The notes: a model not told the origin generated them from the sequence alone. 64,000 nucleotides of DNA from Thermoprotei archaeon (GCA_003649205.1 QMRC01000002.1:20770-84769), one strand, 5' to 3'. Shown: positions 1-64,000, numbered from the stretch's first letter. Program-made: numbers and translations.

Positions 1-616
1 AGGTATCTGAAGGGTAACATCAACCTTCTATAGGAATCTAACGCTACAGACACGCAGACATCTAGCTCCTCAATCGAAATAACACTCAACTTAATTTCTC
101 TAGACACAAGCCAAAGACGTTTCAGGTCAAAAGAGTATACTCTCTCATAACTCCTACCGACATTAGTCACCAACACAAACCCTCCATACCTCCGAAGTAC
201 TCTTGTTCCACCTCTACATCCCTTACCCACAATCTCACAACCACCTTACACCCACTCCTAGCCCCATAGGTAAAGTTTATCCATCACAAAATACTCAGCC
301 CCCTTAATATCAAGAACAGCAACCTCCCAACAACATTAAGACCACCACACCCCAACCTAACAGCAAGATCAACGTCATAACATGAAAAACCCCTACAAAC
401 TAAAGAACCAAACAGAATATCAACTTCAGAAAACCTCTCCAAAACCCTACTCACAGCAGATAAAACATTATCAAACCACAGAACTCCACAAAACCACCCA
501 ACCAAACAACACAAGTGAACGATAAAAGGTTCTTGATACGAAGCTCAAAATTTAGAAAAGCTGCTTAAGCTCCTAACCCGGATAGATTTAAGGAACACTG
601 TTCTCTCGCTGCGTAT

Positions 617-1717
617 GTGAATCATGTAAGGGGGAGTTATAACATAAATCCCAGGTGTGTGCTAATGTCTTCAGTCAGAACTGCTTCTGTATTGCTAGCT
701 ATACTTCTAGCTGGTTTAGCCATAGGGTACGCAATAGCCTTCTTTATTTACACACCAAAAATCAAGCACTATAAAGCTCTTTACCAGGAATACAAGTCAA
801 AGTTTGAAGAAGCTAGAGAAACAAGTAGAAAACTTGAGAGGCAACTGAATGAACTGAAGAAGAACTACGAAAAACTTAGTGCCCGGTTTGAGGTACTGAA
901 TAGAAACTACACTTCTTTGAAGGAACTGTATAGCGAGTTAAGGCATAAGTATGAAGTACTGGAGGGAGAATACAAAAGGGTTAAGAAACTATATAGTACA
1001 TTGAGAGAAAGTTATGAAGCCTGGAGAGGGTACTGCCTCTCGTACATAGACCTTAAGCTTGCTGTAAAGAGAGCACTCGATGTCGTGGAGCTACATAAGC
1101 TATTACCTTATGTCAAGAAGATAGTTACTGATCCTCATGATTTATGGAGAAGCGAGAAGGAATTGTACCACTACGTAGTGAAGAATATAGCCTACGCTAA
1201 AGATCCTCCAATTCCAGTACCTCCTACTATTTCCGAACTAGAACAGAGGTTATACGGGAATTACACATGTAATGAGCTTATTTTATCGCCCTCCGAAGTA
1301 CTTAAGTTAAGACAGGGAGATTGCGAGGACCAAGCAATTTTATTGTACGCATTAATTATCGCCTACGAAAGGTACTTACATGGAAAGGAGTACATAACGT
1401 GGCTTGTGCATATAGATCTCGGTGATGGCTCTTCTCACATGGCAGTAGCATTCCCCGTTAAAGTTGATGAAGGTAGACACGAGCTTACAATACTGGATCC
1501 TGCTGGTAAGTATTACACTTCAGGTCCCATAGGAGAACTAACCAGTAGGGTACCCCTAATCGAACTCAAGAGGTACTCGACGCACTGGCGTGATCACGGA
1601 GGGATAAAACGCATCACTATATATGATATTATCACTGGGGAGCTAAAAGTTGTAGTAAGCGGCGATATAGAAGAGGTAGCTATATACATCGAAAAAGGAG
1701 AGTTTCTCAAAGAGTAG
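617..1717 (+). CDS. Membrane-anchored coiled-coil protein with C-terminal transglutaminase-like cysteine-protease core
   Basis: 366-aa ORF. N-terminal TM helix (VLLAILLAGLAIGYAIAFFIY), then ~100 aa of heptad-like K/E/L sequence. Cys/His/Asp context QGDCEDQAILLYA ... SSHMAVAF ... ILDPAG is typical of the transglutaminase-like fold. Confidence 0.6.
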   Translation: MNHVRGSYNINPRCVLMSSVRTASVLLAILLAGLAIGYAIAFFIYTPKIKHYKALYQEYKSKFEEARETSRKLERQLNELKKNYEKLSARFEVLNRNYTSLKELYSELRHKYEVLEGEYKRVKKLYSTLRESYEAWRGYCLSYIDLKLAVKRALDVVELHKLLPYVKKIVTDPHDLWRSEKELYHYVVKNIAYAKDPPIPVPPTISELEQRLYGNYTCNELILSPSEVLKLRQGDCEDQAILLYALIIAYERYLHGKEYITWLVHIDLGDGSSHMAVAFPVKVDEGRHELTILDPAGKYYTSGPIGELTSRVPLIELKRYSTHWRDHGGIKRITIYDIITGELKVVVSGDIEEVAIYIEKGEFLKE

Positions 1718-2774
1718 TGATCAGGAGTAAAACTAGTAAGAGGAGGACTGCAGTAGAGAGTACAGCGATAGCCATGCTTTTAATTGTCTCTCTTTTCTTA
1801 AGACTTTTTGCTAACTGTTTTCTTAGGGAATCTAATGTTTCAGAAGGAACTATGGAGAGGATATGCGGATAGAGCGTCCTTAGCTCTTCATTAGACAGAT
1901 ACACTAATGGAGGCCAGCTTCTAAGTAAATTACATGCACGTTCCCGTGCTAAGCTATCCAAATGCTTTAATACCTCATGCAGCATTTCGGTCTGTTGTAG
2001 TTGCTGAAGCAATTCTTCATCACTCAAGTATTCTGCATAAGCTGGCAATTTCATTTCCTTAATGCAGCTCCTAACGAACTCTGGTAATTTATCGGGTATT
2101 TGCCTACGAAGTTGATGAAACGTAACATCCAGCTCACGCAATGTTGAACACTTGTCTAATTCATGTGCCACATACTCAGCTAACTTCCTTCGCAACAGGC
2201 TACATACCTCCTCCAAGACTGCTTCTCTTATTGCTTTCCTAACAATTCCTGAACGAGGCAGGTACTCCCTAAGCAATTTAAATCGGACATCCTCCTGAAT
2301 CACATTTAGCAAGCTGACTATTTCATTGGGCGTACGGCCAATTTGACTTAAAACCTGTTCCAGGAACAATGAGGCAAACTTCTCCTTCTCTGGTATAAGT
2401 TCCAAGTTCTTGAGAAGATCAAACAGATATCCAGAAATCTTCATTGCAATGAACTCCATAGTTGGACTTCTTACAGATCTTATAGCCTCAACAGCCCTTT
2501 TGACATAGTCACTAACTAGAGCATTACCCAAAGCTTTACCAAATATCTTCAGCAACTGTTCCGTCGTTGGTGGTTTAGGAAAGAGTTCGCGTGCAACTCT
2601 GATGTAATCTGATAACGTATACTCTCTACACTCCTTGGCTATTTCAGACAATACTCTTAACGCTTCATCAATCATATCCCTTGAAAGGTAATCAAGTAAC
2701 TTCCTATACTGCTCTCCATGTTTTTCCTTCATATGCCGTATTATTTTAGAAAACTCTTCATAGCTCATTGGCAC
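1707..2774 (-). CDS. Hypothetical helical protein with C-terminal TM anchor
   Basis: 355-aa ORF. Its end overlaps the end of the convergent 617-1717 ORF by 11 nt. C-terminal hydrophobic tail AIAVLSTAVLLLLVLLLI. No recognisable catalytic motif. Confidence 0.5.
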   Translation of the reverse strand: MPMSYEEFSKIIRHMKEKHGEQYRKLLDYLSRDMIDEALRVLSEIAKECREYTLSDYIRVARELFPKPPTTEQLLKIFGKALGNALVSDYVKRAVEAIRSVRSPTMEFIAMKISGYLFDLLKNLELIPEKEKFASLFLEQVLSQIGRTPNEIVSLLNVIQEDVRFKLLREYLPRSGIVRKAIREAVLEEVCSLLRRKLAEYVAHELDKCSTLRELDVTFHQLRRQIPDKLPEFVRSCIKEMKLPAYAEYLSDEELLQQLQQTEMLHEVLKHLDSLARERACNLLRSWPPLVYLSNEELRTLYPHILSIVPSETLDSLRKQLAKSLKKRETIKSMAIAVLSTAVLLLLVLLLITTL

Positions 2775-2793
2775 ATGCCCTCAGCAGCCATAA

Positions 2794-3393
2794 TCATAGA
2801 TTCCATATTGCTGAGTCTATGTATGGTGCTTCTTCCGGTCTGATCATGTCCTCAGTTATACCAAATACCCTCAGCTTTTCAAGTATAGTTCTCGGCAATC
2901 TTAAGTTTCTTGGTGGTCTCATACCGAAGACTCTAACCAGTTCATAAATTATGTAGTGTCTCAACAAATCACCGCCTATGTACCTCATATGCTCAAGGTC
3001 TTCATACAGTTTATCTGGATCTATGTCAGGTGGCATAGACGTATCTATACCATACTTTTTACACAAGTCAATTAATTGCTCTATTATCTCGATATGTGCT
3101 TCCCATAATACCAGCTCTTCTCTTAATCTCCTCAGCTCTCCCTCTTCCTTTAGTGTCTTCAAATACTCAAATGTTGTCTTACCAGCTCTCCTAGCTCTCG
3201 ACTTAAGCTCTAGGACCTTAGCCTCTGCAAAATCCCAACCAACACCACCATACTGTAGACCCACTGCAAGCAACTGTTCAAAAGGAATAATACCTCTTAG
3301 TAGTACCGTAGCTCTCTCTATGATAGCTCTTTCACGACCTACCTTAACAAGCCACCTCTTGATACGTTCACTATCGATACTCATAATGTTCAC
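2794..3393 (-). CDS. Hypothetical protein
   Basis: 199-aa ORF lying 19 nt upstream of, and on the same strand as, 1707-2774. The + strand ORF 2978-3400 is a low-complexity S-rich shadow of it. Confidence 0.5.
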   Translation of the reverse strand: MNIMSIDSERIKRWLVKVGRERAIIERATVLLRGIIPFEQLLAVGLQYGGVGWDFAEAKVLELKSRARRAGKTTFEYLKTLKEEGELRRLREELVLWEAHIEIIEQLIDLCKKYGIDTSMPPDIDPDKLYEDLEHMRYIGGDLLRHYIIYELVRVFGMRPPRNLRLPRTILEKLRVFGITEDMIRPEEAPYIDSAIWNL

Positions 3394-4623
3394 ACACTAG
3401 CTACCTTCCAAACATTATTATATAGCAATTTTCATCAAGGTAACAACTACCTGCTAGATTCTAGACCTCTCTCAACCCTCTTAATCTGTAACAGTACCTC
3501 ATGAACTTTTAAATGAAGCTACCGATGATGATACTTTGAAAAGGCTACATAATATTAACCTCTGCGTCAAACCGAAGACGCAAGAGGCTTAAGCCCCTAG
3601 AACTTCCGAGGAGTGAAGAGTGATTAAAGCTTCCTTGCGTAGGTGATGGATTCATACCCTACTCAGGAAACAAATCAGCAGAAGTTGAAAGACAGTATGG
3701 GATTGCTGAGTATTAAGCAGAAATAACTGCCATGCATGCTGCTTATGCTACCTCAGAGAGCCGCTCTGTCTATATTTGCGTTCTATGATGTCCCTAGCCT
3801 TTCATTAAGTTTCTTAGCTGATGTCAGTTACTTCACTGCTAAGTACATCCTTATGTTTAAATTCACCTCGTCGTAAAGCATACTTATCACCAGGGAGTCA
3901 CGTAGTGCTATGGCATCATTGGCTACGTATTGTCTATAGTCTGAAGCGACAAAACAGCTCCTTACCCAAACAATGCTTAGCAATGTTGACGTAGTTAATT
4001 GCTGTTGTTATTGTCTTAATGTTTTAGTCCTACCTCATCCCGTATGTAATACCTCATCCTCTTTTACAAGAGAGGGTGAGAGCATGAGTGGTTCATAGAT
4101 TGGTTACATTGCTTTGAATCGCAACTCTCATTCCAGTCATAATCATATCGTACATGAGGTATTTAGCAGATTCTTCGGAGGAGAGCTGGTGCGACAGCAA
4201 CGCACTCCTCTAAGAGCGTCTTTACGAAGTTCTTCTGTCATAACTTCAGAGGTGAGAAAATAGCTAAGGAAGTACTTAAGGTAGCAAAGAAGAGAGGTTT
4301 AAGCGAGACTAGACAGGAGAAGAAAGGTCTGTAGGATGAATAGCTTATTTAGGGAGAAGGCCCTTAGGCAACTGGACTTAAATCACAATCGCGGGTATCA
4401 ATCACCGGGATGCAAGTTACAACTCAAAGATGTATGGAGATATACCAAGACCAAAGAATTTACTAACATGAGAAAGAGAAAGTACATTACTTACGCCAGT
4501 ATTTCATTCAGGTATATCCACTACAGAGGTCGAGGGTGCTACATTATGTCATAGGGACGGACTTTAGAGGTAAACCACTACCTTAGATAACCGGAACATG
4601 GACTCAGTAAATGGTGGCTGCAT

Positions 4624-5526
4624 TTGCGTAGACGGGAAATCTGGAGCATTAAGCTAAATATACTAGACATAAAGGATCGTTGGCTTAAAGGTAAGTTAGG
4701 TGAAGCAATACTAAATGTTCTTGCAGAATATCTAGGGAGAAAACCTGATGTGTTACTTGGTGAAATCTTCATACTGGTCGTACGCTGTCTTGATCTTCGA
4801 TTACTACTGCACGGTCTTGCAAATGTACCTTCGCAGTTCTTAAAGCTAGTACTTGATAGTGATGTTGACTCTCTTGAGAGATTGCTAGACTATAAGCTCA
4901 AAGATCTGAGAAATAAGTTCAGCAACTATATGGGTAACGTAGCTCTAGCACAGGAACCGGTACAGGAGGATAATGAAGTTTGTCTACGTCATCTGGAGGG
5001 TATTTTGTTGAGGAGAGATAGATTCTGGTATATTTATTCGATACGCAAGATAATTCGCTTACTCTGCCCGCTCCATAGTGTCTGTAAAAATGTAGTAGAT
5101 TGTCCCATAGCTCGAGCAACAAAAGTGAAGGATGAAAGAGTATTAGAGCTATGGGAGGAAGCTTACGCAATAGCAAGAGCATATGATGTTGTTTCCTGGA
5201 TTAAACGAAACACAAAAGACTTCGAGAGAGTGCGTCCCATACTCAAGGTACTACTAGAGAAAGGCGTTCCATTAGAAGACCTTTACCGAGCATTTGGGCT
5301 TGAGAGCTTTCATACTCATGTAGATTACGTAGCACTTGACAGGGAAGGAAATGTGTGGGCTCTTGAGCTGAAGACCATAACTGGTAAACATATGATAATA
5401 GCTCTATCGAAGAAGGAAAGAGAAGCTATGTACCAGATAAGGAGGTTAGGGTTTAGATATGGAGTAGTATTGATCCAATTACAAGAAGCTTGGAATGTTA
5501 ATTTGAAATTAATAGAAATTAATTAA
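4624..5526 (+). CDS. Hypothetical protein with C-terminal PD-(D/E)XK-like (Hjc/VRR-NUC-like) nuclease motif
   Basis: 300-aa ORF. The C-terminal segment HVDYVALDREGNVWALELKT...LSKKEREAMYQIRRLGFRYGVV has the D...E-x-K pattern of restriction-endonuclease-fold proteins. The start codon is uncertain. Confidence 0.45.
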   Translation: MRRREIWSIKLNILDIKDRWLKGKLGEAILNVLAEYLGRKPDVLLGEIFILVVRCLDLRLLLHGLANVPSQFLKLVLDSDVDSLERLLDYKLKDLRNKFSNYMGNVALAQEPVQEDNEVCLRHLEGILLRRDRFWYIYSIRKIIRLLCPLHSVCKNVVDCPIARATKVKDERVLELWEEAYAIARAYDVVSWIKRNTKDFERVRPILKVLLEKGVPLEDLYRAFGLESFHTHVDYVALDREGNVWALELKTITGKHMIIALSKKEREAMYQIRRLGFRYGVVLIQLQEAWNVNLKLIEIN

Positions 5527-5685
5527 CGCAGAACGAAGCTAGGTGAATCATTCTAGGTGTGTACACATTCTCTGACTTGCCTGAGAATTTGAAGTGCACA
5601 TACTATAGCTTACATAAGCTTTATGCGGGATTAATGAGCTAACAGTCATCGTTGTGGTGCTTAGTAAAGTATGCTTTTTCCCTGC

Positions 5686-6024
5686 TTACTCCTCTGGGCG
5701 TCTGCGAGAACTCAATTGTTCCCTTATGTCCTGTAGCAGCACTATTATGCTGTCTAGCTTGTTGCCCATATCCTCTAGCCTGGATTCCAGTCTTGCTCCA
5801 AGTTCTTCAATTTGCTTCCTGCTTGCAGTCATGAATGATGTCATGAGGCTTGCTATTGAGATTACGACACCTATTAAATCGTACTCCAGTGGTGTGAAGA
5901 GTATTATGATGAGTATTCCTATGGTGAATCCTACTATTCCTAGCCAGAATACTATGAATGATGGTATGTCCCAGCTTGTACCCAGGAACCTTATCCTCCT
6001 CTTTTTCCTGTTGTTTCGTGTCAC
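5686..6024 (-). CDS. Small membrane protein with coiled-coil tail
   Basis: The ORF-track version (5686-6117) begins inside tRNA-Pro. The in-frame GTG at 6024 gives a basic N-terminus (TRNNRKKRRIR), one TM helix (IPSFIVFWLGIVGFTIGILIIILF) and a helical tail. Confidence 0.4.
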   Translation of the reverse strand: MTRNNRKKRRIRFLGTSWDIPSFIVFWLGIVGFTIGILIIILFTPLEYDLIGVVISIASLMTSFMTASRKQIEELGARLESRLEDMGNKLDSIIVLLQDIREQLSSRRRPEE

Positions 6025-6074
6025 AGGTTCTTCACCGATATTTGTTCTTAATGGGGAGGTGCTAGACCTGGGTT

Positions 6075-6152
6075 TGGTGGGGCCGCCCGGATTTGAACCG
6101 GGGTCACGCGGGCCCAAGCCGCGCAGCCTAGTCCAGGCTAGCCGACGGCCCC
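6075..6152 (-). tRNA. tRNA-Pro: tRNA-Pro (anticodon UGG), CCA encoded
   Basis: The reverse complement reads GGGGCCG-TC-GGCT-AGCCTGGACTA-GGCT-G-CGCGG-CTTGGGC-CCGCG-TGAC-CCCGG-TTCAAAT-CCGGG-CGGCCCC-A-CCA. All four stems pair, the T-loop is canonical and the anticodon loop is C-U-UGG-G-C. Confidence 0.93.
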
Positions 6153-6378
6153 TTGTCTCTGTTGTGTTGTGTCTTTGGTGGGGTTTTATATTTGTCTCCG
6201 TGTTTTGGTGTGTAGGTGTTTTTTAGGTGGTTTTCTGTTTTGTTTTTCTTGGGTGGTTCCTTGTGTTTAGTGAGGTTGTGAAGAAGGTGTGTGGGCGTAG
6301 GAGGGTTGAGGAAGAGGAGGAGGGTGAGGAAGGAGCTGAGTTTCTTGGTGGTCTTTTTGAGGGTGAGGGTGAGTAATT

Positions 6379-6749
6379 TTGGTTGTCGCTATCTGTGTTA
6401 GGTTGAGGTGTAGGGGTAGTGGTAGGGAGGTTCAAGACCTGAGATCCTGTTGCCTTTGAGTGTTGTTGAGGAGTTGGGGTTGTCTAGGGATGAGGGTGTT
6501 GTTGTTGAGAAGGTTTTAGCTGATGGTTCTAGGAGGAGGTTTGTGAAGGTTTGTGATGCTGTTGAGGTGTTTGTTATTGCGGAGGATAGGGTTGTTGGTC
6601 CTGTTGTTGCTGATGTGTTGATTTCTGAGAAGGGTAGGAGGGTTCTCATTAGTGATTCTTTGGTGTCTATGCTGGGTATCGTATTGCTTGATTTGAGGGA
6701 GGGATTGTGGTGTTTTAGGGATGAGTTGGGGGTTAAGGTAAGGAGGTAG
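6379..6749 (+). pseudogene. Degenerate paralog of the retropepsin-like gene at 62254-62679, with an internal deletion plus frameshift
   Basis: Frame 1 (6379-6459) reads ..VRLRCRGSGREV.., matching VRLRIRCLKSGREV of the paralog, and then hits a stop. Frame 0 (ORF 6450-6749) resumes with LLPLSVVEELGL ~ LLIPRRLATELNL and continues to DRVVGPV..VLISD..LGIVLLDL. The ~16 aa between these parts (VTSALVNSGFEAETPQ in the paralog) is missing. Confidence 0.5.
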
Positions 6750-6751
6750 TT

Positions 6752-7816
6752 TTGTTCTCTGTTGGTTTTGGGTTTATTTTGTTGTTTGTTGTACTTCTTC
6801 TTGTGAGTTGTAGGGAGGTTATTCTTAGGTTTTTGGAGTCTGTTGGTAGGGATGGTGTTGCTCAGAGTGAGTTGTGTAGGAGGTTGGGTCTTCCTAAGAG
6901 TACGGTTTCGTATTGGTTGCGTGTTCTTGAGCGTGAGGGGTTAGTTGTTAGGAGATTTGTTGGTCGTTGTGCTTATGTTTGGTTGAGTAAGTATGCTCCT
7001 AGGGGTTTTCTTGGTAGGGTTAGGGTTGGTGTTGTTTTTGCTCTTGAGTTCCCCTACCTACCGTACTTAACTAGGTTGTGTAGGGATTTTGGTCTGGATG
7101 TTGAGGTTAAGTTCTTCGATAATGGTGTTGAGGCTACGAGAGCTCTTGTTAAGGGTTCTGTCGATTTCTGTATTTCTCCTTTCGTTACTCAGCTTATGTA
7201 CGGTGCTTTGACTGATGCTCTTGAGGTTGTTGCTGTTGCTGGTTGTGGTACTGGTGCTTTGGTTGTGAGGAAGGGGTTGTGTGTTGGTGATTTGAGTGAG
7301 TTGTGTTGTGGTAGGTTTGGTAGTACTAGGTCGTCTACTATGGAGGTTGTTTTGACATCACTTCTCTACAGGTCGCGCTGTGATGAATTTAGGGTGAGCT
7401 TCTTCTCTTCAGGAAACGATATGGTATCTGCTCTCGTCTCTGGTCTTGTTGATGCTGTGAATATTTGGGAGCCATATGTGACTTCTCTTGTTAATTGTGG
7501 TGTAGGGTACGTACTTGTTGATCACAGTGAGTTGCTTGGTGTACATCCATGCTGTATGGTAGCTACTTACCGAGGAGCATCTGAGGATCTCGTTGGTAAG
7601 TTCATTGAGTTGTTGAAGGCTTCGGTTACGGAGTTTGAGAGGAGGAGAGACTACGATTTGATTGCTCAGTTCTTTAGGTTACCAAAGCAGTTGGTTATCA
7701 GGTGTTTGGAGAAGTATCATTCGCCTATGGTGTTCTCTGAACGTGGTGTACTTCGGTTCATGAGGAAGGTAGGTGTTCCTCTCGTACCTGGTAATCTCGT
7801 TAGGTTTAGGTACTGA
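6752..7816 (+). CDS. Winged-helix regulator fused to a periplasmic-binding-protein-like (NMT1/SsuA-like) domain
   Basis: 354-aa ORF. MarR/ArsR-like wHTH (AQSELCRRLGLPKSTVSYWLRVLEREGLVVRR) followed by ~250 aa with an alternating beta-alpha pattern that resembles substrate-binding proteins. The start is uncertain (TTG 6752 or GTG 6803). Confidence 0.55.
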   Translation: MFSVGFGFILLFVVLLLVSCREVILRFLESVGRDGVAQSELCRRLGLPKSTVSYWLRVLEREGLVVRRFVGRCAYVWLSKYAPRGFLGRVRVGVVFALEFPYLPYLTRLCRDFGLDVEVKFFDNGVEATRALVKGSVDFCISPFVTQLMYGALTDALEVVAVAGCGTGALVVRKGLCVGDLSELCCGRFGSTRSSTMEVVLTSLLYRSRCDEFRVSFFSSGNDMVSALVSGLVDAVNIWEPYVTSLVNCGVGYVLVDHSELLGVHPCCMVATYRGASEDLVGKFIELLKASVTEFERRRDYDLIAQFFRLPKQLVIRCLEKYHSPMVFSERGVLRFMRKVGVPLVPGNLVRFRY

Positions 7817-7894
7817 TAGGTTTTGAATTATGTTAGTGTTTTGTCTGCGTACCGTGGAAATCTTAAAATAAGTGTATGTTCAATTGAACAAGTG

Positions 7895-8071
7895 ATGTCT
7901 AGGTACCTACTCCACGTTGTGTTCTCTGTACTGTACATCGTGGTCGTGATGTATGTTGTTCCATTTACTGTATTCAGTAAGTGCTGTGACCTAGCTCTGT
8001 ACGTGTACTGGGTTATTGCTGTTCTACTCTATCTCCTGTACGTAGGTATGTACCTGAGGTTTGTGAGGTGA
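7895..8071 (+). CDS. Small two-TM membrane protein, putative accessory subunit of the downstream symporter
   Basis: The ATG at 7895 lies ~25 nt downstream of a TATA-like CTTAAAATAA (7862-7871), which suggests a leaderless mRNA. 58 aa with 2 TM helices. The stop overlaps the symporter start (GTGA at 8068-8071). Confidence 0.5.
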   Translation: MSRYLLHVVFSVLYIVVVMYVVPFTVFSKCCDLALYVYWVIAVLLYLLYVGMYLRFVR

Positions 8072-9519
8072 TTTTTGTGATTGGTACCTACGTTATTGCT
8101 GCAGTTCTCCTGTACTTTGTGCTTGCATCTGTTGTCGCTACTGTAGCTAGGAGATACTTAGCTAGAGGGTCACCTGAGGATTTCTACATTGCTAGTGGTC
8201 GTGTTGGTGGTTTTGTATCTGCTATGACCTATGCAGCGACTACCTACAGTGCATTCATGATGATTGGTCTTGTGGGTTATGCGTATGCTACTGGTGTTGG
8301 TGCTCTTGGCTTTGAGTTAATTTACTTAGTTTCGACTCTGTTTCTCCTGAGTTCTATTGGTCTTACTTTGTGGAGACTTTCTCGTGAACTTGGGTTCACT
8401 ACTCCTTCGGAGATGTTTGTTAAGTTCTTTGGTTGGGATAGGTTGGGTATTGTTGTTACGGTGATTGCTGCTGTGTCGTTGATCCCTTACTCCTCTATTC
8501 AGTTGATTGGTGTTGGGTTGTTGTTACACGCTATTACGGGTGGTGTTGTACCGTATTGGTTTGGTCTTGTTGTTGCTCTTGTATTTCCTCTGTTCTGGGG
8601 TGTTGTTGCTGGTTTTAGGTCTATTGCGTGGACTGATGCTGTTCAGGGTATGGTTATGCTCGGTGGTAGTCTAGCTCTTCTGTCCTGGGTTTTGCTGTGG
8701 GGTTTTGGTTCTTGGAGTGTTTTTGTCTCTAAGGTTAATGTTCTCGGTGATCTACTTCACGTACCTAATAGGTTTTGGAGTGTTGAGGTCTTTGTTGCAT
8801 TTACTCTTCCTTGGGCTTTCTTCGCTATATCTAATCCACAAGTTGTTCAGAGGTTGTATGTTCCGAGGGATAGAGCTTCGTTCACTAGAATGGTGCTGTA
8901 CTTCGCTCTCTTTGGCCTTATCTACACGGTGATTGTTACTTTGCTCGGGTTAATGGTTAGGGTCTTGGCTGAGTTCGGTGTTGTGGAGTATGTTGATCCT
9001 AGGAGGAGGGATCTCGTTACACCAACACTTCTGAGGTATGTCCCTGTACCGATAGCTGTTGTTGTGAGTGTGAGTATTGTCGCTGCTGCTACCTCTACAC
9101 TGAACTCCATACTCCTAACGCTATCATCTATGGTTGCTAGAGATCTCAAGTACATGACTGGAGGTAGGTTGAGGCCTGAGGTAGAGGTCAGGGTATGTCA
9201 GTTATTCATCGTCTTATTCAGTCTCATTACCCTAGTGTTCGCAGCCCTGAGACCAGGCTACATCGTTGACTTAGCTGTACTATCCTCCACACTCTTACTA
9301 CCTCTAGCAGTGATGACATTGCTCGCACTAGTTGATACGAGGAGTAGGTACTTGGGTAAGCTAGCTACTATACCGCTCATAGCTTCAGTATCTACGACGC
9401 TTGTGTTAGCTTACGTGAGGAAGGTATTTGCTCACTACATACCTGCATTGACCCTACCCACCACAGCACTACTGACCTCTCTTGTGCTGTATCTAGTGGT
9501 ACGTGCTTTAGCTAGGTAG
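8068..9519 (+). CDS. Sodium:solute symporter (SSS) family transporter
   Basis: 483 aa with ~13 TM helices. N-terminal signature FYIASGRVGGFVSAMTYAATTYSAFMMIGLVGYAY is typical of the SSS family. Confidence 0.85.
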   Translation: MIFVIGTYVIAAVLLYFVLASVVATVARRYLARGSPEDFYIASGRVGGFVSAMTYAATTYSAFMMIGLVGYAYATGVGALGFELIYLVSTLFLLSSIGLTLWRLSRELGFTTPSEMFVKFFGWDRLGIVVTVIAAVSLIPYSSIQLIGVGLLLHAITGGVVPYWFGLVVALVFPLFWGVVAGFRSIAWTDAVQGMVMLGGSLALLSWVLLWGFGSWSVFVSKVNVLGDLLHVPNRFWSVEVFVAFTLPWAFFAISNPQVVQRLYVPRDRASFTRMVLYFALFGLIYTVIVTLLGLMVRVLAEFGVVEYVDPRRRDLVTPTLLRYVPVPIAVVVSVSIVAAATSTLNSILLTLSSMVARDLKYMTGGRLRPEVEVRVCQLFIVLFSLITLVFAALRPGYIVDLAVLSSTLLLPLAVMTLLALVDTRSRYLGKLATIPLIASVSTTLVLAYVRKVFAHYIPALTLPTTALLTSLVLYLVVRALAR

Positions 9520-9520
9520 A

Positions 9521-9573
9521 TCAGTCGAGGCCTACCCTCGATCACCATTCACTCAATCCGGCGTGCTCATCAC
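9521..9573 (-). ncRNA. C/D box sRNA candidate
   Basis: The minus strand reads GTGATGA-GCACGCCGGATT-GAGT-GAATG-GTGATCGA-GGGTAGGCCTCGA-CTGA, that is C box, 12-nt guide, degenerate D', C'-like box, guide and D box. It starts 2 nt after the symporter stop. Confidence 0.6.
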
Positions 9574-9650
9574 TACGTAGTAAGGTAAAGGCACCAGTTT
9601 TAATCACTTTTCTCCCACCTACCTACCTACCTACTTGGAGGGTTTTCTCT

Positions 9651-9959
9651 GTGAATCCTGTTGAAGCTCTTATCTACGTACTTCGTGAGTACCTCAAGGT
9701 GCATGGCAAGCATATTGAGTCTATGTGTAGGGTTCTTGGTCAGGAGTGTATTAGGATTGAGGTTGGTAAGGTGTTGTATAGGTACCATAGTGAGGTAACT
9801 GGTTACTCTAGGTTTGAGGACATTATTTCTGAGATCTTGAGTAGTGAGGAGTTGCAGAGGAAGCTCATGGAGTATGGTGTACGTGTTGAGGTTGATGAGG
9901 AGAGTGGTACGAAGTATCTAGTAGTCGATATTTCATCGCTGAGGAAGCTCATGACCTAG
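9651..9959 (+). CDS. Hypothetical protein
   Basis: 102-aa ORF with coding-like composition and no recognisable motif. Confidence 0.45.
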   Translation: MNPVEALIYVLREYLKVHGKHIESMCRVLGQECIRIEVGKVLYRYHSEVTGYSRFEDIISEILSSEELQRKLMEYGVRVEVDEESGTKYLVVDISSLRKLMT

Positions 9960-10005
9960 CTATGGAGTAAGTGATAATACGTACTTTGCAGTACGTTATC
10001 TATCG

Positions 10006-10590
10006 ATGACTTCGCTCTCACCCCATGAGGTTGCTGTACTTGGTCTGATACAGAAGGGGTACGATACTCCTGAGAAGATTGCTAGGTACCTAAATCTTGA
10101 CTTAGATAGTTGCTATGAACTACTCGATAAGTTGGAGAGAGATGGGTATCTAGAGAGCTATGTCAAGGGTTTCATATTTAAGAAGCGTGCATATAGGTTG
10201 ACGATGAAGGGGTTTGAAGAGCTGTGTAGAGCTAGGGATAGGTTAAGTGAGTTAGCTAGTAAGGTAAATGATCTGTTGAAGGTAGGTGATAGGGAGAAGA
10301 TTCGTGAGGTAGTTATGCCATTTATCGACTGGTTACCACTTCTACTCATTCTCGATCTCGTTGACTATATGTGGTTCTACTCCCTGCTCTCACTAATTGG
10401 TGTTAGACCTTGGTGGTTTCCTGTGTTTGTAGGTGGTGAGGAGGTTCCTACTGAAGTAGCTACCTCTGAGACTTCTGAAGAGAGTGGTGAAGATGTTGAG
10501 GAGGGTAGTGAGGTCTTTGAGGGTGAGGAGGAGTATGACCATGGGGATTATGGTGGTGAGGATGTGAGTGATGTAGGTGATTACTTCTAG
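10006..10590 (+). CDS. Winged-helix protein with central TM segment and highly acidic C-terminal tail
   Basis: 194 aa. N-terminal MarR-like wHTH (PEKIARYLNLDLDSCYELLDKLERDGYLE), a hydrophobic segment (LPLLLILDLVDYMWFYSLLSLIG) and a tail rich in E/D/G (EESGEDVEEGSEVFEGEEEYDHGDYGGEDVSDVGDYF). Confidence 0.55.
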   Translation: MTSLSPHEVAVLGLIQKGYDTPEKIARYLNLDLDSCYELLDKLERDGYLESYVKGFIFKKRAYRLTMKGFEELCRARDRLSELASKVNDLLKVGDREKIREVVMPFIDWLPLLLILDLVDYMWFYSLLSLIGVRPWWFPVFVGGEEVPTEVATSETSEESGEDVEEGSEVFEGEEEYDHGDYGGEDVSDVGDYF

Positions 10591-10614
10591 TCCTCTTCTC
10601 TACTTCAATGCTGT

Positions 10615-11802
10615 ATGGGTAGATTTGTTGAGGTTGTTCGTGGTTTGTATTACGAGGAGGAGTTGCTTAGGTCACTTACCAGGTTTATTGAGTGGAGCGA
10701 GTTAGTTGAGTTGTTTAGTGCTGTTAAGAGGCCTTGTCGAAAGTACTTTGTTCGTGTTAATACTGCTCTTATATCAGCTGGTGAATTGGTTGATTTGCTG
10801 AGGTCTAGAGGGTTTGAGGTGTATCAACATGAGTTTATTGAGGAGGCTATTTGGTTTCCAGTAGAGGGTCCATTTGAGTTACCTGTTGCTGATAAGGTTG
10901 TTGTTGCTGATAAGTATGCTGCTGAGAGTGTGTATCAGGGTGCTGATCTCTATGCTCCTGGTGTCGTGAAGGCTAATGGTGTGAAGCGTGGTGATGATGT
11001 TCTCGTAGTTGCTCCTACTGGTGAACCTGTTGGTTTTGGTGTAGCTGTTATGGATGGTGAGGAAATGATCAAGAGGAGGAGGGGGCTTGCTGTTAGGGTC
11101 TTGATATCCGTCTATAGAGCACCTAAGGTGAAGGAGTTACCTGAGTACAGGATGGGCCTTATCTACGATCAGAGCTTACCAGCGCAAGTAGTTACGAGAG
11201 TTCTCGATCCACAACCTGGTGAAGTTATTGTCGATATGTGTGCTGCTCCAGGTGGTAAGACAACGCATATAGCTCAACTACTTAGAGGTAGAGGAGTGGT
11301 GTATGCCTTCGACGATTCTAGTACAAGGATTAAGCGACTTGAGTACGAGGTTAAGAGAATGAAGTTGAGGAATGTAGTCGTCATCAAGCACGATTCACGG
11401 TATATTCACGTTGATTACCCTACGTTGAGAGCACATAAGGTCCTCATAGACCCACCTTGCTCAGCACTAGGTGTTCGACCGAAGCTCTATGACGTTAAGA
11501 GCTATCGTGAGGTAATTGGGTGCTCGGAGTATCAAAAGCAGTTTCTGAGAGAGGCTGTGAAGATCCTAGTTAGGGGAGGGGTCATAGTCTACTCAACTTG
11601 TACCATAACACCTGAGGAGAATGAAGAGATTGTGAGGTATGCGATTGAGAAATTGAGTCTAGAGCTTGAGGATACCGAGTATAGGAAATTGGGTTCACCA
11701 GCTCTACCACTACTTGGTAGGGAGAAGGGAGTAATCAGGTTTTACCCGCATAGACACGATACACCAGGGTACTTCATTGCTAAGTTCCGTAAGAGAAATT
11801 AG
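10615..11802 (+). CDS. RNA cytosine-C5 methyltransferase (NOL1/NOP2/Sun family) with PUA-like domain
   Basis: SAM motif DMCAAPGGKTTHIA, catalytic motif IV DPPCSALG and motif VI YSTCT. A PUA-like segment precedes the methyltransferase domain (GADLYAPGVVKANGVKRGDDVLV). Confidence 0.9.
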   Translation: MGRFVEVVRGLYYEEELLRSLTRFIEWSELVELFSAVKRPCRKYFVRVNTALISAGELVDLLRSRGFEVYQHEFIEEAIWFPVEGPFELPVADKVVVADKYAAESVYQGADLYAPGVVKANGVKRGDDVLVVAPTGEPVGFGVAVMDGEEMIKRRRGLAVRVLISVYRAPKVKELPEYRMGLIYDQSLPAQVVTRVLDPQPGEVIVDMCAAPGGKTTHIAQLLRGRGVVYAFDDSSTRIKRLEYEVKRMKLRNVVVIKHDSRYIHVDYPTLRAHKVLIDPPCSALGVRPKLYDVKSYREVIGCSEYQKQFLREAVKILVRGGVIVYSTCTITPEENEEIVRYAIEKLSLELEDTEYRKLGSPALPLLGREKGVIRFYPHRHDTPGYFIAKFRKRN

Positions 11803-11826
11803 GTTACTTACGTTAAGTACCTTAGC

Positions 11827-11878
11827 CGATGATTGAGCCCGATAGCTACTGAAAGGTGAAGAGTAAGAACCCCACTGA
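11827..11878 (+). ncRNA. C/D box sRNA candidate
   Basis: CGATGATTGA (imperfect C box)-GCCCGATAGCTA-CTGA-AAG-GTGAAGA-GTAAGAACCCCA-CTGA. The D'/C'/D half is perfect with 12-nt guides. It lies between convergent genes. Confidence 0.5.
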
Positions 11879-11885
11879 GGTTGAC

Positions 11886-13229
11886 CTAGAACACGTAGCA
11901 ATCCCTAACCTTGAGATGCGGTACTACCTCACTAACGTAGAGACCATGCTCAATAGAGGCCCTATAGCCTAATCTCCTACCGATACCCTCAATTAAGTGA
12001 AGTACTTTCGATGCCTGTATAGCTATGTGATCCACCTTAGCGGCAGACTTCACCTCACCTCTCTCAATAAACCAACCAACTTCAGGCCACAATACAATCA
12101 AGTCATCAGGTCTCAACTCAGCTCTAATGAGACCATCCACGTAGAATCCACGTTTAGTCTCCTCAATCATCTCACTAAATCTCCAATCACCAGGTTTAAC
12201 AACTAAGTTACTCTGCATAGCTTTAGGTACCGTGAAGAGACCACGGGCATTACCTGTCGGGTGTGTACCAAGTACGTGAGCAGACCAGCGAGTATGGAGT
12301 AAGTTCGTCAGTACACCATTCTCGATAAGGACTTTACTCCTAGCTTTAACACCTTCGTCATCGATGAAGTAGCTACCAGCACACCACTCTATGGTTGGGT
12401 CATCAATGACTGTCAATTCCTCACATCCAACCTTCACACCAATACTAGGTATCCTCCTCTGGATTAGTGCTCTATCAGCTTCTAGATAGTGAGCAACCTC
12501 GTGAATTAACGCACCAGCAACTGTAGGGCTTAAGATAACTTCAAATTTACTTCCACGAACTAGAGGATTTAGGAGCTTTGCTGTAGACATTGCACGTAAC
12601 CTCTCACAGATGGTATCGATCATAGGTTCAAGTCTTGACTTAATCTCACTGAAGGGTATTGATAGGGCGGTGTACTCAGCAGCTGATACGTTACCTATAA
12701 CAGCAGAGATAAGCACCTCAATTATTGACCTACCTTCGTGAACTAACGTAGTGTCACTATTCGCGTATACCTTATCGACTTCAGTAAATACCATCACAAC
12801 TTCAGTAATCACATCCCTAGAACTCAACTTCTCACGAATTCTATCACTTACGTACTGAATTAAGGCTATAACGTCCTCTAGCTGAGGAAATTCATGTACT
12901 TTCCTGAAGTAACCTCTCGTCGGTTCAATAGGTGGTATCGATACCCTGAAACCACCAGCAATAGCACTCGATGCTCTAGCAACGTGATGAGCTTCATCAA
13001 TTAACTCACTTCTCCAAGGTGTACACCTTGAAGCAACACCCCAAGCACCTCTATAGACGACTCTAGCTACAGAAACCACATCTTCATGTCTATTAACATC
13101 AATATTTGAGCCACGTAAAGCTACTTGAGTAGTCTTAATATAGAGCTGAGCAGCATCAGCATACTCAGCACCAAGTTCCTGAGCCTTCTCAATACCCTTC
13201 ACCATTAAGTCAACTTGCTGAAAAACCAT
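11886..13229 (-). CDS. TldD/PmbA family metallopeptidase
   Basis: 447 aa. HExxxH-like segment GALIHEVAHYLEAD and C-terminal conserved blocks (HPTGNARG, GFYVDG) are typical of TldD/PmbA. Confidence 0.8.
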   Translation of the reverse strand: MVFQQVDLMVKGIEKAQELGAEYADAAQLYIKTTQVALRGSNIDVNRHEDVVSVARVVYRGAWGVASRCTPWRSELIDEAHHVARASSAIAGGFRVSIPPIEPTRGYFRKVHEFPQLEDVIALIQYVSDRIREKLSSRDVITEVVMVFTEVDKVYANSDTTLVHEGRSIIEVLISAVIGNVSAAEYTALSIPFSEIKSRLEPMIDTICERLRAMSTAKLLNPLVRGSKFEVILSPTVAGALIHEVAHYLEADRALIQRRIPSIGVKVGCEELTVIDDPTIEWCAGSYFIDDEGVKARSKVLIENGVLTNLLHTRWSAHVLGTHPTGNARGLFTVPKAMQSNLVVKPGDWRFSEMIEETKRGFYVDGLIRAELRPDDLIVLWPEVGWFIERGEVKSAAKVDHIAIQASKVLHLIEGIGRRLGYRASIEHGLYVSEVVPHLKVRDCYVF

Positions 13230-13249
13230 AGTGTATCATGATGCATGAG

Positions 13250-14173
13250 TTACCCGAGAGTATATATGTACTGCCTCAATTCATACGCATTGCTAAATAC
13301 CCTGCTTAAAGGCATCACTAAGTAAGCTGCGTGAAGGTTAAAGTATGGAGGACCACGTCTAGTGAATATCGTCAACACTTTACCACCATGAGCTATGTGG
13401 TAACCAGCGAGAACAGGTTCATGACCACGAACAAGGACTCTAGAGTTAACTAGCTCTAGAAATCTCGTAGTTACATCAGGACCAAAGAGCTTACCAGCAC
13501 CTCTAGGAGATGGCACCGTACCAGTAATGTCATCTCTAGGATCATTCCAGAGAAGCTCTTCTAAATGAGGTTCCTGAGGATGCTTTAGAGGTGCTTTGGA
13601 GATATCCTCAATAGATTTAGCAGCTGAATCCGCACCACCATGAACGAAGAATACGCCGTTCTTAGCTCTGCACGCTACGAATAGTTCATTAAATAACCCC
13701 TCAAGCCTATGAACAATCTCCACACCTTCACTACCAAATAATCTTCGAAAGTAAAGAGGTGAATCATATGGATATACGAGGAGATCTGGCGGAAACTCAT
13801 GATTACCACGAAGTAGAATTACCTTATCTGGAAATTGAGTGAAGACTCTCAATACCGCATACCACACCTCAGGTGTTCTTGAACCTCTATCACCGTAGTC
13901 ACCTAGAAATAATAGGTAGAAGTCCTCTCTACTCCTCAACTTATTGGTGACATCATTCACTCTAAAGACATTGAGTAACGTATCGTAATCACCATGGAAA
14001 TCACTCATCACAACAATAGTACCCGTACTAGGTAGTTCAACAAGGTAATCACAGAAAACTAACTTACCTTTCTCACCACGTTCACGAAGCTCTCTAAGCA
14101 AATTAGTAGCATGTTCAATCAACTCTATGAATTCACGAGCAGTAACATTACTCAGATCAAACATACTCACCAC
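13250..14173 (-). CDS. Ser/Thr protein phosphatase (PPP-family metallophosphoesterase)
   Basis: Canonical PPP motifs SDFHGD, FLGDYGDRG, LRGNHE and VHGG. Confidence 0.85.
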   Translation of the reverse strand: MVSMFDLSNVTAREFIELIEHATNLLRELRERGEKGKLVFCDYLVELPSTGTIVVMSDFHGDYDTLLNVFRVNDVTNKLRSREDFYLLFLGDYGDRGSRTPEVWYAVLRVFTQFPDKVILLRGNHEFPPDLLVYPYDSPLYFRRLFGSEGVEIVHRLEGLFNELFVACRAKNGVFFVHGGADSAAKSIEDISKAPLKHPQEPHLEELLWNDPRDDITGTVPSPRGAGKLFGPDVTTRFLELVNSRVLVRGHEPVLAGYHIAHGGKVLTIFTRRGPPYFNLHAAYLVMPLSRVFSNAYELRQYIYTLG

Positions 14174-15229
14174 CTACAACGAATAAGCCCTAAGAAGTTC
14201 ACGAACTGCTTGAACCTTCTTCCTAGGGAGATCCTCACTATAGGACCTACCAGGGTACGGTCTATGCGTTGTCGCTATAACCAGATCTCTCTTACCATGC
14301 ATCTTCAAGAAGTACTCAACTAACTTAGTTAACTCACTCACGACAATAGAGTCATTGAAGATCAAGTCTATCGGTAAACCTGTGAAGAATACAGTACGCT
14401 TACTCAAGTCACTAAGTAATTTCCTAACCTCAATTATCCTACCAACCCACCTATAAGCAGCATCAACTGTTGACTTAGGACATAGATCTAGTGGGTGTAG
14501 TGCATCGTAGATAGAAGCTAGTTCACGAACTAAGTTGTTCCTAGTTATGTCACCATCTGTATGCAGTATTGCGTACTTACCTCTTCGCTTGATCGCATTT
14601 GCGAAGAGTCTATGCCAGTACAGGTACTTATCACGAACAAAGTCCCAGTTATAGAGAGTACCTCCGTACCAGCACACATCATCAGCTATCCTAACTGCAT
14701 CAACGATATCTAGCTCAGCACAGGCCTTAACTAGCTCAAGTATGTAAGATGCTATCCTATCATATATCTTAGTAGCTTCACTGTACCTAAGTTTTAAGTA
14801 GAGTGCAAAGTCAAACCTATGGTATATCTGACCAAGTTCCCTAGCTCTACTAGATTGCGGTGGTGCGAAGAATGCTTCAGCTGTCTCAGTAGGACCGAGT
14901 ATCTTACAGATAATGAACTTCTCTGAGGAGTACCTACGTGCTTCAGCTAAGAATGTTGTAACAGCTTCATTCACAACATCATCAGTACTAGGCCAGGGAT
15001 AGGAATCACAATAAACTCTACTACACCAATCAGTAAGTGACTCATTTTCGAACCTCCTAAATGGACCGCCAATAGAGTTGTACCTTCTCCACTCTCTTAT
15101 CTTAGCCCCAATACCAACAACATCACCGAGAAAGTACTCTTCATCCTTACTGTCTGACTCAACGTGCATGGGAATCCAAGCACCTTCACCACGTTCAAAG
15201 ACCTCGTAAACTACTCTCTTGGAGTTCAA
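14174..15229 (-). CDS. Uroporphyrinogen-decarboxylase (URO-D/MtaA)-like family protein, tentative
   Basis: 351-aa ORF abutting the phosphatase gene. The segment ELDIVDAVRIADD...YAILHTDGDI...YDALHPLD resembles the URO-D fold pattern. Only a weak by-eye match. Confidence 0.35.
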   Translation of the reverse strand: MNSKRVVYEVFERGEGAWIPMHVESDSKDEEYFLGDVVGIGAKIREWRRYNSIGGPFRRFENESLTDWCSRVYCDSYPWPSTDDVVNEAVTTFLAEARRYSSEKFIICKILGPTETAEAFFAPPQSSRARELGQIYHRFDFALYLKLRYSEATKIYDRIASYILELVKACAELDIVDAVRIADDVCWYGGTLYNWDFVRDKYLYWHRLFANAIKRRGKYAILHTDGDITRNNLVRELASIYDALHPLDLCPKSTVDAAYRWVGRIIEVRKLLSDLSKRTVFFTGLPIDLIFNDSIVVSELTKLVEYFLKMHGKRDLVIATTHRPYPGRSYSEDLPRKKVQAVRELLRAYSL

Positions 15230-15302
15230 GGCAGAAGACCTCCTACCAAGGAATTCAGGTACGTACTCAGAATATAGTTAATTCACTCTTTCGGTAAAAT
15301 AC

Positions 15303-15854
15303 CTACCTCTTCAACTCATCGAGCATACGCTCGAGAATTCTCGAAAGTTTACCTATGTGAGGGAGCTGCTTACCTTCATCCCTACTCCTCTCGATAACTT
15401 TCTGAATGAATGACCTATATAACTCAAGTACCTTAGGTAGCAGTTCCCTACACTTCTCCCTCTCATCCTCCCTTATGTACTCAAGTAGAAATGAGTGATC
15501 AGTTACATAGTAGTGAAATGCCTCTTCATATGAATCAGGTCTATATCGTCTAAGGTATGAGCAGAGTAGCTTACCGTCTCTAGAAGTAGCCTCAACGAAT
15601 ACCTCCTCCTTGTTCTTCGAGAATATGTACGATACCTTGACCTCAGTATCATTCCTAGTGTACTTCTTGATGAAGTGCACGTATACGTCGCTCGGTGTAC
15701 GTTCAAAGATCTCATCAGGGTACACTGATACCGTGAAGTTCTCTAGATTCATCTCTAGATCCCACACATACCACTTATCTGCTGAGACATCACCCTCAAT
15801 GAAGATTTCAAACCTATCACCTACTACCTTACCTCTAACCATTGTGAAGGACAT
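15303..15854 (-). CDS. Hypothetical protein
   Basis: The ORF track starts at GTG 15863. The ATG at 15854 is preceded by an SD-like GGTGAT. No recognisable motif. Confidence 0.5.
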   Translation of the reverse strand: MSFTMVRGKVVGDRFEIFIEGDVSADKWYVWDLEMNLENFTVSVYPDEIFERTPSDVYVHFIKKYTRNDTEVKVSYIFSKNKEEVFVEATSRDGKLLCSYLRRYRPDSYEEAFHYYVTDHSFLLEYIREDEREKCRELLPKVLELYRSFIQKVIERSRDEGKQLPHIGKLSRILERMLDELKR

Positions 15855-15867
15855 CCTGATCACCTAG

Positions 15868-15926
15868 TCAGCTTGGAAGAGTGTTCGTCATAGCGTAAGC
15901 TCATTGGGAGGTACCCTTCATCATCA
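15868..15926 (-). ncRNA. C/D box sRNA candidate in the 5' flank of 15303-15854
   Basis: The minus strand reads TGATGATGA-AGGGTACCTCCC-AATG-AGCTTACGCT-ATGACGA-ACACTCTTCCAAG-CTGA. The D box ends 13 nt before the downstream ATG. Confidence 0.55.
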
Positions 15927-15965
15927 ATAGTGAAAGTAGGGGTAAAGTATTTTAGCCTTCTCGAA

Positions 15966-16018
15966 AAGAAGACACATGCCCGCGACAACTGATTGGTGAA
16001 GACCGCAGGGTCGTCTGA
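15966..16018 (+). ncRNA. Weak C/D box sRNA candidate
   Basis: The 3' half is perfect: CTGA-TTG-GTGAAGA-CCGCAGGGTCGT-CTGA. The 5' C box is only AAGAAGA, with a 16-nt spacer. Confidence 0.3.
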
Positions 16019-16036
16019 GCCTATCGATGAAGAGCA

Positions 16037-16522
16037 CTACCTCTTAAGAAATTTCTTGATCTCCTCGAAAACTTCAATAGCATACACTTCTTTCGATGGA
16101 GCGGCTGAAGGTGGCTTGAAGATCACAGGTATACCGAGAGTTTTAGCTCCTTCAGCTAACTTCCTATCACCAGTCACGAGAATAGCACCAAGTTCACGAG
16201 CATACTTCAAAACATCTAAGTCATCTTTAACAGGAAGATACGTGACACCATCAGCACAGTACCTATCACTAATCCCAGAGCAAACCTCAAAAACCTCAAG
16301 CTTGAGACCATGGTCACGAGCAATCCTAACAAGCAACCCCCCTAACTTCCTCAAAGTCTCATCACACAAAACCCTAGCACACAAACCCCCAGAACTAGTA
16401 CAGGAACAAGAGCTAACTAATCTCAACCTCCTAACAAAATCCTCAAGTTCACTCAAAGACTCAAAACACAGCAATAGATAAACCTTCAAAGCAAACCCCA
16501 GAAGAAACACAACAGACAACAC
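16037..16522 (-). CDS. PIN-like (Mut7-C/DUF82-type) RNase domain protein
   Basis: RVLCDETLRKLGGLLVRIARDHGL ... AILVTGDRKLAEGAKTLGIPVI matches the Mut7-C/PIN pattern (xD.mLgkLar.LR..G ... ilLT.D..l). The true start may be the TTG near 16384. Confidence 0.5.
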   Translation of the reverse strand: MLSVVFLLGFALKVYLLLCFESLSELEDFVRRLRLVSSCSCTSSGGLCARVLCDETLRKLGGLLVRIARDHGLKLEVFEVCSGISDRYCADGVTYLPVKDDLDVLKYARELGAILVTGDRKLAEGAKTLGIPVIFKPPSAAPSKEVYAIEVFEEIKKFLKR

Positions 16523-16595
16523 ATATCAAACAAACGGACAGTATAACGACAAATCACAGAAAGAGCGAAACAACACAAGTAATAGGAGAAGTAAA

Positions 16596-16705
16596 CCCCC
16601 GAGGAGTGAGGTAGGGTCCTAGATCTCCGTTCCCTCTATACCTAGGGTAACCCCCTAGGTATAGAGGTACTTGGAGACCTAGGGCTCTACCCCACTCCTC
16701 GGGGG
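16596..16705 (-). ncRNA. 110-nt GC-rich near-perfect hairpin, candidate structured RNA
   Basis: Arms CCCCCGAGGAGTGAGGTAGGGTCCTAGATCTCC..CTCTATACCTAGGG and CCCTAGGTATAGAG..GGAGACCTAGGGCTCTACCCCACTCCTCGGGGG with a 5-nt loop. Several arm differences become G:U pairs. A palindromic TATA-like CTTATAAG (16729-16736) sits ~25 nt from the 16705 end, which favours minus-strand transcription. Confidence 0.4.
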
Positions 16706-16964
16706 CGTTTGAAATTATGTCTGTGTATCTTATAAGATTTTTGGTGTTATGTTTTGAGGTATTATACTTGTGGAAATTACGCTACTTTACTTAGTTCACT
16801 TGATCAGTGCTTTGGCCCTTCTTCATCTTTCTGTGGCTACCATCTTCATCATCATATGTCTTCTTGTTTGTCTGCATTATATGGGTATCTGTATTCATGT
16901 ACTTTCGCTAGGGTGCATGCTTAAAAGTTAGGTGATTGTGTAAATAATTAGAAAGGGGGTTAAG

Positions 16965-18134
16965 GTGCCTCGTGTAGTTCTTGTATCGACTTATCCACCT
17001 ACTCACTGCGGTGTGGCTGAGTACACTAGGTTTTTGGTCACTTCACTTAGGTCACTTCCCTACCGTAAGCTGGAGATTAAGGTTATTGGTGATGAAGGTT
17101 CTATGTCAGGTACAGATTCTGAAGCTGGTGTTGAGATTATTCCTACGTTTAGGGTTGGTTGTGCTGATTCTCTAAGTAGGGTTATTGATGTATTGACGGA
17201 GATTGATGGTACTGATATACTACATATACAGCATGAGTACGACATCTATACTCTGAGTCATGCCTTGGAGAGTGTACTTGAGGAGGTTAGAGATGAGAGG
17301 TTAGCTAAGGTTGTAGTCATTACGCTACATACAGTGTACACCCCTGTTAGAGGTCTTGAGAGCAGGGTCGAGATTCAGAGAGGTCTTATTGAGCAGGTAG
17401 ATGCTGTTATTGTGCATAGCATCCAGCAGGAATTTGAACTCTATACTCAAGGTGTTCCTCCTAGAAAGGTGTACAGGATACCTCATGGCACCTTAATAAA
17501 TCCATACCTACACTACTCCAGGAGATTTCTGTCAGAGAAGCTGGGTATTCCATTTGAGAGGTTGAGAGGTATTGTCCTTACGGTACCTGGATTCGTTAGA
17601 AAGGATAAGGGTCTCGATATCTTGATTCAAGCACTCTCAAAGCTTAAGGACTTGAAGCTAACTGTTGTCGTAGCTGGCGAAGTTAGAGATCGTGAGGTTA
17701 AGAAGCATATTGAGGAAGCTACTAGAGAGGGTAAGATGATAATGATTGAGAGATACCTGAGTAATGACGAATTGTTGATGCTGGTAGCACTGAGTGATGC
17801 TATTGTGCTACCATATAGAGATGCACCAGGTATTCTAAGTGTTAGTGGTATATTACACATATCGATGGGTAGCCTAAAGCCCTTACTCGGTTCGAGAGTA
17901 CCTAGATTGGTTGAGCTGTATCAGAATGCACCGAGATTGACCTTTAGACCCGAAGAACCTGAGGAACTGGCTCAAAAGATTAGGTGGTTAGTTAAGAACT
18001 ACGACTACACAATAGCGTACGCAAGTGCTCTATACAGCTACGCAGTTAGAACACAGTGGTTGAGAATGGCTAGAAGACACCTCAGTCTATACCTCGAGCT
18101 AGTGAAGGATAAGGTAGAGGGAAAGCAAGCTTAG
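16965..18134 (+). CDS. Glycosyltransferase, GT-B fold (family 4-like)
   Basis: 389 aa. The N-terminal VLVSTYPPTHCGVAEY and the C-terminal nucleotide-sugar-binding half (VVAGE...LPYRDAPGILSVSG) are typical of group 1 glycosyltransferases. Confidence 0.75.
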   Translation: MPRVVLVSTYPPTHCGVAEYTRFLVTSLRSLPYRKLEIKVIGDEGSMSGTDSEAGVEIIPTFRVGCADSLSRVIDVLTEIDGTDILHIQHEYDIYTLSHALESVLEEVRDERLAKVVVITLHTVYTPVRGLESRVEIQRGLIEQVDAVIVHSIQQEFELYTQGVPPRKVYRIPHGTLINPYLHYSRRFLSEKLGIPFERLRGIVLTVPGFVRKDKGLDILIQALSKLKDLKLTVVVAGEVRDREVKKHIEEATREGKMIMIERYLSNDELLMLVALSDAIVLPYRDAPGILSVSGILHISMGSLKPLLGSRVPRLVELYQNAPRLTFRPEEPEELAQKIRWLVKNYDYTIAYASALYSYAVRTQWLRMARRHLSLYLELVKDKVEGKQA

Positions 18135-18817
18135 GTACCATCCACCACAATATCTAATCCCTTGACCTCTCGCTCAAGCTCATTAACCAACCTCATCAGC
18201 CTCTCTAGCCTTGACCTAGCAATCATCTTGCTAACTTCAAAATTCATTGAATTAGGTAAGTGAATTAACTTCGTAAATACGTGATCTACACAGTACTTAT
18301 CCTCCATGAGAGGTCTAGATTGGGGAATAACCTCAGTAAGGTCATGAATAGCCCTTCCCAGGTACGCACCATACGCGATGACTCTAGCAAATCCAATAAC
18401 ACCAAGAGCATCTAACCTATCAGCATCCTGTAGAATAGCTGAGATGATATTAGATGGCTTCAAACCACTAGACCAACTATGCTCAGAAATAGCAGTTACA
18501 ATAATTCTCACACACTCACTACAAAGACCAAGATCAGTAAGTAACTTCCTAGCAAACTCACCTGATCTAGAAGCATGATCCTCCTTACCAAATAGCGGTA
18601 TAGCAATGTCATGTAGGTAGCAAGCAATCTCAAGTAACTTCAACTCCCTTAGATTTAGACCAAGTACTCTACCCAACTTGAGAGCCACATTACTAACCCT
18701 AATGACATGAGTTAAGTCGTGCGATATGGGTACCCTACCTCTAGCACCCTCATACACCTTAACCACGAAGTCTCTAACCCTATCAGCGACATAATTTAGT
18801 AACTCAACATCACACAT
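18131..18817 (-). CDS. HD-domain metal-dependent phosphohydrolase
   Basis: Motifs H..THVIRV, CYLHDIA and DADRLDALG. Confidence 0.8.
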   Translation of the reverse strand: MCDVELLNYVADRVRDFVVKVYEGARGRVPISHDLTHVIRVSNVALKLGRVLGLNLRELKLLEIACYLHDIAIPLFGKEDHASRSGEFARKLLTDLGLCSECVRIIVTAISEHSWSSGLKPSNIISAILQDADRLDALGVIGFARVIAYGAYLGRAIHDLTEVIPQSRPLMEDKYCVDHVFTKLIHLPNSMNFEVSKMIARSRLERLMRLVNELEREVKGLDIVVDGT

Positions 18818-18981
18818 ACATCCACCCAGTAAAAATGGGTAAAAATCAATAATTATTGATTAAGTAACTTAAGTAACTACGTAACAAATATATGCCACCT
18901 ACGTAGCAACACGTAAAACAAGACATGTAGTGTAGTATTTTGAGGAGTTTAATTACTTACTTCAACGTGGTGTTTAGGTAG

Positions 18982-20163
18982 ATGGTAGATTACACACCAT
19001 TACTTGAGGTACTGTTGCTGATTGTACTAGCTAAGGTTCTTGGAGAGGTATTTAGTAGAATTTCCCTCCCTCGTGTCATAGGTGAATTACTTGCAGGTAT
19101 CATATTAGGTCCATCAATTCTCGCTGTGGTCGCTCCGACTGAGGAGCTTGAGATCCTATCAACTATTGGTGTAGTATTCTTCATGTTGTCAGCTGGTTTA
19201 GAGATTGACCTAGAGAGATTAATGAAGCACTTTAGGGAAGGACTCTTGGTTGCTGTATTTGGCGTAGCGGTACCTTTCTTACTCGGATTTATACTAGGTT
19301 ACCTCTACGGTTACGGACTTGTAACATCGTTTTGTCTAGGTACGTGTTTATCAATAACAGCTATTGGTCTTAGCATACGTACGCTAATGGACTTGAACAT
19401 GCTGAATACGAGAGTTGGACTAACTATTGTAAATGCTGCTGTTGACGATGATGTCATTGGTCTCGTGCTGATGTCCATAGCTACTGCTCTAGCTATTGAG
19501 GAGGAAGCTGTGAGCTACCATAGGGTAGTTACGTCAGCAATTACTGCTGTCGCTTTCATAATCGCTAGCTTCATGATCGTACACTACCTAGGTACTAGAC
19601 TACGCTCAGTAGTTTCACGATACTTCAGGGCAACCAGCTCGAAGCTAGTACTAGCAATATCGCTAGCCCTACTCTTTGGTCTAGTAGCTAGAGCATCCTC
19701 ACTTCACGAAATTATTGGGGTCTTCATTGCCGGTATGTTGCTTAGGAATGTACTTGGGAAGGAAGTTGAGAAAGAGATACTTGATTTTACCTTAGCTTTC
19801 TTCGCACTTCTCTTCTTCTCGTACATTGGTGTGAAGACAGACATTGGGTCTATCCTAGAGATCACTGAAGTAGCTATAGCCTTGATAGCGTTTGCATTCA
19901 TAGGGAAGATCATAGGCGGTGTTATTGGTGGTACTCTCTCAGGTCTATCGCTTCCTGAAGCTTTAGTAGTTGGTATTGCTATGAACTCACGAGCTGCTGT
20001 TGAGCTAGCTATAGCTAATATGCTGTATACTGTCGGTGTACTGTCACTAGAGCTCTTCTCAGCAATAGTGTTAATGGCAGCAGTAACGTCAATAGCCACG
20101 CCTTTGATGCTAAAGTTCACTACCACACTGCTGTGGGATAAGTTAAGTAGAGTTCGGTGTTGA
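18982..20163 (+). CDS. Monovalent cation:proton antiporter (CPA2, Kef/NapA-like)
   Basis: 393 aa with ~12 TM helices. N-terminal LGEVFSRISLPRVIGELLAGIILGPS is typical of Na+/H+ exchanger family proteins. Confidence 0.85.
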   Translation: MVDYTPLLEVLLLIVLAKVLGEVFSRISLPRVIGELLAGIILGPSILAVVAPTEELEILSTIGVVFFMLSAGLEIDLERLMKHFREGLLVAVFGVAVPFLLGFILGYLYGYGLVTSFCLGTCLSITAIGLSIRTLMDLNMLNTRVGLTIVNAAVDDDVIGLVLMSIATALAIEEEAVSYHRVVTSAITAVAFIIASFMIVHYLGTRLRSVVSRYFRATSSKLVLAISLALLFGLVARASSLHEIIGVFIAGMLLRNVLGKEVEKEILDFTLAFFALLFFSYIGVKTDIGSILEITEVAIALIAFAFIGKIIGGVIGGTLSGLSLPEALVVGIAMNSRAAVELAIANMLYTVGVLSLELFSAIVLMAAVTSIATPLMLKFTTTLLWDKLSRVRC

Positions 20164-20182
20164 GGAGGTTCCAGGAGGGATT

Positions 20183-20261
20183 TGGTGCGGCCGCCGGGAT
20201 TTGAACCCGGGCTCACTGGCTCGGAAGGCCAGCATCCTAGACCAGGCTAGACGACGGCCGC
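20183..20261 (-). tRNA. tRNA-Gly: tRNA-Gly (anticodon UCC), CCA encoded
   Basis: The reverse complement reads GCGGCCG-TC-GTCT-AGCCTGGTCTA-GGAT-G-CTGGC-CTTCCGA-GCCAG-TGAG-CCCGG-GTTCAAAT-CCCGG-CGGCCGC-A-CCA, a full cloverleaf. Confidence 0.93.
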
Positions 20262-20371
20262 TTGTAGTCGTGTAGTTTTGTGTTGTGTGGTGTTTATAGA
20301 TTTTTCACCGTCTTCCTCCCTTGCTACTTGGGGTTAATCTTTTCTGTGAGTTATTTTGCTGGTGTGTAGAG

Positions 20372-21088
20372 GTGTGTTATGTGGTTTGTGCTGTTGTATT
20401 TGATGTGTGGGGTACTCTCTTGAAAACTCGTGTATTTCTTGAGCGTATTGCTCGTGAGCTGTGCTCTCTTCTCGGTAATGATGACGTTGATTCGTTGTTG
20501 GGTAAGTTGTTGGAGGTTCATGAGTTGTGTAAGATTGCTAGGAGGAGAGGAGCTTTTCGTGAGGATTGGATTGTTGAAGATGCTATTAACTTTGTTGTGG
20601 AGAGACTTGGTATTAGTGCTGAGTTGCTTAGGAGGGCTATTGCTAGGGCTGTGTTGTCTGTCTCTTGTGAGGAGTTGATCATTGATGGTGTTCCTGAGGT
20701 TCTTGAGGAGGTTTCTAGTCTTGGTTTGAAAGTTGGTTTGCTCAGTAATGTTCTGTATTGGCCAGGGAGCTACACTAGGCTTGTTCTTGAGCGCTGTGGT
20801 TTAGGTAGGTACTTTGAGGTTCAGCTGTATGCTGATGAGATTAGGTGTCTGAAACCTAAGCGAGAAGCCTTTACCAAGGTTGCACAGGTTCTTGGAGTTG
20901 AGGTAGAAGACATGATCTACGTCGGTGATAGCGTTGTTGAGGATGCTGTTGGCGCTCTCCTGTCTGGTGCTAGAGCTATCTTACTCTCAAGAGATGTCAG
21001 GGATGTTGTGAACATAGGTAACCTAATGTACATAGCTCCTCACGTTAAGTTCGTACCCTCTATAGTTCGAACAATTGTAAGTAAGTAG
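20372..21088 (+). CDS. HAD-superfamily hydrolase (haloacid-dehalogenase-like subfamily)
   Basis: Motif I VVFDVWGTLL (D-x-[YW]-G-T-L type) and motif IV VGDSVVEDAVGA. The TATA-like TTTATAGA at 20293-20300 argues against the TTG 20321 start. GTG 20372 or 20381 is more likely. Confidence 0.7.
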   Translation: MCYVVCAVVFDVWGTLLKTRVFLERIARELCSLLGNDDVDSLLGKLLEVHELCKIARRRGAFREDWIVEDAINFVVERLGISAELLRRAIARAVLSVSCEELIIDGVPEVLEEVSSLGLKVGLLSNVLYWPGSYTRLVLERCGLGRYFEVQLYADEIRCLKPKREAFTKVAQVLGVEVEDMIYVGDSVVEDAVGALLSGARAILLSRDVRDVVNIGNLMYIAPHVKFVPSIVRTIVSK

Positions 21089-21105
21089 TTTCCTCTTAGT
21101 TTCCT

Positions 21106-21558
21106 CTAGGGTGTTAGCAGTGGTCTATATCTCCCATCTTTATCCTGGTACAGGTAGCCAGCTAGGGCTAGAACCCTGATGACATTTTGCTCCTTTTCAG
21201 GTAGTGACCTCAGCTCGTCTTCACTTAGTGGGTTTTGACTTAGCTTCTGCAGCACTCTATTCAGTAGCTCAGTACTCACGATGTAGGCTTGCTCACCTAC
21301 ACGAACTACCCTGATAATTCCCTGCCTCTCTCGCTCAATTATCTGCGAGTACGTGGTTAGTTGACGCTCAATAGCTTCTCTCACAGTAACTACACCAACC
21401 CTATCGAGTACCTCCATCAAGGGATCCGTAACTTCAGTAGTCACTATTCTCTCTACGAGCTTAAGCCCAGACTCAGGAAGTTGTTTAGTTCTCTTCCTCC
21501 TCACCTCAATTAACTTCAGTACCAACTCAACTAATCTAACTAGTTCCTTCTCACTCAA
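21106..21558 (-). CDS. Hypothetical protein, possibly winged-helix
   Basis: 150-aa ORF overlapping the upstream HD-domain gene by 8 nt, so the two are probably co-transcribed. Confidence 0.45.
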   Translation of the reverse strand: MSEKELVRLVELVLKLIEVRRKRTKQLPESGLKLVERIVTTEVTDPLMEVLDRVGVVTVREAIERQLTTYSQIIERERQGIIRVVRVGEQAYIVSTELLNRVLQKLSQNPLSEDELRSLPEKEQNVIRVLALAGYLYQDKDGRYRPLLTP

Positions 21559-22342
21559 AACTGATAACCCTCCACTCCTGTCCTCTTAAGTACATTATCA
21601 CCTCTATGAAGTTTCCTATACCTGATGTCTTGATCTTACTACCCAACACCTTCTCTACCTGAAAGAGCCCAGCCTCATTATCCATATCGACAACTATAGC
21701 TATTGGCTTGTTACCACCTCTAACTATATCAACTCTCTTAATAGCAATTGCTGAGACCGCATGAATATCGACCTTACCTGTCCTGTAGGGTACTCTAGCT
21801 CTACCTTCAGCCATGTCAGTACCATCAGCAACCTTCACTACACCAGCCTCCAAGCTTAAGCACTGAACCTCTTCATCATGTGAGTATATCGTGTGTAGGA
21901 TCTCTTGCTTTACCATGTACATCTTCTTCCTCTCACTACCGTAAACCTTCCTCAGCAATCTCCTAAGTACTCTATCAGCTAGGTAGTACCCATGTATTGC
22001 ATGTCCATCCCTATGAACTGAGTTCCCTATGTCGTGCAGGTAAGCACCACAAAGCACAACTAATTTAGCATCTTCTAGATCACCTATACCATCCTTAACT
22101 ACATTTGGTACAGCATAGTTTCCACTAACTAGTATGTTCAACATCTCAAGCGCACTACCAGCAACAATTCTAGAATGTGTAACACCGTGATCATTGTATC
22201 GAAGTCTACTCACCGCCATAACATTAGCCATCTTCAAGTAGGCTTGTACTTCAGGATCCTTCTCAAGTAGGTAGTACATCTTCTCAAGCTTGGGACTGTG
22301 CTTGATATGATGCATCACTAGCTCTGGAGATACCCTCACCAT
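21551..22342 (-). CDS. HD-domain phosphohydrolase
   Basis: HGVTHSRIVAG ... GAYLHDIGNSVHRDGH is a canonical HD motif context. Confidence 0.75.
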   Translation of the reverse strand: MVRVSPELVMHHIKHSPKLEKMYYLLEKDPEVQAYLKMANVMAVSRLRYNDHGVTHSRIVAGSALEMLNILVSGNYAVPNVVKDGIGDLEDAKLVVLCGAYLHDIGNSVHRDGHAIHGYYLADRVLRRLLRKVYGSERKKMYMVKQEILHTIYSHDEEVQCLSLEAGVVKVADGTDMAEGRARVPYRTGKVDIHAVSAIAIKRVDIVRGGNKPIAIVVDMDNEAGLFQVEKVLGSKIKTSGIGNFIEVIMYLRGQEWRVISFE

Positions 22343-22412
22343 GGCAAATCACCGTCAGCACATCAAGAAAATGTCGAGGAACCTTAAAAAGCCTCTACTC
22401 GTATCCTACTAG

Positions 22413-22463
22413 GTGATGAGCCGGGTTTCAGATCAGATCTGTGAAGAGCACACCCTTAACTGA
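22413..22463 (+). ncRNA. C/D box sRNA candidate
   Basis: GTGATGA-GCCGGGTTTCAG-ATCA-GATCT-GTGAAGA-GCACACCCTTAA-CTGA. Confidence 0.6.
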
Positions 22464-22511
22464 TCAGCAATCCTATAACTCTTCATCAATCAAGGCCGAG
22501 GGTTTCATCAC
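22464..22511 (-). ncRNA. C/D box sRNA candidate
   Basis: The minus strand reads GTGATGA-AACCCTCGGCCT-TGAT-TG-ATGAAGA-GTTATAGGATTG-CTGA. Its D box abuts the D box of the + strand sRNA, forming the palindrome CTGATCAG. Confidence 0.6.
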
Positions 22512-22559
22512 CCAGCTAAACCTCGTAGATACGGTATTTAAGGATTGACGACTACTAAT

Positions 22560-22610
22560 TCAGCCTGGTGTCAGCTCTTCATCGGTAATCCGGTCTGGGG
22601 TACTCATCAC
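22560..22610 (-). ncRNA. C/D box sRNA candidate
   Basis: The minus strand reads GTGATGA-GTACCCCAGACC-GGAT-TACCG-ATGAAGA-GCTGACACCAGG-CTGA. Confidence 0.65.
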
Positions 22611-22781
22611 CTAAATTAGTCGGTGTTCCACAACCTATGAACTTTACTACCGTGATAACTAGACATACAAAAATCCACACATGGCGTTTAGTATATCTCG
22701 GAGTACCTCAAGACCCCCACTTAGGCGATGACCGGCCGATGGCTGGCTGATAGATGAAGATTTGGGTAAGCTAGGGGAGCC

Positions 22782-24359
22782 TCATCTACGAATTAGCAAC
22801 CACACTAGGTTGAGCAGTATTCTAGGTGATGGTACATTCACGTCAACTTTTGAAGCCTCCTCAATAAGCTTCTCTGGATTGCTCCTAATTAACTGAACTA
22901 CATCCTTCATTGTTTTCAAGCCTAGATTTATGAAGCGCTCAACTAGTTTACGTGCTACCCCACTACTTAATCTATCTAGGAGTCTAGGTAGTATCCAGTT
23001 TGTGAATGAGATATCGTGCTCGATGCACCTAGCAAGTAATTCCCAGTGGGTATCTGTGAAGAAGTTTAATGTGAAGAACTTCTCACGCTCCAATCTCGAA
23101 AGACCCATTGGGACCATGAGTAGTGGGAATAACCAACATTTAGTGCCTTTCAGTTCATCAACTAGCTCCACTGTAGCAACTACATCACTTTCCTCTTCAC
23201 CTGGAAGACCAAGGATCATTGTATAGCAGGGGTACCAGCAGTTATCATTCATTATCTTCGTAGCCTCTACACACATCCAGGGCCAATCATCAGGAGTCCA
23301 GGGCCTTGGCTTACCACCCATGTGAATACTAATTAGTTTGGGGCTACCTGTCTCAATACCTACCTGAGGTATGTATGGTTTATCCTCACTATACTCCCAA
23401 ACCTCAGTAATGTACTTGACTAGGTTCGGTGCCTGTAGAATGCTTGAGATAGATACGTGACAGAAACCTACATTCCTAGTTAACTTAGCAATAGAGTCAA
23501 CTAACCTCTTAACAGCATCCACATTCACTCTTATGCCGTTAGCACCATAGAGGAAACCGTCTTCAGTAACTAAGCCTATACCTCTGATACCAGCCCGTAC
23601 ATTAACCTCGACTTCCCTCAGTATCTGAGGAAGTGGTATAGATCTAAAGTCGAACATTGTTGGGTTACAGAAAGCACACCTCCTCGGACATCCCCTAGTA
23701 ATCTGCACAAGTCCATTCCTCGAAGGACCTCTTATTGTAGGGATCTTATCTACAGGTACTGTAGGAGCATAGAATTCACCAGAGATCTCCTCACCACTCA
23801 GCACCTTCTTGCAGATTTCAGGAAATAGGAGTTCACCTTCACCATGAATTAGAGCATCGATACCTATCTTCGTGTATACTTCTTTCAATTGCCATGTGCC
23901 TGGACCGCCGACAATGATCTTAAATCTGTACCTATGCTTAAGCTTTCTCAGCTTATTCATGAGCTTCATGAAGAGGTACTGTGTGCAGGTTTCCCCACCA
24001 CCTGCTAGTGAAGCTAAGGTGTATGATACTGGAGCCTTCCCTAGTGGATCAAGTACGTGAACACCTACTACCTCAGTATCGTCGGTAATTACCTTGTGAA
24101 GGTACTCAGGAGTTGTAATAATTACCTCGCTCTCCTTAAAACCAGCTGCTAAAAGGGCTGCCTCTATCTTGCGTAGAGGATATGGTGGAGTTAGTGCTCT
24201 ATACTCTTCATCGACCTTTAGCTTAGGCGCGAGAACATTGTACATCACTGGTCTAGGTACTAATCTATGTGGTAAACAGAGAAGGAAACCAAGCCAATCA
24301 GCACCGCTGTAGTCTGTCATTGTTGCTCTATCTGATGTTAGCACAATAGTGTAGCCCAT
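22782..24359 (-). CDS. B12-binding-domain radical SAM protein (class B-like)
   Basis: 525 aa. A Rossmann-like N-terminal half is followed by the radical SAM cluster motif RGCPRRCAFCN. Confidence 0.75.
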   Translation of the reverse strand: MGYTIVLTSDRATMTDYSGADWLGFLLCLPHRLVPRPVMYNVLAPKLKVDEEYRALTPPYPLRKIEAALLAAGFKESEVIITTPEYLHKVITDDTEVVGVHVLDPLGKAPVSYTLASLAGGGETCTQYLFMKLMNKLRKLKHRYRFKIIVGGPGTWQLKEVYTKIGIDALIHGEGELLFPEICKKVLSGEEISGEFYAPTVPVDKIPTIRGPSRNGLVQITRGCPRRCAFCNPTMFDFRSIPLPQILREVEVNVRAGIRGIGLVTEDGFLYGANGIRVNVDAVKRLVDSIAKLTRNVGFCHVSISSILQAPNLVKYITEVWEYSEDKPYIPQVGIETGSPKLISIHMGGKPRPWTPDDWPWMCVEATKIMNDNCWYPCYTMILGLPGEEESDVVATVELVDELKGTKCWLFPLLMVPMGLSRLEREKFFTLNFFTDTHWELLARCIEHDISFTNWILPRLLDRLSSGVARKLVERFINLGLKTMKDVVQLIRSNPEKLIEEASKVDVNVPSPRILLNLVWLLIRR

Positions 24360-24430
24360 ATTTACCCCCTATATTCAGTCTCTGAATATAGAGAAGCAGG
24401 AACAGACTATTTCAATTTTCTGTGAAAGAA

Positions 24431-24479
24431 TCAGCATCAGAGGCGTTCTTCACCTATCAGTCAAAAGCAAGTTCATCAC
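24431..24479 (-). ncRNA. C/D box sRNA (best example in the window)
   Basis: The minus strand reads GTGATGA-ACTTGCTTTTGA-CTGA-TAG-GTGAAGA-ACGCCTCTGATG-CTGA. All four boxes are canonical or near-canonical and both guides are exactly 12 nt. Total length 49 nt. Confidence 0.8.
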
Positions 24480-24567
24480 TACTATAGAACTACAGACGTA
24501 GTATTCACCTAATACGTTTACTCTCGAGCTGTTCACTACTTTACTTAAGTGTGTTACTTATCACCTG

Positions 24568-25179
24568 ATGAGACCTACATGGGATGAGTACTTCATGTTA
24601 GTTGCACATCTCGTGAAACTCAGGTCAACGTGTATTAGACGTAGGGTAGGTGCTGTGTTGGTTAAAGGAACTAGAATTGTGGCGACAGGTTACAATGGCG
24701 TTCCAGTAAAGTTCAGACACTGTACCGATGTTGGTTGTCTTCGTGAGGTGTTGAAGATACCTAGTGGACTATGTCATGAACTATGTCGTGGATTACATGC
24801 TGAGATGAATGCTATAATTCAAGCTGCAGTCTTCGGTGTCTCTACGGTCGGGTGTAAGCTCTACGTAACCACGTACCCATGCACTATGTGTGCTAAGATG
24901 ATTGCTAATGCAGGTATTAGTGAGGTAATATACGACAGTGATTACGAGGATGAGCTAGCGAAGAGTATTTTCGATGAGGCAGGTATCGTAGTTAGGAGGT
25001 TTGTATTGAGAGGTGAGTTGATGAGGATTGTTAAGGCATTAGAATCTCTCTACAGGGTACCGGAGGTAGCGCCTTCCCCTGAAGTTATTGAGCTAGCTAA
25101 GAAGCTCCTTCCAGAGTACAGAAAGCTCTGTTCACTACTTTCGAACACACCTCTACTAGACCTTAGATCTGAAAACTGA
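24568..25179 (+). CDS. dCMP/CMP deaminase (ComEB-like zinc deaminase)
   Basis: Zinc-binding motifs HAEMNAI and PCTMCAKMI, plus the N-terminal WDEYFM typical of dCMP deaminases. Confidence 0.9.
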   Translation: MRPTWDEYFMLVAHLVKLRSTCIRRRVGAVLVKGTRIVATGYNGVPVKFRHCTDVGCLREVLKIPSGLCHELCRGLHAEMNAIIQAAVFGVSTVGCKLYVTTYPCTMCAKMIANAGISEVIYDSDYEDELAKSIFDEAGIVVRRFVLRGELMRIVKALESLYRVPEVAPSPEVIELAKKLLPEYRKLCSLLSNTPLLDLRSEN

Positions 25180-25218
25180 TTTTAGATACCTAGGTTATCT
25201 ACAAGGAACGGTGTCTTT

Positions 25219-26922
25219 GTGGTTCATGAGGTAAAGTTCACTATTGCATCTAGAGAGATAGAGATTGGTGGTCCAGAACCTGAACTTAGACCAGGTGAGA
25301 AGCTAGTTAGGAGAACTGCATCTCTATGTCCTGAGTGCTATAGGATACTACCAGCAATAGTACTGGAGAGGGATGGTGCTATATGGATTAGAAGAGTGTG
25401 CCCCAAGCATGGTGAAATCGAGGAAATTTACTGGTCTGATGCTGAACTGTACCATCGTGCTATGGAATGGGAGATCAAGGGATTGGGTATAGATAACCCA
25501 CAGGTAGACCTTAAGTACCCATGTCCATTTAACTGTGGTCTCTGTTCACTTCACACAACCTGTACAGCATTAGCAAACATAGTTGTGACAAATAGATGTG
25601 ACCTAAGTTGCTGGTACTGCTTCTTCTACGCTGAGAAAGCAGGTTTCGTATATGAGCCAACGCTCGAGCAGATTGAGTACATGCTCAAGGTAGCTAGGGA
25701 CTTGAGACCAATACCTGTTCCAGCCATACAGCTAACGGGTGGAGAACCAACACTGAGAGATGACCTAGTAGAGATCGTACGTATAGCTAAGAGACTAGGT
25801 GTAAGACATGTACAGCTCAATACAAACGGTATTCGACTAGCTTTTGATCTAGATTATCTAAGGAAGTTGAGAAGTGAAGGAGTTAATACACTCTACCTGA
25901 GCTTCGATGGTGTTACACCAGAAACCAATCCAAAGAATCACTGGGAAATACCCTACCTCTTTGAGAACTGTAGAGCAGCAAGAATGACCAGTGTGGTTCT
26001 GGTACCTACAGTGATTAAGGGATACAACGATCATGAACTTGGTGCAATACTGAAGTTTGCTGCAATGAACATTGATATAGTTAGAGGAGTGAACTATCAA
26101 CCAGTTTCACTCACAGGTAGAATGCCTAGACATGAACGTGAGAAGTTCAGAATCACTATTCCCGATGTGATAAGGAAGATTGAAGAGCAAACAGAGGGAC
26201 AAATAGCTAGAGAAGATTGGTACCCAACACCAAGTGTAGTACCACTTGCTAGATTCCTATCACTAATCTCAGGTAAGTGGTACATTGAGTTCACAAATCA
26301 CCCAGCATGTGGTATGGCGACGTACGTCTATGTAGAGAAGAGAGGTGAGAAACTAGAGGATACGAAGATGATACCGATTACGAGGTTCATTGATGCAGAG
26401 GGATTTCTAGAGTATCTAAGAGAGAAGATACCTGAAGTGTACGAAGCTGGGAAGTTCACGAAGTATATTAAGGCTATAGATGCACTACTGAAACTACTCA
26501 CCAAGTTCATTGATGTCAACAAAGTACCAAAAGATCTTAACCTAAGAAAAATCTTAACTAAGATATTTATAAAGAGAAACTACAAGGCACTAGGAGAATT
26601 CCACTACAAGTTACTATTCATAGGTATGATGCACTTCATGGACCTCTACAACTACGACATTGATAGAGTGAGAAGATGCTGTATACACTACCTAGTTCCA
26701 GACGGTAGAATAATACCATTCTGTACATTTAACGTACTATCAGACATATACCGCGACTACATACAGGAGAAATACAAAGTACCACTCGATGAATGGGTAA
26801 AGATCAAGGGCTCACACACAGTAGGTCCAGCAATTAAGTACAGGAGAAATGTAGAGAAGCTAGTGAGAGGAGAAGCGTACAGGAAGCATTACGAGGAAAT
26901 ACTCAAACTGGTGAAAAGGTAG
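25219..26922 (+). CDS. Radical SAM enzyme, candidate MJ0619/Tes (tetraether lipid synthase, GDGT-MAS) family
   Basis: 567 aa. N-terminal Cys-rich module (CPECY...CPKHG, then PCPFNCGLCSLHTTC), radical SAM motif NRCDLSCWYCF and a long C-terminal extension. The family assignment is from memory of that architecture and has not been verified. Confidence 0.5.
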   Translation: MVHEVKFTIASREIEIGGPEPELRPGEKLVRRTASLCPECYRILPAIVLERDGAIWIRRVCPKHGEIEEIYWSDAELYHRAMEWEIKGLGIDNPQVDLKYPCPFNCGLCSLHTTCTALANIVVTNRCDLSCWYCFFYAEKAGFVYEPTLEQIEYMLKVARDLRPIPVPAIQLTGGEPTLRDDLVEIVRIAKRLGVRHVQLNTNGIRLAFDLDYLRKLRSEGVNTLYLSFDGVTPETNPKNHWEIPYLFENCRAARMTSVVLVPTVIKGYNDHELGAILKFAAMNIDIVRGVNYQPVSLTGRMPRHEREKFRITIPDVIRKIEEQTEGQIAREDWYPTPSVVPLARFLSLISGKWYIEFTNHPACGMATYVYVEKRGEKLEDTKMIPITRFIDAEGFLEYLREKIPEVYEAGKFTKYIKAIDALLKLLTKFIDVNKVPKDLNLRKILTKIFIKRNYKALGEFHYKLLFIGMMHFMDLYNYDIDRVRRCCIHYLVPDGRIIPFCTFNVLSDIYRDYIQEKYKVPLDEWVKIKGSHTVGPAIKYRRNVEKLVRGEAYRKHYEEILKLVKR

Positions 26923-26925
26923 TGA

Positions 26926-27552
26926 ATGAAGATCAAAATCATAACTCACTGCAGCAAGAGGAAAAGGTACACGCTAAGCAATAGTGGAATCACACCAACA
27001 CTAGATCTAGCAAAGGAAATTGAGTACAGGACACTACTGAAACACCTCGTACTACCTGCTATCGAAATGTATACGGGACCACACGTGAAGGTACTTAGAG
27101 GACTTAAGAACAAGCTAGAGAACTTAGGTCACGACTGTGAGATCTACTTCGTATCAGCGAGATACGGCTTAATCAACTCTACTCAACACATTATACCCTA
27201 TGAAGCACATCTGAAACAAGTCAAGGACCTACGTACATGGATTGAGGAGAGAAATGTAAGAAGTAAGTTGAGAGCAGTACTCCATCGATGTAACGTGCTA
27301 GTAATCGCTCTAACGAGTACATACCTCAAGGTACTACAGCAGTGTAGTGATGTACTTGCCAGCAATACACCTCCACACATTTGGCTCATCGCGCCTCAGA
27401 GCTGGATCAAGACATTTGAGAACCTAGTCCCCAAGTCCTCCCTAAAGAGGGTATACACCTTCAAAACATACGGTCAATTCCTAAAATGCCTGAAGCTCAT
27501 GTGTGATGAGTTGATTAACGAACTAAGGAAAGCCCCTAACCGTACGCCTTAG
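26926..27552 (+). CDS. Hypothetical protein co-transcribed with the radical SAM gene
   Basis: 208-aa ORF starting 3 nt after the upstream stop. No recognised motif. Confidence 0.45.
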   Translation: MKIKIITHCSKRKRYTLSNSGITPTLDLAKEIEYRTLLKHLVLPAIEMYTGPHVKVLRGLKNKLENLGHDCEIYFVSARYGLINSTQHIIPYEAHLKQVKDLRTWIEERNVRSKLRAVLHRCNVLVIALTSTYLKVLQQCSDVLASNTPPHIWLIAPQSWIKTFENLVPKSSLKRVYTFKTYGQFLKCLKLMCDELINELRKAPNRTP

Positions 27553-27718
27553 AACGTGAGGGATTCTACGTAAGGTGCAACTCACATTCCGTGAACTTCA
27601 TAGAGAAACGTATTTCTACTCGAAACTCATCACTTCACATGCCCCGCTTACCTCACGCGGTTCTGAGACCTAGGTTTAGGGATGAAGATGAGGACCGACG
27701 GTCAGGCGGGGTACACAT

Positions 27719-28705
27719 TCATCCTCTCTTCAACCTATGGCTAACGACTTCATCCCTGAATACACCAATGAGAGGCTCCTTGAGTTCAGGACTTAAGAAT
27801 CCATGAAGCATACCTTCAGTATTAAATGCCACACCAATCCTACCTCTCACATCAACTACTATGACACCAGCAGTATTATCACCAAATAGCTTGGTCAACT
27901 CCTCAATAACTACCGTTGCTGCATCCTGTGGATGATAGCCTCTCCTCACCAGGTCACATACTCGATAGCATAGGCAGAACCTCATTATGTACTCCCCAAC
28001 GCCTGTTGCGGATGCAGCTGCACAAGAGTTATCAGCATAGAAACCCGCACCAGGTACCGCGCTATCACCAACGCGACCAGGTAACTTCAACCAGTAACCA
28101 CCTGTAGACACAGCTGCTGCTACATTACCACTCCTATCGAGAGCCACAGCACCAACAGTATCCTGTACAATACCGAGTAACTTAGCCAACTCAACATTCC
28201 TACGAAGCCAGGTAAAACCACGACCCTCAACCCACTCCCTCAAATACCTCTCAAATCGCTGAAGTCGATCTCCATCAATAACATGCTCCTGATACTGACC
28301 AAATACCTTCGCTAACCACTCAGCACCTGCACCAACAACAAGTACATGATCTGTACGCTCCATAACAGCTCGAGCAAGCTTAATTGGGTTTCTCACATTA
28401 CGGACAGCAGCAACAGCACCTACACTCAAATCGCGACCCCACATAACCCCAGCATCCATCTCTACCTCCCTCCTAAGATTGAGCGCAGAGCCACGACCAG
28501 CATTAAAGAGACCAGAATCCTCAAGACGAGCAACAGCCTCAACAACAGCATCTAATGCAGAACCACTCTTCAAAACCTCAAAACCCACCTCAATTGCTTC
28601 ACGAAGAACCCTCCTACACTCAAGCAACCTCTCCTTAGGAACCCTCCTCCATCTACCAGCACCACCATGAACCAAGATACAGGGCACAGAACCCATAGCA
28701 ATCAC
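27719..28705 (-). CDS. Isoaspartyl peptidase / L-asparaginase (Ntn-hydrolase, plant-type)
   Basis: VHGGAG, autoprocessing-site context DTVGAVALD, GRVGDS and GAGFYA. Confidence 0.9.
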   Translation of the reverse strand: MIAMGSVPCILVHGGAGRWRRVPKERLLECRRVLREAIEVGFEVLKSGSALDAVVEAVARLEDSGLFNAGRGSALNLRREVEMDAGVMWGRDLSVGAVAAVRNVRNPIKLARAVMERTDHVLVVGAGAEWLAKVFGQYQEHVIDGDRLQRFERYLREWVEGRGFTWLRRNVELAKLLGIVQDTVGAVALDRSGNVAAAVSTGGYWLKLPGRVGDSAVPGAGFYADNSCAAASATGVGEYIMRFCLCYRVCDLVRRGYHPQDAATVVIEELTKLFGDNTAGVIVVDVRGRIGVAFNTEGMLHGFLSPELKEPLIGVFRDEVVSHRLKRG

Positions 28706-29275
28706 CTAGGTAATCTTAACCGTGAACGATACGCCAGCAGGATCTAGCTGAAGAACTGTAGTCAAGTACCTCTGAAAGTCCATGACACACCTGAGGTACT
28801 CAGCAAATACGTAAAGTCTAGGCCAGAGAACATTATGAGCAAGTACCAAGCTACCTCGAAGCAACTTACCTTCAGCGCACTTCAAGTAATCTAGATACTC
28901 CTCCTTCTTAGCGTCGAGAAAGAGCAGAGCTATGGGACGTATCAAGGCCTTCAGAATGTACTTAACATCACCACGAACAACATCAATAAATACGTCAAGA
29001 CCAAGCTCACGAGCTTTAGCTCTCAAGAACTTCAACTTCTCCCTACACACCTCAATACCCAGAACCCTACCAAGACCACCAGTGGAGACACCTAATGCGA
29101 GAAACAACGTAGAAACACCGTAACCAGCACCAACATCAACAATCAATCCTCGACACCCACGTAGTATAGCAGCACAGCAAAGGAACACACCAGTACTCGG
29201 AGGTACAGGACTACCTCTGCGACTACAGACTTCAGCATAGTAATCAATCAACTTCTGAAGAACCTCACGAAACAT
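28706..29275 (-). CDS. Class I SAM-dependent (O-)methyltransferase
   Basis: SAM-binding motif LIVDVGAGYGVSTLFLA. Its size and layout resemble O-methyltransferase family 3. It abuts the asparaginase gene. Confidence 0.65.
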   Translation of the reverse strand: MFREVLQKLIDYYAEVCSRRGSPVPPSTGVFLCCAAILRGCRGLIVDVGAGYGVSTLFLALGVSTGGLGRVLGIEVCREKLKFLRAKARELGLDVFIDVVRGDVKYILKALIRPIALLFLDAKKEEYLDYLKCAEGKLLRGSLVLAHNVLWPRLYVFAEYLRCVMDFQRYLTTVLQLDPAGVSFTVKIT

Positions 29276-29616
29276 ACCTGGTTAGAGAAACGAGGAGGTA
29301 CTAATGTCAATTACTCACATACAAAATTCAAGCGATTTTAACTTCCATGATCGTAGATAAACACCACAGTAAACCTTAGAGTAGGGAGAATCCATGAGGA
29401 AATGCCTGACGTAGTGTCTACAACTGTTAGAAAGCTTATGAGAAGAGCACTGTACTAAGCATCTTCTACATACTTCTCTGGATTGCTAGAGGGAACACAC
29501 TACTTAAGGTAGTTCTGGTCTTAGCATTCCTCGTAGTTGTAGCTACGTTCTTCAATCACCTACTTAGACCTCTAATTCACATAGGAGAGGTACGGCACCT
29601 CTTACTCAGTAGACCA

Positions 29617-29937
29617 GTGCCAAAAGTACGCTACCTTAAGCTCACGAGCTTCATAGTGAGCGTCTTCGGTCTAAGCGCTATTACTGCGGTAATCCTACAT
29701 TTAGAGTACTACGCTACTATCTTCGGTATAGTCGCAACAGCACTAGCAGTAGCTATACTCTTGACTCTCTACCTACGGTCACGTAACTTAGCTGATGTAC
29801 CTGAGTTCATAGCTACAGCCGCATTAGTGATAGCAGTCATCCTCTACCTGGTAACTCCAGGAATGGTCTTACCTGCAGTAACCCTACTATTTGCTACTGC
29901 GTCACTAATCTCGTGGTGGTATTTCTGGAGAATGTGA
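29617..29937 (+). CDS. Small integral membrane protein (3 TM)
   Basis: 106-aa hydrophobic ORF whose stop overlaps the start of the next gene. Confidence 0.5.
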   Translation: MPKVRYLKLTSFIVSVFGLSAITAVILHLEYYATIFGIVATALAVAILLTLYLRSRNLADVPEFIATAALVIAVILYLVTPGMVLPAVTLLFATASLISWWYFWRM

Positions 29938-30239
29938 AGAAGTTACTTGAGTACAGGGAAGTAGTGAATCCATATAGATTAGCGATACTAGTAGCTGTGT
30001 ACATCTCAGGAAAATTGACATTCACTGATCTGTCCAAGCTAGTTAACCTAAGTAAAGCAAATCTAGATTACCACCTCAAGGTATTGGAGAGAAGTAACCT
30101 CATTCAGCGGAGAAAGTACATCACAGTGCTAGGACCTAGAACCTTCATAGTGTTAACGGAGAAGGGTAGGAGAGTCGTGAAGGAGCTAATCAAGTTATTT
30201 AAGGACTTAAGTTCATCAATGCAGTACTGTGAAGGTTAG
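29934..30239 (+). CDS. ArsR/PadR-like winged-helix transcriptional regulator
   Basis: NPYRLAILVAVYISGKLTFTDLSKLVNLSKANLDYHLKVLERSNLI. The GTG at 29934 overlaps the upstream TGA (GTGA). Confidence 0.65.
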   Translation: MKKLLEYREVVNPYRLAILVAVYISGKLTFTDLSKLVNLSKANLDYHLKVLERSNLIQRRKYITVLGPRTFIVLTEKGRRVVKELIKLFKDLSSSMQYCEG

Positions 30240-31171
30240 GAGTATGTACAGTTACATCGTACATTAGACCAATTGCTATCTCTCGTACCAGGGTACAGAC
30301 CCAACCTCCTCCACATATCTAGAGTCTCCTTACACAATGCATACTCAACACCGTAACTCCTAACGATGTCAATAATCAGTGAGTAAATCCTAAACCTCTC
30401 TTCTGGATCCACAACAAGACCCCAACCTTCCCACTTTCTCAAGTACTTCATCCACGAAGAATCCTCGTAGAGACCTCTCCTAATAGCAGCTACGACACGA
30501 GGTGTAGCTCTCAGTGTACCTACAGTAACTCTCTTCAACTCATCAACATAGCTAAGGAACCAATGAAGGAAATCACCGTAATACCTCTCCCATCCAGGTA
30601 CAGGAATAACAGGATCTAACCTCACTCTCACCTCAAAACCTCTCTTAGCTAAGGACTTAAGAGCACATACCCTATCCTGAGGACTAGGAGCAGCTCTCTC
30701 ATACAACCTAGCAACTTCGGGTGCATTCAAGCTATACGATACAACTACGACCTCTCTACACCTATCATTGAGCTTCAGGAGCTTCTCAATTACAGTGCTC
30801 TTAGTCACGAAGAGTAACCTATACTCAACACCGTACTCCACATTCAGTTCATGAACTGTCTTCGCTAAGAAGTGTGAGAGAGGTGGATCTAGGCTCTCAG
30901 CAGCTAAGCTATCAGCTAGTTCACCAGCATTCAACATCACCTCCCGTAGACTAGAGCTACACTTCCTGTAGAACTTCTCTAGACACCTCCTAAGCTCAGG
31001 GTATGGAGCTAGCTTGAGGACACCAGGAACCCTACCGTAAGCTCTCATGTAGCAGTACAGACAGTTATGAGGGCACCCTACACCCCACTTAAGTACGTAG
31101 TGAGGAGGACAAACGACAGGAGAGAACCTATATTCCTCAACCCTAGGCCTATAGCTGAAGACCAATTTCAT
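30236..31171 (-). CDS. Radical SAM protein, SplB-like (DNA photolyase-like COG1533 type)
   Basis: Cluster motif GCPHNCLYCYMRAY near the N-terminus. Length of 311 aa is typical of the family. Confidence 0.55.
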   Translation of the reverse strand: MKLVFSYRPRVEEYRFSPVVCPPHYVLKWGVGCPHNCLYCYMRAYGRVPGVLKLAPYPELRRCLEKFYRKCSSSLREVMLNAGELADSLAAESLDPPLSHFLAKTVHELNVEYGVEYRLLFVTKSTVIEKLLKLNDRCREVVVVSYSLNAPEVARLYERAAPSPQDRVCALKSLAKRGFEVRVRLDPVIPVPGWERYYGDFLHWFLSYVDELKRVTVGTLRATPRVVAAIRRGLYEDSSWMKYLRKWEGWGLVVDPEERFRIYSLIIDIVRSYGVEYALCKETLDMWRRLGLYPGTRDSNWSNVRCNCTYS

Positions 31172-31203
31172 ACCCGTAACAATCCTCTAAACAACTCAAG
31201 AAC

Positions 31204-32001
31204 TTAATCACCTATACTCAACGTATCCCCACAAAGCAATTCAATCACCTTACTACCAAAGACCTTACGACATACCTCAATACCAACATCACCACTACAG
31301 TGCAGTGGACAAATAGCACCCGTAAACTCTCTTAACTTCAACACCTTCTGCTTAGCAATCTCAGGAGTACCGTACACGAGATGGAGACCACCAATGAGAT
31401 AAGTAACCTCATCCCTACCAAGTACCTGCGAAACAACACCTCTCAAATCCTCTACATTATAGTGAAAACAACCTGTAATCAAGACCGTAGTACCTGAACT
31501 CAACTCAATTAATATAGGAATCTCGAGTAAGTTAGGTTCATCCGTTAGAAGAGGTCTCAGCACGAAGAAACCAGGCATTAACTCAGTACTTCCCTTAATC
31601 CTCGTTACCACCTCACGACTAGAGATGCCCTGTCTCCTAAGTACTTCACCAGCTCTAGACGTCAGTATAGGACCATACACCCTCGCACCTGGACATATAG
31701 ACGTTACGAGCTTTGGTAAAGCACCATAGTGATCGATGTGCCAGTGAGTAATGACAATGGTAGATACCTTACTGAGATCTACATCTAGAACACTAGCATT
31801 ATGCGTTAAATTCCTCCAATCACGACTAGTGTCGACAAGTACGTACTCACTACAACTATCGTACTCAAGATCTAGAAATAGCGCTAAACCTACAGCTCCT
31901 GGATGTGTAGATCCTCTAAACTCAGTTCTCAACCTACTGTGCCTCGCTCTATAATCGACTAGTACAGTTAATTTCACACTACGAGGTTTCTCACTCATCA
32001 C
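31204..32001 (-). CDS. Metallo-beta-lactamase fold hydrolase
   Basis: HxHxDH motif ITHWHIDHYG, plus downstream His/Asp positions (GCFH, LHCSG). Confidence 0.8.
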   Translation of the reverse strand: MMSEKPRSVKLTVLVDYRARHSRLRTEFRGSTHPGAVGLALFLDLEYDSCSEYVLVDTSRDWRNLTHNASVLDVDLSKVSTIVITHWHIDHYGALPKLVTSICPGARVYGPILTSRAGEVLRRQGISSREVVTRIKGSTELMPGFFVLRPLLTDEPNLLEIPILIELSSGTTVLITGCFHYNVEDLRGVVSQVLGRDEVTYLIGGLHLVYGTPEIAKQKVLKLREFTGAICPLHCSGDVGIEVCRKVFGSKVIELLCGDTLSIGD

Positions 32002-32078
32002 TAAATCAACGAGCCTCAGGTACTTAGCACTTCACTAAAGACGTAAAGTTTTAACTACAGTCAAGGAAACTTTACATC

Positions 32079-32486
32079 ATGGGTGCCTCAATGGAAGGTA
32101 GGAGAATGATGTACCTACTCACCATAGCTCTAGGAGCAGTGCTAGGAGTGTTGATCGCCTTGAAAATGTATGTACTGTTCCTAGTGACCTTTGCTCTGGG
32201 TCTCGTACTACGCCATGCATTGGAGAGGTACTTCAGGAAGAGAGGTGAGGTACTGTACGATGAACGTGATTACTTCGTAATGTACAAAGCAGCATACGTA
32301 ACGCTGATGTTCATCTTCGTAGGTCTAGGTCCAGGCATCGCTGTAGTAATTGTACTCAGAGGTTTAGGATTAGTAGCACTAACTGCAGAGCAAGAGCTAG
32401 TTCTGTGTACACTAGCTATCTTAGTATCGATTCAGGTACTCATATACACGATATCGAACTTAATACTTCGTAGACTTCACGGGTAG
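32079..32486 (+). CDS. Membrane protein (4 TM) paired with an XRE regulator
   Basis: 135-aa hydrophobic ORF lying 12 nt upstream of the HTH gene. This is a common small-membrane-protein plus XRE pair. Confidence 0.5.
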   Translation: MGASMEGRRMMYLLTIALGAVLGVLIALKMYVLFLVTFALGLVLRHALERYFRKRGEVLYDERDYFVMYKAAYVTLMFIFVGLGPGIAVVIVLRGLGLVALTAEQELVLCTLAILVSIQVLIYTISNLILRRLHG

Positions 32487-32498
32487 TGGGAGCTAAGT

Positions 32499-32723
32499 AT
32501 GAAAAGTCGTGGAAAGGAGAAGGTAGTAGTACTCCTTAGAGACTACAGGTTACAGAGAGGAATAACACAGGAGGAACTAGCTAAAGCACTTGGAGTTACT
32601 AGGCAAACAATCATAGCGATTGAAAAGGGTAAGTACCTACCCTCACTACCACTAGCACTTAAGATAGCGAAATACTTTGGAGTCCACGTAGAGGATATTT
32701 TCAAACTGATCGAGGAAGAATGA
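32499..32723 (+). CDS. XRE-family helix-turn-helix transcriptional regulator
   Basis: [56 protein letters not shown] is a canonical Cro/C1 HTH. Confidence 0.85.
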
Positions 32724-32980
32724 GGCATGAAGTTGAGAACCTCACTAAGTACTATACTCAACAACTCACTGAGCCTTAGGACTAGTTCTGAAATTATTAA
32801 GTACTTTGCATGATTGAGACCAGTAGCGTAACTAGATGGAAAACCAACTCAAGATCAAAGTTTCACAACATTGCACTCTGGAAATAGACATGAAATGTCA
32901 TGCTTAACTACTGAATGAGAGTAAGCGAAAGTGTACATATGAAAAGCATTATGAAGGATGTAAAATGCGAAAATGAAAAG

Positions 32981-32988
32981 TTTATAAA
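32981..32988 (+). promoter_or_regulatory. BRE/TATA-like promoter element (AAAAG-TTTATAAA)
   Basis: A consensus-like archaeal TATA box preceded by a purine-rich BRE. It lies ~20-25 nt upstream of the GC-rich element that starts at 33005. Confidence 0.5.
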
Positions 32989-33004
32989 TTATGCATAACA
33001 TCAT

Positions 33005-33109
33005 GCACGAGGGCGAGGGGGTAAGGGTCAGCCTCCGAGCCTAGGCCATCTCCCTTGCGGGGTCTCCCTGCTAGGCCGTCATCATCCCCCGAGGAGCCCC
33101 GCCTCGTGC
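33005..33109. ncRNA. Unclassified GC-rich structured RNA candidate (~105 nt)
   Basis: GCACGAGGGCGAGGGG pairs with CCCCGCCTCGTGC to close the element, and there is an internal stem CCTAGGC/GCCTAGG-like. The + strand has an upstream TATA and a downstream T5 run (33143-33147). The - strand carries a C box-like ATGATGA (33079-33085) and a D box CTGA (33028-33031) flanked by the closing stem. The strand is unresolved. Confidence 0.4.
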
Positions 33110-33221
33110 TCTACCCATACCCTCCAAGCTTGCTTAAGTCCTTTTTGCTGAATTAAAGTAACATTTCCTCTGGACTATAGGGCGGGTCTTGGTGTTCTCT
33201 GCCTGTGTTTCATGTCCGCTT

Positions 33222-34002
33222 TTAAGTCCTTGAGAATAGTTTCGACAGGTACTCTGGGTGTTCCTCTAGGTACTTGAGCAGTGCCTCTATTAGCTCTGCG
33301 TACTTCCGTACCTGTTCCTCTTTGCCTAATACCGACGCAATATCTAGAGCTAGACCACAGTACGGACAAAATCTAGCCCCCTGTGTTACCTCCCTATTAC
33401 ACCTCGGGCACTTACGAGTCTGAATATCTGTCTCTGATGTAGTGACAACTATCTCGAATTCGTGCTTGTTCTCACGAACATCACTTACCTTACCTGTCTA
33501 AGCTCCCTCAACCTCAGACCTGTCTCATACAGCACAACGAAAAAGCACTTCCAGTAGGGGTCATGAATCATCTCAATGACCTTTCTCGCTACCTCAGGCT
33601 CAACGTGTCGCCTAACACTGACCTCAACCAAGTCGTACTTAGGTACCTTAACCTCACGGTACACCTGCTCAAAGTAATTAGCTAACTCAACTCTTCTCCT
33701 AGCCCTGTACTAAGCTATGAGGAACCTCAGGAACTTCTTCAATGCTGAAGCATAGCGATTAACAGCAGGTGCCCTACCTTCTCTCCTAGGCTCAGACAGG
33801 TACTACATGATACCCCACTCACACAAGCCCTCGACTCTCTGACCAACGAACCCGAGGTACATACTTGCTCAAGATAGCAGTGAATAATGCTCCACGACAA
33901 ATTCTGAGAAATTAACCAACTCTCAAGTGCTTTAACCAACTCCGTCAGGAGATCTTCGTCATACATCTGGTAAGTAGGACTACTAGGCATGAATCCCTTC
34001 AC
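33222..34002 (-). pseudogene. Tyrosine-recombinase (integrase)-like gene relic with zinc-ribbon tail
   Basis: Three frames have to be joined. The pieces are an N-terminal SAM-like part (ELVKALESWLISQNLSWSIIHCYLEQV), a middle part with two in-frame TAG stops (..AVNRYASALKKFLRFLIA*YRARRR...FVVLYETGLRLRELRQ, the box I arginine context), and KCPRCNREVTQGARFCPYCG. The box II/catalytic Tyr region is absent. Confidence 0.55.
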
Positions 34003-34012
34003 GAGAACTTAA

Positions 34013-34064
34013 TCAGTCGGAGTCACCTTCTTCACCATTCCGTAATGCGCGAAACCCTCATCAC
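34013..34064 (-). ncRNA. C/D box sRNA candidate
   Basis: The minus strand reads GTGATGA-GGGTTTCGCGCA-TTAC-GGAATG-GTGAAGA-AGGTGACTCCGA-CTGA. Confidence 0.7.
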
Positions 34065-34178
34065 CTAGCTAGATCACGAATTGTAGTGTAAAAACCTATC
34101 GTAGTCCCAACTCCTTCTAGTCACGATAGATGGATAGATATTAGGGTGTGTGTAGTTAATTTAACTGGAGATGTCTTA

Positions 34179-34673
34179 ATGAGTTTGTCCGAGAAGTTTC
34201 TCAATAAGTCATTAAGAGAGTTGTTGGAGGAACATCCTGAGGTAGTTATTCCTACAGTTTACGTTCACGAAAGAACGAAGCTCAGTGATGTAGTGTCACT
34301 ACTACTGTCATCGGAGGTAGAGCTAGTTGTCGTAACTGATAATCAGGGTAGACCTAGAGGTATCATAGCTGATCACGATATTCTCCGACTAGTTGAACCA
34401 GGGAGGAGAGCGCTATTCTCACTATCATCAATGAGGAGAAGACACTTCAGATACCACCCAGATCTCTCAGCTGCAGATGTAATGGAGAGAAATCCACCAA
34501 CCCTACACTACAGTGATCGAGTTAGGGATCTCCTAGATGTTATAACACATCACAGAGTAAATTACGTAATAGTTGTCGACGATGTTGGTAGACCAGTGGG
34601 TGTAGTGTCCTCTAGACACGTAACTAGAGGAGTCTTAAGTAGATTGAGGGAACCTGAAGAAGCGAGTTACTGA
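34179..34673 (+). CDS. CBS-domain pair protein
   Basis: Two CBS repeats (VVTDNQGRPRGIIADHDILR and VVDDVGRPVGVVSSRHV). The ATG at 34179 is preferred over the GTG at 34146. Confidence 0.8.
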   Translation: MSLSEKFLNKSLRELLEEHPEVVIPTVYVHERTKLSDVVSLLLSSEVELVVVTDNQGRPRGIIADHDILRLVEPGRRALFSLSSMRRRHFRYHPDLSAADVMERNPPTLHYSDRVRDLLDVITHHRVNYVIVVDDVGRPVGVVSSRHVTRGVLSRLREPEEASY

Positions 34674-36055
34674 TCTCCCTTCCACTTCCTAGCTACCTCA
34701 ATGAGTTTACGCACAACATCTCCTGCATCTTTGCCGAAGATGTATATGTGAGGTTCCTTACCCCAATCACCATAGTCAATTACCGCATCAGGTACGTACC
34801 CCACCTTCTTGATAGCTGTCTCGATACCCCAAGGTATTGAAGCACCCTCAGTAGCCTTAACATGCTCTGGTTCCTCTGCTCTATTGAATGACGATATTCT
34901 GTAGCCTAACTCCTTAAGCACCCTCACCAACTCCTCACAGTACACTATATTCGCACAGGACCTAACTTCAGGATTGAACTTCATAGCTGTTAAAACAGCT
35001 CTAGCAACGTGCCTAGAAGCACCGAAGTCAGGAGCTGAAACAGCTTTAACTCTACCACCAACCCTAACAATCCTACCTGGAATACCGACAACATCCTGAA
35101 TAGACTTAGCGTACGGATGAGGTAAAGCTTCAACTAAGTTCATTTGGACCTCTGGTACGAGACAAGAGACAACATCACCGTATCTCTCCAAAAGCTCAAC
35201 AGCACACTTAACACTACACAAAACTCTGTACCTCAGAGCATCCCTCTCAAGAGGAGCAAGAACATTAACAACACTATACTCGGTACCTAAGGCAATAGGG
35301 TATGAGTACTGTATCATCGTGTCGAGGAGAGAAGTACTAGCCTCAACAGCATCGACAACACCCATACCCTTAGCTAAGTGACTAGCTACTAGCGAAGACA
35401 AGACACAACCAATTCCATGAAACTTCACACCTACCCTAGTATGTTCGAAGAACTTAACAACACCACTACCCCTATCGTAGAGAACATCAATTACCTTCGA
35501 CGAAGTAGGTAAATGACCACCCTTAATCAAAACAGCTCTAGGCCCTAACTCCGTCAAGTACTTAGCAACCTCAACCACATCATCAATACCCTCAATAGAT
35601 CTACCCGACAACAACTCCGCCTCCTCAATATTTGGTGTCAGCACGGTAATGTAGCTACCCAACTCCCTCAGTAAGTATTGAAGAACTTCAAGAGGTGTCA
35701 AAGTAGTACCATCCCTAGCTCTGTGAATTGGATCAACAACGAGAGGACACTTCAGCTCAGTTACCAGATCACGAACAAGATCAACACAGTGCCTAGACCT
35801 AATTACACCAACCTTAATACACTTAATTTCGAGGCACTTAGTCACTGAATTAACTATTTCTCTTTGGACCTTATGATCAACATCATAGACAGCATACACC
35901 CTATCGAGGTCCTGAACAACAATACACGTTGGAACCACAACTGCGTAAACACCAACAATCCTACACGTAAGTACATCAGCTACATAACCAGCACCACAAC
36001 TAGGATCAAAACCAGCAACTACGAGAACAGTAGGTACATTCAAAGTAATCACCAC
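34667..36055 (-). CDS. thiDN: Bifunctional ThiD (HMP/HMP-P kinase) + ThiN (thiamine-phosphate synthase)
   Basis: The N-terminal ThiD pattern is VLVVAGFDPSCGAGYVADV ... LTPNIEEAELL ... LIKGGH. A ~200-aa C-terminal domain follows, as in archaeal ThiDN fusions. Confidence 0.85.
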   Translation of the reverse strand: MVITLNVPTVLVVAGFDPSCGAGYVADVLTCRIVGVYAVVVPTCIVVQDLDRVYAVYDVDHKVQREIVNSVTKCLEIKCIKVGVIRSRHCVDLVRDLVTELKCPLVVDPIHRARDGTTLTPLEVLQYLLRELGSYITVLTPNIEEAELLSGRSIEGIDDVVEVAKYLTELGPRAVLIKGGHLPTSSKVIDVLYDRGSGVVKFFEHTRVGVKFHGIGCVLSSLVASHLAKGMGVVDAVEASTSLLDTMIQYSYPIALGTEYSVVNVLAPLERDALRYRVLCSVKCAVELLERYGDVVSCLVPEVQMNLVEALPHPYAKSIQDVVGIPGRIVRVGGRVKAVSAPDFGASRHVARAVLTAMKFNPEVRSCANIVYCEELVRVLKELGYRISSFNRAEEPEHVKATEGASIPWGIETAIKKVGYVPDAVIDYGDWGKEPHIYIFGKDAGDVVRKLIEVARKWKGDQ

Positions 36056-36116
36056 ACTACAGCTCTAAAGTAGGTGAACTACGAGATTGGTGTGAGAACA
36101 GATATAAATAGGAGGT

Positions 36117-36180
36117 GTCAGCCGGGAGTGACCCGCAACCCCTCACTCTGCCGCATTAAGCGGCTGTCAGGAGCGGCGTG
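36117..36180. ncRNA. GC-rich element with alternative pairings next to a bidirectional TATA box
   Basis: GTCAGCCGGGAGTGACCCGCAACCCCTCACTCTGCCGCATTAAGCGGCTGTCAGGAGCGGCGTG contains the hairpins GAGTGA/TCACTC and GCCGC/GCGGC, plus the competing long-range pairing CAGCCG/CGGCTG. The TATA-like ATATAAAT at 36102-36109 could drive it on the + strand. Confidence 0.3.
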
Positions 36181-36528
36181 TATACAGTGTATTGAGGACC
36201 TTAAATACTTTACGCGCTACTGAAATATTGACCTAAAAATTTATTTAGTGTTTAGACAAGTAAGGAATCGACGTCTAGGTGATTACTCGATGGATCAACG
36301 TAGCGTATTCGGCACTGACTTGAACTTAGGTAAGGAACTCAAACTTCTGGATTACAGATACAACACCGCCAAGAGGAACTGTGATAGAGTCATAAGATGT
36401 GATGTTGAGGACTGCATAGTTGAGAAAACCTCCTAACAACGCTACCCCTGAAACGTAGCTAACTACCACACTGCAGCCATGGAAAAAGTGAGGTTTAAGT
36501 CTCGAGTAGAGTGTAGTCTTGAGCAGAT

Positions 36529-36999
36529 ATGTCTAGTATAGCGGACTTAGTTAGTAACTACGTACGGTACGTAGTGCTCGAAACGTACGCACACGCTACT
36601 GAGAGCTTAGATAAGGTTAAGCAAGCATTCATCAACGTACTTCCTGAAGAACTAAGGTCTAGAGTACCCATCGTCTACGAGGTACAGGAAGGACACTACG
36701 GTAATATAGTGATCATAGTAAGAACCTTCATAGATAGGAAGGACTACATAACGATGCTCATAGAGTACCTATCTAAGTCCATGAGCAGTACCGACAAGAA
36801 CCAGCTAGGTAGTAGCCTCCGGATAAGAGTTGATGCTGCTGGTAACCTATACCTGAGATTTGATAAGCAATTAGCCTATCGTGGTATTGTGAAGTTATGT
36901 GATGGTGATGACGTTATCAAGATCAAGATCTCGTTCAATCTTAGAGCTAAGAAGTATGGTATTGATAAGCTCTGTAAGGAGTTGGGACTAATTGAGTAG
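36529..36999 (+). CDS. DUF54/COG1325-type RNA-binding protein (exosome-superoperon associated)
   Basis: 156 aa. The N-terminal ETYAHATESLDKVKQAFINVLPEE matches the h-p-TE-d-x-KV..al.nl.p pattern of this family. It sits directly upstream of Rpp30, as in other archaea. Confidence 0.55.
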   Translation: MSSIADLVSNYVRYVVLETYAHATESLDKVKQAFINVLPEELRSRVPIVYEVQEGHYGNIVIIVRTFIDRKDYITMLIEYLSKSMSSTDKNQLGSSLRIRVDAAGNLYLRFDKQLAYRGIVKLCDGDDVIKIKISFNLRAKKYGIDKLCKELGLIE

Positions 37000-37756
37000 G
37001 AGAAAATTCGTTGATATTGGTCTTAATCTACGTAACTTCTCTGTTGACATACTTGAGAAACTACTGAGCTTCCTCAAAGGCCTAGGGTACAGTGGCTTCT
37101 CTACTAGGTTGATCGTTCAGTGTGGTGAGGATTTGGGGAAGGTACTTGAGATTAGAGATGTACTGAGGAGCGTCAGTGAACGTGTTGGTCTTGAGTACAT
37201 TTCGAGAGTAGATATTGTTTCGAATAGGAAGGGCTTCATTAAGCTGTGTTTGAGGAGTATTAGGAGATCATTTGAATTGGTTGCTATCGGTACCTCATCT
37301 CTTGAAGTTGCTAGATTCGCAGCTAGGGATAGGAGAGTAGATATCGTCTACTTCACTAGTGGTAGTAGGAGGCTTCTCGATGATGTTGAGTGTAGAATGC
37401 TTAGTGAAGGTGGTAAGCTACTTGAATTATCTCTCTCAAAGCTCTTGCTAGACATTAGTAAGTACTTCGCAACATATAGGTACGTCGTTGAGATGTGTAG
37501 TGAGTACGGTGTCAACATCGTATTTACTAGTGGAGCATCTTCAGTTCACGAGTTGAGAGCACCTAGGGAATTAGCTAGTGTATTAGTAGCTCTCGGTCTA
37601 CCTGTGGAAAGAGCACTAGACGCTGTCTCAGATATTGTGTGGAAAGTTGTTGAGGTTAATAGGAAGAAGTTGAGAGGTATTATCGTTGCTGAAGGGGTTG
37701 AGGTAGTTGGTAAGGAGAAGGAGGAGAAGGTACGTAGTTCTGAAGGTACTGAGTAG
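36992..37756 (+). CDS. rnp3: RNase P protein component 3 (Rpp30)
   Basis: FAARDRRVDIVYF, LELSLSKLL and IVFTSGASSVHELRAPRELASVLVALGL match conserved Rpp30 (PHP-like barrel) blocks. Confidence 0.8.
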   Translation: MSRRKFVDIGLNLRNFSVDILEKLLSFLKGLGYSGFSTRLIVQCGEDLGKVLEIRDVLRSVSERVGLEYISRVDIVSNRKGFIKLCLRSIRRSFELVAIGTSSLEVARFAARDRRVDIVYFTSGSRRLLDDVECRMLSEGGKLLELSLSKLLLDISKYFATYRYVVEMCSEYGVNIVFTSGASSVHELRAPRELASVLVALGLPVERALDAVSDIVWKVVEVNRKKLRGIIVAEGVEVVGKEKEEKVRSSEGTE

Positions 37757-38084
37757 TGAAGACATTCCACTTCAATTACTTGTTAATCACTTAGAGAGAT
37801 TCCGTGAAAAGCTCTTTGGACTACTGTACTGTAGATGGGTAAACTTCAGAATAGTTTACGTAAATGAGAACGCTCGAACCCTAGTCATTCAAACCGATCA
37901 CAGGTCTCTTCCCTTAGTTAGATTACTCACATGCTTAGTGACTGAGGTTGAGAACTGCAAAGTACTGCTCTACTGTCTTAAGGTTACAGGTACTCTGCGT
38001 AAGGCGAAGGCACAGGCAGATAGTATGGGTATTCAGGTGAAGTACATGGAGAATCTCTTTAGGGAACTACTACAAGCTATGTAG
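37707..38084 (+). CDS. rnp2: RNase P protein component 2 (Pop5)
   Basis: RRRRYVVLKV...LFGLL...LVIQTDHRSLPLVRLL...LKVTGTLRKAK fits the Pop5 pattern. It overlaps the end of Rpp30 by 50 nt. Confidence 0.75.
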   Translation: MVRRRRRRYVVLKVLSSEDIPLQLLVNHLERFREKLFGLLYCRWVNFRIVYVNENARTLVIQTDHRSLPLVRLLTCLVTEVENCKVLLYCLKVTGTLRKAKAQADSMGIQVKYMENLFRELLQAM

Positions 38085-38155
38085 TACCTCTATCGTCCGT
38101 ATCTTGTGTGTCAGTTATTTAACTCATTTGGTGCTCACATGAGATTGGTGTTGTA

Positions 38156-38974
38156 ATGAGCTTGAGGACTGAGCTTCTTACTAGGTCACTACCTAGAGTA
38201 ACGTATGAGAAATTAGTGAGCTACCTCACGTTACTGTATAGGGTAGGTGGTAGAGCTAGGGTAATGGACTTAGTAGAGAGCGGTGTTGAGACCAAGGGTA
38301 GGGATGTAACGTTATTCTGTAAGAGAGTTGAACTTATTGTTGGAGACGGGACAGGTTACGTCACATTAAGTCAATTCGGTAGGAAATTCATTGAGTTACT
38401 ACAGGTAGATCAGAGAAAGGCGAAGTACTACCTCCATAGGTACCTCTACGATAAGCTACCACACTATAGGCTATTTATTGATGTCGTTACAGAGCTAGGT
38501 GAAGCAACACGTGAAGAAATCCACAGAGTACTCAACGATAAGGTTAAGGAGCTACTACCAGGCTCATGGATTAACAGGAACGCTATGACAGTGCTCATGG
38601 ACCTAGCTAGGAAACTCGACGTTATTGAAGTTCAAGGAGGAAAGGTAAGACCTAGAGTACACGCACTAATTAACAAGCTCATTAACTCAATGAGCGAGAA
38701 CGTAGTTGAGCACGAAGGCTACATCCTGGTGAGAACTGAAGACCTCTTAGCTAAGCTACAGGAGAACTTCAATCTCAGTGAAGAAAACCTAGCAAAAGTA
38801 CTTCAGAAAACTATTGAGCGTAGTAGGGCTGATGGGCTAGTGACGACAATACTAGCACCAACATCACATCCACTCATCTCACCAGAGATCTCAATTCTAA
38901 AGATACCACGTGATAAGCTACCTCAATTCATGGACCTACTGATACAGGAGGTGATCACACTTGAGAAATCCTAA
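38156..38974 (+). CDS. Operon gene 1: 272-aa predicted winged-helix/helical protein, function unknown
   Basis: First gene after the TATA-like TTATTTAA (38115-38122). wHTH-like segments (LVSYLTLLYRVGGRARVMDLVE, and REEIHRVLNDKV...). Its end overlaps gene 2 by 14 nt. Confidence 0.6.
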   Translation: MSLRTELLTRSLPRVTYEKLVSYLTLLYRVGGRARVMDLVESGVETKGRDVTLFCKRVELIVGDGTGYVTLSQFGRKFIELLQVDQRKAKYYLHRYLYDKLPHYRLFIDVVTELGEATREEIHRVLNDKVKELLPGSWINRNAMTVLMDLARKLDVIEVQGGKVRPRVHALINKLINSMSENVVEHEGYILVRTEDLLAKLQENFNLSEENLAKVLQKTIERSRADGLVTTILAPTSHPLISPEISILKIPRDKLPQFMDLLIQEVITLEKS

Positions 38975-41900
38975 CCTAGTAGATGCCTACACGATATTCG
39001 GCTTCCTCGATAGGCCATTTCACCCTGTTGGTTTGGTCCCCATTAGACGATTTCACAGAGCTGTTGGCTTAGGACCTGAACTCAGTAAGGTATTGAGTAC
39101 CTTAGAGAGGTTTATAATCAGTAGAGAGAACCTACTCTTCCTCGTAGTTGCTGAGTACGGTTGGGGTAAGAGTGAGCTACTTGACGAGATCGAGCACATA
39201 ATCCACGAGATGTTTAGCGACAAGGTTGTGGTAGTTAGAGAGGTTCTCACACCCGAGCTAAAGCTACCTCTAGACAAGATCTGTAAGCTACGTGAGGAGA
39301 CGAATAAGCACATCGTAGTGTTAGTAGATGAAGTTGATGAACTATCCAGATTAGCATCTGCTGTTCTACGCGAAGAGGAGATACCAGACTCAATTAGGAA
39401 GGCTTTTGTAGACTTCGGAACTAGTCTCAGAGCATTACTCGAACCGCGCGTATTCTCATCAGTACTCAGAGGTAAGGTCATAGACAAGGTACTACTCATT
39501 CTAGCCGTAACACCACAGCTAGCTACACTACTCTCTAGGTGTGTACCAGATGTATTCACAGCTGTTAGAGGTAGGATATGTGGTGAAGTTAGGCTAGAGA
39601 AGTTCCTCTACTGGCAGCTAGAGGGCTTAGTCGTAACGAGGTTGATCTCGTACTCATCACCAGAAAGAAGGCAGTTAATCGAGAAGGGTAAGCTACATCC
39701 ATACCACCCCTTCATTAGAGATGCACTACCAACGCTGTACACACTAGCTAAGAGCATCGAAGTTAGAGAAACACCCTCACCGAGGCTCCTAGTTAAGCTA
39801 CTCTCAGCACTAATGGATGAGGCAATACTCCACTCAATACGAGAAGGTACTAAGGAATTGAGAACAATAGGTGTTGAAGACATAGTCGAAGTAATCTCTA
39901 AGTGCACTGAAGCAGGTGAGAAGATAGTAGACAGAGAGTACTTGGAGGAGCTACTGAATGCAGTACAGAAACGTGAGGAGAAACTAGTACTCAAAATACT
40001 AGCACTCTCCGAAATACCACGAACACTAGACTCAATAGAGTACGAGCTAAGAACTAGGTATGGAATCACCACAAATACCGAGCAAATAATCAACACATTA
40101 ATTGCTAGAAACTTAGTGAGAAAACTGGCAGCAGTAAAAGTACCACTAAATCGGGAAGTACTAACAAAACTGAATAGACTAAGGCTAAAGTTTGGCCTAC
40201 CACCAGTACCAACAACCATAGACAAACTCTCCATAGAGTATCCCAACTACGTAGCTAGATACGAAGGTACAGTCGAGAGAGAAACGAAGATCCTGATTGA
40301 GATCTACTTCCCACCACTTCCTGAAATACTCAGAGAACTACAGGAACAAAAGCTAGAGATCAACTACGTGTACACAGTTCCAGAGGAGATAAATGCCATA
40401 GTCTTCAGGAAGAAACTACCTAAACATCTAGAGGAGATCCGTAGGAAAATACATGAAGCAAGCGAAGAATTCACAGCACTACTAAAAGCACCAACAATAG
40501 ACTCAGAACTCTACACAAGACTACACACAATAGTTGTCAGCAAGATCGTGAACATAGCACCAAAAGGTACTCTGAGGTACGTAAAGACTAGCGACCTAGG
40601 GACAGTATCCGTAGACGATGTAAGAGAAGGACTTAGAGTATGCTACGTAACAGTACTAATCAACGAGTACACACAAAAGTTCATAGACCTAGACAAACTA
40701 CTTGAAGTACTGAGGAAGATCATTAGACAAGGCTTCATCAGCGGTTACGAAGGTAGGAAATACGTCAAATTACCTTTCGACGCTCTAGTACTAGTAGTAG
40801 TTAGCACCACAAGGACAACACAGGAAATACAGGAAGAAATCACTAAATTCCTTCAATCAACTAGGTGGAAGATCTTCGACCTAACATCAGATAACTTCGT
40901 ACACATAGAGATCTACGGTAGAGACAAGCTAGATGAACTAAGGTACGCATACATAGGTGCTCACCTAGGTCTAGGAGATGTACCGGAGGAGTACAGGGTA
41001 TTTACACAGGTAGCTCAAGAACTTAGATCGAGAGTAGCTGGCTCACTTCAGGAAGTACTTAGACGCTACATAGACCTAGGTCTCGTAGTAGGACTACGTC
41101 TAAAACCCGGTAGGAGTAAGGACATAGCACTTAGAGACATAGTTAGGAAGTGGATACTCAACGAGAAAATCACCGATCAACCACCAGTATTCTGTAGTGA
41201 AGATGGTACACCTAGAATATCACCAGTCGAGCTCACCCTCTACAGATACCTACAGTCTGCCCTTGGTGAAATGCCAATAAGCTGTGAAGTACTTACCGAG
41301 CTGATTAGATCAGCGTACCCAGTTAGATTGTGGAGGAACTTCAAGGAAGACGACCTAGTGAAAGCTATGAAGTTAAGAGGATTACTCATACCACAATCAA
41401 TTGAGGAAAGAGCATACTACGTAATTGGCCCAAGTACAGTAAAGTACGCCATCAAGTACCTAAGGGCGAGAGTTAATGCAGCTAGAAACAAACTCAGACT
41501 AGAAACCACAGTCGTGATCACACATAGATTACTAAGTAGAGAAATAGTGGTTAAAGTACCTGAAACAAGTACGAAGGTAAGAGAGCTAGAGATGAAGCTA
41601 AATGACATAGAGAACGAACTCAACATCTTAGAGGAAGTAGCAAACGCACTCAAGTCACCAGAGAGCATTTTAGAGGTATTCATAGTCAGATATGCAAAGC
41701 TAAACATGGAAATAGATGAGATATGCGAGAAACTAGATGAAGTAGCTAAAGCACTAAGTGACGAGATCAGCAATGTCAAGATGGATGTCCTCAACTTCCT
41801 AACAACACTAGAAGCAAATCTATCAGATGTATGGTCAGCAATAAACAAACTACCTGACACACTGAAGAACGAAGTCAACAAAGTAGTTACAGACTTTGTG

Positions 41901-42698
41901 AATGACATACTGAAGAGATTAACATCGTGCAAGATCTGGGACCTCGAATACCTAAAAGCAGTACTAACAACAATGAGAAAAGACATAGAGAACCTAAGGA
42001 ACTACGTACAAGACTTCACCACGGCAGTGATGAATCTCCTCGACTACACTAGAAACTACAGTGAAGCAATAGACGTACTAATCAAGATAACAGACAATAC
42101 AGCACTCAAACAGGAGAGACTAAGCACAGATGAGGTACTCACCGACATAGCTGAGGTAGTGAAGATACACGAGGTAAGCACCTGGAACAAGGTAATAGAG
42201 AAGATTAGAGAGTGGTGCACAGAACTACAGCAGAAAATAGCTGAAGTAGATAGAGAGGTTAGAGCTAGACTACTAAAGACAGAAGAAGAGTACCGAGTAC
42301 TCACGAGAAAACTCGAGTGGATCAACCAACGAATACTCAAGACAAAGGTAAGTACAGAACTCAATACTCAACTACTGGAGAAAGTCAAGAAGATATGCAG
42401 GGAACTGAGCACAGAACCCAAATTACTACACCTCTACACCTTCGATAGACCACTACTGTTCACAGAGCTAGAGAAGTTCAGAGAAGCCAGGGAAGTAGTG
42501 ACGTCACTACTCCATGAACTAGCAAATACCTTGAAGACAAAAGTGGAGATCCTAGACTACATAGCGTCACTAGGATACAATAGAGGTATTGACGTACAGG
42601 AGTTGGTAAAGATCTCGAACTTAAGTGAAGGTGAGGTAGTTAAGGTACTTGAGAACCTAGCTAAACTAGGTATTGTCGAGAAGAAGTACGTGACCTAG
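38961..42698 (+). CDS. Operon gene 2: 1245-aa P-loop NTPase with winged-helix modules and a long helical/coiled-coil region
   Basis: Walker A is AEYGWGKS (aa 64-71), Walker B is IVVLVDEVDE (aa 118-127) and LILAVTP is sensor-1-like. wHTH-like segments occur mid-protein and at the extreme C-terminus (LSEGEVVKVLENLAKLGIVEKKY). About 350-400 aa is K/E/L/N-rich helical sequence. Confidence 0.7.
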   Translation: MRNPNLVDAYTIFGFLDRPFHPVGLVPIRRFHRAVGLGPELSKVLSTLERFIISRENLLFLVVAEYGWGKSELLDEIEHIIHEMFSDKVVVVREVLTPELKLPLDKICKLREETNKHIVVLVDEVDELSRLASAVLREEEIPDSIRKAFVDFGTSLRALLEPRVFSSVLRGKVIDKVLLILAVTPQLATLLSRCVPDVFTAVRGRICGEVRLEKFLYWQLEGLVVTRLISYSSPERRQLIEKGKLHPYHPFIRDALPTLYTLAKSIEVRETPSPRLLVKLLSALMDEAILHSIREGTKELRTIGVEDIVEVISKCTEAGEKIVDREYLEELLNAVQKREEKLVLKILALSEIPRTLDSIEYELRTRYGITTNTEQIINTLIARNLVRKLAAVKVPLNREVLTKLNRLRLKFGLPPVPTTIDKLSIEYPNYVARYEGTVERETKILIEIYFPPLPEILRELQEQKLEINYVYTVPEEINAIVFRKKLPKHLEEIRRKIHEASEEFTALLKAPTIDSELYTRLHTIVVSKIVNIAPKGTLRYVKTSDLGTVSVDDVREGLRVCYVTVLINEYTQKFIDLDKLLEVLRKIIRQGFISGYEGRKYVKLPFDALVLVVVSTTRTTQEIQEEITKFLQSTRWKIFDLTSDNFVHIEIYGRDKLDELRYAYIGAHLGLGDVPEEYRVFTQVAQELRSRVAGSLQEVLRRYIDLGLVVGLRLKPGRSKDIALRDIVRKWILNEKITDQPPVFCSEDGTPRISPVELTLYRYLQSALGEMPISCEVLTELIRSAYPVRLWRNFKEDDLVKAMKLRGLLIPQSIEERAYYVIGPSTVKYAIKYLRARVNAARNKLRLETTVVITHRLLSREIVVKVPETSTKVRELEMKLNDIENELNILEEVANALKSPESILEVFIVRYAKLNMEIDEICEKLDEVAKALSDEISNVKMDVLNFLTTLEANLSDVWSAINKLPDTLKNEVNKVVTDFVNDILKRLTSCKIWDLEYLKAVLTTMRKDIENLRNYVQDFTTAVMNLLDYTRNYSEAIDVLIKITDNTALKQERLSTDEVLTDIAEVVKIHEVSTWNKVIEKIREWCTELQQKIAEVDREVRARLLKTEEEYRVLTRKLEWINQRILKTKVSTELNTQLLEKVKKICRELSTEPKLLHLYTFDRPLLFTELEKFREAREVVTSLLHELANTLKTKVEILDYIASLGYNRGIDVQELVKISNLSEGEVVKVLENLAKLGIVEKKYVT

Positions 42699-42700
42699 GA

Positions 42701-43474
42701 GTGATGACCATGTACATACTCCTAGCACCTAAATCCACAGCAACTACTAGAGCACGAGTACTCGCAGAAAAACTACAGAAGAAACTAGGAGTAAATGTAA
42801 AGATTAGCGAGAAACCAGTAGAGAACACAAAGCTCAATATAGTGCTACAAACATTTTGGAACTCAGAACTACTTGACCTAGTTAAGAAAGTGAGGTGTAG
42901 GTACCTCATAGTTGCTGATAGTGAAGATCTACTGAAGGAATTTGGTATCCACAACTACGCCAGCAAACCAGCTATAGTAATGGTTAGAGGCTCTAGGAAC
43001 TACACACTTAAAGCACACATCGGGACAAAAGCATTCAAGAACGGTATAGACCTGGTAGCGTCACCAGATGGTACACCGTATTCAATTCAGATAGGTACAG
43101 GATACCTAATAGCGATCAAGCCCTTTAAAGTAGATGAGAAGTTAGTAACTGAGAACTTCGTCGAAGATATTAAGCAGATAGTACAGGCACTAACTCACAA
43201 TCATGAGAAGCAGAGAGACATCACTAAGATAGTTGCAGTACTGAAAGAGAAGATAAGAGAAGAGAGGAGGAGAGAGTACTTCTCAAAAACTGCGAGAGCG
43301 CTTGAGTACATAGCTAGTGGGGACGTAACCAACATAGATGCTACAACACTAGAGCTACTAGTTGACCTTGGTCTCGTCAAAGTACTTGAGACAGAATCTC
43401 AGTACAAGTTCATACCTAACACAGATCTCGCAAGACAGGTAATTAGAACACTAGAACGTGAAGGTTACCTATGA
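42701..43474 (+). CDS. Operon gene 3: 257-aa unknown protein with C-terminal winged-helix-like segment
   Basis: It starts 2 nt after the gene 2 stop. The N-terminal alpha/beta-like domain has no catalytic motif. The C-terminal LELLVDLGLVKVLETESQYKFIPNTDLARQVIRTLEREGYL is wHTH-like. Confidence 0.6.
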   Translation: MMTMYILLAPKSTATTRARVLAEKLQKKLGVNVKISEKPVENTKLNIVLQTFWNSELLDLVKKVRCRYLIVADSEDLLKEFGIHNYASKPAIVMVRGSRNYTLKAHIGTKAFKNGIDLVASPDGTPYSIQIGTGYLIAIKPFKVDEKLVTENFVEDIKQIVQALTHNHEKQRDITKIVAVLKEKIREERRREYFSKTARALEYIASGDVTNIDATTLELLVDLGLVKVLETESQYKFIPNTDLARQVIRTLEREGYL

Positions 43475-44565
43475 CAACACCACTAGAGAACATCATAAGG
43501 GAAGTATACAGAGCAGCTGAGAGAGTATTCCCAAAGGTAAGATCAAAGCTCCTCGAACTAAGTCGTGAAGTGAATAAGCTAAGTACTGAATTCGCTAATC
43601 CAATTGAGAGAAGCAAATTGAGATACATCGTAGTAACGGTTGATAGTGGCTTCATAAAGCTAAAGTACGCAAACTTCGCTATAGCTATAGTCGTAGCACA
43701 TGCAATATCATCAGTAGGTAAGGGACAGGTAGTTAACGTAGCAGCTGAACCAGTCATGATAAAGACCTTGAAGAGAAGTGAGTACGCACTCCACTACGTA
43801 TCCAAAATCATCGAGTACAGATGCCTACACAACGTACTTGAGAAGGTACTCAGAGAGAAGACCAGCGAAGATGTAGTGGTCCTACTCGATGGAGCACTAA
43901 CGTACCCCGAAGAGAGAACCGATGATATCGAACTCACAAAACTCTACCAAGAGTACCGTAGAGAGTACGAGAAGGTACTTGCAATACTAGAGAGTTACAG
44001 AGATAGAACCTACGTAGTAGCTATAGCAAAGGACCTACCAGTAGACAAGTACCTAGATGCTCTCGAAGAACTAACTGAGTACAGAGGAGTAGAGAAATTC
44101 CGTAGTCTACATACATGGCTCTGTAGAGCTACAGAACTACTCCACGAGAGAACTGCAGTAGACATACTACTCAGAGCTAGAGGAGTACCATCGTACCTAC
44201 ACCCAGTTAGAGTAGATAACTTGAGAAAGTACAGAGCACCTACAGTACCACAGATATCTAGGTACGGCGTCTACGGCACATACGTGAAGCTAACACACTT
44301 GAGAAGACCACTCTACGTAGAGTTCATTGGGTGGAATCTACCCAAGGTAAGCACACTGATGACGGTACTGTACGAAACATCTATCTACAGCCCTAGGCCA
44401 GGTTACCCGGCACCACTCTTCATAGTTGACAGATTGACTAAGGTCGATAAAGCCATAGCGAGAGCCATAGCAACAGCAATAGAGTACGCAGCAAAACACG
44501 CACTAGGTGAGCTATATGTACAGGTCTTTACACCCACATTAAGGGAAGAGTACGAGCACTACTGA
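43471..44565 (+). CDS. Operon gene 4: NurA-like nuclease
   Basis: ATGA start/stop overlap with gene 3. NurA-type blocks are IVVTVDSGF, VVVLLDGALTYP, YVVAIAKD and the C-terminal RPGYPAPLFIVDRLTKVDKAIARA (compare GYP.pL..AD/H..a.i). Confidence 0.65.
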   Translation: MTTPLENIIREVYRAAERVFPKVRSKLLELSREVNKLSTEFANPIERSKLRYIVVTVDSGFIKLKYANFAIAIVVAHAISSVGKGQVVNVAAEPVMIKTLKRSEYALHYVSKIIEYRCLHNVLEKVLREKTSEDVVVLLDGALTYPEERTDDIELTKLYQEYRREYEKVLAILESYRDRTYVVAIAKDLPVDKYLDALEELTEYRGVEKFRSLHTWLCRATELLHERTAVDILLRARGVPSYLHPVRVDNLRKYRAPTVPQISRYGVYGTYVKLTHLRRPLYVEFIGWNLPKVSTLMTVLYETSIYSPRPGYPAPLFIVDRLTKVDKAIARAIATAIEYAAKHALGELYVQVFTPTLREEYEHY

Positions 44566-45245
44566 TGCGAAGTACGTACCGACTTGAGTTCTCTGATCAA
44601 AGCTCTACACTTCTCAACAGCATCAATAGCATCCCTACCCCAAGCATCAGCACCAATACTCTTAGCAAACTCCTCAGTTGTAGGTAAACCACCAATAATC
44701 ACCTTAACCCTATCCCTAAGACCTCTCTCACGAAGTAACTCGACAACCCTCCTCATCTCATCCAGCACCGTAGTTAGGAGCGCTGACATAGCAACAATAC
44801 CAGCACCATACCTCTCAACAGCCTCCACAAACTTTTCAGGCGGTACGTCAACACCAAGATCAATAACCCTGAAACCAGCTGCTCTCAACATCGTAGCTAC
44901 TAAGTTCTTACCAATGTCATGAATATCACCACGAACAGTACCAATAACAACCGTACCAACCTCACCACTAGCCTCAATACACTCAACCAACTTAGGCTCC
45001 AAAACCCTAAGACACTCCCTAAAGATCTCAGAAGCTAAAAGCAACTCAGCTAAGTAGTACTCACCACGCTCAAACCTCTCACCAATAATCCTCATACCAT
45101 CACTAAGAGCACGAAACACAATATCCCTAGCCGATACACCATGCTTTATAGCTTCCTCAACAAGCCTAAGTACCTCATCCAACTTAAGCTCCACAAATGA
45201 ATCACGAATCCTAGCTAAAACATCACCACTACACTGCATACACAC
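44559..45245 (-). CDS. Cobalamin-binding corrinoid protein (MtbC/MetH B12-domain type)
   Basis: A helical B12-binding cap is followed by the DxHxxG motif GTVRGDIHDIGKNLV, then MSALLTT and IIGG. The start is GTG 45245 or ATG 45239. Confidence 0.85.
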   Translation of the reverse strand: MCMQCSGDVLARIRDSFVELKLDEVLRLVEEAIKHGVSARDIVFRALSDGMRIIGERFERGEYYLAELLLASEIFRECLRVLEPKLVECIEASGEVGTVVIGTVRGDIHDIGKNLVATMLRAAGFRVIDLGVDVPPEKFVEAVERYGAGIVAMSALLTTVLDEMRRVVELLRERGLRDRVKVIIGGLPTTEEFAKSIGADAWGRDAIDAVEKCRALIRELKSVRTSHQ

Positions 45246-45302
45246 CGAGGAGTGAAGTACAGATGTATAAGTTTATAATGACTACTCTCAGGGAGAAGCG
45301 AG

Positions 45303-45881
45303 GTGATCCCTGTGAGAACAAAGCTATCACCCATCACATTGACAATTCTGCTAATTACAGTACTAGTAATTGGGTGCGTACTATACACGTACCTCACAAG
45401 AGAGGAAACTTCAGGTGCAGTTATAGAAGTACTTCCTGACACCAAGTACTACACCGAGGTACTTAAAGCAATTAGGAGCAGTAAGAAGTACATACTCGTA
45501 GCAATGTACTTAGCTAAGTACGATCCAGATGACCTAGAGGATAGAGCAAATGACCTACTTAGAGAACTCATCAAGGCTAGACAACGTGGAGTTAAAGTCT
45601 ATGTGTACCTAGAGTACAGGACATATAGCGGTACCATTAAGGAAAATCTCCTAACAGCAACCTTCCTGAAGAGATTTGGAGTAGAGGTGAGGCTGGATAA
45701 CCAGACAGATACAGATCACATGAAGTTAGTGATCGTAGATGGTGAAGTAGCGTTCGTAGGAAGTCATAACTGGAGTGAAGCTGCTCTAACGTACAATCAC
45801 GAGCTATCAGTCAAGATCAAGAGTAGAGAGGTAGTGAAGGTACTGGAGAGGTACTTCTGGTTACTCTGGCACAGAGGTTAG
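45303..45881 (+). CDS. Phospholipase D-family (Nuc-like) protein with N-terminal TM anchor
   Basis: A single HKD motif, HMKLVIVDGEVAFVGSHNWS, and an N-terminal TM helix LTILLITVLVIGCVLYTY. Confidence 0.8.
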   Translation: MIPVRTKLSPITLTILLITVLVIGCVLYTYLTREETSGAVIEVLPDTKYYTEVLKAIRSSKKYILVAMYLAKYDPDDLEDRANDLLRELIKARQRGVKVYVYLEYRTYSGTIKENLLTATFLKRFGVEVRLDNQTDTDHMKLVIVDGEVAFVGSHNWSEAALTYNHELSVKIKSREVVKVLERYFWLLWHRG

Positions 45882-45928
45882 CTATGGGAATTAAACTTAA
45901 GAATGGGTAGTGAAGATCCTGTATCCTG

Positions 45929-46621
45929 ATGCACGAGCATAAGGTAGGAGGTAGGTCGCTAACTGTACTACTCGTACTATCATTACTGTACTGTGGAGCA
46001 TACGTATCGTGTAACATAGCTGCACAGAAGCTAACACAAATAGGCTTCTTCACTGTACCAGCAGTGATCTTCGTATTTTGGTTCGTCGTACAGCTACTAG
46101 ACATAATAAATGAGTTCTATGGATGGGAAGTAGCGTTCCAGGTAGCTACCATCTCCATGATAGTTAACATAATTGTTTCACTACTATTACTCGTAGCCGT
46201 GTACCTACCACCCTCACCAGTACAGTCACCAGAACTACATGAATGGTACTTCAGATTCTTCACGTGGAGTCCAAGAATTACATTAGCTAGCGTAGTAGCC
46301 TACCTCATATCCACCTACGTAGACACCAAGATCTTTGACTACCTGAAGAAGATAACCAAGAGAAAACACTTTTGGCTAAGAGAAAACATCTCAACAGCCG
46401 TAAGTCAATTAATCGACTCAACACTCTTCATACACATAGCGTTCCTAGGTACAATACCGTACGGTGCCGTACTGTACACAGCAGTATGTCAGTACAGCTT
46501 CAAGATGTTGATAAATGTACTAGATACTCCACTGATGTACCTGTACAGATACCTCGTATCGAGAGCACTACAACAAGTAATCACAGTACCGAAACCACAA
46601 CTAATACATACTGTACAGTAG
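45929..46621 (+). CDS. YhhQ/VUT-family (queuosine-precursor transporter-like) membrane protein
   Basis: 230 aa with ~6 TM helices. Conserved blocks CNIAAQK, LLDIINEFYGWEVA and WLRENISTAVSQLIDSTLF are shared with the paralog at 52539-53210. Confidence 0.7.
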   Translation: MHEHKVGGRSLTVLLVLSLLYCGAYVSCNIAAQKLTQIGFFTVPAVIFVFWFVVQLLDIINEFYGWEVAFQVATISMIVNIIVSLLLLVAVYLPPSPVQSPELHEWYFRFFTWSPRITLASVVAYLISTYVDTKIFDYLKKITKRKHFWLRENISTAVSQLIDSTLFIHIAFLGTIPYGAVLYTAVCQYSFKMLINVLDTPLMYLYRYLVSRALQQVITVPKPQLIHTVQ

Positions 46622-46633
46622 CTAAGGTAGTAG

Positions 46634-47452
46634 GTGAGCACAATGAAGAACATTGATGCAGCACTACAACTAGTACCACCGAAGAGCGTCTTCATGATCT
46701 TAGTAGCTGTAATGATCGTGAACACAGCAGTAAACGTAGTACCTGGAGTAATGCCAGAGCTATTGAGGAACACAATTGGTATAGCTCTGTCCTGCTTCTC
46801 CCAGCTAGTGATAGCGTACCTACTGTACAGTGGCTTAAAGGTTGAGAGCTTTCACGTAAATGATCTACTATCTACGCTACAGGACCTATGTAAGATCATT
46901 AGTGAGAAGTATCCCGAACAAAAGCAGGTACTGTATGAACTGGAGAGAGTAAGAACCTCAGCACAAAAGGTACCGAGGAGAAGAGTAACGTTACTGGTTA
47001 CAATCTACGTAGTGTTTGGACTAACTTCGCTCCTACTAGTCCTATACAGTGTCTGGAAGCTAAGAGGATTACTCGAGCAATTAATTACAGGTATCAGCAT
47101 TGAGGAAATATACCTGTACCTAGGTATCGCAAGTTTAGGTGGATTACTCGCAATAGTTAGTGTAGTAGCTCTATTCTACGCACTACACGTACTTAACAAA
47201 GATCTACTCGAGGTGGAGAAGATCGAGGATAGTGTAGCTCTCATACTCAGGACATCAGGTATAGCCTCTACACCTGAGAGAACATACACAGTACCGAAGA
47301 GAAGTACAGCTCTCTACATCGTACTCTCACTGATAACCCTCGGCATATTCATACTATACTGGATCTACGTCGTAATACTGAGAGACCTCAGAAATCATCT
47401 CCTAGAGGATAGAGCAATAGCACAGCAAATAACGCACCTAGTACTAACCTAA
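46634..47452 (+). CDS. Hypothetical multi-TM membrane protein
   Basis: 272 aa. TM helices flank a soluble helical insert. The C-terminal LYIVLSLITLGIFILYWIYVV resembles the DUF4234-type motif. Confidence 0.45.
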   Translation: MSTMKNIDAALQLVPPKSVFMILVAVMIVNTAVNVVPGVMPELLRNTIGIALSCFSQLVIAYLLYSGLKVESFHVNDLLSTLQDLCKIISEKYPEQKQVLYELERVRTSAQKVPRRRVTLLVTIYVVFGLTSLLLVLYSVWKLRGLLEQLITGISIEEIYLYLGIASLGGLLAIVSVVALFYALHVLNKDLLEVEKIEDSVALILRTSGIASTPERTYTVPKRSTALYIVLSLITLGIFILYWIYVVILRDLRNHLLEDRAIAQQITHLVLT

Positions 47453-48004
47453 CTTCAAGCACCTAAACCATTACCCACACGTAAACTAGGTAACTACCCT
47501 CTATTTTTAGGTACAATCACGTTGTCACAAGTACTAGAACACTGAGAATACAGCTTCACAAGCTATTAGCACACGAGCTAGAATTGATATACATTGTACC
47601 CTAGTGCTTATGAGAGTACTCGTAACCAGTACCTTCATAGTAGTGACATCACTTATTGGAAAACCACCACAGCAATGGCACCAACCATACCCTCAACAAC
47701 CCCCTCAGCAGTAACACTACCACTCGTAGTCACGCTGTGAGCATTCGTAGTCACCCCCACAGGTGAGACAAGGTAAATTAGCAAAGAAATTTGCTACCTC
47801 AGAGATAGTCAACGTCCTTGAGAAATAGAAGTTGGTAAGTACCTGATAACCGTGGTAGTACTAGCTGTAATAGCGTACATCATAGCACTAATCACACAGC
47901 TAGCAAATGAAGTAGGCATATTGATAACCATCACAATCACACCACCATACATACTCCTCAGAGGAAAGGTACTGAGCCTGTACTCAAAGTAACAGGTAGA
48001 CCCC

Positions 48005-48784
48005 TCAACCCCCCCTACATCTTTGAACTAGAATCAAGAGTACTCTACGTACATAATGTCGAAGAGGTGATTTACTGAGTAGACCAATTCTAGTCGAAAG
48101 TATTAGTACATGAATTAGGTACTTAATCACTACCCTGAGACTAAACTTCGAGAAACCACTCAACCTAAGACCAAACGAGAACGGCACCTCACATACCTTA
48201 CCAGTAGGTGTCAGCGAGAGTACATCCAGTAAGATCTTCCAACTATACCCATAGTACCGACGTAACTTCTCAAGCAAATCCCTACGAGCTAGGAAGAAAC
48301 CACTCTGTAAATCACGTACAGCCCTAAACCTAGGAACTAGCAACCACGCAGTGAAAGTAGCGAACCTAGAGATTAAGCGACGAATAGGACCCATACCCCT
48401 AGCAGAACCACCAGGAACAAACCTACTAGCAATAACCAACCAGTACCCACACCTAGTAGCTAGCAAGAACATCTTAGGCACTAAAGCAGGAGGATGCTGA
48501 CCATCACTATCCATCACAACAACGTACTCACCACTAGCCCACTTAAGACCATCGATAATAGCTGAGTAGAGACCAAATCTACCAGGCCTCACAACAACTC
48601 TCACAGGATAGTACTTAGAGAACAACTTAGCTACATCAGCAGTCCTGTCAGGACTAGAATCATCAACAATAACCTCGTAATCAATACCACACCTAGACAA
48701 TACAGTACACAGATCACGAAGTACACGCTTCAAACCACGAAACTCACAGTACGTTGGAATAATAACAGAGACAGAAGTCACCAA
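48005..48784 (-). CDS. Family 2 glycosyltransferase (dolichyl-phosphate mannose/glucose synthase-like)
   Basis: VSVIIPTYCE near the N-terminus, the DxD context VVMDSDGQHPP and C-terminal TM helices. The start is probably TTG/GTG near 48784 rather than 48877. Confidence 0.8.
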   Translation of the reverse strand: MVTSVSVIIPTYCEFRGLKRVLRDLCTVLSRCGIDYEVIVDDSSPDRTADVAKLFSKYYPVRVVVRPGRFGLYSAIIDGLKWASGEYVVVMDSDGQHPPALVPKMFLLATRCGYWLVIASRFVPGGSARGMGPIRRLISRFATFTAWLLVPRFRAVRDLQSGFFLARRDLLEKLRRYYGYSWKILLDVLSLTPTGKVCEVPFSFGLRLSGFSKFSLRVVIKYLIHVLILSTRIGLLSKSPLRHYVRRVLLILVQRCRGG

Positions 48785-49176
48785 CCTAAACCACACCCAA
48801 GCAGAACTAAGGATTAACCTAAACAACACAGAGAAGGCATCATCATTAACATCAAGACCACGGTAGCACTGCAACAACGTAAAACACTCAAAACAAAAGC
48901 AACACTACTGGTCAGTACACTACAGAGAATACATACCTCCTATCACAATACCAAACTCGCTAATCTAGTTGCGTCAGGTACACTAACTACATAACTCTAT
49001 AACTCTCTTAGTAAACCCATGTAGAATCTACTGATGTACTTCTACACCCCGACATCTGAATGCTGCTAGGATTAGTGCTGTTGCTAATGCTGAGGGATAC
49101 AGCTACTTCAACGTAAACTTTCTTACCTATGAGATGCCGATCCCTCACTTCCTCTAGCCTTGATTTTCAACTACTT

Positions 49177-50100
49177 TTAAGCTGTCTGTTCCCGTGTATT
49201 ACCTCTTCTCTTCCTCTCCCTCCTCTCCTGGTAAATTAACTCAATTAATCTCCCAATGACTCCAATTACGAGGCAGTAGTAAGCGTATGTTGCTAGTTCA
49301 TTAGCTCTAGCCTCCTCCCCTATCGCTAGGTACACTGCTGCACTTATGAGAAGTACCATGAATGCTACTATGAATAGCCCTGGTATACCTATGCTCTGTA
49401 GGTACCTACTAACCTGTTTCAAGTGCGACCTTACTCCACCTCTAGACTTTCTAAGGACTGCTATTACTGCTCTCGGTGCTGTAGCTGCTGATGAAATTGC
49501 TAGTAGTACTATTGTCATTGGCGTAACCAGTGTTGGCACTGTGTAATCTGTAGTTACACTCTGTGAAGCAACTCCCGTTACCAATGTCCCTACACTCGGT
49601 ACTGAGTACCCATAGTACCTCACCCAGAAATCAACAGGTATCACGAGTACCGGTGCTTGCGTTACTCTCTTTCCCACTTCTAGATGTATCCTCGATATTG
49701 GTAGTAACTCAATACCCTCCACCATGAATGGTATTGCTAAGTACATCACCACTACTAGCACCGTGACTGTTAATGCTACTGGTACTACCCCCATTACCTC
49801 TACATTACAGATCCTAGCTCCCACCAACCTAAATTGCTTCTTTACAACCTCAGTTACTGAGACTACTGCTAGTGGTATCAGTGATGCATACGTTAGTTGT
49901 GCCGAGAAGCCCCATCTCATTGCTGTCCTAAGACCAACCACTACCAATCTCGAGTACGCTAGAGCAGCTAACACCATGGTTGCTACCACAAGTACTACTA
50001 GGTTCCTCAACCACTTATCTCCATCCACACAATAGCAATACGGCACTGGTAGCGTTACTACAATTGCTAGCAGTGGAGTCAGTATCATTACCGAATTCAC
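49177..50100 (-). CDS. Hypothetical polytopic membrane protein
   Basis: 307 aa, V/L/A/T-rich with ~8 TM helices and a basic C-terminal tail (RRERKRRGNTREQ). Confidence 0.5.
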   Translation of the reverse strand: MNSVMILTPLLAIVVTLPVPYCYCVDGDKWLRNLVVLVVATMVLAALAYSRLVVVGLRTAMRWGFSAQLTYASLIPLAVVSVTEVVKKQFRLVGARICNVEVMGVVPVALTVTVLVVVMYLAIPFMVEGIELLPISRIHLEVGKRVTQAPVLVIPVDFWVRYYGYSVPSVGTLVTGVASQSVTTDYTVPTLVTPMTIVLLAISSAATAPRAVIAVLRKSRGGVRSHLKQVSRYLQSIGIPGLFIVAFMVLLISAAVYLAIGEEARANELATYAYYCLVIGVIGRLIELIYQERRERKRRGNTREQTA

Positions 50101-50457
50101 AGCTTTCTCGGTAAACTCGCTGTAACTTATAGGTTAAGTTATCGTAGTCTCAATACCATGACAGAGCACACAACTATACTCCACATATCGTCCTCAAGGG
50201 AGAAACACCAAGGTACATCAGGTGATTACGTTACTGTCTCGACGCTAGGAGGATAGAGGGGGTAGGTAAGTTGAGTAAGTTCCTATCCAATCTAACACAT
50301 CCTCACAGTTGAGGATGTGTACGAGCTTTGTACTAGCGAAGAAGCTTAACTCGACACTAATTACCGAGAGTAGAGAGCTAGGGGAAAACCTATGAGGACT
50401 TAGTGTGGAGGTTAAGTTATTTAGCTCTGTAGTGGGTGCTGTTTTCTCGGTGATGAC

Positions 50458-51402
50458 ATGTACTCTATTGCTGATGCTGAGTACGAGCTCAGGAGAGTAA
50501 CTGAGTACTGGAACCACTTCTCCAACCTACCCCCAGTAGCAATTGGTGAGGTAAGTGGCCTCACTCTCGTATCTGACCTCAAGATCGCAGTTATCACCGG
50601 TAGCGAATTCGGTTCTAGATTCATCAGCAACCTCTGTAACTACAGCGGTTTCTGCACTAGGTGCCTATCCTGTATCGGTGATAGGTGTAGATACGGTAAA
50701 TTCGATTTCTCCAAAAATGTAGTGTACGTCCACGAAGTTCCACCCAGAACCGAACTACCGAGTGTAATCGATGAACCTGAGAAGTACTTACCAGAGAGAT
50801 TACCGAGTGTAGACATCGTAGTAGCTACAGGCCTCCACAGCGATCTATACTTAGCACTACCTGACCTCCTCAGGAAATCAGACGTAAAAGCACTCATAGT
50901 ATTTAGAGAGGACCCACAAGACGCACCCTACGGCGTCATCAAGGACCTAGAGGATACCTGCCGTAGCTACGGTATCGAGTTCGCAACAGCTAAACCAGCT
51001 TGCTCACTAATACCCGACCCCAAGATGAGCATCATTACGAGATTCGTAAGGGAATTCAGAGTCGGCAGACCACTAATCAAGATAGAGTGCATCGATGGAG
51101 TATTCAAGAGAGTTGAAGTCATAGTATCTACACCATGTGGCTGCACCTGGTTCGTCGCTAGAAACCTCCTAGATTACAGATTTCAACCCAACGAGAGAGG
51201 TATCTTGGACCTACGTAAGAGAGCATTCATGCTACACCACACATACCCCTGCAAAGCATCCATGGAATGGGATAGAGAACTCGGTGACTCACTAATGCAC
51301 ATAGCATCCTTCATCTGCGCTGAATCAGTATTCCAAGGTCTAGGCATGCACGATGTCGTCAGGAACCTAGTCATTGAGAGACTTAAGAGGAAAATAGTTT
51401 AA
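50458..51402 (+). CDS. Hypothetical Cys-rich protein
   Basis: 314-aa ORF with the Cys cluster CNYSGFCTRCLSCIGDRCRYG and further Cys pairs (TPCGC). A metal or Fe-S binding role is possible. Confidence 0.45.
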   Translation: MYSIADAEYELRRVTEYWNHFSNLPPVAIGEVSGLTLVSDLKIAVITGSEFGSRFISNLCNYSGFCTRCLSCIGDRCRYGKFDFSKNVVYVHEVPPRTELPSVIDEPEKYLPERLPSVDIVVATGLHSDLYLALPDLLRKSDVKALIVFREDPQDAPYGVIKDLEDTCRSYGIEFATAKPACSLIPDPKMSIITRFVREFRVGRPLIKIECIDGVFKRVEVIVSTPCGCTWFVARNLLDYRFQPNERGILDLRKRAFMLHHTYPCKASMEWDRELGDSLMHIASFICAESVFQGLGMHDVVRNLVIERLKRKIV

Positions 51403-51443
51403 CCAAGTTACGAACCCAATAACACAGCTATCGAGGTACCTAA

Positions 51444-52100
51444 ATGCAGTTTAGTGAATTAAAGCAGAAGATACTTGAACTACTGAGAACAGACATAGAG
51501 TTCAGATACGCTGTAGCAGGTCTACTTGGTCTCGAAGAGATCCTGAGAAAGCTAGATGAACACAGCAGAATACTGAAAGAACATAGTGAAATACTGAGGA
51601 AACACAGTGAAATACTTGAGAGACACAGCAAGATTCTCGAGGAGCACAGTAAAATTCTCAAAGAGCACACTAGATTACTTCATAGATTAGTCAGGGATGT
51701 AGCAGACATCAAGAGAACCATTGAGAGAATTACGATATCCCTTGAAGAAGAAGCTAGAGAAGTCATAGCACATAGACTCAGAGAGAAACTAGGTATTGAA
51801 GTACCACTATCGAGACTAGAACTACCTGAACTTGAGATTAACATCTACGGAATTGCTAATGACTACGTAGTGATTGGTGAATGCACAACAAGACTAGGGA
51901 TCAGAAAAGTAAGGGAATTACTTGAGAAGTACAGAGTATTGAGGGAGAGGTACAGAAATTACCTAAGACCAAAGATAGTGCTCACAATATACGCAATGAC
52001 ATGCACTAGAGAAGCAATTAAAGAAGCAGAAGGTACAGGGATCTGGCTAAATACAGCAACGAAGGAAGAGACTACATTAAGGGTATTGAGTCTAGATTAG
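51444..52100 (+). CDS. Protein with six tandem heptads (EHSxILx) and a C-terminal PD-(D/E)XK-like domain
   Basis: 218 aa. EHSRILK-EHSEILR-KHSEILE-RHSKILE-EHSKILK-EHTRLLH, followed by ..ELEINIYGIANDYVVIGECTTRLG.., which is restriction-endonuclease-fold-like. Confidence 0.55.
   Translation: MQFSELKQKILELLRTDIEFRYAVAGLLGLEEILRKLDEHSRILKEHSEILRKHSEILERHSKILEEHSKILKEHTRLLHRLVRDVADIKRTIERITISLEEEAREVIAHRLREKLGIEVPLSRLELPELEINIYGIANDYVVIGECTTRLGIRKVRELLEKYRVLRERYRNYLRPKIVLTIYAMTCTREAIKEAEGTGIWLNTATKEETTLRVLSLD
51558..51683 (+). repeat. 6 x 21-bp in-frame tandem repeat
   Basis: The units are gaacacagcagaatactgaaa, gaacatagtgaaatactgagg, aaacacagtgaaatacttgag, agacacagcaagattctcgag, gagcacagtaaaattctcaaa and gagcacactagattacttcat. 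Confidence 0.9.
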
Positions 52101-52104
52101 AGAG

Positions 52105-52335
52105 CTAAAATAGCTTCAGCTCTCTTAGTTGCTTCGTGGTAGCTCTTTCACCAAGACACTTAACACCAACCTCACATTCAGTAACCTTACCCTCAATAGT
52201 CCTGAATATCCTCCTACTAATAGGTCTAATACCGAGATTCTCAGGCTTACAATGTTGAATCCATGTGTAGGTACCCTCAGTATCAACAAGTAGCTCTAGC
52301 TCGAGAAATCTCGAGAAGTTACAGGGATTGTACAC
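52105..52335 (-). CDS. Small hypothetical ORF
   Basis: 76-aa ORF convergent with 51444-52100. No motif, so it may not be a real gene. Confidence 0.25.
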   Translation of the reverse strand: MYNPCNFSRFLELELLVDTEGTYTWIQHCKPENLGIRPISRRIFRTIEGKVTECEVGVKCLGERATTKQLRELKLF

Positions 52336-52538
52336 CCTAGTACTGGGAGGATCTCTAGCTTAGATATTAGGGAGACTCATCTTCGACTTCAAAGCCCTCA
52401 CGGTAGATGCACTAATCTCCGTGGCGAATATGCTAGCAAGGTTCGAAGACTTATTTAATTAGGTTAGTTGTTAGTATAAGACCTAACATTACATTGATAG
52501 TGTTAATAGCTGTCCAGCGTTGGGTTGGTACGTGTAGT

Positions 52539-53210
52539 TTATCTTCTGTTTGCTCTGTCTGTCGTGGTTTGCCTGGTGTATCTCTTTATGAGTGTAACTC
52601 CTAGGTACACAAATGGTGTGTCTAGCGCTGCTATCAGGACTTTGAATAACCACATGCTGACAATAATATTGAGTAGCACCTCAGGTGGTACGGCTCCGTA
52701 GAATGCTAGTGTTGTGAATACTGCTGTGTCTATTAGTTGACTAACCATGGTTGATGCATTGTTTCTGAGCCATAGCCACCTACCTCGTGTGATCTCTCTC
52801 CACTTCCAGAATGCCCATACGTCATGGTGTTGACTAGCTAGGTACGCTACTATGCTCGCTAGTACGATTCTTAGCTGAGGTGAGAATACTCTTTCGAAGA
52901 GTTGTTGCTGTGTGAGTTCTGTGGCTGGTATGAAGTAGTCAAGCCCTATGAGTAGTAACGTAGCGATCTCCGCTGCTAGACCTGCCCACACGATGTAGAT
53001 TGCTCGTTTCTTACCGTAGATCTCGTCTACGATGTCTGTTATGGGAAATGTTATTGAGTAGGAGATGGTTCCTGCCGGAACCACGAGTCCTAGGAACTCC
53101 ACTAGCTTTATCCCTGCTGCGATATTTGCATACACTATCGATGCTCCGAAGATACCTGAGGACAGTACTAGTACGATGAGGTCTCGTTCGCTCAGTGGTA
53201 CCTCTCTCAA
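52539..53210 (-). CDS. YhhQ/VUT-family (queuosine-precursor transporter-like) membrane protein
   Basis: Conserved blocks ANIAAGK, ITFPITDIVDEIYGKKRA and WLRNNASTMVSQLIDTAVFT. About 6 TM helices. Confidence 0.75.
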   Translation of the reverse strand: MREVPLSERDLIVLVLSSGIFGASIVYANIAAGIKLVEFLGLVVPAGTISYSITFPITDIVDEIYGKKRAIYIVWAGLAAEIATLLLIGLDYFIPATELTQQQLFERVFSPQLRIVLASIVAYLASQHHDVWAFWKWREITRGRWLWLRNNASTMVSQLIDTAVFTTLAFYGAVPPEVLLNIIVSMWLFKVLIAALDTPFVYLGVTLIKRYTRQTTTDRANRR

Positions 53211-53651
53211 GGCTGATCACCATGTTGTTCCAGATCTTGAAAGTACAGGCTTATAAAGTGTTGTACTGTGTGCGCTATGTGGAGTATGACCTTAGTGTCT
53301 CCCGTGGCTACGTGGTACGACTATTCTGAGGATCTTTGAACGTTTTGCCTCGAGAACTGTTGGAGGATGTACTCAAGCTCTAGAGTGTATAAAAGCGTGT
53401 AAACGCGATTTGTTTAGGGACCTCAAATCTAGGTTTAAGGAGAATTTCGGAATATACTCAGGAAATTGTATAGCTGACTAATAACGTTATAGAACTTAGC
53501 AGTTCTACTACACCTTGATTCTAAGCCACCTTTACTTCATTTGAAAAGTAACAAGTAAGACTTCAAACAATGAAGATTAAACACGTCTATACAATACATG
53601 TCCATAATTAGTCAAATAACTCCCAATCTCAATAGAATACTTCTCCCTGAC

Positions 53652-54950
53652 CTACCACGTATCTATCTGAGATATGTACACTATCCTGCGTGGAAATAGT
53701 GTGTGAAGTACTCGTAAAGCAGCTTTATCACAGGACAGAAACTCTACCTCGCTTCTAAGCAAGACATCACTAAAACTATAAACACCGTAGATAAGTCTGG
53801 TAATACCGTCCCGAGAGAGGTGCACCTTATTGCTTGCTGGTACTGTACTGGGTAGAATCTCCACATATCCCTTATCGATATCTATCCTAGCGCATCCATA
53901 GGGGGAGCACAGATCTATAGATGTCGACACAGCTAGACCTACTTCCTCAACCCTCCTCCTGAGCTCCGGCTCTAACTGCTTACATAGCTTGTACTGATCA
54001 ATGACGTAGTCCATGTACACGCTACCACTAAATCTCTCAAACATATCGAGCACATCACTGAGTTCCGGAACATAAGGTACGAAGAGCCTAACAACACGAA
54101 CATCCTCAGCGATCAACCTCCTCAACACCTCCCTAAGCACAGACCTCAGATACCTACCATCAATAGCTGCAACCTCAAGAACAACCCCCTCCTCTCTAGG
54201 CCAAACTCCTCTCCTCATTCTCGAAGCAACGAGACCCAGAGCATACCCAACAACCCTACCACCATCCAAAGCCACAACTCTAACACCACTATCCCTCTCA
54301 TCGTAGAGGAAACTATGGTAGAACGTCTTCTCCAAAACCCTAGCTCTCCAGTACTCAAGTGGTCTCCAAACCATACCAGAGAACCTACTACTCCAAATAT
54401 CATACACCCTAGCAACCTCCTCAATCCTCTCCTCATCCAACTCCTCAAACTCAAGATCAGGACCACCAGACAAAACATCCAAAGCCCTCTCAACCCTGTC
54501 TCGAGCACCAACAAACTCATAGAAAGTAAACGTATCAGCATAACCAAGGGACCTATACACCCTATAACCAGCACTACCGTACTCCGTCAATAGCGAGGAT
54601 AGAGCAAGACCAAACTTACGGCACACCTCCAAAGCCAACTTCATCAATGATGTAGCAATACCCCTCCTACGGTACTCAGGATGAGTAGAGACATTAGCAA
54701 TCCCCCCAGTATCCACATAAGCAACACCCACACGTAACCTCCTAACAACAAGCTGTACATGACCCACGATCTTACCTCCTTCCTCAGCTACGAGAGCTAA
54801 GTCCCTCCTAAAACCATAGTCACTAGACTCATACGAAACCCAATCATCAACAGTCAAACCCCACACACCATAGGACCTAAAGCAAGTTCTCAAGAGCCCA
54901 ACAATACCAACCTCATCCCCAGGTCTATACCTACGAAACACAACCACCAC
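53652..54950 (-). CDS. Eis-like GNAT acetyltransferase with C-terminal SCP2-like region
   Basis: 432 aa. GNAT motif A is GIANVSTHPEYRRRGIATSLM. A second degenerate GNAT-like domain and a C-terminal domain follow, as in COG4552-type proteins. Confidence 0.7.
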   Translation of the reverse strand: MVVVFRRYRPGDEVGIVGLLRTCFRSYGVWGLTVDDWVSYESSDYGFRRDLALVAEEGGKIVGHVQLVVRRLRVGVAYVDTGGIANVSTHPEYRRRGIATSLMKLALEVCRKFGLALSSLLTEYGSAGYRVYRSLGYADTFTFYEFVGARDRVERALDVLSGGPDLEFEELDEERIEEVARVYDIWSSRFSGMVWRPLEYWRARVLEKTFYHSFLYDERDSGVRVVALDGGRVVGYALGLVASRMRRGVWPREEGVVLEVAAIDGRYLRSVLREVLRRLIAEDVRVVRLFVPYVPELSDVLDMFERFSGSVYMDYVIDQYKLCKQLEPELRRRVEEVGLAVSTSIDLCSPYGCARIDIDKGYVEILPSTVPASNKVHLSRDGITRLIYGVYSFSDVLLRSEVEFLSCDKAALRVLHTLFPRRIVYISQIDTW

Positions 54951-56258
54951 ACACCACCCTTACAACCCAACGAAAAACAACAGTAATAACTAATAGAGAT
55001 CAGAGCCTCAAGCACTCACCATTAACCACAACCTCGAAACAACACCTTTTCACAGTATCGATTTAATTCACCTAGTCGCAAGAGCTAGTTTCGACCACCT
55101 GCTAATGAATTTAGTAAAAGTAAAAGTCCATAGTCTTGCTACAGAAGACTAGAACCCGTACTTAGGAGATGAATTCTCAGCTCACGCCACAGTTTGAGGA
55201 GAGCATGACCGCAGTTAAGAGATCAGGTTGAAAGTTTATTACTGAAGTTAATAGAGTTCTAGCGAAGGTCTTTAGATACATTTCCCGGTCTATAGAATTG
55301 CTGTTATGATCATCGCTACGGCTATTGATACAGGGAGCAGCAGTAGGTCTCGATACAGAATTGGTAAAGTATGTGAGAGACAATACAGAGGTCTTCCAGT
55401 TGATGTACACTGCACTGACAGGTGAAGTCAAGACCCTCAAGACACTAAGTGATAACCCCCAAGCCCAGGAACAACATCCAAAAACACCATGATAGTTATC
55501 GGTATCGCCATACCACTCTCAGCTGTAATTCATAGCACTACCCCACTTAAAGAGACTTAAAGGGAAGAACCAATTTAGGTCTCTTCAATGATATGGTATT
55601 AGGTAAGAACCTATACACTCTCAACATCTCCAGGGAGATAATACGGTCTAAACTTTTGAATCACCACAAGACACTCATAACCGTGCTCTCTATCACAATA
55701 AACGTGGAGAACTCGCTATTAGAACTTCCCATAGATTTGCAGGAGTTTACATAGTTGCATACATAACCACTAAACTACTTAGCGTAGCCTCCATGGACGT
55801 CACCGTATATCAAATTAACTAACCTCATCACGAACTCGCTACACACATCACTCATCCTCATAGGTAATGCATTAACAACACTAAACCCAACTAACATATA
55901 ATTCACATCGATGAGACATATATCCTAAGCACACTCGTAAAGTCACTAATGCCACCTGCTGTGATGAACCTCATCCTTGCGCATACATTCAATCTTAACT
56001 ACGTACTTGCTTCCACAATCCTAGCACCACCAACACCGACACCCATAGCCATAGTAGTAACCATGACCATAGCCCTATAAACGGTGGTGTTAGTATCCCT
56101 GTAACCACAATGTAGATTCCTATCTCCCATAGTTGAACTATGGAGTTGATTAATCAAGACCTGGAAAGGTTCTAAAGTAATGTCAAGGTTTAACCAAGTG
56201 TCGTAATGCGAACATGTATATTTCAAGGACCTGTTCCTCAGTATACTGGGGATGAGCA

Positions 56259-57167
56259 GTGATTAGAATCCCAAGAAGTAAAGTCGTGTACAGTTTTAGC
56301 CCCAAACATAGTCCAGCCGCTTATGCTAAACCAGGTGAAGTAGTTGTCTTTGAAACCATCGATGCACTTGGGGGACAGATCAAAAGTGAAAACACTAGCT
56401 TAGAATCTCTAGATTGGACAAAGGTTAATCCAGCTACAGGCCCTCTATATGTTGAAGGTGCTGAGGCAGGGGATACTCTCGTAGTGGATATCCTCGACAT
56501 ATCTACCGAGGAACAAGCAGTAATACTCGTAGTACCTGGGTACGGTGCATTACATGACAAGAAGTTTAATCCCAAAGTCAAGCTACTGCAAAGACGTAGA
56601 GATTACCTACTGTTCAACAACATAGAGATACCGGTAAAACCCATGATAGGTGTAATCGGTGTCGCACCACCTGAAGGAGAGGTACCTACAGGATCCCTTG
56701 GTGCTCACGGAGGTAACATGGATGTAGCCCTCATAACACGAGGAACAAAACTCTACCTACCAGTATTCGTAAAGGGAGCACTCCTAGCAATTGGAGATCT
56801 TCATTTAGTACAAGGAGATGGAGAGCTATGTGTATCAGCAGCTGAAGTGTCCGGAGAAGTAATGGTTAGAGTAGACGTAGTAAAGGGGAAGAGACCGAGA
56901 TACCCGGTACTGGAGCTAGAAGATAGGTACGCAATACTTGCCTTCGGAAAAACACTTGACGAAGCAGCCTACCGAGCAACCGAAGAAGCAGTTGAAGCAC
57001 TTAAAAGAGCACACAACCTAAACTTCGAAGAAGCGTACATGCTAGCAAGCCTCATAGTGAACCTAAGGATAAATCAAGTCGTAGACCCACTTAAAGGTGT
57101 AAGAGCAGAAATACCAAAGAAATACATCGACATAGATAACATACTAGTAGAGACCAAACAAAGCTAG
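56259..57167 (+). CDS. Acetamidase/formamidase family amidohydrolase
   Basis: NPATGPLYVEGAEAGDTLVVDILDI, GGNMD and GDLHLVQGDGEL are hallmarks of the FmdA/AmdA family. Confidence 0.85.
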   Translation: MIRIPRSKVVYSFSPKHSPAAYAKPGEVVVFETIDALGGQIKSENTSLESLDWTKVNPATGPLYVEGAEAGDTLVVDILDISTEEQAVILVVPGYGALHDKKFNPKVKLLQRRRDYLLFNNIEIPVKPMIGVIGVAPPEGEVPTGSLGAHGGNMDVALITRGTKLYLPVFVKGALLAIGDLHLVQGDGELCVSAAEVSGEVMVRVDVVKGKRPRYPVLELEDRYAILAFGKTLDEAAYRATEEAVEALKRAHNLNFEEAYMLASLIVNLRINQVVDPLKGVRAEIPKKYIDIDNILVETKQS

Positions 57168-57225
57168 AACAACACAACAAGAATACAGACGCCTAAGGAA
57201 GGAACCATATGGAAATTTCAAGAGT

Positions 57226-58074
57226 TTACTTTCTCGACCTACTTGACCTACCTCCTCTAAACGTCAAAACTACCCCAAGAACGGTCAAGGCAATCCCTAC
57301 AATAGCTCCCAAACTAGGTTTCTCATTCAGTATGAGCCATCCTAGAGTAGTAGCACCATAAGGCTCAAAGGCCATAGCAGTTGTCACTAACGTCGCAGGG
57401 TAACGCCTCATAGCGTAGTTCAGCGCAGTATGGCCAATAGCCATAGGTACTAAACCCATGAGTACAAGGTAGACAATACTCTCCGCTCTAGTAGCTAGAG
57501 GATTTACACCCAGTACACAGCAGATAACACTAGTTACGAGGAACGCCACCAAGTAAACACTAACAACATACCCCATCGTATCCCTACTAGATTTACCCAC
57601 TACACGACCTATCTGGAAATAAATTGACCCAGCAACCGTAGCCGCAAAGGCAAGGATTACACCCATAGATGTTGCACCACTCCAAGGCTGAGAAAGCACG
57701 TAAATACCCAGTAACGTCACCACAACACCAAGCATCTGCAATCTCGAGAACTTCTCCCTCAAAACAACGTACTCAAAGGGAAGAGTGACCACAGGATACG
57801 AGATAACTATTCCACTCGCAGGAGCAATCGCCATGTAGTTCAAACTCTCAAGCCATAGAGAAAAGTGAATAGCAAGAGCAACTCCAGCAATCACCGTGTA
57901 CCAATCCAACCTCAGAGACCTCTTAAACACAGTCACATAGCACAGAAGCACAATCGAACCTACCAACAACCTCCACCAAGCAGCAACATAACCTGAAACA
58001 AGCGCCAACCTAGCCAAAACAGCTGCCCATGATATCGCAAAGATACCCAACACCAAAGACAACGCATATCTCAA
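57226..58074 (-). CDS. EamA/DMT-superfamily transporter
   Basis: 282 aa with 10 TM helices arranged as two EamA-like halves. Confidence 0.8.
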   Translation of the reverse strand: MRYALSLVLGIFAISWAAVLARLALVSGYVAAWWRLLVGSIVLLCYVTVFKRSLRLDWYTVIAGVALAIHFSLWLESLNYMAIAPASGIVISYPVVTLPFEYVVLREKFSRLQMLGVVVTLLGIYVLSQPWSGATSMGVILAFAATVAGSIYFQIGRVVGKSSRDTMGYVVSVYLVAFLVTSVICCVLGVNPLATRAESIVYLVLMGLVPMAIGHTALNYAMRRYPATLVTTAMAFEPYGATTLGWLILNEKPSLGAIVGIALTVLGVVLTFRGGRSSRSRK

Positions 58075-58163
58075 TCAGCTAGCACCTCAAGTACACCAAA
58101 TAGACCTAGTGGGTTACAAAAGGGTATCACAACTACTTACAGCAGAACTGAACCCAGCACCTT

Positions 58164-60365
58164 CTACTCCGAAGCCTTTACAAGGGCCTTTAGTAACCTC
58201 CTCACATCATACGGTGAAGGCACGTTGTACTTCGCCCTAGAAGGAACTATACCAACCCTAATAGTGTACGCATACTCAGGCAACGTAGCAAACATCTCCT
58301 CATCAGTCCTATCATCACCAATAGCCAGTATGAAGTCCCACTTCCTCTTCTTAAGCCAATTAAGTACAGCTCTACCCTTACTAATGCCCGCACTCCTAAT
58401 CTCTATAACCCTATTACCCTCAATAACCTCCAGGTTATACGTAGCTACTAAATTCGTGAGAAACTCCTTAAGTTCCTTAGCCCTAGTCTCACCGAGCTCT
58501 ACACCAGCTCTCCTGTAGTGCCAAGCAATGGAAAACTCCTTCTCCTCAATAAACGAACCTGGAGTCCTATCAACATAAAGCTCCAAAATCCTCCTAATCT
58601 CCCTCTTCCAATCACTCTTCAAAGGCACAGCAACTCTCCATGACCCTCCTCTCTCCTTAATCCACGCACCATGCTCAGCTACAAGACTTATGCCTAAATC
58701 ACCAAACCACTCATCGAGAGTCCTACGATCCCTACCACTAACTATCACAACCTCATTCCCAGGAGTCTCAGCAAGTCTCCTCAAAATCTCCACAACCTCA
58801 CCATCGGGTCTCGCGAGATCAGGTCTCTCAACAAGAGGAGTAAGAGTACCATCGTAATCCAGCAGAATTAACCTACTCCTACTCCTAACATAGTCACTAA
58901 CCAACCTCTCCTCCACATCTACAGTCAATACCTTAGCCTTTAACCTACTCTGCTCCTCCTTCACCTCATTAAGACTCTCAAGGAAATCATCAGCCCACCT
59001 AAAGACGTCGTACCTCTTCACCCTAAGCTGCATAAACCACATTCTCTTAGCTCTCTCATCCCTAGGCATCTCCAACGCCATCTTAATAGCTCTAGCCACC
59101 TCCTCCCTATTATTAGGATTGACTACAAGAGCCTCAACAAGTTCCAGAGACGCACCAGCCCCCTCGCTCAATATCAAAACTCCATCACCATCAACCTTAG
59201 ACGCAACAAACTCCTTAGAAACCAAGTTCATACCATCCCTAAGAGGAGTTATGAGAGCAACCTCTGCAACCCTGTAAAGCGCTAAGAGTTCCTCCACAGG
59301 AATGTACCTGTACATGTAGAGTACAGGACTCCAACCAGGTGTAGCATACTTACCATTGATCTTACCAACAAGCTCATCAATCTGCTTCTTAAGCTCAACA
59401 TACTCTTCCACACCCATTCTAGAAGGAGAGACCACCAGCACAAAGACAACCTTACCCCTATACTCAGGATACTGCTCCAAAAACAACTCATAAGCCTTAA
59501 GCCTCTGCACAATACCCTTCGTGTAGTCAAGTCTATCAATTGAGAAGATGACCCTCAATCCCTTAAAGGTCTCCCTGAGAGCTCTATACCTCTCCTCAAC
59601 CTCTGGCGTATTGAGAAGCTTGATAAGCTCCTCGTAGTTTATACCCATCGGAAAAGCATCCACCTTAACCACACGCCCACTCACATAGATCCTACCCAAG
59701 ACATGGTCAAAACCCAGAAGCCTCCTCACACTACTCAAGAAGTGCCTTACATAGTCATAGGTGTGGAACCCCACTAGGTCAGCTCCGAGAATTCCCTGTA
59801 GTATCTCCCTTCTCCAGGGTAGTAAGCGGAAGACCTCCGACGATGGAAACGGTATGTGTAGGAAGTACCCTATAGGGACGTCATCCCCCAACTCCCTACG
59901 AAGCAACTCAGGCAACAGCATGAGGTGGTAATCGTGAATCCAAATCACATCACCAGGCTTATAGATCTGCAGTACCGCCTCCGCAAAAGCTTTGTTAACA
60001 CGAACATAAGCATCCCAGTACCCAGGCTCATACCGTACCTTCTCAGAAAAATAGTGGAAGAGAGGCCAAATAATCTTATTACAGAAGCCATAGTAGTAAT
60101 CCTCTATGTCTTGCCTCGTGAGGAACACCGGGTACAAATTCTTAGAGGCTAAGACCTCCTCAATCCTCCTCCTATCACTCCAACTAATCTCCTCCAGAGG
60201 TATCCCCGGCCAACCAATCCATATACTGGAACCCCTACGGTGAACAGCCACAAGACCCGTCGCTAAACCACCTGTACTAGGCTCAACTACAGGTCGTCCA
60301 TTCTTCCTAACAACCTTCACAGGTAACCTATTAGATACAAGTATCAACCTATTCCCAGGCCGCAT
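58164..60365 (-). CDS. tpsp: Bifunctional trehalose-6-phosphate synthase/phosphatase (TPSP)
   Basis: N-terminal GT20 blocks are LILVSNRLP, IWIHDYHLMLLP and FLHIPFPSSE. The C-terminal HAD phosphatase has LLDYDGTL and GDDRTDEEMF. The start is taken at the ATG giving MRPGNRL. Confidence 0.9.
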   Translation of the reverse strand: MRPGNRLILVSNRLPVKVVRKNGRPVVEPSTGGLATGLVAVHRRGSSIWIGWPGIPLEEISWSDRRRIEEVLASKNLYPVFLTRQDIEDYYYGFCNKIIWPLFHYFSEKVRYEPGYWDAYVRVNKAFAEAVLQIYKPGDVIWIHDYHLMLLPELLRRELGDDVPIGYFLHIPFPSSEVFRLLPWRREILQGILGADLVGFHTYDYVRHFLSSVRRLLGFDHVLGRIYVSGRVVKVDAFPMGINYEELIKLLNTPEVEERYRALRETFKGLRVIFSIDRLDYTKGIVQRLKAYELFLEQYPEYRGKVVFVLVVSPSRMGVEEYVELKKQIDELVGKINGKYATPGWSPVLYMYRYIPVEELLALYRVAEVALITPLRDGMNLVSKEFVASKVDGDGVLILSEGAGASLELVEALVVNPNNREEVARAIKMALEMPRDERAKRMWFMQLRVKRYDVFRWADDFLESLNEVKEEQSRLKAKVLTVDVEERLVSDYVRSRSRLILLDYDGTLTPLVERPDLARPDGEVVEILRRLAETPGNEVVIVSGRDRRTLDEWFGDLGISLVAEHGAWIKERGGSWRVAVPLKSDWKREIRRILELYVDRTPGSFIEEKEFSIAWHYRRAGVELGETRAKELKEFLTNLVATYNLEVIEGNRVIEIRSAGISKGRAVLNWLKKRKWDFILAIGDDRTDEEMFATLPEYAYTIRVGIVPSRAKYNVPSPYDVRRLLKALVKASE

Positions 60366-60649
60366 CCACAAACCCCACCACACAGGTAAACACAGTCAGT
60401 ACCTTACTCTAGCCTCACGAGAAGGCACATACCTAAACGAAGTGAAATCCCTAAGCACCTTAACCAAGTACCTGAAGACCCTACAAACACATTCCCCTAT
60501 TTTAAACTACTCACATATGTAACTAAACACATCCACGAACGTAACACCCCACATCAAAACAACAACACACAACACCATACCATAACACCCAGCAATTCAC
60601 AACATAAAATTAATCACTCAGCACTATCCAAACAACTAGTTGTTTCCCC

Positions 60650-61432
60650 TCACGAGAAGAGTACTGTCCTCACAGCAGTTAAGATAGACATCGAGTAGTA
60701 CAGTAGAGCAGCTATAGCCCTAAGCTTCCTCTCCTCAAGTCTAATCACGAATCTAGCGGCGGTACTAGCGCCTAAGTACGTACCCGCTGCAAGAGGTAGT
60801 GCGAGAAGTACATCATACACTCCATGAGCTACGTACGATGTGAGCCCGAACGCAGCAGTAATACCGACCATCATCTTACTAGTAGCGAGAGCCTCCTTAA
60901 CACTGAGACCGAGAACAGCAATCAGTATGGGGACCTTGATGACACCACCACCAATACCTGTCGTAGCAGAGAGAAAACCAGCAAACATGGAGATAAGGAG
61001 AGCAAGCTTCAAACTCCTGGGAGGTCTCAACCGAGGTTGAAGGACAATTACAGTACCAGCAAGAGCAAGGGCGCAGGAAATAGCGAGAGCAACGTAGGAA
61101 CCAGGTAATCTCACAGCAACAAAACCACCGAGAACAGCACCAACAATAGTGACAGACTCAAGAACAAGACCAACCCTAACCCTCACCAAACCCCTCCTAA
61201 GGAACCTCACCAAACCACCAAGACCAGTACCGAGAACAGCAGTTAAGCTAGCAGAGACAGCGAGATGAGGCTCAACACCCAGCAAAACAAGGGTAGGAGA
61301 CACAACACTACCACCACCAATACCAAGAAATGTACCAATGAAACCAGCAATGAAACCAATCAAAACCAGTACAGGTAAGTAAGGCACCAAACCTAAACAC
61401 CACACAAAAAGCTTGAAGGTCAAGTAAATCAA
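60650..61432 (-). CDS. TauE/SafE (DUF81) family anion exporter
   Basis: 260 aa with ~8 TM helices and the repeated G-I-G-G-G motif (FLGIGGGSV, TTGIGGGVI). Confidence 0.8.
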   Translation of the reverse strand: MIYLTFKLFVWCLGLVPYLPVLVLIGFIAGFIGTFLGIGGGSVVSPTLVLLGVEPHLAVSASLTAVLGTGLGGLVRFLRRGLVRVRVGLVLESVTIVGAVLGGFVAVRLPGSYVALAISCALALAGTVIVLQPRLRPPRSLKLALLISMFAGFLSATTGIGGGVIKVPILIAVLGLSVKEALATSKMMVGITAAFGLTSYVAHGVYDVLLALPLAAGTYLGASTAARFVIRLEERKLRAIAALLYYSMSILTAVRTVLFS

Positions 61433-61525
61433 TTACTGAAAGAGTAAGAAGATGAACCAAAGCGAGTAGAGAACTTTATGCACGTACCACACGTAGATAA
61501 CTAGTGAGTACGAGGTCTCAACCTC

Positions 61526-62077
61526 ATGTCAGAGCTAATTCAGGAAACAATACGTACACCCAAGGTGATTTAGGAGAAGATCAAGCAGCTAAATATCGAC
61601 CTAGATACCCTAGTAATAGAGCTACTAATCAAAGAGCTGAACATCAGCTCTAGAGAGGAGATACAGATACATCTACAACTTGCTCAAAAACACTTTGAGG
61701 AAGCAAAGAAGTACCTAACTGAAAATAATCTAGTTCAAGCTAGTGAGAAGCTGTATAAGTGTGCCGAGGAGTGTATTAAGGCACTAGCTATGAAGTACAG
61801 AGTACCTGAGGTTGAGGAATATCGTAGAGAAGGTAGGTAGTGGACGAAGCTCCTCTCAAGAGCAGCTAAGAGATTGGCAGCTACACTAAGTAGTGAAATC
61901 ATATGTATTGCATGGTCTATAGCATACGTCCTACATGTATGGGGATTTCACGAAGCATCACTAGAGGTATGTCATGTGAGTAGCTGTGTTAAGTACATTG
62001 AGCAACTACTCAAGGGAAACAATGAGGAGAGTAGAGGTACACAATACACAGTGATTTCACTTAGTAACAAGGTATAG
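61526..62077 (+). pseudogene. PaREP1-family gene interrupted by two in-frame TAG codons
   Basis: The single frame reads MSELIQETIRTPKVI*EKIKQLNIDLDTLVIELL...HLQLAQKHFEEAKKYLTENNLVQASEKLYKCAEECIKALAMKY..RREGR*WTKLL...AWSIAYVLHVWGFHEASL. The stops are at 61571-61573 and 61838-61840. Confidence 0.6.
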
Positions 62078-62170
62078 GTGACTAGAGGTGAGTTAGTGGT
62101 AAGGTAAGTGAAGATTTTAAGCTGAAGAACCACTGTATATGTAGGTCTAGGGAGTTATGAAGCTTGGAAG

Positions 62171-62230
62171 AATTAGAGGTAGAATAGGACACATATACCC
62201 AATTAGAAGGAGAGTAGGACACATATACCC
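62171..62230 (+). repeat. 2 x 30-bp tandem repeat upstream of the retropepsin-like gene
   Basis: aattagaggtagaataggacacatataccc and aattagaaggagagtaggacacatataccc match at 27 of 30 positions. The repeat ends 24 nt before the ATG at 62254. Confidence 0.85.
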
Positions 62231-62253
62231 GCTATCTAAGGTGAGGAAACTCC

Positions 62254-62679
62254 ATGGCAGTGAGGGTAAGGCTCAGGATTAGATGTCTTAAGTCGGGTAG
62301 AGAGGTAGTGACATCAGCTCTCGTCAACTCAGGTTTTGAAGCGGAAACACCACAACTACTCATACCGCGTAGATTAGCAACAGAGCTCAACCTCTGGCCA
62401 CCACCAGAAGAAGCAGTACTAATCGAAGTAGGTACAGCAGGAGGACCAGTACGAAACTACCTCATACCAAATGTAGCAGAGGTCTACGTAGAGACCCAAG
62501 ATAGAACCGTAGGACCAGTGAAGTGTGACATCATGATCTCTAGCTATGAGTACGAAGTACTCATAAGCGATAAGCTAGGAGGTGAGTTAGGGATCGTAAT
62601 CCTAGATCTTAGAGGGAAGTGGAGGTTCAGTGATGAGGATAAGGTAAGAGAGACAGAACCACCACAGTACTGGTTCTAG
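62254..62679 (+). CDS. Retropepsin-like (clan AA, DTGF-type family) small protein with NSGF in place of D[TS]GF
   Basis: 141 aa. ALVNSGFEAETPQLLIPRRLATELNL ... DRTVGPV ... VLISDKLGGELGIVILDL resembles archaeal AF_0612-type putative aspartic proteases. The family assignment is by eye only. Confidence 0.45.
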   Translation: MAVRVRLRIRCLKSGREVVTSALVNSGFEAETPQLLIPRRLATELNLWPPPEEAVLIEVGTAGGPVRNYLIPNVAEVYVETQDRTVGPVKCDIMISSYEYEVLISDKLGGELGIVILDLRGKWRFSDEDKVRETEPPQYWF

Positions 62680-62799
62680 TAGCATAACAGCATGAAGAAC
62701 ACCCTCTCTAGACCTCTACAGTAAGTGAGATGAACCATCACTTAAAAGGAGCACCGTACACTACTAAATCGAGACGAGAACACTAGCGGTGTTGACGCT

Positions 62800-63546
62800 A
62801 TGGGTAAGCTACGAGAGTACATGGAGCAGTGGTTCAAGGAGGCAAAACACGATCTAGAACTCGCTAAGAGATTTCGAAATGAACAACTACACCACGTAGC
62901 ATGCTTCTTCGCACAGCAAGCAGCTGAGAAAGCACTAAAGGCACTGTACTACATCTGTCGTAGACCACACCCTCGAACACATGACCTAGAGAAGCTGTAC
63001 CTAGAGCTACCACAGGAAGTACAGTCCATACAGCACGACTTCACCATAAAAGACCTAAGAACACTAACAGACTACTACGAGAAATCAAGGTACCCAGACG
63101 CCATCAGAGGACTACCCTCCGAGAAGATAGATAGAGAGGATGCAGACCTAACCATAGAAATAGCTGAGAAAGTAATTTCCTGGGTCGAGAAAATCATAGC
63201 AACACACCCCATTGAAGATCCTGATCCACAAGCCATAGACATAGCTAGAGAAGTAGTTCGAAAACTCAAGACAAAAATCACAGTAACAGAAGCATACGTC
63301 TTCGGAAGTAGAGTACGAGGAGACTGGAACACCTACAGCGACCTAGACATAGTCATAGTATCACCAAACTTCAAAAACCTCAAACCACTAGAAAGACTAA
63401 AACTCACACTAAACATCCTAGAAAACCTCAACACACCATACAGAGTAAACCTCTTCCTCTACACACCAGAAGAATTCAAAGAAGCACTCAATGGCGCATC
63501 ACCAGCAATAGTAGATGCCTCAAAGTACTGGATAAGAATAGACTAG
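62800..63546 (+). CDS. Fused HEPN - minimal nucleotidyltransferase (MNT) protein
   Basis: The N-terminal HEPN part has AKHDLELAKR..ACFFAQQAAEKALKALYY..RPHPRTHDLEKL..YYEKSRYPDA. The C-terminal NTase part has AYVFGSRVRGDWNTYSDLDIVIVS. Confidence 0.8.
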   Translation: MGKLREYMEQWFKEAKHDLELAKRFRNEQLHHVACFFAQQAAEKALKALYYICRRPHPRTHDLEKLYLELPQEVQSIQHDFTIKDLRTLTDYYEKSRYPDAIRGLPSEKIDREDADLTIEIAEKVISWVEKIIATHPIEDPDPQAIDIAREVVRKLKTKITVTEAYVFGSRVRGDWNTYSDLDIVIVSPNFKNLKPLERLKLTLNILENLNTPYRVNLFLYTPEEFKEALNGASPAIVDASKYWIRID

Positions 63547-63621
63547 AGCACAAACCTAAAGTAATTATAGGATAGTGGTAGACTCAACACCGACACGAAT
63601 TCCTGCAGACACAACTCAGCA

Positions 63622-64000
63622 CTAAGAACTATGATTAAACATCTGCTTGACTAAGTGAACTACCTTCTCCGCAATAGATAGGAACCTCCTTGCAGTACCC
63701 TCAGCAATCTCTCTCCAAGGCTTCCTCAATCCAGCATTAGGATACCTAGCAATCACGTAGTAAGGAGATAGCTCTGTCAACAACTCAACATCACTAACCT
63801 CTAGCTCTAAACCAGCTACATGAAGTAGCTCCAAGAGGTCATGACTTCTAGGAGGTCTAACTCTTTTAAATCCAATAATGTAAGCTTTCAAAGCCTTTTC
63901 TACAGCTTGATGTGAGAGGAATACAGCAAGATGGTAGCTACCACGCTTAAAAGCTTCTTTAGCCTCATTGAGATCAACTAGAGCACCCTCTAACCAATCT
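63622..64000 (-). CDS. HEPN-domain protein, 5' end beyond the window
   Basis: The frame stays open upstream of the track's TTG start all the way to the window edge: ..WLEGALVDLNEAKEAFKRGSYHLAVFLSHQAVEKALKAYIIGF..RPPRSHDLLELL..ARYPNA. Confidence 0.7.
   Translation of the reverse strand, partial: DWLEGALVDLNEAKEAFKRGSYHLAVFLSHQAVEKALKAYIIGFKRVRPPRSHDLLELLHVAGLELEVSDVELLTELSPYYVIARYPNAGLRKPWREIAEGTARRFLSIAEKVVHLVKQMFNHSS

What the first reader, a model, noticed from the sequence alone, without database searches (positions are those of the whole stretch)
38115..44565. Four-gene coupled operon (wHTH protein, 1245-aa P-loop NTPase, unknown protein, NurA-like nuclease): candidate undescribed DNA-surveillance or defence module
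Seen in the sequence: four same-strand ORFs (38156-38974, 38961-42698, 42701-43474, 43471-44565) are joined by a 14-nt overlap, a 2-nt gap and an ATGA overlap. There is a single TATA-like box (TTATTTAA, 38115-38122) upstream and no internal intergenic space, so this is one transcription and translation unit. Gene 2 carries Walker A and Walker B motifs within its first 130 aa, followed by more than 1000 aa of winged-helix-like and long helical sequence. Gene 4 carries NurA-type blocks. Genes 1 and 3 have no catalytic motif but do have wHTH-like segments. Established knowledge: NurA normally works with the ~500-aa HerA hexameric translocase, next to mre11/rad50. None of those genes is here. Inference: a nuclease plus a giant NTPase plus DNA-binding accessory proteins is the architecture of many defence and DNA-surveillance systems, but I cannot match this gene set to any named system.
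Basis: partly seen in the sequence, partly recalled or inferred. Interest (0 to 1): 0.85.

Follow-up and report, generated by a model that had tools for sequence, protein, structure and literature searches.

The report
BrxC-like ATPase plus NurA nuclease operon
This is a real, very rare and so far unnamed archaeal operon that pairs a giant ORC/Cdc6-type DNA-binding ATPase with a NurA nuclease; it is inherited vertically across the Thermoproteales and probably forms an ATP-driven complex that finds and degrades particular DNA.

Summary
Four same-strand ORFs sit at the stated coordinates, with the stated overlaps and the TATA-like box.

- **Gene 4** is a true NurA: Pfam 60.7 bits against a cutoff of 21, a profile hit to Sulfolobus NurA, and invariant D58/E115/D140.
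- **Gene 2** is not HerA. Its modelled N-terminus (pLDDT 87) matches Orc1/Cdc6 AAA+ proteins. The domain order (AAA+, wH, α+β, wH, long coiled coil, terminal wH) matches the published description of BrxC. Sequence-level BrxC membership fails.
- **Genes 1 and 3** have no family.
- **Known systems:** no PADLOC model matches any of the four proteins.
- **Rarity:** the gene 2 family has 42 hits among 1.84 billion representative proteins.
- **Distribution:** all 33 genome loci are Thermoproteales, and the gene 2 tree follows genus taxonomy.
- **Synteny:** gene2–gene3–NurA is syntenic in almost all loci. Gene 1 is kept only in the window's lineage and in a distant low-GC metagenomic branch. There the same four genes are followed by HerA, a TGT-like gene and, in two of the three full-length loci, a PCNA-like gene.

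Best reading (about 0.5): a NurA-armed relative of the recently described "ORC/Cdc6 + HerA capture / BREX-related" systems. The main rival is a lineage-specific housekeeping repair complex. I rate it a new variant of a known kind, interest about 0.62.

The parts
38115..38122 (+). TATA-like box TTATTTAA, 34 nt upstream of the gene 1 ATG
   Evidence: Read in the sequence. Function not tested. The intergenic gap to the upstream RNase P subunit gene is 71 nt.
38156..38974 (+). Gene 1, 272 aa, no family; predicted accessory DNA-binding or adaptor subunit
   Evidence: - ORF.
- No Pfam, NCBIfam or PADLOC hit.
- Homologous to the gene immediately upstream of the NTPase in distant-branch locus L046 (BLASTP 4e-11, 25% identity over about 250 aa); my g1 HMM also marks the upstream ORFs of L047-L049, but L047 and L048 were among the sequences it was built from, so only L049 is an independent hit.
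- Absent next to the NTPase in all other Thermoproteales loci.
- The L047 homologue has a weak WHD_MCM8 hit.
38961..42698 (+). Gene 2, 1245 aa, ORC/Cdc6-clade AAA+ ATPase with BrxC-like multidomain architecture
   Evidence: - ORF with a TTG start preceded by GGAGGTGA.
- Family of only 42 representatives in 1.84 billion proteins.
- AF2 model of residues 1-830 has pLDDT 87.
- Foldseek top hits are all Orc1/Cdc6/ORC subunits, E 6e-8 to 1e-5.
39150..39173 (+). Walker A (AEYGWGKS, residues 64-71) of gene 2
   Evidence: Y66, G67, G69 and K70 are invariant in 23 sequences, including the distant branch.
39315..39341 (+). Walker B (VVLVDEVDE, residues 119-127) of gene 2
   Evidence: D123, E124 and D126 are invariant. 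Candidate sensor 1 (T184), arginine finger (R205) and sensor 2 (R275) are invariant or nearly so; their roles are inferred from position in the model.
39873..40190 (+). First winged-helix region of gene 2 (about residues 305-410), after the AAA+ lid
   Evidence: Secondary-structure elements of the AF2 model. The alignment to Orc1/Cdc6 chains extends over 400-500 columns. TrmB-type wHTH hits fall at the equivalent place in relatives P0020 and P0047.
40248..40916 (+). α+β region of gene 2 (about residues 430-652), unassigned fold
   Evidence: AF2 elements E430-472, two long helices 488-526, then H577-590 / E592-597 / E600-605 / E608-615 / H620-633 / E647-652. Invariant Y430, R559, D607 and W636, with K637 nearly invariant. 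It corresponds in position to the roughly 200-aa α+β domain described for BrxC (PMC12839542). No conserved (D/E)xK motif.
41118..41429 (+). Second winged-helix-like region of gene 2 (about residues 720-823), with the conserved P..LWR...D......LRG motif
   Evidence: AF2 elements H720-806, E809-811, E818-821. P787, L790, W791 and D798 are invariant in 26 sequences; R792 and G807 are conserved in at least 90%.
41430..42515 (+). Long helical / coiled-coil arm of gene 2 (about residues 824-1185)
   Evidence: Only weak coiled-coil-type matches: SMC, ASRP, ZorA tail. Length is variable among relatives. Not modelled.
42528..42695 (+). C-terminal wHTH of gene 2 (about residues 1190-1245)
   Evidence: - Weak TrmB/MarR_2 hits in the window protein.
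- TrmB hits in 14 of 23 relatives; HTH_Cmi2_C at 28.8 bits in P0006.
- The family profile hits the CdvB wH domain 2xvc at E 0.0034.
42701..43474 (+). Gene 3, 257 aa (more likely 254 aa from ATG 42710), conserved small partner with a C-terminal winged helix
   Evidence: - Always lies between the NTPase and NurA.
- The family is alignable, with a conserved ERR..K.S.TL helix and an LP..ILD motif.
- The AF2 model is confident only for residues 170-254 (helix-helix-helix-strand-strand-helix, pLDDT about 88); the rest is below 50.
- No fold match and no family.
- The first 85 aa or so are a lineage-specific extension.
43471..44565 (+). Gene 4, 364 aa, NurA-family nuclease with intact catalytic residues
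   Evidence: - Pfam NurA 2e-16, 60.7 bits against a cutoff of 21, covering 54-325.
- The family profile hits S. solfataricus NurA 2ygk (1.7e-8) and P. furiosus NurA 3tai (1.6e-4).
- D58 (nt 43642-43644), E115 (43813-43815), D140-G141 (43888-43893), K187, Y282 and Y312-P313 are invariant in 21 sequences.

Best explanation
**What it is (shown).** A translationally coupled operon that is conserved and vertically inherited across the order Thermoproteales. It encodes:
- a 950-1250-aa ORC/Cdc6-clade AAA+ ATPase. Its domain order is AAA+ with lid, winged helix, α+β domain, winged helix, long coiled coil and terminal winged helix, which is the order published for the BREX scaffold ATPase BrxC;
- a small partner protein with a C-terminal winged helix (gene 3);
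- a NurA nuclease with intact active-site residues (gene 4);
- in the window's lineage, a fourth subunit (gene 1). This is ancestral, because a distant low-GC branch has the same four genes in the same order, followed directly by a genuine HerA translocase, a divergent TGT-like enzyme and, in two of the three full-length loci (L047 and L048), a PCNA-like protein.

**How it most likely works (inferred).**
1. Gene 2 oligomerises on DNA through its AAA+ ring. Walker A/B and a candidate arginine finger are invariant.
2. Its several wH domains and coiled-coil arms hold and scan duplex DNA.
3. Genes 1 and 3 act as adaptors or target-recognition subunits.
4. ATP-dependent engagement licenses or feeds DNA to a NurA dimer, which degrades it 5'→3'.
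5. In the ancestral form HerA threads the DNA into NurA. In the Thermoproteales, HerA is either supplied in trans (Pyrobaculum has an orphan herA paralogue group; PMC3396285) or its motor role is taken over by gene 2.

The most probable target is foreign or aberrant DNA. On that reading this is a NurA-armed relative of the 'ORC/Cdc6 + HerA/FtsK capture' and BREX-related systems, fixed in the chromosome of one archaeal order.
For: - **Gene identities:** NurA. The gene 2 fold matches Orc1/Cdc6.
- **Weak BrxC link by sequence:** AAA_16 in 22 of 23 relatives, nSTAND5 in 16 of 23, BrxC_BrxD PF10923 in 11 of 23. One member is above cutoff (33.3 bits against 22.2), though over only 75 profile positions.
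- **Domain order:** it matches the BrxC description in PMC12839542 section 16.
- **Synteny:** NTPase–gene3–NurA occurs in about 30 independent loci.
- **Ancestral four-gene order plus HerA and TGT-like:** seen in full in L046-L048, with a PCNA-like gene in L047 and L048; L049, which ends just inside the NTPase, shows only a gene-1 homologue directly upstream of it.
- **Literature theme:** ORC/Cdc6 ATPase + HerA/FtsK + nuclease + multi-wHTH protein is a recurrent anti-invader theme. One BREX-related version also recruits TGT and GNAT (PMC10853773, PMC12839542).
- **GNAT neighbour:** a GNAT gene is the conserved divergent neighbour of gene 2 in Pyrobaculum and Thermoproteus.
- **Translational coupling:** tight coupling and SD motifs.
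Against: - No experimental data exist for any member.
- The window's own gene 2 does not hit any BrxC, DUF499 or DUF6079 profile at E ≤ 1. hhalign against E. coli BrxC aligns only the P-loop, probability 2%.
- No PglZ, methyltransferase or other modification gene is present, so no self/non-self mark is evident.
- The neighbourhood is housekeeping: RNase P subunits, corrinoid protein, trehalose synthase, transporters; no CRISPR array.
- The gene tree follows taxonomy. Divergence is only modestly faster than a neighbour gene: 64%, 57% and 57% against 71% for GNAT between two Pyrobaculum species.
- No copies on viral contigs.
- All of this fits a core cellular function as well as it fits a fixed defence system.
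- Gene 3 and gene 1 have no assigned fold.
- Physical interaction among the proteins is untested.
Confidence: 0.5

Rival explanations
1. A lineage-specific housekeeping machine for DNA repair or chromosome maintenance. The AAA+/coiled-coil protein recognises DNA ends, stalled forks or another chromosomal structure, in a role analogous to Rad50–Mre11. It recruits NurA (with a HerA encoded elsewhere) for end resection, in parallel with the canonical HerA–NurA pair.
For: - Vertical inheritance across genera with stable flanking synteny.
- Housekeeping neighbours, not a defence island.
- No PADLOC hit and no viral copies.
- The distant-branch HerA scores best against DSB-repair HerA models: 205-251 bits, against 126-149 bits for antiphage HerA. 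The PCNA-like neighbour (in L047 and L048) suggests replication or repair.
- Only moderate sequence divergence.
Against: - Thermoproteales already have a canonical NurA–HerA pair plus two further pairs (PMC3396285), so there is no obvious gap to fill.
- The module has been lost or truncated in some lineages (L019, L021, L045), so it is dispensable.
- The BrxC-like architecture is known so far only from conflict systems (PMC12839542).
- The TGT-like partner in the distant branch recalls Dpd-type DNA modification.
Confidence: 0.3
2. A restriction-modification-like system based on 7-deazaguanine DNA modification. The TGT-like enzyme marks self DNA and the NTPase/NurA/HerA module restricts unmarked DNA. 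The Thermoproteales form in the window would be a remnant that has lost the modification arm and changed function.
For: - The TGT-like gene immediately follows HerA in all three full distant-branch loci, with QueT/QueC nearby in L047.
- A weak DpdA match in L046.
- Published precedent of TGT recruited into BrxC-like/HerA systems.
Against: - No TGT-like gene in the window operon or in the flanks held for any Thermoproteales locus.
- The TGT-like proteins score best against archaeosine tRNA TGT, and far below every cutoff.
- Adjacency could be lineage synteny among only three related contigs.
Confidence: 0.12
3. Simply a divergent copy of the canonical HerA–NurA resection pair, with gene 2 being a highly diverged HerA.
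For: NurA is genuine, and an ATPase lies upstream in the same operon.
Against: - Gene 2 has no DUF87, HAS-barrel or HerA_C signal.
- Its fold matches AAA+ Orc1/Cdc6, not the RecA-like HerA/FtsK fold.
- In the distant branch a true HerA coexists with the gene 2 homologue.
Confidence: 0.02

Closest known systems
BrxC / DUF6079 / DUF499 ATPases of BREX and BREX-related systems (PMC12839542)
   Same: - Size about 1200 aa.
- N-terminal ORC/Cdc6-clade AAA+ with an arginine at the base of strand 5.
- Then wHTH, an α+β domain of about 200 aa, wHTH, a 250-500-aa coiled coil and a small terminal subdomain.
- 11 of 23 family members give weak PF10923 (BrxC_BrxD) hits around the P-loop.
   Different: - No profile hit for the window protein itself.
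- hhalign to E. coli BrxC aligns only Walker A.
- No PglZ, PglX, BrxA, BrxB or BrxL partners; g1 against BrxA and g3 against BrxB are negative.
- The effector is NurA.
- Distribution is one archaeal order with vertical inheritance, not patchy and mobile.
HerA/FtsK 'capture systems' with Orc/Cdc6 ATPases (PMC10853773) and the BREX-related capture (BRC) system (PMC12839542)
   Same: The combination of an ORC/Cdc6-type ATPase, a nuclease, small wHTH proteins and, in the distant branch, HerA plus TGT. A GNAT gene is a conserved neighbour in Pyrobaculum and Thermoproteus.
   Different: - HerA, which is universal in those systems, is absent from the window and from the flanks held for every Thermoproteales locus, a few kb on either side.
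- The nuclease there is a REase or PglZ, never NurA: 'NurA' occurs zero times in both papers.
- No STAND or PglZ component.
Canonical archaeal HerA–NurA (with Mre11–Rad50) DNA end-resection machinery
   Same: A NurA-family nuclease with the catalytic Asp/Glu/Asp set, encoded next to a ring-forming ATPase. The distant branch has an adjacent HerA with DUF87 and HerA_C matches and, in L047, a weak sub-threshold HAS-barrel match.
   Different: - No HerA, Mre11 or Rad50 in the operon or window.
- The partner ATPase is AAA+, not HerA/FtsK.
- Pyrobaculum already has the canonical pair elsewhere, and this NurA is an additional paralogue not listed in that paper's table of NurA/HerA paralogues (PMC3396285).
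HerA-effector antiphage pairs (SIR2–HerA, DUF4297–HerA) and the CRISPR-associated nurA–csm6–herA cluster of Thermoproteales
   Same: The logic of a hexameric ATPase coupled to a degradative effector. NurA paralogues have been recruited outside DSB repair within the same order.
   Different: Different ATPase class, no CRISPR array or cas genes nearby, and different NurA paralogue groups.

Membership tests
NurA (PF09376) | Profile match above the curated threshold over the whole domain | tested here: met
   60.7 bits against cutoff 21, residues 54-325 on profile 3-254 of 254. The family profile hits PDB NurA 2ygk at 1.7e-8.
NurA (PF09376) | Conserved catalytic acidic residues of the RNase H-like active site (Asp in the first strand, Glu, Asp of the DG motif, C-terminal Asp/His) | tested here: met
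   D58, E115 and D140-G141 are invariant in 21 sequences. The C-terminal GYP.PL..(D/H) motif is conserved. The motifs align with those of S. solfataricus NurA.
NurA (PF09376) | 5'→3' exo/endonuclease activity, stimulated by a partner ATPase | not testable with these tools
   Needs biochemistry.
Canonical HerA–NurA–Mre11–Rad50 operon | Adjacent herA (DUF87/HAS-barrel) gene | tested here: not met
   No HerA by tblastn or HMM in the window or in any Thermoproteales locus. Present only in the distant branch.
Canonical HerA–NurA–Mre11–Rad50 operon | Adjacent mre11 and rad50 | tested here: not met
   Pfam annotations of all genes within ±10 kb show neither. The ten other large window ORFs scanned are unrelated; not every window ORF was scanned.
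ORC/Cdc6-clade AAA+ ATPases | AAA+ core plus helical lid plus winged helix, structurally superposable on Orc1/Cdc6 | tested here: met
   AF2 pLDDT 87. The first 29 Foldseek PDB hits, and most of the top 50, are Orc1/Cdc6/ORC subunits, probability 1.0, E down to 6e-8.
ORC/Cdc6-clade AAA+ ATPases | Walker A, Walker B, sensor 1, arginine finger, sensor 2 | tested here: inconclusive
   Walker A and B are invariant. T184, R205 and R275 are invariant or nearly so at the expected positions in the model, but their roles are inferred, not verified in 3D.
BrxC (BREX) / DUF6079 / DUF499 | Sequence-profile membership | tested here: not met
   No such Pfam or PADLOC hit for the window protein at E ≤ 1. hhalign of the family against E. 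coli HS BrxC aligns 28 columns, probability 2%. Relatives give only partial PF10923 hits (profile positions 18-92 of 414), one above cutoff.
BrxC (BREX) / DUF6079 / DUF499 | Domain order: AAA+, wHTH, α+β, wHTH, coiled coil, distal subdomain | tested here: inconclusive
   The order of elements in the AF2 model and the C-terminal wHTH and coil signals fit the published description. No BrxC structure was available for a direct domain-level comparison.
BREX system | Co-occurrence with PglZ and a methyltransferase or other modification enzyme, BrxA/BrxB | tested here: not met
   None within ±10 kb. g1 against BrxA and g3 against BrxB give no similarity.
HerA/FtsK capture systems / BRC | HerA/FtsK translocase universally present in the locus | tested here: not met
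   Absent in the window and in the Thermoproteales loci. Met only in L046-L048.
HerA/FtsK capture systems / BRC | ORC/Cdc6 ATPase plus nuclease effector plus small multi-wHTH protein | tested here: inconclusive
   ATPase and nuclease are present. The nuclease class differs (NurA, not REase or PglZ). A wHTH is shown only for the g3 C-terminus. The g1 fold is unknown.
STAND NTPases | Profile match to a STAND NTPase family above threshold | tested here: not met
   nSTAND_NTPase5 scores 19.7 bits against cutoff 34 and AAA_16 scores 13.6 against 32.6. Structural hits favour ORC/Cdc6; one NLR appears only at rank 43.
Any PADLOC-DB v2 defence system | Significant match of any of the four proteins to a defence-system model | tested here: not met
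   Genes 1, 3 and 4 have no hits. Gene 2 has only a ZorA coiled-coil-tail match of 19.7 bits. Distant-branch NTPases and NurAs are also negative.

The most novel reading that the evidence does not exclude
The window carries the most complete Thermoproteales version of an undescribed NurA-based DNA-targeting system. Its ancestral form has seven genes: g1, a BrxC-like AAA+, g3, NurA, HerA, a DNA-directed TGT-like enzyme and a PCNA-like clamp. On this reading a BREX-type scaffold ATPase, rather than Mre11–Rad50, directs the HerA–NurA resection engine. The Thermoproteales have fixed a HerA-less derivative as a core chromosomal function. It would be the first link between the BREX scaffold and the archaeal/eukaryote-like end-resection machinery.
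Probability: 0.3. Interest if true: 0.8.

Novelty: new variant of a known kind. Interest (0 to 1): 0.62.

Why it matters
- **New role for NurA.** NurA is known as the nuclease of the archaeal HerA–NurA end-resection machine. Apart from a CRISPR-associated nurA–csm6–herA cluster noted in the Thermoproteales themselves (PMC3396285), I found no report of it as an effector of a conflict or surveillance system. BrxC-type ATPases are central to BREX but are not mechanistically understood.
- **A small natural test system.** An operon that couples the two has three or four proteins, no modification enzyme, thermostable components, and is present in cultivated Pyrobaculum, Thermoproteus and Vulcanisaeta. 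It could show how a BrxC-like scaffold recognises DNA and hands it to a nuclease.
- **Evolution.** If the module is housekeeping, it is an example of a conflict-system architecture domesticated by a whole archaeal order. If it is defensive, it is a vertically fixed defence system with an unusual effector.
- **Further lead.** The seven-gene distant form hints at DNA-level 7-deazaguanine chemistry in archaea.

Tried and rejected
- **Sequence searches of the large ATPase (g2) and the NurA nuclease (g4) against PDB.** The g2 search gave only an E 0.2 match of the terminal winged helix to 2xvc (ESCRT-III/CdvB), and the g4 search a chance match to KRas. Profile versions were needed.
- **PADLOC and NCBIfam on all four proteins.** No usable hits.
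- **Structure job with locus-derived sequences.** Repeated with proteins from the searches.
- **Gene 3 structure.** Low confidence except for the C-terminal wH. Foldseek gave nothing below E 0.1, so gene 3 stays unassigned.
- **Gene 3 profile search of the 5.8-billion database.** Only 3 proteins returned because of the word prefilter. Worked around with exact look-ups.
- **Gene 1 profile against PDB.** Nothing.
- **hhalign of g2, g1 and g3 families against E. coli HS BrxC, BrxA and BrxB.** Negative.
- **Viral-contig scans with both family alignments.** Nothing.
- **Taxon names for the distant branch by exact look-up.** None carried a name.
- **Sigma-70 promoter and terminator scan.** Not informative for an archaeon.
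- **'Cmi2' literature search** (to interpret PF24270). Irrelevant hits.
- **Rejected ideas:**
  - Gene 2 as a divergent HerA (wrong fold).
  - Gene 2 as SMC/Rad50-like (both Walker motifs are N-terminal and the fold is AAA+).
  - CRISPR-associated NurA (no array or cas genes nearby).
  - A PD-(D/E)xK nuclease in the α+β region. The order of elements is reminiscent, but there is no conserved (D/E)xK, so this is left open.

Full report

I read the junctions in the sequence.
- The g1 stop (TAA, 38972-38974) overlaps the g2 start by 14 nt. The g2 TTG is preceded by a strong Shine-Dalgarno-like GGAGGTGA.
- The g2 stop (TAG, 42696-42698) is followed by GTG 42701. However, AGGAGTGA at 42697-42704 makes ATG 42710 the likelier start of g3. 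That gives 254 aa, the form held in the public collection.
- The g3/g4 junction is ATGA.
- TTATTTAA is at 38115-38122.
- g4 ends 7 nt inside a convergent corrinoid-protein gene.

Promoter use and co-transcription are not shown by anything I could run.

**What the proteins are: gene 4.** Gene 4 is a NurA. Pfam PF09376 scores 60.7 bits against a gathering score of 21, over the whole domain. A profile of 21 homologues from this kind of locus hits the crystal-structure sequences of S. solfataricus NurA (1.7e-8) and P. furiosus NurA (1.6e-4). D58, E115, D140-G141, K187, Y282 and Y312-P313 are invariant. The nuclease is therefore probably active.

**What the proteins are: gene 2.** Gene 2 has invariant Walker A (YGWGKS, 66-71) and Walker B (DEVDE, 123-127) motifs. 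It has no significant family hit. There are only sub-threshold nSTAND_NTPase5 and AAA_16 hits at the N-terminus, TrmB/MarR-type wHTH hits at the extreme C-terminus, and coiled-coil noise in between.

An AlphaFold2 model of residues 1-830, built on a 24-sequence alignment, is confident (mean pLDDT 87.3, pTM 0.76). Its best PDB matches are all Orc1/Cdc6 and ORC subunits, with E from 6e-8 to 1e-5 and probability 1.0. The model runs in this order:
- AAA+ core and helical lid, to about residue 300;
- a winged helix, about 305-410;
- an α+β region with two long helices, about 430-652;
- a helical linker;
- a second winged-helix-like module, about 720-823.

The unmodelled remainder is a long helical arm of about 360 aa and a terminal wHTH. 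This is the domain order recently described for the BREX scaffold ATPase BrxC (PMC12839542 section 16).

At sequence level the link is weak. Across 23 family members, AAA_16 is hit by 22, nSTAND5 by 16 and BrxC_BrxD (PF10923) by 11. One member exceeds the cutoff (33.3 bits against 22.2), but only over profile positions 18-92 of 414. The window protein itself gives no BrxC-type hit. hhalign of the family against the genuine E. coli HS BrxC, which I located, aligns only the P-loop. So gene 2 works like, and is built like, a BrxC-type ORC/Cdc6 AAA+. I do not file it as a BrxC family member.

**What the proteins are: genes 3 and 1.** Gene 3 has no family. Its model is confident only for residues 170-254, a helix-helix-helix-strand-strand-helix winged-helix-like domain, and it has no fold match.

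Gene 1 has no family either. A homologue gives a weak WHD_MCM8 hit.

**Rarity and distribution.** The gene 2 family is extremely narrow.
- It has 7 clusters among 5.8 billion sequences by the word-indexed search.
- It has 42 representatives with E ≤ 1e-3 among 1.84 billion by an exhaustive profile search.
- A scan of one genome per GTDB species returned 33 loci. Every one comes from the Thermoproteales or from MAGs labelled Thermoproteota/Thermoproteales: Pyrobaculum, Thermoproteus, Vulcanisaeta, Thermocladium and uncultured lineages.
- The window is 96% identical in gene 2 to an uncultured Thermoproteales MAG.
- No copy was found on viral contigs.

A neighbour-joining tree of gene 2 groups sequences by genus. 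It places the window's lineage as the deepest Thermoproteales branch. Flanking genes are conserved within genera. Inheritance therefore looks vertical.

**Synteny.** The order NTPase, small protein, NurA-like protein recurs in essentially every locus with enough flank. HMMs built from my alignments also recover the partners in loci that were not used to build them.

The exceptions are informative:
- two lineages keep only the NTPase (L019, L021);
- one lacks NurA (L045);
- one has gene3-NurA displaced about 4 kb away (L037).

Gene 1 has no counterpart next to the NTPase in any other Thermoproteales locus.

**The distant branch.** Two weak full-length hits of the exhaustive search (P0043, P0047), plus one locus from the metagenome scan (L048), come from low-GC (28-33%) metagenomic contigs with no taxon label. 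All three have this gene order:
1. a 247-251-aa gene;
2. a 1218-1227-aa NTPase;
3. a 240-310-aa gene;
4. NurA (370-398 aa);
5. a genuine HerA, with DUF87 and HerA_C matches and, in L047, a weak sub-threshold HAS-barrel match;
6. a short, divergent TGT-like gene.

In two of the three loci a PCNA/Hus1-like gene follows.

The first gene is homologous to the window's gene 1 (BLASTP 4e-11 over about 250 aa). The NurAs are clearly related (1e-24). The middle gene is positionally equivalent to gene 3, but that is all I can show: BLASTP finds no similarity (E 0.082), and the gene-3 HMM that scores it was built from an alignment that already contained these three sequences, so that score is not independent evidence of homology.

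So the four-gene order of the window is ancestral. Most Thermoproteales have lost gene 1. The older form is physically linked to HerA.

No HerA homologue is detectable in the 64-kb window or in the flanks held for the other Thermoproteales loci, a few kb on either side.

**Context.** Within ±10 kb of the operon there are RNase P subunits, a thiamine-biosynthesis gene, a corrinoid protein, a PLD-family protein and transporters. Elsewhere in the window there are trehalose synthase, radical-SAM enzymes, an rRNA methyltransferase and transporters, and no CRISPR array. This is not a defence island.

Between P. oguniense and P. islandicum, genes 2, 3 and 4 are 64%, 57% and 57% identical, against 71% for the neighbouring GNAT. 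That is somewhat faster evolution, but not arms-race-like.

**Comparison with what is known.** Pyrobaculum species already carry a canonical NurA-HerA pair, a second pair, a CRISPR-associated nurA-csm6-herA cluster and an unmatched herA paralogue group (PMC3396285). The NurA of this module (next to Pogu_0218/0219) is not in that paper's table. It is therefore an additional, unnoticed paralogue. The orphan HerA is a candidate trans partner, which is speculation.

Two comparative-genomics papers describe a recurrent theme: an ORC/Cdc6-type ATPase, a HerA/FtsK translocase, a nuclease and fast-evolving multi-wHTH proteins form 'capture systems'. One BREX-related version adds TGT and GNAT (PMC10853773, PMC12839542). 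The distant-branch locus fits this theme closely. A GNAT gene is also the conserved divergent neighbour of gene 2 in Pyrobaculum and Thermoproteus.

The word 'NurA' does not occur in either paper. The only paper in the library holding both 'NurA' and 'BrxC' is a genome comparison of an SXT/R391 conjugative element, which I did not read and which by its title does not concern such a module. PADLOC has no model for any component.

**Mechanism.**

*Shown:*
- gene identities and folds as described above;
- intact ATPase and nuclease motifs;
- tight genetic coupling;
- conserved synteny;
- the ancestral HerA link.

*Inferred:*
1. Gene 2 assembles on DNA as an AAA+ oligomer, using its several wH domains and coiled-coil arms.
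2. Genes 1 and 3 act as adaptors or recognition subunits.
3. ATP-dependent engagement delivers DNA to a NurA dimer for 5'→3' degradation.
4. HerA acts as the motor in the ancestral form. In the Thermoproteales it is either supplied in trans or functionally replaced.

I favour foreign or aberrant DNA as the target, a fixed defence or surveillance system, at about 0.5. The main rival is a lineage-specific housekeeping repair or maintenance complex (about 0.3). It is favoured by vertical inheritance, housekeeping context and the repair-type affinity of the distant-branch HerA. It is disfavoured by redundancy with the canonical pair, by sporadic loss, and by the conflict-system pedigree of the ATPase architecture. 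A Dpd-like modification-restriction reading applies at most to the seven-gene form (about 0.12). A 'divergent HerA-NurA pair' is refuted.

**Verdict.** The ATPase class is now identified, the taxonomic range and inheritance are defined, gene 1 is shown to be ancestral but usually lost, and a HerA/TGT-linked ancestral form has been uncovered.

It is best rated a new variant of a known kind: an ORC/Cdc6-BrxC-like ATPase system with NurA as the effector. It is not categorically new. Interest is 0.62. It would surprise and interest specialists in archaeal DNA repair and in BREX-type defence. It also offers cultivable, thermostable material for mechanism. But function remains entirely inferential.

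Noticed in passing
L046:12673-15445; L047:10985-15676; L048:13787-18090: In the distant low-GC branch the NurA gene is followed by HerA and a short, divergent TGT-like gene (338-364 aa). The archaeosine-TGT model scores 35-106 bits against cutoff 350, and there is a weak DpdA hit in L046. In L047 and L048 a 364-aa PCNA/Hus1-like protein follows, then QueT and QueC in L047. This may be a DNA-directed 7-deazaguanine module.
   Followed up: partly
L047:2-2394 (- strand); L048:1410-2435 (- strand): A second NurA-like gene lies a few kb upstream of the module on the opposite strand, so these organisms keep two NurA genes side by side. The two copies fall in the same 90% cluster. In L047 a 486-aa HerA-like gene sits next to it.
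   Followed up: partly
L004:7440-7931, L005:2877-3368, L006:7461-7973 (- strand): A GNAT acetyltransferase is the conserved, divergently transcribed upstream neighbour of the NTPase gene in Pyrobaculum and Thermoproteus lineages. GNAT is also an optional component of the published BREX-related capture system.
   Followed up: partly
L019, L021, L045, L037: Partial decay or rearrangement of the module. L019 and L021 keep the NTPase but lack gene 3 and NurA. L045 lacks NurA. L037 has gene3-NurA about 4 kb upstream on the other strand.
   Followed up: yes
L008, L024, L026, L027, L039 (Vulcanisaeta JCM draft genomes): The large NTPase gene is split into 2-6 consecutive ORFs in these drafts. These are either sequencing frameshifts or real pseudogenes. 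Vulcanisaeta MAGs have it intact.
   Followed up: no
window 40700-40916 (gene 2 residues about 577-652): The modelled element order here is helix, three strands, helix, strand, which is reminiscent of a PD-(D/E)xK core. D607 and W636 are invariant and K637 nearly so, but there is no conserved (D/E)xK. It could be an inactive REase-like domain or the BrxC-type α+β domain.
   Followed up: no
window 36529-38084: Three genes sit immediately upstream on the same strand: a PF01877 RNA-binding protein and the RNase P subunits Rpp30 and Rpp14. They are separated from gene 1 by only 71 nt, so read-through transcription into the operon cannot be excluded.
   Followed up: no
window 44559-45245 (- strand): A B12-binding corrinoid protein gene converges on the NurA gene and overlaps its 3' end by 7 nt, leaving no room for a terminator between them.
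   Followed up: no
L008:970-3742 and 16108-16870: In Vulcanisaeta souniana the module is flanked by a PD-(D/E)xK-like protein (PDDEXK_10), a minimal nucleotidyltransferase (NTP_transf_2) and an SMC_N/AAA_23-AAA_21 pair. This is the only context seen that looks at all defence-island-like.
   Followed up: no
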